Source of the DNA: a virus
Lineage: Duplodnaviria; Heunggongvirae; Uroviricota; Caudoviricetes
Reading direction: 5' to 3' (one strand)
IMG/VR virus record: IMGVR_UViG_2744054628_000007
Length of the DNA stretch: 4,879 bases
Part shown: piece by piece, positions 1-4,879 of the stretch
Position numbering within the stretch: the first letter of the stretch is position 1
Layout of the letters: each line of letters opens with the position of its first letter
Notes under the pieces: model-generated
What the model was told of the DNA's origin: nothing
The model's input: only the letters and a program-made list of their open reading frames with translations
Databases searched by the model: none
Made by a program: the position numbers and the translations under genes

Positions 1-1
1 C

Positions 2-184
2 ATCAAAGCAGTCTGTCAGTCAGTGCGTGAAGCCACCACCGCCTCCGGCGTGGATAATGCAGCCTCCCCCCGACTGGCAGACACCGCTGAACGGGATTAT
101 TTCACCCTCCGGGAACGACTGGTAATGATGCAGGCCCAACTTGAAGGTGCTCAGCAATACATAACCGAGCAGTGTTTAAAGTAA
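2..184 (+). CDS. Rz: Rz-like i-spanin (lysis protein), C-terminal fragment; 5' end lies outside the window
   Basis: Frame-2 translation IKAVCQSVREATTASGVDNAASPRLADTAERDYFTLRERLVMMQAQLEGAQQYITEQCLK* closely matches the C-terminus of phage lambda Rz as I recall it (…IKAVCQSVREATTASGVDNAASPRLADTAERDYFTLRERL…EQCR). Stop TAA at 182-184. Confidence 0.85.
   Translation: MKAVCQSVREATTASGVDNAASPRLADTAERDYFTLRERLVMMQAQLEGAQQYITEQCLK
3..125 (+). CDS. Rz1: Rz1-like o-spanin, C-terminal fragment, embedded in the +1 frame of Rz
   Basis: Frame-3 translation SKQSVSQCVKPPPPPAWIMQPPPDWQTPLNGIISPSGNDW* matches the proline-rich C-terminus of lambda Rz1 from memory. Stop TAA at 123-125. The nested arrangement inside Rz is the classic spanin architecture. 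Confidence 0.8.
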   Translation, partial: SKQSVSQCVKPPPPPAWIMQPPPDWQTPLNGIISPSGNDW

Positions 185-270
185 AATCTTAACTACAATA
201 TGATTCATTTTGATGATTGTTTCATAAGGAACAGTGAAGTAAGATCTAAGAGGAGTTAAATTTTATACAG

Positions 271-303
271 TATAATCATAATATTGCAGCAAGGTGGTTA
301 TAA
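271..303 (+). promoter_or_regulatory. Candidate sigma70 -10 elements upstream of trkG in an AT-rich intergenic region
   Basis: Two perfect TATAAT hexamers at 271-276 and 298-303 in the AT-rich spacer between Rz and trkG. No convincing -35 at 17 bp spacing for either (TTGCAG at 284-289 is too close to the second). Weak call. Confidence 0.2.
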
Positions 304-321
304 TTGAAAGAATATTTAGAT

Positions 322-1779
322 ATGAATACATCTCATGTAAGAGTTGTTACTCATATGTGTGGGTTCCTGGTTTGGCTCTATAGTCTTTCAATGTTGCCAC
401 CAATGGTTGTAGCATTGTTTTATAAAGAAAAAAGCCTGTTCGTTTTCTTTATAACTTTCGTTATATTTTTTTGCATTGGTGGCGGAGCGTGGTATACAAC
501 TAAGAAATCTGGCATTCAATTACGTACCCGTGATGGGTTTATTATAATTGTAATGTTTTGGATTTTGTTTTCTGTTATTAGTGCATTCCCTTTATGGATT
601 GACTCAGAACTTAATTTAACGTTCATTGATGCTCTGTTTGAAGGGGTTTCTGGAATAACAACAACAGGAGCAACTGTAATTGATGATGTTAGTTCATTAC
701 CTCGGGCATATTTGTACTATCGGTCACAGTTAAATTTTATAGGTGGTTTAGGAGTTATTGTTCTGGCGGTTGCTGTATTGCCATTATTGGGTATTGGTGG
801 TGCAAAGCTTTATCAGTCAGAAATGCCGGGGCCATTTAAGGATGACAAACTCACTCCCCGCCTGGCCGATACGTCACGGACACTGTGGATAACTTATTCT
901 TTATTAGGTATTGCTTGTATTGTCTGTTATAGACTTGCAGGAATGCCTTTGTTTGATGCTATTTGTCACGGGATTTCCACAGTTTCGCTTGGTGGTTTCT
1001 CAACTCATAGCGAGAGTATCGGATATTTTAATAACTATTTGGTTGAGCTGGTGGCTGGTTCTTTTTCCCTGCTATCGGCTTTCAACTTCACTCTTTGGTA
1101 TATTGTTATTAGCAGGAAAACGATAAAACCTTTAATCAGAGATATTGAACTTCGTTTCTTTCTGTTAATAGCCTTAGGGGTGATCATTGTTACCTCTTTC
1201 CAGGTCTGGCATATAGGTATGTATGACTTGCATGGAAGTTTTATTCATTCGTTTTTTCTTGCCAGCTCCATGCTCACTGATAATGGTTTAGCTACGCAGG
1301 ATTATGCAAGTTGGCCCACGCACACGATAGTGTTTTTGCTGTTGTCAAGTTTCTTTGGGGGATGTATAGGTTCAACTTGTGGTGGAATTAAGTCACTTCG
1401 ATTTCTTATACTTTTCAAACAAAGCAAACACGAGATAAATCAGCTTTCTCATCCCAGAGCGTTGTTGAGTGTAAATGTAGGAGGGAAGATAGTTACAGAT
1501 CGTGTAATGAGGTCTGTATGGAGTTTCTTTTTTCTTTATACTCTCTTCACGGTGTTTTTTATACTGGTGTTAAATGGTATGGGATATGATTTTCTTACAT
1601 CATTTGCAACAGTGGCTGCATGTATTAATAATATGGGATTAGGTTTTGGGGCTACTGCATCGTCATTCGGAGTGCTTAATGACATTGCAAAATGTTTAAT
1701 GTGCATAGCTATGATTCTTGGTCGCCTTGAAATTTATCCTGTTATTATATTGTTTTCAGGTTTTTTTTGGCGCTCCTAA
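322..1779 (+). CDS. trkG: Trk-system K+ uptake membrane protein TrkG (TrkH/TrkG family), prophage-borne
   Basis: The ORF from ATG 322 gives 485 aa starting MNTSHVRVVTHMCGFLVWLYSL…, which I recognise as E. coli TrkG (Rac prophage). It is highly hydrophobic with multiple predicted TM segments and carries the selectivity-filter-like motif EGVSGITTTGATV. Stop TAA at 1777-1779. An alternative TTG start at 304 has a good SD (AAGGTGG at 291-297, 6 nt spacer), whereas ATG 322 has no obvious SD. The region is visibly AT-rich compared with flanking genes. Confidence 0.93.
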   Translation: MNTSHVRVVTHMCGFLVWLYSLSMLPPMVVALFYKEKSLFVFFITFVIFFCIGGGAWYTTKKSGIQLRTRDGFIIIVMFWILFSVISAFPLWIDSELNLTFIDALFEGVSGITTTGATVIDDVSSLPRAYLYYRSQLNFIGGLGVIVLAVAVLPLLGIGGAKLYQSEMPGPFKDDKLTPRLADTSRTLWITYSLLGIACIVCYRLAGMPLFDAICHGISTVSLGGFSTHSESIGYFNNYLVELVAGSFSLLSAFNFTLWYIVISRKTIKPLIRDIELRFFLLIALGVIIVTSFQVWHIGMYDLHGSFIHSFFLASSMLTDNGLATQDYASWPTHTIVFLLLSSFFGGCIGSTCGGIKSLRFLILFKQSKHEINQLSHPRALLSVNVGGKIVTDRVMRSVWSFFFLYTLFTVFFILVLNGMGYDFLTSFATVAACINNMGLGFGATASSFGVLNDIAKCLMCIAMILGRLEIYPVIILFSGFFWRS

Positions 1780-1865
1780 TATATGGCTGATTTATAATTG
1801 TGAGTTTAATATTATGTTGACTCACTCATTGATCCAATACCTAACTTTACCAGCAACACCTCCGT

Positions 1866-1900
1866 CCCCAGTAGCACTGGCTGCTGGGGTGCGTTTTATT
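1866..1900 (+). terminator. Candidate rho-independent terminator downstream of trkG
   Basis: GC-rich inverted repeat CCCCAGTAGC / GCTGCTGGGG at 1866-1889 (about 9-10 bp stem with one G·U wobble, 4-6 nt loop), followed by TGCG and then TTTTATT. The U-tract is offset 4 nt from the stem, so this is only a moderate candidate. Confidence 0.35.
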
Positions 1901-1916
1901 CATAAAGCAAGGCTGT

Positions 1917-2708
1917 ATGAGCGAGAAATTAAAGATAGTCTATCGCCCATTACAAGAATTGTCACCGTATGCGCACAACGCCAGGACGCACAGTACTGAG
2001 CAGGTGGCACAACTGGTAGAAAGTATTAAGCAATTCGGCTGGACTAATCCGGTGCTGATTGACGAAAAGGGCGAAATTATTGCGGGTCACGGTCGTGTTA
2101 TGGCGGCTGAAATGCTCAAAATGGATTCTGTTCCGGTCATTGTTCTGTCTGGCCTGACGGATGAGCAGAAAAAGGCGTACCGCCTGGCAGATAATCGCCT
2201 GCCGATGAATGCTGGCTGGGATGAAGATCTGTTGCGGATGGAGCTGTCGGACCTAATCAATGCTGATTTTGATGTCTCCCTGACAGGCTTCATCCCGACA
2301 GAAATTGATGAACTGTTGACGGATGTTTTGCCCGGTACAGGAAATGAGGAGGAGCCGTATACGACGAAAATTGATACGCCTGTTTATGAGCCGTCGGGCG
2401 GTAAACCGGATATCAGTGAACTGTACGACGATACGAAAACTCAGGAGCTGATCAGCCGGATACGTTCGGCGTCCCTTGAGCCTGATATTGAGAAATTCCT
2501 CCTGTGTGCGGCAGAACGTCACACGGTGTTTAATTTCAGCAGAATTGCGGACTATTACGCTCACGCCCCCTCTGAAATTCAGTGTTTTTTCGAGGAGTCG
2601 GCGCTGGTGATCATTGATTATCAGCAGGCTATTGAAAATGGATTTGTCCGGATGACGCAGCGCATGGTGGAGATCATGCATGGTGGTGAGGAGGAGGAAT
2701 ATGCGTGA
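1917..2708 (+). CDS. ParB/sulfiredoxin-like (ParB N-terminal domain) protein with an acidic C-terminal extension
   Basis: 263-aa ORF. The N-terminal ~100 aa (…YRPLQELSPYAHNARTHSTEQVAQLVESIKQFGWTNPVLIDEKGEIIAGHGRVMAAEMLKMDSVPVIVL…) has the ParB/Srx layout: a conserved N-x-R region followed by a G-x-x-R motif (GHGR) before AA. The ~160-aa C-terminal part is acidic and has no motif I recognise. SD-like AAGG sits 4 nt upstream of ATG 1917. By position (immediately after trkG) it corresponds to ynaK of K-12 Rac, but I am recalling that gene order, not its sequence or length. Confidence 0.75.
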   Translation: MSEKLKIVYRPLQELSPYAHNARTHSTEQVAQLVESIKQFGWTNPVLIDEKGEIIAGHGRVMAAEMLKMDSVPVIVLSGLTDEQKKAYRLADNRLPMNAGWDEDLLRMELSDLINADFDVSLTGFIPTEIDELLTDVLPGTGNEEEPYTTKIDTPVYEPSGGKPDISELYDDTKTQELISRIRSASLEPDIEKFLLCAAERHTVFNFSRIADYYAHAPSEIQCFFEESALVIIDYQQAIENGFVRMTQRMVEIMHGGEEEEYA

Positions 2709-3633
2709 TGATTTTTGCGCCTTTATTCTGACTCACGGGCGACCGGACAAAGTTCTGACTTACCGGACGTTGCGTCGTGCTGGCTATACCGGGAAAATTT
2801 TTATCGTTGTTGATGATGAAGATAAGACACGGCATCAGTACATGGCTGAATTTGGTGAACAGGTGCTGGTGTTTTCCAAAGCCGATATCGCCAGTCGTTT
2901 TGACGAAGCCGATAATTTCTGTGACCGCCGCTCAATTTTTTACGCCCGTAATGCCTGTTTCGACCTGGCAAAACTGGTCGGGTGTAAATACTTCATTCAG
3001 CTCGATGATGATTATCACGAGTTCCAGTTTCGGGTGGATCGCAACTATGACCAGGCCTATTTTCCGATAAGGAAACTGGATGCGATCCTTTCTGAAATGC
3101 TGGCGTACTACGAATCAATACCTGCTCTTTCCATCGCTATGTCGCAGGGCGGGGATTTTCTTGGTGACAATGGCGGCCATGCTTCGTGGGTGAAACGCAA
3201 GGCAATGAACAGCTTTATCTGTTCGGTTGATCGACCGTTCTCATTCATGGGGCGCATTAACGAGGATGTGAATACGTACACGAATCTCGGTCGCTGTGGT
3301 GAATTGTTTATGACGATCGGTGCTGTCCAGTTAGGGCAGAAACAGACGCAGAAAAACAGCGGCGGAATGACCGAGCTGTATCTGGATTCCGGAACCTACG
3401 TTAAAAGTTTTTACTCCGTCATGTATGCGCCGTCGTGCGTAAAAATCTCACTGATGGGTGCCAGCCATAAACGCATTCACCATCAGGTCACCTGGAACAA
3501 CGCTGCAGTAAAAATCCTTCACGAAAAATACAGGAAGAAGACACCCTGCATATCAATGGGGGTGACAAATGATTCCGTATTCGAAAGTCGAGTCTCTGGC
3601 AGCGTGCCGGATGACTGCACAACAAATCGCTGA
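2701..3633 (+). CDS. Hypothetical protein with glycosyltransferase GT-A-like motifs, translationally coupled to the upstream ParB-like gene
   Basis: I prefer ATG 2701 (MRDDFCAFILTHGRPD…, 310 aa) over the track's 2680 start, because a strong SD (GAGGAGGAGGA, 2688-2698) precedes it and it overlaps the upstream stop (ATGCGTGA, 2701-2708). Motif order resembles the GT-A nucleotide-sugar transferase fold: hydrophobic strand FCAFILTHGRPD, second strand with acidic tail IFIVVDDED, and a DxD-like YFIQLDDDY near residue 100. No hydrophobic TM stretch. Function is unverified. Confidence 0.6.
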   Translation: MRDDFCAFILTHGRPDKVLTYRTLRRAGYTGKIFIVVDDEDKTRHQYMAEFGEQVLVFSKADIASRFDEADNFCDRRSIFYARNACFDLAKLVGCKYFIQLDDDYHEFQFRVDRNYDQAYFPIRKLDAILSEMLAYYESIPALSIAMSQGGDFLGDNGGHASWVKRKAMNSFICSVDRPFSFMGRINEDVNTYTNLGRCGELFMTIGAVQLGQKQTQKNSGGMTELYLDSGTYVKSFYSVMYAPSCVKISLMGASHKRIHHQVTWNNAAVKILHEKYRKKTPCISMGVTNDSVFESRVSGSVPDDCTTNR

Positions 3634-3820
3634 CGTTCTGGATGTTGATCTGAACCGACTGAAAGAAAATCGGGAAGCAATGACAGATTTTTATGCGGCC
3701 ATCCGTAAGGGCAGAGCGAAAGGTGAAGCCGAGTTACGAGCGGCATTGTTTAAGCTTGCCAGAAAAGGGGATGCCTTTGCTCTGCGCGAACTACTCAGGG
3801 TGGATAAAAATCAGGACTAA
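3569..3820 (+). CDS. Small helix-turn-helix protein (83 aa), possibly a terminase small-subunit-like DNA-binding protein
   Basis: Strong RBS (GGGGGTGA at 3558-3565, 4 nt spacer) before ATG 3569. The segment MTAQQIADVLDVDLNRL is HTH-like, reminiscent of the N-terminal DNA-binding region of small terminases such as lambda Nu1, followed by a basic helical tail. It overlaps the 3' end of the upstream gene by 65 nt; an alternative in-frame ATG at 3611 would shorten the overlap to 23 nt. Stop TAA at 3818-3820, 3 nt before the next ATG. Confidence 0.55.
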   Translation: MIPYSKVESLAACRMTAQQIADVLDVDLNRLKENREAMTDFYAAIRKGRAKGEAELRAALFKLARKGDAFALRELLRVDKNQD

Positions 3821-3823
3821 CTG

Positions 3824-4810
3824 ATGAGCAGACCGGACTGGGGGGCGTTGCAGCAGGAGTATATTGCTGAATACACCCGCTCCGGTATATCTCCGGTGGC
3901 ATGGTGTGAAGCAAGGGGACTGAATTACGCAACAGCCCGTCGTTACATCAAAAAAACTCCGAAAAATGCGCAGACAGAAATGTGCAAAACTGCGCAAAAA
4001 AGTGCGCAGAAAAAATCTGCGCAGACTGCACAAAAGCGGAACGAAAAATCTCAGGAAAAAAAGCCAGTATTCGATGCGGGCCTGAATGAGGGCGACGCGG
4101 AGGAATTTTCGTTCTGTCCCGATGAATTCGGCATTTCTGACCAGCAGGCTAAGTTTGCGATGCTTGTTGCTCAGGGTAAAAAGCCGACATGCAAGGGGAT
4201 TTGGGAGCATCCAGGTATAAATCAGGGATATTTTGCGCCAACGTATCCCCAAATTCGCGATATTTTTTACCCTACAGTGGAAGAAGTTGCTGCTGACTGG
4301 GGATTGAACGTAAAAATTAATGAGGGAAATAAAGAGGTTCACTTTTATTACGGACGCCAGTATCGGGGAACCACTATCTGCAGATCGATGGAGAAGCCAC
4401 AAACGATCGTCGGTTTCAAAATTGGTAATGCGTTGGTGGATGAACTGGACATTTTGCCGAAGGAAAAAGCCAGAACGGCGTGGCGCAAGATAATTGCACG
4501 TATGCGTTATAAGATTGATGGACTTCGCAACGGTATTGACGTTACAACCACGCCGGAAGGATTCAAATTTGTCTACGAGCAGTTTGTTAAAGCCGTGCGT
4601 GAAAAAACAGAGCTGGCCTCACTGTATGGTCTGGTGCAGGCATCTACTTTCGATAATGAAAAGAACCTGCCAGCAGATTACATTCCTTCGCTTCTTGAAT
4701 CATACCCTCCAGAGCTGATTAAAGCCTATCTTCGAGGACAGTTTACTAACCTGACAAGTGGTACTGTTTACCTGATCTTACCCAGCAATAGTGGACACGC
4801 GGCTAAGTGA
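3824..4810 (+). CDS. Phage protein with N-terminal terminase-small-subunit-like HTH, a low-complexity AQK-rich linker and a ~250-aa uncharacterised C-terminal domain
   Basis: 328-aa ORF. The N-terminus WGALQQEYIAEYTRSGISPVAWCEARGLNYATARRYI follows the pattern of TerS DNA-binding domains (compare SPP1 G1P-like …EY…AA…AGYS…A). Residues ~45-80 (KNAQTEMCKTAQKSAQKKSAQTAQKRNEKSQEKK) are low complexity. It is tightly linked to the upstream gene (TAA-CTG-ATG). I cannot assign the C-terminal domain. Confidence 0.55.
   Translation: MSRPDWGALQQEYIAEYTRSGISPVAWCEARGLNYATARRYIKKTPKNAQTEMCKTAQKSAQKKSAQTAQKRNEKSQEKKPVFDAGLNEGDAEEFSFCPDEFGISDQQAKFAMLVAQGKKPTCKGIWEHPGINQGYFAPTYPQIRDIFYPTVEEVAADWGLNVKINEGNKEVHFYYGRQYRGTTICRSMEKPQTIVGFKIGNALVDELDILPKEKARTAWRKIIARMRYKIDGLRNGIDVTTTPEGFKFVYEQFVKAVREKTELASLYGLVQASTFDNEKNLPADYIPSLLESYPPELIKAYLRGQFTNLTSGTVYLILPSNSGHAAK
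3967..4032. repeat. Cluster of six palindromic TGCGCA-like hexamers at 9-15 bp spacing
   Basis: TGCGCA at 3967, 3991, 4003 and 4018; TGTGCA at 3981; TGCACA at 4027. Each lies in an A-rich context (…AAAAATGCGCAGA…). The cluster sits inside the 328-aa CDS, encoding its AQK-rich linker. Confidence 0.6.
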
Positions 4811-4837
4811 GTAAACTCTCAGTCAGAGGTGACTCAC

Positions 4838-4879
4838 ATGACAAAAACAGTATCAACCAGTAAAAAACCCCGTAAACAG
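4838..4879 (+). CDS. 5' end of the next gene (MTKTVSTSKKPRKQ…), by position possibly a large terminase or other packaging/head gene; truncated by the window
   Basis: ATG at 4838 is preceded by SD GAGGTG (4826-4831, 6 nt spacer). The open frame runs to the window end. Only 14 codons are visible, so identity cannot be assigned. Confidence 0.4.
   Translation, partial: MTKTVSTSKKPRKQ

Follow-up and report, generated by a model that had tools for sequence, protein, structure and literature searches.

A ParB-fold protein and a glycosyltransferase of the TAGT family (TET-associated glycosyltransferase) are encoded side by side, almost without exception, in 243 phage loci, mostly by overlapping genes and mostly just 5′ of the terminase. 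In the window analyzed here, a 4,879-nucleotide stretch of a Rac-like E. coli prophage, the open reading frame read-out places the ParB-fold gene at 1917–2708 (plus strand, 263 aa), overlapping the glycosyltransferase (GT) gene at 2701–3633 (plus strand, 310 aa). At roughly even confidence, we interpret the pair as a late-expressed, ParB-assisted two-component glycosylation module of temperate tailed phages that would act on phage DNA. The first-pass annotation, which envisaged a GT-like effector on a DNA-targeting ParB scaffold, is upheld in part: the GT-like partner and a ParB module common to DNA-methylase fusions both stand, whereas DNA as the target stays a conditional reading. That annotation had also known of no characterized function for the pair, and a search of the literature on ynaK/ydaY, PF20691/GREB1-related proteins, ParB with glycosyltransferase, and HHTV-2 returned no experimental study of it. 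Nor is modified DNA reported for any pair-carrying phage in the searchable literature, a point against the proposed module.

Junction, linkage, and genomic position of the pair

A stop/start overlap and a strong Shine–Dalgarno sequence inside the upstream gene had been noted at the outset, and direct read-out confirmed both. The ParB-partner frame ends in GEEEEYA at TGA 2706–2708, and the GT opens with MRDDFCAF at ATG 2701–2703; the resulting 8-nt overlap, ATGCGTGA (2701–2708, plus strand), contains the start codon of one gene and the stop codon of the other. The Shine–Dalgarno-like GAGGAGGAGGA (2688–2698, plus strand), within the 3′ end of the ParB-partner gene, presents GGAGG cores 3 and 6 nt 5′ of the GT ATG and doubles as coding sequence for the acidic tail of the partner. 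An in-frame upstream ATG at 2680 was rejected as the GT start in favor of ATG 2701 because, in phages of Lactobacillus, Nocardia, and Haloarcula, the homologous proteins begin within a few residues of this methionine; close relatives begin MR[DEN]DF. Across 218 scored junctions, nearly all overlap by 4–32 nt, with single overlap lengths being approximate owing to heuristic start-picking. The exact ATGCGTGA geometry recurs in six other loci whose proteins are only ~57–78% identical, and in one further locus the two frames are fused in-frame. The overlap is more than a chance arrangement.

The neighborhood survey suggested by the first-pass annotation was carried out in both directions, GT-led and partner-led, over the 243 fetched loci, and in either direction homologues of the two genes co-occur almost without exception. 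The partner lies directly upstream of the GT in 88 of 90 GT-led loci. Among 152 partner-led loci with room downstream, the GT is adjacent in 147 and fused in 1, and a donor gene alone intervenes in the other 4, where a His_Phos+cytidylyltransferase-like gene sits between partner and GT. The pair occurs in phages of Proteobacteria, Firmicutes, Actinobacteria, and Bacteroidota as well as in a haloarchaeal virus. Genes for UDP-galactopyranose mutase, an epimerase/dehydratase, or a second TAGT are occasionally found downstream, and we count such donor-supply or tailoring genes, in or beside the pair, in favor of glycosyltransferase activity. A radical-SAM gene also appears as a neighbor and carries no specific NCBIfam name.

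The proximity to the packaging module that had been pointed out for this window proved to be common across phyla, with TerL no more than two genes downstream of the pair in at least 52 of ~75 diverse loci. In the window, a small ORF (3611–3820, plus strand; 69 aa from ATG 3611, or 83 aa from ATG 3569) overlaps the 3′ end of the GT gene. Labeled a hypothetical protein in intact prophages, it has partial small-terminase similarity (PHROG 309, E 8e-23), and the packaging genes begin with it. It is followed by a defective terminase region (3824–4772, plus strand) in which the N-terminal part of TerS is joined to the TerL ATPase domain through an 825-bp deletion (junction 4189/4190), the fusion ORF then being broken by IS3 from ~4773. 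On the other side, a terminator-like hairpin (CCCCAGTAGCACTGGCTGCTGGGG plus a T-rich tail; 1866–1899, plus strand) separates the trkG insert from the ParB-partner gene, and no promoter-like site was seen 3′ of it. Because of this arrangement, the pair is probably read only by antiterminated late transcription. The late-operon site after the hairpin, the lack of a promoter-like site, and the nearness of TerL all favor late timing.

A TAGT glycosyltransferase and its ParB-fold partner

Profile searches, which had been recommended for both proteins, place the 310-aa product in a glycosyltransferase family and not in one with an unrelated role. It matches the Pfam family TAGT (PF20691) over residues 8–222 with 122.3 bits against a gathering threshold of 27.5 (E 3.4e-35), has the GT-A (nucleotide-diphospho-sugar transferase) fold, and has homologues bearing the precomputed PF20691 label. 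Together with an intact R...DDD...ED...HH signature, these results bear out the glycosyltransferase-like motifs first read from the sequence. The signature residues, invariant in 77–80 of 80 diverse homologues, comprise Arg14 of a THGRPD motif (2740–2742; 80/80), the DxD-type metal and nucleotide-sugar motif Asp102-Asp103-Asp104 (3004–3012; 78–80 of 80), Glu188-Asp189 of an INEDV motif (3262–3267; Asp in 78/78), and His260-His261 (3478–3483; 77/77), all on the plus strand. Glu188-Asp189 is followed by Val, versus Tyr or Phe in the reported R...DDD...ED(Y/F) motif. The gene is under purifying selection (dN/dS 0.06–0.12). The C-terminal region is basic (pI 9.7) and modeled at low confidence. Run against the sequences of the PDB, the GT profile gave no match at E ≤ 1, and PADLOC-DB 2.0 gave none at E ≤ 0.01 for either the GT or the 69-aa ORF. 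Some GTs carry a P-loop-like N-terminal extension in which Pfam matches nothing. Genes of the pair are currently annotated variously as "hypothetical," "GREB1-related," "beta-glucosyl-HMC-alpha-glucosyltransferase," and "partition protein."

The partner, encoded by full-length ynaK (263 aa, pI 4.5), is built of three parts. Residues 1–135 (1917–2321, plus strand) form an N-module of the ParB/Srx (ParB-CTPase) fold, which carries the motifs NAR, GHGR (P-motif Arg60), and ADN. A predicted disordered linker (residues 137–169) holds the conserved linear motif PYTTKIDTPVYEPSGGKP (residues 147–164; 2355–2408, plus strand), whose family consensus is Y-[TS]-x-K-[IV]-x-x-P-x-Y-E-P-x-G-x-x-P; Tyr148, Pro155, and Tyr157 are each present in >98% of 238 partner sequences. 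A family-specific all-helical C-terminal domain (residues ~170–255; 2424–2681, plus strand) precedes the acidic tail and follows the pattern ...AAERHTVFNF..IADYYAHA..EIQ..FEESALVIIDY..AIENGF. No library searched describes this C-domain, which is unrelated to known structures. The AlphaFold 2 model is confident for residues 1–135, falls to a pLDDT of ~32 across the linker, and predicts helices for 170–255, with the C-domain at low confidence. Like its neighbor, the partner gene evolves under purifying selection (dN/dS 0.10–0.15). Partner proteins are acidic (median pI 4.6) versus basic GTs (median pI 8.8). The P-motif arginine is absent in ~23% of partners; therefore, an NTP-gated clamp cannot be universal.

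Identity as a canonical partition ParB was rejected. The partner differs from ParABS ParB, KorB, and Noc in that it lies in a phage late operon and not in a replicon partition locus. No ParA gene was found in the intact prophage or in the phage contexts examined, neither Pfam nor the AlphaFold 2 model places a helix-turn-helix (HTH) after the N-module, and the TIGR00180 match, over the N-terminal region only, reaches 38.1 bits where the cut-off is 58.45. Phage ParB N-domains had instead been described at the outset as usual companions of DNA-modifying enzymes, and homology to ParB–DNA methyltransferase fusions supports this. The N-module (~1–140) is homologous to, and up to 56% identical with, that of fusions such as PHROG 498, PADLOC MTase_II, and gp03 of Verrucomicrobia phage P8625, which also share the pre-terminase genomic position. 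Only the ParB module matches, at positions 13–151 of 436 in PADLOC MTase_II and 31–171 of 633 in phrog_498, and no methyltransferase domain is fused to it here. Where the fusions carry a covalently attached N6/N4 methylase, the present partner has the linker motif and C-domain, with a separate, translationally coupled GT.

Another parallel is provided by ParB176, a ParB-like protein that is an obligatory activator of the phage thymine dioxygenase 5mYOX176 on dsDNA, within a set of cognate-specific 5mYOX/ParB pairs (O'Toole et al., PNAS 2026, PMC13229309). In both proteins, a long disordered linker joins a nucleotide-binding N-domain to a C-terminal domain and no HTH is present, and the present partner reproduces the 5mYOX-associated architecture down to the short helical segment and the ~30–50-aa linker. 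Both are encoded beside an enzyme, which in the ParB176 system is a post-replicative DNA modifier. That effector is an Fe/2OG dioxygenase; here it is a glycosyltransferase, whose activation by the partner we propose by analogy. Cognate specificity in the ParB176 system is paralleled by co-evolution in ours: in a mirror-tree comparison, the C-domain and GT correlate with r 0.71 (partial 0.66), whereas the N-module gives a partial r of -0.03. At the sequence level, then, GT divergence tracks the C-domain and not the N-module, a signal that could reflect the physical linkage of neighboring DNA instead of protein contact. In Vibrio phage pv27, a stand-alone linker and C-domain protein, devoid of the ParB N-module, adjoins the GT and keeps the linker motif.

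The TAGT family was reportedly defined by Iyer et al. in 2013. Its T2/T6 member acts on DNA (PMC13216743), and other phage GT-A enzymes of the family act on 5hmC (bioRxiv 10.1101/2023.12.21.572611). The GT shares sequence family, GT-A fold, R...DDD...ED motif, and phage origin with the T2/T6 beta-glucosyl-HMC-alpha-glucosyltransferase and with the GT-As of C5-methyltransferase/TET (5mYOX) clusters. Those enzymes depend on a hydroxymethylase, or on TET together with a methyltransferase, for their 5hmC or glucosyl-5hmC acceptor, whereas the whole prophage contains no such supplier. The present GT further differs in its near-obligatory pairing with a ParB-fold adaptor and its placement before the terminase. 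Two reported eukaryotic relatives in the same GT-A clade, neither described with a ParB partner, are the base-J glucosyltransferase JGT, which glucosylates 5hmU in DNA and needs JBP-made 5hmU, and GREB1, a protein O-GlcNAc transferase (PMC7968844).

The acceptor and competing readings

In the mechanism we favor, the 310-aa protein would be an active GT-A glycosyltransferase using a nucleotide-activated sugar, presumably a host UDP-sugar in E. coli since no donor-synthesis gene is present with the E. coli pair. The 263-aa protein would serve as its dedicated adaptor or activator, with the linker motif and C-domain as the GT-cognate part and the ParB/Srx N-module as an exchangeable NTP switch like those that phages join to DNA methyltransferases as well. 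If the ParB-like activator of thymine dioxygenase is a guide, the adaptor may tether the basic GT to phage dsDNA after replication or switch it on there, and glycosylation of the genome before packaging would shield it from host nucleases, in a putative anti-restriction role. The direction toward DNA is favored by the homology of the N-module to DNA-methylase fusions, the basic GT with its acidic partner, the DNA-acting phage TAGTs, and the ParB176 precedent. Counting against the module are the strong acidity of the partner, which has no DNA-binding domain, and the low-confidence models of its C-domain and of the GT C-terminus.

The nature of the acceptor also weighs against DNA. To our knowledge, all characterized acceptors in this GT family are hydroxyls: 5hmC and glucosyl-5hmC, 5hmU for the related JGT, and Ser/Thr for GREB1. 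Ordinary DNA has hydroxyls only at its ends, and the DNA-glycosylating phages known to us make a hydroxylated base first (5hmC, 5hmU, or 5-hydroxycytosine) and add sugars after. A co-encoded supplier of hydroxymethyl-pyrimidine was looked for and not found: neither a TET/JBP-type 5mYOX, with or without a C5-methyltransferase, nor a thymidylate-synthase-type hydroxymethylase occurs in the annotation of the intact 42-kb prophage region (62 features), in the complete 31.8-kb phage c5 (with no such Pfam domain in its ten largest hypothetical proteins), or among the 25 commonest Pfam families near the pair. This search covered one intact prophage, phage c5, and censuses of two genes on either side of the pair (downstream in 75 and upstream in ~80 of 89 representative loci). 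We regard the pair as a TET-independent version of a type of system already known from computational work. A bolder reading, held at less than even confidence, is that such ParB-coupled TAGTs put an undescribed glycosyl mark directly on ordinary, non-hydroxymethylated DNA, perhaps at a canonical base atom or a DNA end, with the ParB-fold adaptor as obligatory loader or activator.

The lack of a hydroxyl acceptor in unmodified DNA and of a hydroxymethylation pathway would also fit a GT that glycosylates protein, either the ParB-fold partner itself, as substrate or carrier, or a virion or packaging protein of the adjacent genes. The near-invariant Y-[TS]-x-K...P-x-Y-E-P stretch sits in a disordered linker, a typical docking or modification site, and persists even where the N-module is missing; the strict C-domain/GT co-evolution suits an enzyme–substrate pair too. 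The pair heads a block of structural genes, and kinship with the O-GlcNAc transferase GREB1 points the same way (PMC7968844). Ser160 of the linker motif was rejected as a conserved glycosyl acceptor, as this position is T/K/S/R across the 238 sequences, which speaks against the protein reading; the invariant Tyr148, Thr/Ser149, and Tyr157 are possible candidates. We nevertheless judge a protein target unlikely: the N-module is the one that phages fuse to DNA methylases, the GT is basic, and the phage TAGTs characterized so far act on DNA. The capsid-glycosylating phage GTs that we know of belong to other GT families.

Confinement of the pair's action to the packaging site or DNA ends, where it would mark cos/pac or cap terminase-made termini as a packaging or end-protection accessory, appears improbable. 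The conserved pre-terminase position invites this reading, as do the phage c5 pair, which begins 79 nt past the cos site, the end-restricted hydroxyls of ordinary DNA, and HNH endonuclease genes that lie close by on the upstream side at some loci (of 136 genes within two positions upstream, 6 match HNH and 2 match HNH_2). In HHTV-2, however, 3 kb separates the pair from TerL, and in large Vibrio phages the GT and a C-domain protein lie among replication genes. Tandem GTs and sugar-tailoring genes suggest elaborate glycans that suit a protective coat over a single mark, and the window's pair is intact despite its destroyed terminase, though that insertion may be recent. We consider it similarly improbable that the target is neither DNA nor protein (RNA, a nucleotide-derived immune signal, or a cell-envelope precursor) and that the pair serves counter-defense or superinfection exclusion. 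Neither protein has an obvious hydrophobic or membrane-spanning stretch as judged by eye, the GT lacks a PADLOC match, the promoterless late-operon site argues against expression from the prophage, and the ParB N-module associates with DNA enzymes.

Distribution in E. coli and implications

Most of the 2.1-kb region is present in ~16% of complete E. coli genomes, with partial matches in another ~14%. In K-12, where the first-pass annotation placed small or degenerate genes at this position of the Rac prophage, only an 85-codon ynaK remnant is left, beside a deletion spanning codon ~85 of ynaK to ydaY. K-12 ydaY itself was rejected as a GT remnant, being a tail-region gene. The deleted and IS3-interrupted terminase, the K-12 remnant, the numerous truncated or chimeric versions in E. 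coli assemblies, and the 740 of 1607 matching genomes without at least 80% of the region might suggest a decaying cryptic-prophage remnant without current function, but this is very improbable given that both ORFs are intact and match their counterparts in an apparently complete prophage at 100% identity, that selection is purifying and the catalytic residues invariant, and that replication-competent phages of many phyla conserve the pair.

These data place a bona fide member of a DNA-glycosyltransferase family, with intact catalytic residues and under purifying selection, in small temperate phages lacking any recognizable hydroxylated-base pathway. Two outcomes follow: new acceptor chemistry on DNA, or a widespread non-DNA role for a "DNA" glycosyltransferase family. 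Either would change the annotation of the genes in the pair, which is testable by standard genetics because E. coli prophages carry it. New reagents for DNA labeling or restriction resistance are a possible yield. If adaptor-dependent DNA glycosylation is correct, ParB-like activation of DNA-modifying enzymes would extend from dioxygenases to glycosyltransferases. If ordinary DNA is glycosylated directly, the pair would install a DNA modification of a new type, one carried by temperate phages across many phyla and by the Rac-like prophages of a sizable share of E. coli strains.

The ParB-fold and glycosyltransferase genes

A profile search assigned the 310-aa glycosyltransferase (GT; 2701-3633) to the Pfam family TAGT (TET-associated glycosyltransferase, PF20691; 122 bits, gathering threshold 27.5) and to PHROG 842 (E 6e-104); recent NCBI annotation names it a "GREB1-related protein." Phage GT-A DNA glycosyltransferases are reported to share an R...DDD...ED active-site signature (bioRxiv 10.1101/2023.12.21.572611), which the protein carries as R14, D102-104, and E188-D189, accompanied by H260-H261; across diverse homologues, these residues are invariant in 77-80 of 80. 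Judged by sequence, fold, and motif, the protein is a TAGT member, which bears out the GT-A-like character given to it in the first-pass annotation. The 263-aa product of the upstream gene (1917-2708), here called the partner, shares the ParB/Srx fold yet is no partition ParB; a domain search of the partner revealed no HTH, and the intact prophage annotation contained no ParA. Its N-terminal module (N-module) is followed by a disordered linker (residues 137-169) with the near-invariant motif Y-[TS]-x-K-[IV]-x-x-P-x-Y-E-P-x-G-x-x-P and by an all-helical C-terminal domain (C-domain), for which searches returned no match to any Pfam family or known structure. The C-domain family comprises ~1,200 clusters at 50% identity and nearly always forms the C-terminal half of a 250- to 300-aa protein.

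The ParB-fold ORF ends in ...GEEEEYA-TGA, with the stop codon at 2706-2708, and overlaps the GT start codon (ATG 2701) by 8 nt, ATGCGTGA (2701-2708). Within the end of the upstream gene, GAGGAGGAGGA (2688-2698) has GGAGG cores lying 3 and 6 nt 5' of this ATG. Both the overlap and the strong Shine-Dalgarno site proposed earlier are thus present. An in-frame upstream ATG at 2680 was rejected as the GT start because in Lactobacillus, Nocardia, and Haloarcula phages the homologous proteins begin within a few residues of the Met at 2701. This geometry is no local accident, since overlaps of 4-32 nt occur at nearly all of 218 junctions scored and exactly ATGCGTGA is found again where the encoded proteins share just ~57-78% identity. 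At one locus (L192, 4983-6551), the two frames are fused in-frame to encode a single 522-aa protein. The E. coli GT carries a C-terminal extension of ~25 residues (…TPCISMGVTNDSVFESRVSGSVPDDCTTNR; 3550-3633) that runs across the beginning of the next ORF and is missing from homologues of Salmonella, Klebsiella, and Enterobacter (287-290 aa).

The window (4879 bp) comes from a Rac-like, lambdoid E. coli prophage. It contains, in order, the 3' end of the gene for the Rz spanin (2-184), a trkG potassium-transporter insert (304/322-1779) of low GC content (33-43% versus 47-52% in the flanks), and a strong terminator-like hairpin (1866-1889) between trkG and the ParB-fold gene; 3' of the GT, a small ORF (3611-3820; start at 3569 or 3611) overlapping the GT 3' end precedes the terminase genes. 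The pair had been regarded as cargo at the lysis/packaging junction; with its low GC content and the hairpin that follows, the trkG insert is the cargo instead. Over positions 1-4772, the window has 100% identity with a prophage that adjoins ybhC in ETEC H10407 and is apparently complete, bar two lesions: a deletion of 825 bp at 4189/4190, which joins the N-terminal part of the small terminase to the ATPase domain of the large terminase (ORF 3824-4810), and an IS3 insertion from about 4773, with an insE-type ORF from ATG 4838. Because of the terminase fusion and IS3, this copy is packaging-defective, and within it the pair is intact. The annotated "terminase small subunit" of the intact prophage (L001, 22025-24401) is unusually long (364 aa), has just a weak Terminase_2 match (residues 122-321), and shares a 20-nt overlap with the large-subunit gene (433 aa).

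K-12 MG1655 keeps only window positions 1-2170. At this K-12 locus (1425377-1425980), ynaK (87 aa) represents ~85 codons from the start of the ParB-fold gene; a deletion joins ynaK to the tail gene ydaY, so that head, terminase, and GT genes are lost. A single paper on ynaK was found in the literature; it concerns overexpression of this truncated fragment, which in a screen gave higher MICs for six antibiotics (PMC12924614). The pair region has a match in 1607 of 5426 complete E. coli genomes, 867 of which cover at least 80% of it. Many E. coli assemblies encode parts of the GT or partner joined to tail, Lom, or terminase domains (protein matches P0004-P0043 and P0344-P0385), chimeras that would fit repeated deletion events within cryptic prophages of the Rac-like type.

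Linkage of partner and glycosyltransferase across phages

Among annotated phages, the order ParB-fold gene-GT-terminase, with overlapping frames, was found in Lactobacillus phages phi jlb1 and c5 (in c5, 79 nt 3' of cos), Nocardia phage NTR1, Porphyromonas phage 005b, and haloarchaeal virus HHTV-2. HMMs were built for each protein, and loci were fetched from IMG/VR. The partner lies directly upstream in 88 of 90 loci found through the GT, the exceptions being a partnerless T4-like Aeromonas phage and a locus in which the partner lies upstream at a distance of 3 kb. Among 152 partner-found loci with downstream room, the GT is adjacent in 147 and fused in one, confirming in both directions that the pair is conserved. 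The other four share the sole intervening gene observed, a histidine-phosphatase plus cytidylyltransferase-like enzyme (L196 1419-2387; L207 5208-6176; L215 5743-6699; L221 5719-6714). In its transferase half, this enzyme is similar to glycerol-3-phosphate cytidylyltransferase and to domain II of RfaE, which suggests that these phages may make a nucleotide-activated donor. Variant GTs include one with a C-terminal SAM-methyltransferase domain (L086 6001-7719), two with an ~185-aa N-terminal extension bearing a Walker-A motif and no Pfam match (L100 5714-7135; L160 5726-7117), and two TAGT paralogues in tandem (L131 5671-6582 and 6589-7446).

In Vibrio phage pv27 (191 kb; L007 5459-5878), the ORF directly 5' of the GT encodes 139 aa comprising the linker motif and C-domain alone, 46% identical to the window partner; it lies among replication genes and is annotated as hypothetical. 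Across 81 representative pairs, GT divergence tracked that of the C-domain (r 0.71; partial r 0.66 with the N-module controlled) and not that of the N-module (partial r -0.03 with the C-domain controlled), a pattern that implies a common unit and not necessarily protein contact, as neighboring DNA recombines together. These correlations argue that the motif, C-domain, and GT are inherited as a unit and that the N-module is exchangeable.

In profile searches, partner residues 1-140 aligned with the ParB portion of fused ParB-methyltransferases (phrog_498, E 9e-51; PADLOC MTase_II, E 1.5e-38), with relatives in 430 phage records. The nearest non-self relatives share ~56% identity, versus ~39% for the N-modules that accompany other GTs. 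Likewise just 5' of terminase, this N-module type is fused to an N6/N4 methylase in Verrucomicrobia phage P8625 and accompanied by an overlapping P-loop ATPase gene in Streptococcus phage Javan464. In Pasteurella phage Pmp13 (L248), an N-module-only protein (3989-4552; 56% identical to the window N-module) overlaps the gene for a 366-aa P-loop ATPase-GNAT acetyltransferase (4534-5634), again just 5' of terminase; this arrangement is a possible DNA-acylating analogue of the pair. These arrangements support the earlier suggestion of an effector swap on a common scaffold and agree with the association of phage ParB N-domains with methyltransferases noted there.

Genomic context and the acceptor

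Within the two genes 3' of the GT, at least 52 of 75 diverse loci encode a large-terminase family (Pfam: Terminase_6N, 28; Terminase_3, 21; GpA, 3). A UDP-galactopyranose mutase, an epimerase/dehydratase, or a second TAGT appears sporadically, and in 10 of about 75 loci, mostly gut metagenome phages, an ~315-aa radical-SAM protein is encoded directly 3' of the GT (L201 6622-7533; L153 6558-7511; L118 6573-7538; L100 7140-8102; L131 7418-8407; others). This protein is generic MoaA/SPASM-like, with no specific equivalog in an NCBIfam search, and could tailor the sugar or make the acceptor. The census 5' of the pair gave no conserved neighbor; lysis genes, HNH endonucleases, and late regulators were seen. 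Given that the window holds no promoter-like site 5' of the pair and that the hairpin separates it from trkG, the pair is probably expressed only via the antiterminated late transcript, during DNA packaging. A host-defense role for the silent prophage is therefore unlikely.

Among characterized relatives, phage GT-A enzymes transfer sugar to the hydroxyl of 5hmC (bioRxiv 10.1101/2023.12.21.572611), the T2/T6 enzyme (PF20691) to glucosyl-5hmC (PMC13216743), and the related base-J transferase to 5hmU (PMC7968844; bioRxiv 10.1101/2023.12.21.572611). No enzyme making a hydroxymethyl base was found among the 62 features annotated for the intact prophage, in the complete 31.8-kb phage c5 (including its ten largest hypothetical proteins), or in the 25 commonest families of the upstream or downstream census. 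The window GT thus differs from its family in lacking the name-giving context, a TET-type supplier. A published survey likewise found ~65% of phage GT contigs without a neighboring 5mYOX (TET/JBP-type dioxygenase) or thymidylate-synthase homologue. A DNA target would require a type of acceptor that is so far undescribed.

Candidate functions of the pair

For the interaction, target, and biological role of the pair, we infer a ParB-assisted glycosylation module that would work on replicated phage DNA ahead of packaging, a reading we rate as an even call. It draws on the association of the N-module with DNA enzymes, the action of characterized phage TAGT members on DNA, the charge split between a basic GT (median pI 8.8; pI 9.7 for window residues 201-285) and an acidic partner (pI 4.6), and one precedent. 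A phage thymine dioxygenase acting on dsDNA requires a ParB-like protein, in a cognate-specific manner and with dispensable NTP-binding residues (PMC13229309). This newly described activator resembles the partner in architecture (N-domain, disordered linker, C-domain, no HTH), and the dispensability fits the loss of the P-motif arginine from about 23% of partners.

GREB1 transfers sugar to Ser/Thr (PMC7968844), and a protein target, including the partner's own invariant Tyr/Thr motif, is an unlikely but leading alternative to DNA. Action only at cos/pac or DNA ends is quite improbable, and there is similarly slim prospect that the target is RNA, a signaling nucleotide, or an envelope polymer. 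That the pair is functionless decay in E. coli is scarcely credible, contradicted by purifying selection (dN/dS 0.06-0.12 for the GT and 0.10-0.15 for the ParB-fold gene) and invariant catalytic residues.

Iyer et al. reportedly noticed the ParB-TAGT association computationally in 2013. Papers citing that work support only the proposal that ParB directs modification enzymes. Literature searches found no experimental work on the pair, in keeping with the earlier statement that no characterized function is known for it. From sequence comparison, the pair is a widespread, TET-independent TAGT module coupled to a ParB C-domain. The gene pair as such will not surprise a specialist; a concrete question for study, directly testable in E. 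coli, arises from the lack of an acceptor together with a dedicated C-domain and such broad conservation.

Follow-up and report, generated by a model that had tools for sequence, protein, structure and literature searches.

What does a soluble glycosyltransferase modify when it is encoded by a phage, in a region with no membrane or lipopolysaccharide context? This question is raised by a gene at positions 2701–3633 of a 4,879-nt stretch of viral DNA (the window; every feature given below lies on its + strand), for which the original prediction, made from the sequence alone, had proposed a GT-A-like protein acting on a soluble substrate such as DNA, a nucleotide or a protein. Phage DNA glycosylation is a main counter-measure to restriction and CRISPR and a source of 5hmC-mapping enzymes, and to our knowledge it has so far always been tied to a hydroxymethyl-pyrimidine precursor. 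A solitary TAGT gene has been reported in 288 of 753 phages, its function being left open (PMC13216743), and about 65% of GT contigs have no neighbouring base-modification enzyme (bioRxiv 10.1101/2023.12.21.572611). The window puts one such orphan TAGT into the best available genetic system, E. coli Rac.

The Rac locus and its transferase gene

The window is the late region of the Rac prophage, in keeping with the phage setting assumed at the outset; it is 100% identical to E. coli AF44, and 789 genomes contain at least 80% of it. The gene order is lysis genes, trkG, a ParB/Srx gene, the TAGT gene, terminase remnants and IS3; the neighbour trkG encodes an unrelated K+ transporter. Judged from profile matches and a structural model, the gene at 2701–3633 is one for a soluble GT-A glycosyltransferase of the known phage TAGT family. 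Its 310-aa product, named 'GREB1-related protein' in RefSeq, matches Pfam TAGT (PF20691) with an E value of 3.8e-35 and 122.1 bits against a cutoff of 27.5, and PHROG 842 with an E value of 6.9e-104. The open frame spans 2680 to 3633, and the Pfam match covers residues 15–229 of the 317-aa ORF. A start at 2680 was discarded because family N-termini and the ribosome-binding site point to ATG 2701, which is also the RefSeq start (L001 22701–23633, WP_001204028.1) and common to the family (alignment A1). The family has 1,321 cluster representatives at E ≤ 1e-3, and family statistics exclude a DxD arising by chance.

An AlphaFold model of the product contains an N-terminal Rossmann-like α/β/α nucleotide-binding core, in which the β1, β2 and β4 motif blocks have pLDDT values of 93–98; the C-terminal half is modelled at 35–60. 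A structural match was found in BFVD to a T4-like homologue from Klebsiella phage PKO111 (E 7e-6). The TAGT profile had no match among PDB sequences, and neither NCBIfam nor PADLOC, including the defence and anti-defence models of the latter, holds a model matching the transferase. No transmembrane segments were found (highest Kyte-Doolittle 19-residue mean 1.08; GRAVY −0.34) and there are no Gtr-type neighbours, so that the predicted lack of hydrophobic segments and of a membrane or LPS context holds, just as the GT-A layout is borne out by the two profile matches and the fold.

The motif series on which that layout had been based (FCAFILTHG, RPD, IFIVVDDED, YFIQLDDDY) is present and conserved throughout when counted from ATG 2701, with FCAFIL forming β1 (residues 5–10), IFIVVDD β2 (32–38) and YFIQLD β4 (97–102). 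R14 (codon 2740–2742, part of THGRPD) supplies the 'R' of R...DDD...ED, the signature of phage DNA GT-A enzymes; it does not vary in alignments A1 and A5, and its conservation in A2, the 40–52%-identity alignment, is 90% or more. The acidic cluster D38-D39-E40-D41 (2812–2823) ends β2 at what is a nucleotide-contacting position in GT-A enzymes; D38 and D41 are invariant in A1 and strand 32–38 has a pLDDT of about 95, and D38 is less than 90% conserved in the 40–52%-identity set. The DxD motif D102-D103-D104-Y105 (3004–3015) stands at the end of β4, close to residue 100 as had been proposed. All four residues are invariant in A1 and A5, the strand at 97–102 is modelled at 93–97, and in A2 D102 and D104 are invariant with D103 and Y105 at least 90% conserved. 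In the predicted structure the acidic motifs thus end core strands, β2 and β4, of the GT-A fold. The 'ED' motif N187-E188-D189-V190 (3259–3270), a candidate catalytic base region, is invariant in A1 and lies in a region modelled at low confidence; its counterpart in phage GT-A enzymes and JGT is EDY/F, whose third position is taken here by V190, with Y193 nearby. The full R...DDD...ED signature described for phage DNA GT-A enzymes and JGT (bioRxiv 10.1101/2023.12.21.572611) is therefore present, with R14, D102–104 and E188-D189 all invariant. Outside the family core, only the Rac copy carries a C-terminal tail of about 28 residues (3547–3630; pLDDT below 50), which overlaps the next CDS at 3611–3820; all other family members end near residue 282–290 in A1.

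A constant partner with a swappable N-terminus

Directly upstream, at 1917–2708, lies a gene for a 263-aa protein (pI 4.5) with a ParB/Srx NTP-binding domain (NBD), a linker and a conserved C-terminal domain. How regularly the two genes occur together was assessed in three independent sets, each of about 77 loci: one drawn from diverse viral contigs, one from contigs selected via the partner, and one from genomes that each represent a species, the last scanned with a profile from a 9-sequence alignment. The pairing is essentially universal. A partner ORF was present in all 76 assessable viral loci (73 abutting upstream or fused, 1 abutting downstream, 2 one gene apart); starting from the partner, the TAGT was adjacent in 70 of 77 contigs and within 0.9 kb in 5 more; and 75 of the 77 TAGT loci in species-representative genomes had the partner. 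Further instances of the pair come from Lactobacillus, Nocardia and haloarchaeal viruses. Partner and TAGT are fused into a single ORF at one locus (L156), and partner-TAGT-partner-TAGT units are found at L112, L113 and L119; together with the translational coupling described below, this fusion and these duplicated cognate pairs are consistent with a predicted partner-dependent activity.

The partner matches Pfam ParB_N (E 9e-7), with no HTH or other Pfam domain, and PHROG 620 (E 1e-90), and it can be aligned to Spo0J/ParB, its GHGR box standing opposite the GERR of Spo0J. Residues 10–144 (1944–2348), comprising the NBD and a helical linker, form the cassette of phage ParB-DNA methyltransferase fusions, matching positions 13–151 of 436 in PADLOC MTase_II (E 1.5e-38) and positions 31–171 of 633 in PHROG 498 'DNA methyltransferase' (E 8.8e-51). 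The linear motif Y148-T-T-K...P-V-Y-E-P159 that follows (2358–2393; consensus Y[TS]xK..PxYEP) is conserved and predicted to be disordered, with a pLDDT of 41–53 in the monomer model. In alignment A3 both tyrosines and the glutamate are invariant and the lysine and both prolines at least 90% conserved; P155 and P159 are invariant only in A4. A helical C-terminal domain at residues ~165–255 (2409–2681) is the constant companion of the TAGT, and what stays constant in the partner across loci is a helical, so far unannotated C-terminal domain of about 105 aa, for which we found no Pfam family and no structural neighbour.

The N-terminus of the partner, by contrast with this constant part, alternates between the ParB NTP-binding module and a short QxxLF leader. 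The NBD is absent from 18 of 76 partners in the viral sample, about a quarter; a module that only some three quarters of partners have is not essential to the chemistry. Qxx[LMI]F occurs in the leader of 65 of the 90 stand-alone partners in the database set, against 1.2 expected, and by motif match this leader resembles a clamp-binding motif (consensus from PMC12309361). A dnaN-like gene adjoins the pair at 10 loci, all 10 of which have the short, NBD-less form of the partner. What is new here is this genomic context, namely a constant adaptor with an undescribed domain and a swappable N-terminus.

Across loci the replication module lies on one side of the pair and the packaging module on the other; about 59 viral loci have terminase downstream. 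Neighbours or fusions suited to glycan tailoring comprise extra TAGTs, in tandem arrays of 2 to 5 copies, a sugar epimerase, a methyltransferase and a sulfotransferase. In six related loci genes for NAD-dependent sugar epimerases/dehydratases lie directly downstream, which hints that the donor may be a nucleotide-hexose. Radical-SAM proteins weakly similar to viperins adjoin the pair in 11 loci.

Predicted expression of the pair in Rac

The two Rac genes appear to be translationally coupled, as read from the sequence at 2688–2708: a Shine-Dalgarno GAGGAGGAGGA sits within the last codons of the partner gene, and ATG 2701 overlaps its stop codon (ATGCGTGA). An overlap of a few bases between partner and TAGT is also seen in phi jlb1, HHTV-2 and metagenome loci. 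A terminator-like hairpin (1866–1889; 10-bp stem with 7 GC pairs and a T-rich tail) lies after trkG and upstream of the partner gene, and no promoter-like site was found before the pair. This arrangement fits trkG as an inserted moron and transcription of the pair as part of a Q-dependent late transcript, the antiterminator Q being located at L001 17221–17763.

The pair precedes the packaging module, which is marked by terminase remnants at 3824–4771, where the N-terminus of TerS is joined to an internal fragment of TerL (RefSeq pseudogenes with matches to PHROG 51, residues 1–122, PHROG 2 and Terminase_6N); phage vB_EcoS-683R6 has the pair-terminase arrangement intact. As the Rac terminase is internally deleted and cut by IS3, with tail genes truncated as well, this prophage cannot package, and the intact pair has no virion DNA to modify in this strain.

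Search for an acceptor-making enzyme

Canonical DNA offers no ordinary hydroxyl acceptor, and all characterised TAGT-type enzymes that we know of require a hydroxymethyl group or a sugar already on the DNA. No acceptor is evident for the pair; hmC and hmU are not known from E. coli, lactobacilli or haloarchaea. The Rac annotation and its hypothetical ORFs contained no TET/JBP, 2OG-oxygenase, dCMP/dUMP hydroxymethylase or α/β-GT. The complete 31.8-kb phage c5, which carries the pair, likewise contained no TET/JBP, oxygenase, hydroxymethylase or α/β-GT, its largest unassigned ORF being 208 aa, and among the neighbour families seen at 4 or more of 90 loci there was no TET/JBP, oxygenase or hydroxymethylase. 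Nor was a C5-methyltransferase or thymidylate-synthase-type gene linked to the pair in Rac, c5 or the recurrent neighbours. The TET/JBP search consisted of Pfam scans of cluster representatives, Rac ORFs and phage c5 ORFs, a narrower set than all ORFs at the 240 loci, and would miss rare or distant oxygenases at more than 8 kb. Literature searches combining ParB with glycosyltransferase, the PHROG name with prophage, and Rac with glycosyltransferase returned no experimental work on the pair, and we found no report of modified DNA in any pair-carrying phage in the literature searched.

Possible roles of the pair

The explanation we favour for these observations is that the gene encodes an adaptor-tethered, late-expressed DNA glycosyltransferase that depends on a metal and a nucleotide-sugar donor, a reading to which we assign a probability of roughly 55%. 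The TAGT enzyme and the upstream gene product would act as a two-protein unit, in which the C-terminal domain and the Y[TS]xK..PxYEP peptide of the partner bind, and probably activate, the transferase, and the ParB/Srx NTP-binding module anchors the complex to duplex DNA; its substitute in relatives, the QxxLF leader, would dock on the β sliding clamp. The pair would be transcribed with the late genes just before terminase, so that replicated phage DNA is glycosylated ahead of packaging and may be shielded from the nucleases it meets in a new host. We infer the DNA acceptor, the need for the partner and the late timing. A link to DNA is suggested by the NBD and linker cassette in common with ParB-DNA methyltransferase fusions, by the QxxLF leader and by the dnaN-like neighbours. 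Precedents exist as well: HTH-less ParB-like proteins of phages, built from an NBD and a C-terminal domain, activate their cognate thymine dioxygenases, and do so specifically on dsDNA (PMC13229309), and the T4 α-GT co-purifies with the gp45 clamp (PMC13216743). Against a DNA acceptor stand the lack of an evident acceptor group and the absence of the NBD from about a quarter of partners. Given that the ParB-like partner is constant and no acceptor-making enzyme was found in the scanned sets, phage DNA is probably glycosylated by another route. We tentatively suggest, as a possibility that we ourselves regard as doubtful, that the pair may be a self-sufficient system attaching sugar straight to a canonical DNA component that carries no hydroxymethyl group, such as an exocyclic base amine, while being delivered along the duplex by a swappable clamp module (ParB-CTPase or β-clamp docking).

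The main alternative, in our view an unlikely one, is that the enzyme is a protein O-glycosyltransferase. The acceptor would then be the partner itself at Y[TS]xK..PxYEP, in a self-priming likened to that of glycogenin, or another DNA-bound phage or host protein, and the ParB or clamp-binding module would only position the glycoprotein on DNA. The pair's occurrence without a linked acceptor-generating enzyme in the scanned sets is consistent with this, as is the strictly conserved Tyr/Ser-Thr segment of the partner, predicted to be disordered; a conserved disordered peptide is equally expected of a docking or activation element, however. The 2 to 5 tandem TAGTs and the fused methyl- and sulfotransferases would suit a glycan built on a primer, and the duplicated units, in which each TAGT has its own cognate partner, would fit an enzyme-substrate pair, but the exchange of ParB NBD for clamp-like leader is easier to see as DNA scanning than as glycoprotein display, and the N-terminal cassette of the partner is one common to DNA methyltransferases. 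Relatives point both ways: GREB1 O-GlcNAcylates a protein, which counts against the DNA reading (PMC7968844), whereas the phage family members tested so far all act on DNA (PMC13216743; bioRxiv 10.1101/2023.12.21.572611).

The state of the prophage raises the improbable prospect of a leftover without present role, an intact ORF in a decaying, packaging-dead element, which would be compatible with the other readings. The internally deleted, IS3-cut terminase, the truncated tail genes and the atypical 28-residue Rac tail that overlaps the next ORF point in this direction; yet hundreds of E. coli genomes carry the ORF and its partner intact and at 99–100% conservation, comparison with a 94%-identical orthologue gives a dN/dS of 0.07, and all catalytic motifs are intact. 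We give very little credence to a small-molecule role, anti-defence or metabolic, in which the enzyme would glycosylate or hydrolyse a nucleotide, a nucleotide-sugar or a defence signal with the ParB/Srx domain as an NTP-binding cofactor module. The ParB/Srx fold does occur in enzymes that do not act on DNA, among them sulfiredoxin and SerK, and binds ATP, GTP or CTP (PMC12704722), and the viperin-like radical-SAM neighbours could be read in the same sense, but a module missing from a quarter of partners is dispensable, the clamp-like gene association and methyltransferase cassette point to DNA, and no PADLOC defence or anti-defence model matches the transferase. Least probable of all, in our estimation, is the classical TAGT role, the transfer of sugar onto 5-hydroxymethyl-cytosine or -uracil, or onto its sugar, with the base made elsewhere in phage or host. 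The Pfam and PHROG families held in common with T6 ggt and the R...DDD...ED signature, as in 5hmC-acting phage GT-A enzymes and JGT, favour it, but no hydroxymethyl-base maker was seen in Rac, phage c5 or the recurrent neighbours at 90 loci, and neither hmC nor hmU is known from the hosts named above. Genes for ParB, GT and terminase are each often found next to phage 5mYOX genes, which speaks for the classical role; the GT-linked dioxygenases of the same study form a ParB-independent clade, which argues against it (PMC13229309).

Whichever acceptor proves correct, the outcome would amend the misleading automatic name 'beta-glucosyl-HMC-alpha-glucosyltransferase' that is spreading in phage annotations. 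If DNA is the target, the pair would add a second example, beside the thymine dioxygenases, of DNA-modifying enzymes licensed by ParB-type proteins, possibly with a new base modification; if a protein is, it would be a new phage glycoprotein system. Direct glycosylation of canonical DNA, if true, would represent a new modification chemistry, one present among temperate phages across most bacterial phyla and in those of haloarchaea.

Comparison with known systems

The TAGT family (TET/JBP-associated glycosyltransferases) was reportedly defined computationally by Iyer et al. in 2013, and its enzymes have been tested on 5hmC by the NEB group. The Rac protein resembles the family in its PF20691 score, GT-A fold, R...DDD...ED signature, phage origin and solubility, and the Rac gene differs in having no linked TET/JBP (5mYOX) gene in the scanned sets and in having a partner that bears the C-terminal domain. 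The ggt (β-glucosyl-HMC-α-glucosyltransferase) of T2 and T6 falls into the same PHROG 842 and the same Pfam family (T6 ggt, whose biochemistry is established: PF20691 E 1e-8, above cutoff; PHROG 842 E 5e-78). Their kinship with the Rac protein is indicated by these shared profiles and the BFVD structural match; T6 ggt is absent among tblastn matches at 1e-5, and the Rac subfamily profile against the single T6 ggt sequence gives an hhalign probability of 0.3, which is not significant. T6 ggt lies beside a dCMP hydroxymethylase and an α-GT, which provide the α-glucosyl-hmC that it requires as acceptor (PMC13216743); since both of these neighbours are absent from Rac, its PHROG name should not be transferred as a function.

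GtrB, in the GtrA/GtrB/GtrC systems, is likewise a prophage-encoded GT-A (GT2) transferase; it acts at the membrane, with undecaprenyl phosphate as its substrate and the membrane proteins GtrA and GtrC as its partners. A Gtr-like O-antigen role was discarded for the Rac enzyme, which has no transmembrane segments and has ParB/Srx and terminase genes as neighbours. The NCBI name of the Rac protein, 'GREB1-related', points to another group, as the GREB1 GT domain, JGT and phage TAGTs have been treated as relatives (PMC7968844), and JGT shares the R...DDD...ED signature. JGT needs JBP-made hmU, and neither JGT nor GREB1 has a ParB-type partner; GREB1 is a 1,949-aa multidomain cytoplasmic protein that acts on ER-alpha and combines a Zn-binding domain, an inactive helicase-like domain and a C-terminal GT (PMC7968844), whereas the Rac protein is a single domain of 310 aa.

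Closer in arrangement is 5mYOX176/ParB176 (PNAS 2026, PMC13229309), where a ParB-like protein with an NBD and a C-terminal domain, again HTH-less, is encoded beside a DNA-modifying enzyme; such pairs are cognate-specific and often near terminase genes (PMC13229309). There the enzyme is a dioxygenase rather than a glycosyltransferase, and in the Rac type the constant element is the C-terminal domain, with an NBD that a QxxLF leader can replace. The ParB-fused DNA methyltransferases (PHROG 498, MTase_II) have the same N-terminal NBD and linker cassette as the Rac partner; surveyed in PMC12704722, they are prophage-enriched and typically located upstream of terminase. In those fusions the effector is covalently attached, whereas Rac has an adaptor domain and a separate, translationally coupled glycosyltransferase.

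Family membership of the Rac glycosyltransferase

The TAGT ("TET-associated glycosyltransferase") family was reportedly defined computationally in 2013. The original prediction of a soluble GT-A-like transferase, read from motif order, described something real, and its assignment was right: the gene at 2701–3633 (+ strand) encodes a conserved GT-A/TAGT enzyme with R14, DDD102–104 and E188–D189. This signature, R...DDD...ED(Y/F), is common to 5hmC-tested phage GT-A enzymes and the trypanosome base-J glucosyltransferase (bioRxiv 10.1101/2023.12.21.572611). As first stated, the finding is a member of a family already named by Pfam, PHROGs and NCBI. The T2/T6 enzyme that adds a second glucose to alpha-glucosyl-hmC also belongs to it (PMC13216743), and T6 ggt scores above the Pfam TAGT cutoff and falls within PHROG 842; direct profile-to-sequence comparison of the Rac subfamily with T6 ggt gave no significant match. 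The PHROG-derived label "beta-glucosyl-HMC-alpha-glucosyltransferase" should not be taken as the function of the Rac protein. Elsewhere among family representatives, TAGT is fused to a class I SAM methyltransferase, a sulfotransferase (PF03567) or an unassigned ~180-aa N-terminal domain (P0128, P0130, P0163, P0166, P0165; P0151, P0186, P0198; contig L097, 7455–8846).

Prophage setting and transcription

The window is 100% identical to the Rac prophage late region of E. coli isolate AF44, and at least 80% of it was found in 789 of 5,426 complete E. coli genomes. RefSeq gives the order lysis cassette, trkG, "ParB/Srx family N-terminal domain-containing protein" (the partner, 1917–2708), "GREB1-related protein" (the TAGT gene, 2701–3633), a 69-aa hypothetical, two terminase pseudogenes (3824–4189 and 4190–4771) and IS3 from about 4838. 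In vB_EcoS-683R6, a Rac-like phage that is more complete, the genes come in the identical order and lead into intact TerS, TerL, portal and coat genes, so the window shows an otherwise normal module from near the packaging genes in a defective copy. Its packaging enzyme is destroyed by internal deletion and IS insertion: a chimeric 328-aa ORF (3824–4810) joins residues matching TerS families (1–122) to an internal part of TerL (126–316), the intact counterpart lying at 10124–12500 in vB_EcoS-683R6 (L172). In that phage, the gene after the portal (13893–15005), in the usual position of a MuF-like head protein, is annotated "NAD+--asparagine ADP-ribosyltransferase". The Rac TAGT ends in a 28-residue tail (3547–3630) missing in all other family members, overlapped by a 69–83-aa ORF (3569/3611–3820) partially matching TerS PHROG 309 (positions 145–218); the end of the glycosyltransferase gene seems to coincide exactly with a mosaic junction. 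On the opposite strand of this Rac copy (L001, 11977–14289), two hypotheticals (108 and 332 aa; no Pfam match) beside a frameshifted abortive-infection gene (AbiH) and hokD may form a small defence island.

Between the lysis cassette and the pair sits trkG, a TrkH-family K+ transporter gene (304–1779, RefSeq start 322; Pfam E 5e-145) with a GC content of 33–40% versus 47–50% in the flanking phage genes, which has the look of a typical moron acquired from a foreign source. Given the strong terminator-like hairpin 3' of trkG (1866–1889) and the lack of a promoter-like site before the pair, transcription fits read-through from a late promoter that depends on Q, an antiterminator encoded upstream.

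An obligatory, translationally coupled partner

The enzyme is accompanied by an obligatory partner to which it is translationally coupled: the TAGT ATG at 2701 overlaps the partner stop codon (ATGCGTGA), and the last Glu codons of the partner gene form a Shine-Dalgarno sequence (GAGGAGGAGGA). This overlapping order recurs in Lactobacillus phage phi jlb1, haloarchaeal virus HHTV-2, metagenomic contigs and Nocardia phage NTR1, whose unannotated first ORF matches the partner HMM; terminase genes are usually next. Among 80 diverse viral contigs taken with a 40–52%-identity TAGT alignment, 76 had enough upstream DNA and every one carried a partner ORF (73 abutting upstream or fused, one abutting downstream, two separated by one radical-SAM gene). 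When 77 viral contigs were selected through the partner C-terminal domain, TAGT was adjacent in 70 and at ≤0.9 kb in five more. Sampling one genome per species gave a partner at 75 of 77 assessable TAGT loci, in Firmicutes, Bacteroidota, Proteobacteria, Chlorobi, Verrucomicrobia, Planctomycetes, a Saccharibacteria MAG and an archaeon. The partner–TAGT subfamily is spread widely among temperate phages, both bacterial and archaeal.

Module variants include two to five tandem TAGTs after a single partner, a single fused ORF (L156), and duplicated short partner–TAGT units (L112/L113, 6443–8843; L119, 6403–8843); since the two partners in the latter are unlike each other, these units argue for cognate partner–enzyme specificity. 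In one viral contig (L105, 4676–11221), a dnaN-like clamp gene and then a short partner precede five successive TAGT paralogues, which suggests a multi-sugar glycan or several specificities. In the cos phage c5 of Lactobacillus (L174, 1–1713), partner and TAGT are ORF1 and ORF2 and start 90 bp from the annotated cos end, so that the packaged genome opens with them, ahead of terminase.

The partner N-terminus is modular, being either common to DNA methyltransferases or similar to a clamp-binding motif. In Rac, the ParB/Srx module aligns to Spo0J/ParB, including the GxxR (GHGR) and D/E-N boxes, and residues 10–144 (ParB/Srx plus helical linker) are the head cassette of ParB-fused phage DNA methyltransferases (PADLOC MTase_II, E 1.5e-38; PHROG 498, E 8.8e-51), fusions that are enriched among prophages (PMC12704722). 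Stand-alone partners, which lack this module, open with a conserved MKQxx[LM]FG leader; Qxx[LMI]F occurs in 65/90 versus 1.2 expected from shuffled leaders, a figure that reflects conservation rather than 65 independent events because the sequences are related. Qxx[LMI]F is the consensus sequence for binding to the bacterial beta clamp (PMC12309361), and the short form was present at all 10 loci where a dnaN-like gene abuts the module.

Genomic neighbours

For 90 loci, every ORF lying no more than 8 kb away was clustered, and the recurrent clusters were scanned. The pair lies between replication and packaging genes; recurrent neighbours were terminases, TerS, portal/MuF, scaffold, PolA, primase, DnaC-like, SSB, RecA and dnaN-like clamp, with an NAD-dependent sugar epimerase/dehydratase in six loci. 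No linked hydroxymethylation was seen: TET/JBP, 2OG-oxygenase and thymidylate-synthase-like families were absent from these recurrent clusters, a set that rare or distant genes could escape. A radical-SAM protein occurred in 11 loci, either between partner and TAGT (L133, 7011–7970; L143, 936–1904) or directly 3' of TAGT, where a ~319-aa protein is encoded in nine of the 80 diverse viral loci (L114, 8855–9814; L118, L134, L136, L139, L142, L148, L151, L154). It falls below every NCBIfam cutoff and is only weakly similar to viperins and MoaA; a role in producing or modifying the acceptor or the sugar is conceivable. One pair-carrying phage contig (L010, 17837–20316; identical to L011, 8659–11138) has four successive small GT2-family glycosyltransferase genes after the capsid gene; these might form a glycosylation system of their own, with the capsid as a possible target.

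Proposed role and alternatives

We favour DNA glycosylation by the pair, with a probability of roughly 55%. Replicated phage DNA would be glycosylated late, ahead of packaging; late expression is a feature of the Mom DNA modification of phage Mu. The partner C-terminal domain would dock onto and activate the transferase, while the N-terminal module might hold the complex on DNA as a ParB-type NTP-gated clamp or via the beta clamp. In phages, ParB-like proteins without an HTH are activators of their cognate thymine dioxygenases, an effect specific to dsDNA and to the pair (PMC13229309), and the gp45 clamp co-purifies with T4 alpha-glucosyltransferase (PMC13216743).

The acceptor is the weak point of this proposal, as canonical DNA has no ordinary hydroxyl and either new chemistry or an acceptor other than DNA is implied. 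The main rival is that a protein is glycosylated, possibly the partner itself at its invariant Tyr/Ser-Thr peptide; this agrees with GREB1, an animal relative that O-GlcNAcylates a protein (PMC7968844), and we consider it unlikely. A classical hmC/hmU role would involve an unlinked hydroxylase. No oxygenase or hydroxymethylase is annotated by RefSeq anywhere in the Rac prophage, ten of its hypothetical/DUF proteins gave no such Pfam match, and the complete 31.8-kb genome of phage c5 yielded no acceptor-making candidate (largest unassigned ORF 208 aa, no Pfam match); we rate this role the least probable. Action on a small molecule is very improbable as well. There is also a slim chance, compatible with any of these readings, that the pair has no present role in this decayed prophage.

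Many phage TAGT/GT-A genes lie without a nearby hydroxymethylation pathway, their role left undefined (PMC13216743; bioRxiv 10.1101/2023.12.21.572611), and we found no experimental test of the partner–TAGT subfamily in the literature searched. We read the Rac subfamily as a probable variation on phage DNA glycosyltransferases that depends on an adaptor but not on a hydroxylase, and whose partner contains a domain not described before.

Follow-up and report, generated by a model that had tools for sequence, protein, structure and literature searches.

The window, that is, the whole 4,879-bp stretch of phage DNA that we analysed, contains a cluster of six TGCGCA-like hexamers overlapping the coding sequence of a terminase small subunit (TerS), and this cluster is a signal in the DNA itself that the encoded protein does not account for. 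We consider it likely that the helix-turn-helix (HTH) domain found at the N-terminus of the same TerS has its cognate site in the array, and that the array acts as a multivalent pac-type site for packaging recognition. The hexamers are under DNA-level selection, their cluster is unique in a related phage genome, the adjoining domain has a predicted HTH fold whose recognition helix covaries with the motif, and domain and array are distributed as a module. In the window itself, the terminase is non-functional and the array is a relic in a defective prophage.

A hexamer array within a broken small terminase gene

The array lies in an ORF (3824-4810) that corresponds to a deletion fusion of terS and terL, truncated by an IS3 element. 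The earlier note had placed it inside a terminase-small-subunit-like gene, which holds for the terS part but not for the ORF as a whole. The features are as follows.

3569-3820, plus strand: 83-aa ORF with a partial match to phrog_309 'terminase small subunit'
3824-3955, plus strand: 44-residue N-terminal HTH domain of TerS (AlphaFold2 model, conservation)
3956-4129, plus strand: linker rich in K, Q and A that joins the N-terminal HTH to the Terminase_2 core (predicted disordered at residues 45-69)
3962-4036, no strand: array with A-rich flanks, proposed TerS recognition (pac-type) site (statistics, DNA-level selection, unique cluster in a related phage genome)
3967-3972, no strand: site 1, TGCGCA, in AAT-GCG-CAG (N-A-Q)
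3981-3986, no strand: site 2, TGTGCA, decayed, in ATG-TGC (M-C)
3991-3996, no strand: site 3, TGCGCA, in ACT-GCG-CAA (T-A-Q)
4003-4008, no strand: site 4, TGCGCA, in AGT-GCG-CAG (S-A-Q)
4018-4023, no strand: site 5, TGCGCA, in TCT-GCG-CAG (S-A-Q)
4027-4032, no strand: site 6, TGCACA, decayed, in ACT-GCA-CAA
4130-4189, plus strand: first part of the canonical Terminase_2-type DNA-binding region (GISDQQAKFAMLVAQGKKPT), interrupted by the deletion (L001 alignment; matches of the intact homologue to Pfam Terminase_2 and phrog_51)
4189-4190, no strand: junction of the 826-bp deletion, fusing terS codon 122 to about codon 39 of terL (alignment to L001)
4190-4771, plus strand: TerL ATPase domain fragment (Terminase_6N)
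4772-4879, no strand: end of the IS3 element, truncating terL

Positions 1-4189 of the window align with 502-4690 of L001, and positions 4189-4772 with 5516-6099, leaving 1 bp of microhomology at the deletion junction. TerS residues 1-122 are kept in the fusion and the Walker A motif of TerL (GFGSGKT, residues 26-32) is lost through the deletion. The intact homologue (364 residues) matches Pfam Terminase_2 over residues 122-321 (E = 2.4e-8, above the gathering score). Of the DNA-binding region located before this match, only the first 20 or so residues remain in the window. Because terS is fused here to a terL without Walker A and interrupted by IS3, the array in the window is a relic, usable only in trans with the TerS of a related phage.

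Six TGCGCA-like palindromes had been reported within 66 bp, and this proved right, including the span of 3967-4032: four copies are exact and two carry one mismatch. Since all six positions are exact TGCGCA in close relatives (L058 and L071, for example), the two variant copies were taken as decayed sites. Site 2, whose reading frame differs from that of the others, is TGCGCA in relatives (ATG-CGC, M-R), as is site 6 in L004 and L058 among others. Only one further TGCGCA is found in the window, at 1970, and none of 3000 first-order Markov simulations of the window gave at least four exact copies or at least six TGYRCA within 66 bp. Start-to-start spacings are 14, 10, 12, 15 and 9 bp. A spacing of about one helical turn had been proposed; the mean of 12 bp fits this loosely, but the 9-15 bp intervals are not helically phased, and across lineages the spacing is irregular overall (7 to 27 bp, with peaks at 7, 9, 12 and 14 bp). 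Likewise, the A-tracts claimed for each copy are A-runs beside most copies and not all, the consensus with flanks being aaa(C)TGCGCA(R)a.

The array occupies nt 144-209 of terS, a position common to all homologous lineages, and relatives carry 3-10 hexamers compared with the six (four exact) of the window. There is one cluster in the E. coli type, and in the Klebsiella type terS contains a second small one (nt 348-403). Phage ON470614, a relative with a genome of 38.7 kb, has 19 TGCGCA in total, and their sole cluster is the one in terS, which ranked first in an unbiased scan of all hexamers. The TGCGAA cluster of Yersinia phage OM046625 was likewise unique and top-ranked. Tandem Repeats Finder (TRF) detected weak periodicities of 12 bp (2.3 copies) and 36 bp (2.1 copies) in the array, so duplication probably contributed to building the E. 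coli type.

The hexamers are maintained at the DNA level

The array overlaps the codons of a disordered linker, and it had been suggested that it could be no more than the DNA image of this low-complexity AQK segment. The comparison proposed in the earlier note, conservation at synonymous positions beyond what the protein requires, was therefore carried out. When codons were shuffled synonymously with the protein fixed, a mean of 0.2-0.7 TGCGCA was obtained versus 3-7 observed, and the observed count was reached in 0 of 3000 shuffles for nine of the 11 lineages with an R-type helix (see below), the other two giving 4 and 2 of 3000. The tripeptide X-A-Q is encoded as nnT-GCG-CAr in 28 of 30 cases in linkers versus 5 of 41 in other parts of these loci (Fisher, 2e-12). 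Moreover, the hexamer is found in all three frames (A-Q, 243 times; [LMV]-R, 65; C-A, 24) among homologues only 40-55% identical, and it is retained while the spacers differ in length and sequence between lineages. In Pasteurella phage Pmp11, TGCGAA repeats dictate the odd peptide CEQNCETAN..NCETNCESNCETAK. Shuffles, codon contrast and occurrence in three frames all favour a cis-acting site, and the three together reject the linker-image alternative.

Linkers in which the DNA is kept but read in another frame (P0036, P0038, P0040, P0042 and P0007) were considered as a natural experiment and set aside. Each comes from a single Logan or ENA assembly with the shift at an A-run, and one is also shifted inside the HTH. 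These variants are probably homopolymer sequencing errors and for this reason they were left unused.

The N-terminal domain of TerS is a predicted HTH

The HTH coding region (132 bp) ends 11 bp upstream of the first hexamer, so the array starts four codons after it. In the AlphaFold2 model, the N-domain consists of helices 6-20, 24-31 and 35-42 (pLDDT 84-89), the last being the putative recognition helix (Y35-I42, YATARRYI), in which R39 is the residue that tracks specificity. The linker falls below a pLDDT of 50 at residues 53-69, and its length and sequence vary among homologues. Foldseek searches with the N-domain gave HTH DNA-binding domains as best matches, which were not significant. A weak match to the HTH of IS66 TnpA was also seen, and a sequence search of the PDB returned nothing significant for the N-domain. 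We thus describe the domain as a predicted, generic three-helix HTH, which is as far as fold and sequence searches go.

The domain is conserved in 291 clusters of a 50%-identity library and is found in 933W/Sakai-type Stx phages as well as in phages of Klebsiella, Yersinia, Aeromonas and Pasteurella. This diversity was sampled by a search of the representative library; a profile search of a 5.8-billion-protein database gave mostly truncated fragments of 44-77 residues, which were used for structure alignment only.

The recognition helix covaries with the hexamer

Helices with A-R-R-Y are paired with TGCGCA, those with A-K-R-Y with TGCGAA and the A-R-T-R helices of Stx phages with GATCAT. At the DNA level, loci with A-R-R-[YH] helices each contain 3-10 TGCGCA and 0-1 TGCGAA/TTCGCA, with a single exception (L276), where a second copy of the N-domain is present and is accompanied by 5 TGCGCA. 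Loci with A-K-R-Y helices each contain 5-8 TGCGAA/TTCGCA and at most one TGCGCA. In IMG/VR, N-domains located beside TGCGAA triplets were K-type in 5 of 5 cases. A Stx-like N-domain with the helix TARRYIKL has 6 TGCGCA, and VT2-Sakai, with TARTRIKM, has 4 GATCAT.

We then looked at 100 distinct N-domains from a 1.84-billion-protein library, with peptide signatures in the linker as a proxy for DNA. By this proxy, 59 of the 77 R-type domains had TGCGCA-like linkers, none had a TGCGAA-like one and 18 had neither, so that about 18 of 77 show no array signature in the linker. For the K-type, the same peptide proxy gave 12 TGCGAA-like linkers, 6 with neither signature and one TGCGCA-like linker, which follows an A-K-R-H helix; mixed motifs are also found in L312, another A-K-R-H helix. 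The contrast between R-type and K-type is strong (Fisher, 8e-13, calculated without phylogenetic correction). Conversely, when 2.9 million viral contigs were searched for TGCGCA triplets, 71 of the first 120 were at most 450 nt from an N-domain. Covariation with the HTH recognition helix is the signature expected of a small-terminase binding array.

The HTH and the array are joined, as a unit, to unrelated TerS cores (phrog_51/Terminase_2, phrog_32222 and phrog_370), and TerS is hence the constant partner of the array. The core of P0288 was read as Sf6-like, by eye only.

A possible packaging-recognition module

Synonymous-site selection and helix covariation support the earlier reading of the cluster as a packaging site bound by the small terminase. 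From this sequence evidence, we infer physical binding, TerS stoichiometry and packaging initiation, as follows. In an intact phage, TerS would oligomerise via its Terminase_2 core and present several N-terminal HTHs on long, flexible, basic linkers, each HTH binding one hexamer. This multivalent contact between HTHs and array would mark the phage DNA for cleavage by TerL and headful packaging. The site would be overprinted on the codons of the disordered linker, where protein constraint is minimal, and such a placement would hold reader domain and site together as one recombination unit.

The TerL is of the Terminase_6N/6C type and resembles those of Kagunavirus, Jersey-like and Gluttony-like siphophages, Gluttony and its relatives being presumably Dhillonviruses. 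From this TerL similarity, about 40-51% identity, the array-bearing family may package by the headful route. One Dhillonvirus was reported to be headful by PhageTerm (PMC13348001). For one 933W-like phage, PhageTerm gave only 'Mu-like' host-DNA termini (PMC7946995). A PDB sequence search with TerL gave no match. In the open-access literature, we found no description of this N-domain or array, which is not a proof of novelty, and the searchable literature gave no report of binding, footprint or packaging ends for phages with this N-domain. The Gally prophage of E. coli LF82 was considered as packaging-end evidence and discarded, its TerS being a 140-residue Sf6-type protein with neither the N-domain nor the array; the coverage peak that maps pac inside its terS (PMC9928086) is a precedent only.

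A broader proposal, to which we give slightly less than even credence, is that the HTH and its downstream array form a self-contained, horizontally mobile 'packaging-specificity cassette' carried on several unrelated TerS cores, including those of Stx phages. Specificity would then follow a near single-residue code, Arg at position 39 reading TGCGCA and Lys reading TGCGAA, with the R-T-R helix reading GATCAT. In coupled transcription-translation, the nascent reader would emerge beside the site that it reads, a proximity that would favour loading in cis.

Alternative explanations

The repeat could be a neutral image of the A-Q-K linker, or a recent tandem duplication without function at the DNA level; the region does encode a low-complexity disordered linker and has the weak 12-bp and 36-bp TRF periodicity. 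This is hardly credible given the codon shuffles, the codon contrast between linkers and elsewhere, the use of the same hexamer in three frames to encode different peptides in lineages 40-55% identical, the variable spacers around a kept hexamer and the covariation with the HTH helix. Just as improbable, in our view, is that selection acts on an RNA or single-stranded-DNA structure formed by pairing of the self-complementary hexamers. The array of the window folds at -29.8 kcal/mol versus -16.4 for shuffles (z = -5.0), and other TGCGCA arrays reach z of about -3 to -3.5. However, a repeated palindrome pairs automatically, which accounts for this excess, and direct-orientation arrays of the non-palindromic TGCGAA have none (z = +1.5 in Pmp11 and -0.6 in Yersinia). 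Furthermore, predicted pairings are not the same between lineages, hexamer identity is conserved where compensatory changes would otherwise be seen, and an Rfam search gave no match.

The remaining alternatives accept a bound protein and differ in its identity or its role. The binder could be a protein other than TerS, either a host factor or the 83-aa HTH-like protein, which the earlier note had considered as a reader. The latter has a partial match to a PHROG annotated as small terminase, and its ORF adjoins terS in E. coli, Superficieibacter and Serratia loci. Its homologue is nevertheless absent from most array-bearing lineages (11 other array-bearing loci, among them Klebsiella, Yersinia, PHB10, Providencia, RothC, Pmp11, ARM81mr, Stx, Buttiauxella and Erwinia-type), the motif follows a residue of the recognition helix in the TerS N-domain, and a host factor would leave the motif switches among phages of related hosts unexplained. 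Another binder is thus very unlikely and the N-terminal HTH of TerS is the likelier reader. It is also unlikely, though less so, that TerS binds the array mainly for autoregulation of terS-terL or control of the late operon and not for packaging initiation. Covariation shows the pairing of protein and site and says nothing of the downstream function; the site lies within a transcribed gene, where a bound protein could be a roadblock, and the pac of SPP1 overlaps the promoters of the terminase operon (PMC4737164). On the other hand, across three or four unrelated cores the partner is always a small terminase, for which genome recognition is the defining role (PMC9611059), and regulation is compatible with packaging and would not exclude it. 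Recognition of the array by the TerS HTH for packaging remains our preferred reading.

Comparison with known packaging sites

The hexamers of P1 are TGATCA/G, arranged in two clusters flanking the cut site and under the control of Dam methylation. P1 pac has seven hexanucleotide repeats (PMC11260489), and it resembles the present array in having multiple copies of a short hexamer inside the small-terminase gene (pacA); in addition, the Stx-phage variant uses a GATC-containing hexamer, (C/T)GATCAT, four times. In contrast, TGCGCA and TGCGAA contain no GATC, TGCGCA has no Dam or Dcm site, and the E. coli-type array is a single cluster instead of two flanking a cleavage region. The TerS described here belongs to the Terminase_2 family, carries an extra HTH and is presumably no homologue of PacA.

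The intact TerS core shares Pfam Terminase_2 with G1P of SPP1/SF6. Direct repeats are found in SPP1 pac, in or close to the 5' part of terS, and in SPP1/SF6 several contacts with DNA are proposed to be made by a ring of HTHs (PMC4737164). In SF6, binding by the DNA-binding domain is weak and not sequence-specific, the box repeats play a minor part and specificity is ascribed to intrinsically bent DNA (PMC4737164). Here, by contrast, an extra N-terminal HTH precedes the canonical DNA-binding region by about 100 residues and covaries with an explicit hexamer, and the array is internal to the gene (nt 144-209), clear of the promoter and start codon, whereas the pac of SPP1/SF6 covers the promoter and the 5' end of terS. 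SPP1/SF6 protomers are 15-21 kDa and have no extra N-terminal HTH, whereas the TerS here has 364 residues.

Among lambda, 21 and N15, the R site changes together with the recognition helix (PMC4669245). Lambda cosB/gpNu1 may thus be likened to the present case, with repeated TerS-binding elements and helix covariation defining specificity classes, as an analogy of mechanism and not as homology. Lambda packages unit-length DNA from cos and its three R sites have a fixed geometry, outside and upstream of the Nu1 coding region and next to cosN, with an IHF site between; its TerS belongs to a different family, with a winged HTH. In the arrays described here, 4-10 short hexamers are irregularly spaced and lie within coding DNA.

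The pac site of P22 also lies inside terS (PMC9611059), embedded like this array in small-terminase coding sequence, and is open to testing by synonymous 'wobble' recoding (PMC11260489). It is a single asymmetric 22-bp element in gene 3 and not a repeat array, and P22 TerS has a different fold with no separate N-terminal reader domain known. [quoted passage not shown]

Implications

The array would offer a rare case of an explicit code by which headful phages recognise their own DNA: unlike P22, Sf6, SPP1 and SF6, the array-bearing family appears to use a dedicated, sequence-specific HTH together with a repeated hexamer. The R, K and R-T-R variants of the helix provide a natural mutational series for this recognition. 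The array is also a clean case of a cis-acting signal written into the codons of a disordered linker, Pmp11 being an extreme one, in which the DNA signal sets the peptide sequence. If the cassette proposal holds, the pac sites and packaging specificities of hundreds of enterobacterial prophages could be deduced directly from sequence, and defective prophages such as this one would remain hotspots for lateral transduction that can be activated in trans. Prediction of pac sites in array-bearing phages would help to anticipate which adjacent chromosomal, virulence or resistance genes undergo lateral and generalised transduction. The terS region is carried by about 14% of complete E. coli genomes.

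A terminase chimera carries the hexamer array

The window derives from a Rac-like prophage of E. coli and has these features:

304-1779, trkG
1917-2708, ParB-N-domain protein gene
2680-3633, TAGT-family glycosyltransferase gene
3569-3820, 83-aa ORF
3824-4810, 328-aa ORF bearing the TGCGCA array, with small- and large-terminase family matches
[quoted passage not shown]

The 328-aa ORF was found to be chimeric, with small-terminase families matching residues 1-122 and large-terminase (TerL) families matching 126-316. Against the intact phage vB_EcoS-666R9 (ON470614), window 1-4189 aligned with positions 502-4690, and window 4189-4772 with 5516-6099, of the locus L001. Relative to this phage, the window carries an 826-bp deletion (junction 4189/4190). 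It cost TerS its C-terminal two thirds and TerL its first ~39 residues, among them the Walker A motif GFGSGKT. TerS 1-122 is thereby in frame with TerL from about residue 39, and the fusion is then truncated by IS3, whose end forms the window sequence from 4772 onward. The prophage in the window cannot package its own DNA and, its terminase genes being dead, the array there is a relic. Intact TerS has 364 residues: 1-44 form the N-terminal domain, a linker rich in K, Q and A follows, and the Pfam Terminase_2 core (phrog_51) spans 122-321. The terS-terL region is present in about 751 of 5426 complete E. coli genomes.

Exact TGCGCA copies start at 3967, 3991, 4003 and 4018, and variant copies at 3981 (TGTGCA) and 4027 (TGCACA), with spacings of 14, 10, 12, 15 and 9 bp. 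The earlier note had described six TGCGCA-like palindromes within 66 bp, and this description holds as four exact and two one-mismatch copies; none of 3000 Markov simulations gave 4 exact copies or 6 TGYRCA within 66 bp. Only one further TGCGCA is found elsewhere in the window. Each variant is one transition off the consensus and, since close relatives are exact at all six positions, the two are decayed copies; the commonest intact E. coli allele has the identical four exact and two decayed copies. TRF detected only weak 12-bp and 36-bp periodicity. The array is not a simple tandem repeat, and a 36-bp duplication may have helped to build it.

The neighbouring genes were also inspected. The potassium transporter gene trkG is prophage cargo that separates the lysis module from the packaging module, as in Rac-like phages, and related records annotate it likewise. 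The ParB-N-domain and TAGT (TET-associated glycosyltransferase; RefSeq label 'GREB1-related') genes overlap by 29 bp and immediately precede the terminase genes. The pair may serve in DNA modification or as an accessory to packaging; no TET/JBP gene is in view. The 83-aa ORF starts within the last part of the TAGT gene, and its match to the 'small terminase' family phrog_309 is limited to positions 145-218 of 319; its RefSeq version is shorter (69 aa), and homologues precede terS in just the E. coli, Superficieibacter and Serratia loci.

The repeats are kept at the DNA level

Homologues were collected from GTDB genomes, annotated phages and IMG/VR. We found 3-6 TGCGCA at the equivalent place in TerS proteins with only 36-55% identity to that of E. 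coli (Superficieibacter, Serratia, Buttiauxella, Klebsiella phages and PHB10). Aeromonas phage phiARM81mr shares the N-domain alone with the E. coli TerS and has 7 TGCGCA there. In every homologue examined the array lies just past codon 44, despite differing linker peptides. Across 58 lineages, TGCGCA is read in all three frames, as X-A-Q (nnT-GCG-CAr, 243), [LMV]-R-x (nTG-CGC-Ann, 65) and C-A (TGC-GCA, 24). We then held the protein fixed and drew codons from phage codon usage (3000 resamplings per lineage). For the 11 lineages with an A-R-R-[YH] helix (R-type), 0.2-0.7 TGCGCA were expected versus 3-7 observed, a count reached in 0/3000 resamplings for nine of them and in 4 and 2 of 3000 for the other two. 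This comparison, proposed in the earlier note, indicates that the DNA repeats are kept beyond what the protein needs. As an internal control in eight protein-selected lineages, X-A-Q was encoded as TGCGCA in 28/30 cases in linkers versus 5/41 elsewhere in the same loci (Fisher 2e-12). Finally, the linker of Pasteurella phage Pmp11 reads CEQNCETAN...NCETNCESNCETAK over about nine TGCGAA repeats, and this peptide makes sense only as their translation.

Three-frame use, codon resampling, the X-A-Q contrast and the Pmp11 peptide together reject the alternative that the array is the image of a low-complexity AQK linker. A neutral repeat without DNA-level function is rejected as well, as the resampling, the three frames and the linker-versus-elsewhere codon contrast count against it. 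Selection for an RNA or ssDNA structure would fit the good folding of the window array (z = -5.0), but any repeated palindrome will fold in excess, the pairings differ between lineages, and direct TGCGAA arrays are free of such excess. No Rfam match to the array was obtained. Binding by a protein other than TerS is disfavoured by poor co-occurrence: the 83-aa upstream protein is present in 3/16 loci examined, which leaves the small terminase N-domain as the sole constant partner of the array. TerS could conceivably bind the array for regulation and not packaging, and such binding is compatible with a dual role.

The N-domain covaries with the hexamer

The N-domain was modeled by AlphaFold2 from a 40-sequence alignment as helices 6-20, 24-31 and 35-42 (pLDDT 84-89) with a disordered tail behind them. 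Its fold matches are HTH DNA-binding domains (DeoR/SorC, Aca1, sigma region 4, IstA), at statistically non-significant levels, and the IS66 TnpA HTH gave a sub-threshold NCBIfam match. DNA recognition presumably falls to helix 3 (YATARRYI).

In the DNA sequences that protein similarity alone had retrieved, all A-R-R-Y helices have 3-7 TGCGCA and zero TGCGAA/TTCGCA each downstream. All A-K-R-Y helices have 5-8 TGCGAA/TTCGCA there and no more than one TGCGCA. The latter group comprises Yersinia, Providencia, Klebsiella RothC and Pasteurella Pmp11, often with the palindrome TGCGAATTCGCA. Outside residue 39, N-domains of the A-K-R type (K-type) and the R-type can be about 84% identical; since helices like YSTARRYIKI still pair with TGCGCA, residue 39 would be the only consistent difference between the types. 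When 2.9 million viral contigs were scanned, 71 of 120 listed TGCGCA triplets lay within 450 nt of an N-domain, and most of the others inspected were perfect tandem repeats in unrelated repeat proteins. Of 120 listed TGCGAA triplets, 5 adjoin an N-domain, all five A-K-R-[YH]. When a library of 1.84 billion representative proteins was searched by profile, 291 N-domain clusters emerged. In 100 distinct N-domains, with peptide signatures standing in for DNA, R-type linkers were TGCGCA-like in 59, TGCGAA-like in 0 and neither in 18, versus 1, 12 and 6 for the K-type (Fisher 8e-13, uncorrected for phylogeny). Exceptions are A-K-R-H helices with mixed or TGCGCA-like linkers (locus L312, protein P0368), and about a quarter of N-domains show no linker array. 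Altogether, these patterns, uncorrected for phylogeny throughout, suggest a cognate pairing of HTH and hexamer.

The related 38.7-kb phage genome ON470614 has 19 TGCGCA, with at most one per 80-bp window outside terS. An unbiased scan of all hexamers returned the terS array as the densest cluster, followed by clusters inside the O replication gene and adjoining the cI/cro genes. Likewise, the TGCGAA cluster in terS ranked first in Yersinia phage vB_YenM_210.17. In ON470614, the two clusters next in rank lie at about 9208-9240 and 7695-7740. Those in the O gene are TAACGC/GCGTTA repeats that resemble ori iterons, and those ~70-110 bp from the cI-like repressor gene are AAGTAC/GTACTT repeats that resemble operators, which suggests that the scan finds genuine protein-binding arrays.

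Proposed role and known systems

Judged from sequence, the array is a putative pac or cosB-like TerS site. Beyond the cognate pairing, we infer each step of its use. Oligomeric TerS would present a number of sequence-specific HTH domains, each tethered by 35-60 flexible, basic residues, and these domains would bind the clustered hexamers multivalently, so that copy number (3-10) and spacing (7-27 bp) could drift while the hexamer is held. The canonical Terminase_2 DNA-binding domain, non-specific in SF6 (PMC4737164), would then engage neighbouring DNA, and TerL would be recruited and cut nearby. A site on disordered-linker codons would bring the least conflict between protein and DNA constraints and, with reader and site within about 200 bp, they could recombine as a unit. 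Headful packaging of these phages seems plausible from TerL similarity, TerL being 40-51% identical to TerLs of siphophage groups, and from TerL clades, which track packaging strategy. One siphophage group with a similar TerL was reported to be headful with a pac site (PMC13348001).

By analogy, the architecture is closest to P1 pac, with its hexanucleotide repeats within the small-terminase gene (PMC11260489). The array-bearing TerS is of the SPP1/SF6 protein family and has a specific reader in addition. The helix-site specificity classes of lambda, 21 and N15 cosB follow a matching logic (PMC4669245), whereas location and protein family differ. The searchable open-access literature gave no description of the N-domain or the array. 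P1 pac has Dam sites and a two-cluster layout, unlike the TGCGCA array.

Further classes, cores and arrays

In a third class, the 933W/VT2-Sakai-type Stx phages, the helix NTARTRIKM is followed by four (C/T)GATCAT and then 1-2 TGCGCA. The (C/T)GATCAT copies have an exact 12-bp period at nt 139-184 of terS (VT2-Sakai and phi345, L185/L186), contain Dam GATC sites and encode IDHEIDHKTDHEIDHD. They recall the GATC-containing hexamers of P1 pac. Their codon-shuffle test was marginal (126/3000), as the motif is in part imposed by the peptide. A Stx-like N-domain whose helix is GTARRYIKL comes with six TGCGCA.

N-domain and array are carried by phrog_51/Terminase_2 cores (E. coli, Klebsiella, Yersinia), a phrog_32222 core (Providencia) and phrog_370 cores without a Pfam match (Stx phages, phiARM81mr, RothC, Pmp11). 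In the library protein P0288, helix ARRHIKN and an AQ-rich linker are fused, by eye, to an Sf6/Gally-like TerS DNA-binding region (SDYLPEVAEDICNLLIEGESL), which would give the cassette a fourth core family.

A second, unrelated N-terminal HTH type (MSKPDEKAIERDF...GWIR) was seen on Erwinia and Izhakiella Terminase_2 TerS (L008/L009). At the same position after the HTH as the TGCGCA array (terS nt 142-193), these have three GGGGCA and an inverted TGCCCC, all with A-runs. In a high-GC relative of this type (L194), five or six TGCGCA follow at nt 2091-2178. The layout of a reader domain followed by a downstream array may be general.

In Klebsiella-type terS, three more TGCGCA form a small second cluster in the part that encodes Terminase_2 (VAQAIAQQQKASIVRT), and the equivalent place holds two in PHB10 and zero in the E. 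coli type (L096/L099 nt 360-403 and L098 nt 348-365 of terS). This cluster could be the second arm of a bipartite site. In P0036, P0038, P0040, P0042 and P0007 (L190/L191), the linker is read in a shifted frame between A-runs, e.g. NSEKCAERNAQNCAKKCAKKKLRRLRK, and many TerS database fragments of 44-77 residues stop inside the linker. Sequencing errors seem to be concentrated at the A-runs of the array, where real slippage is a further possibility.
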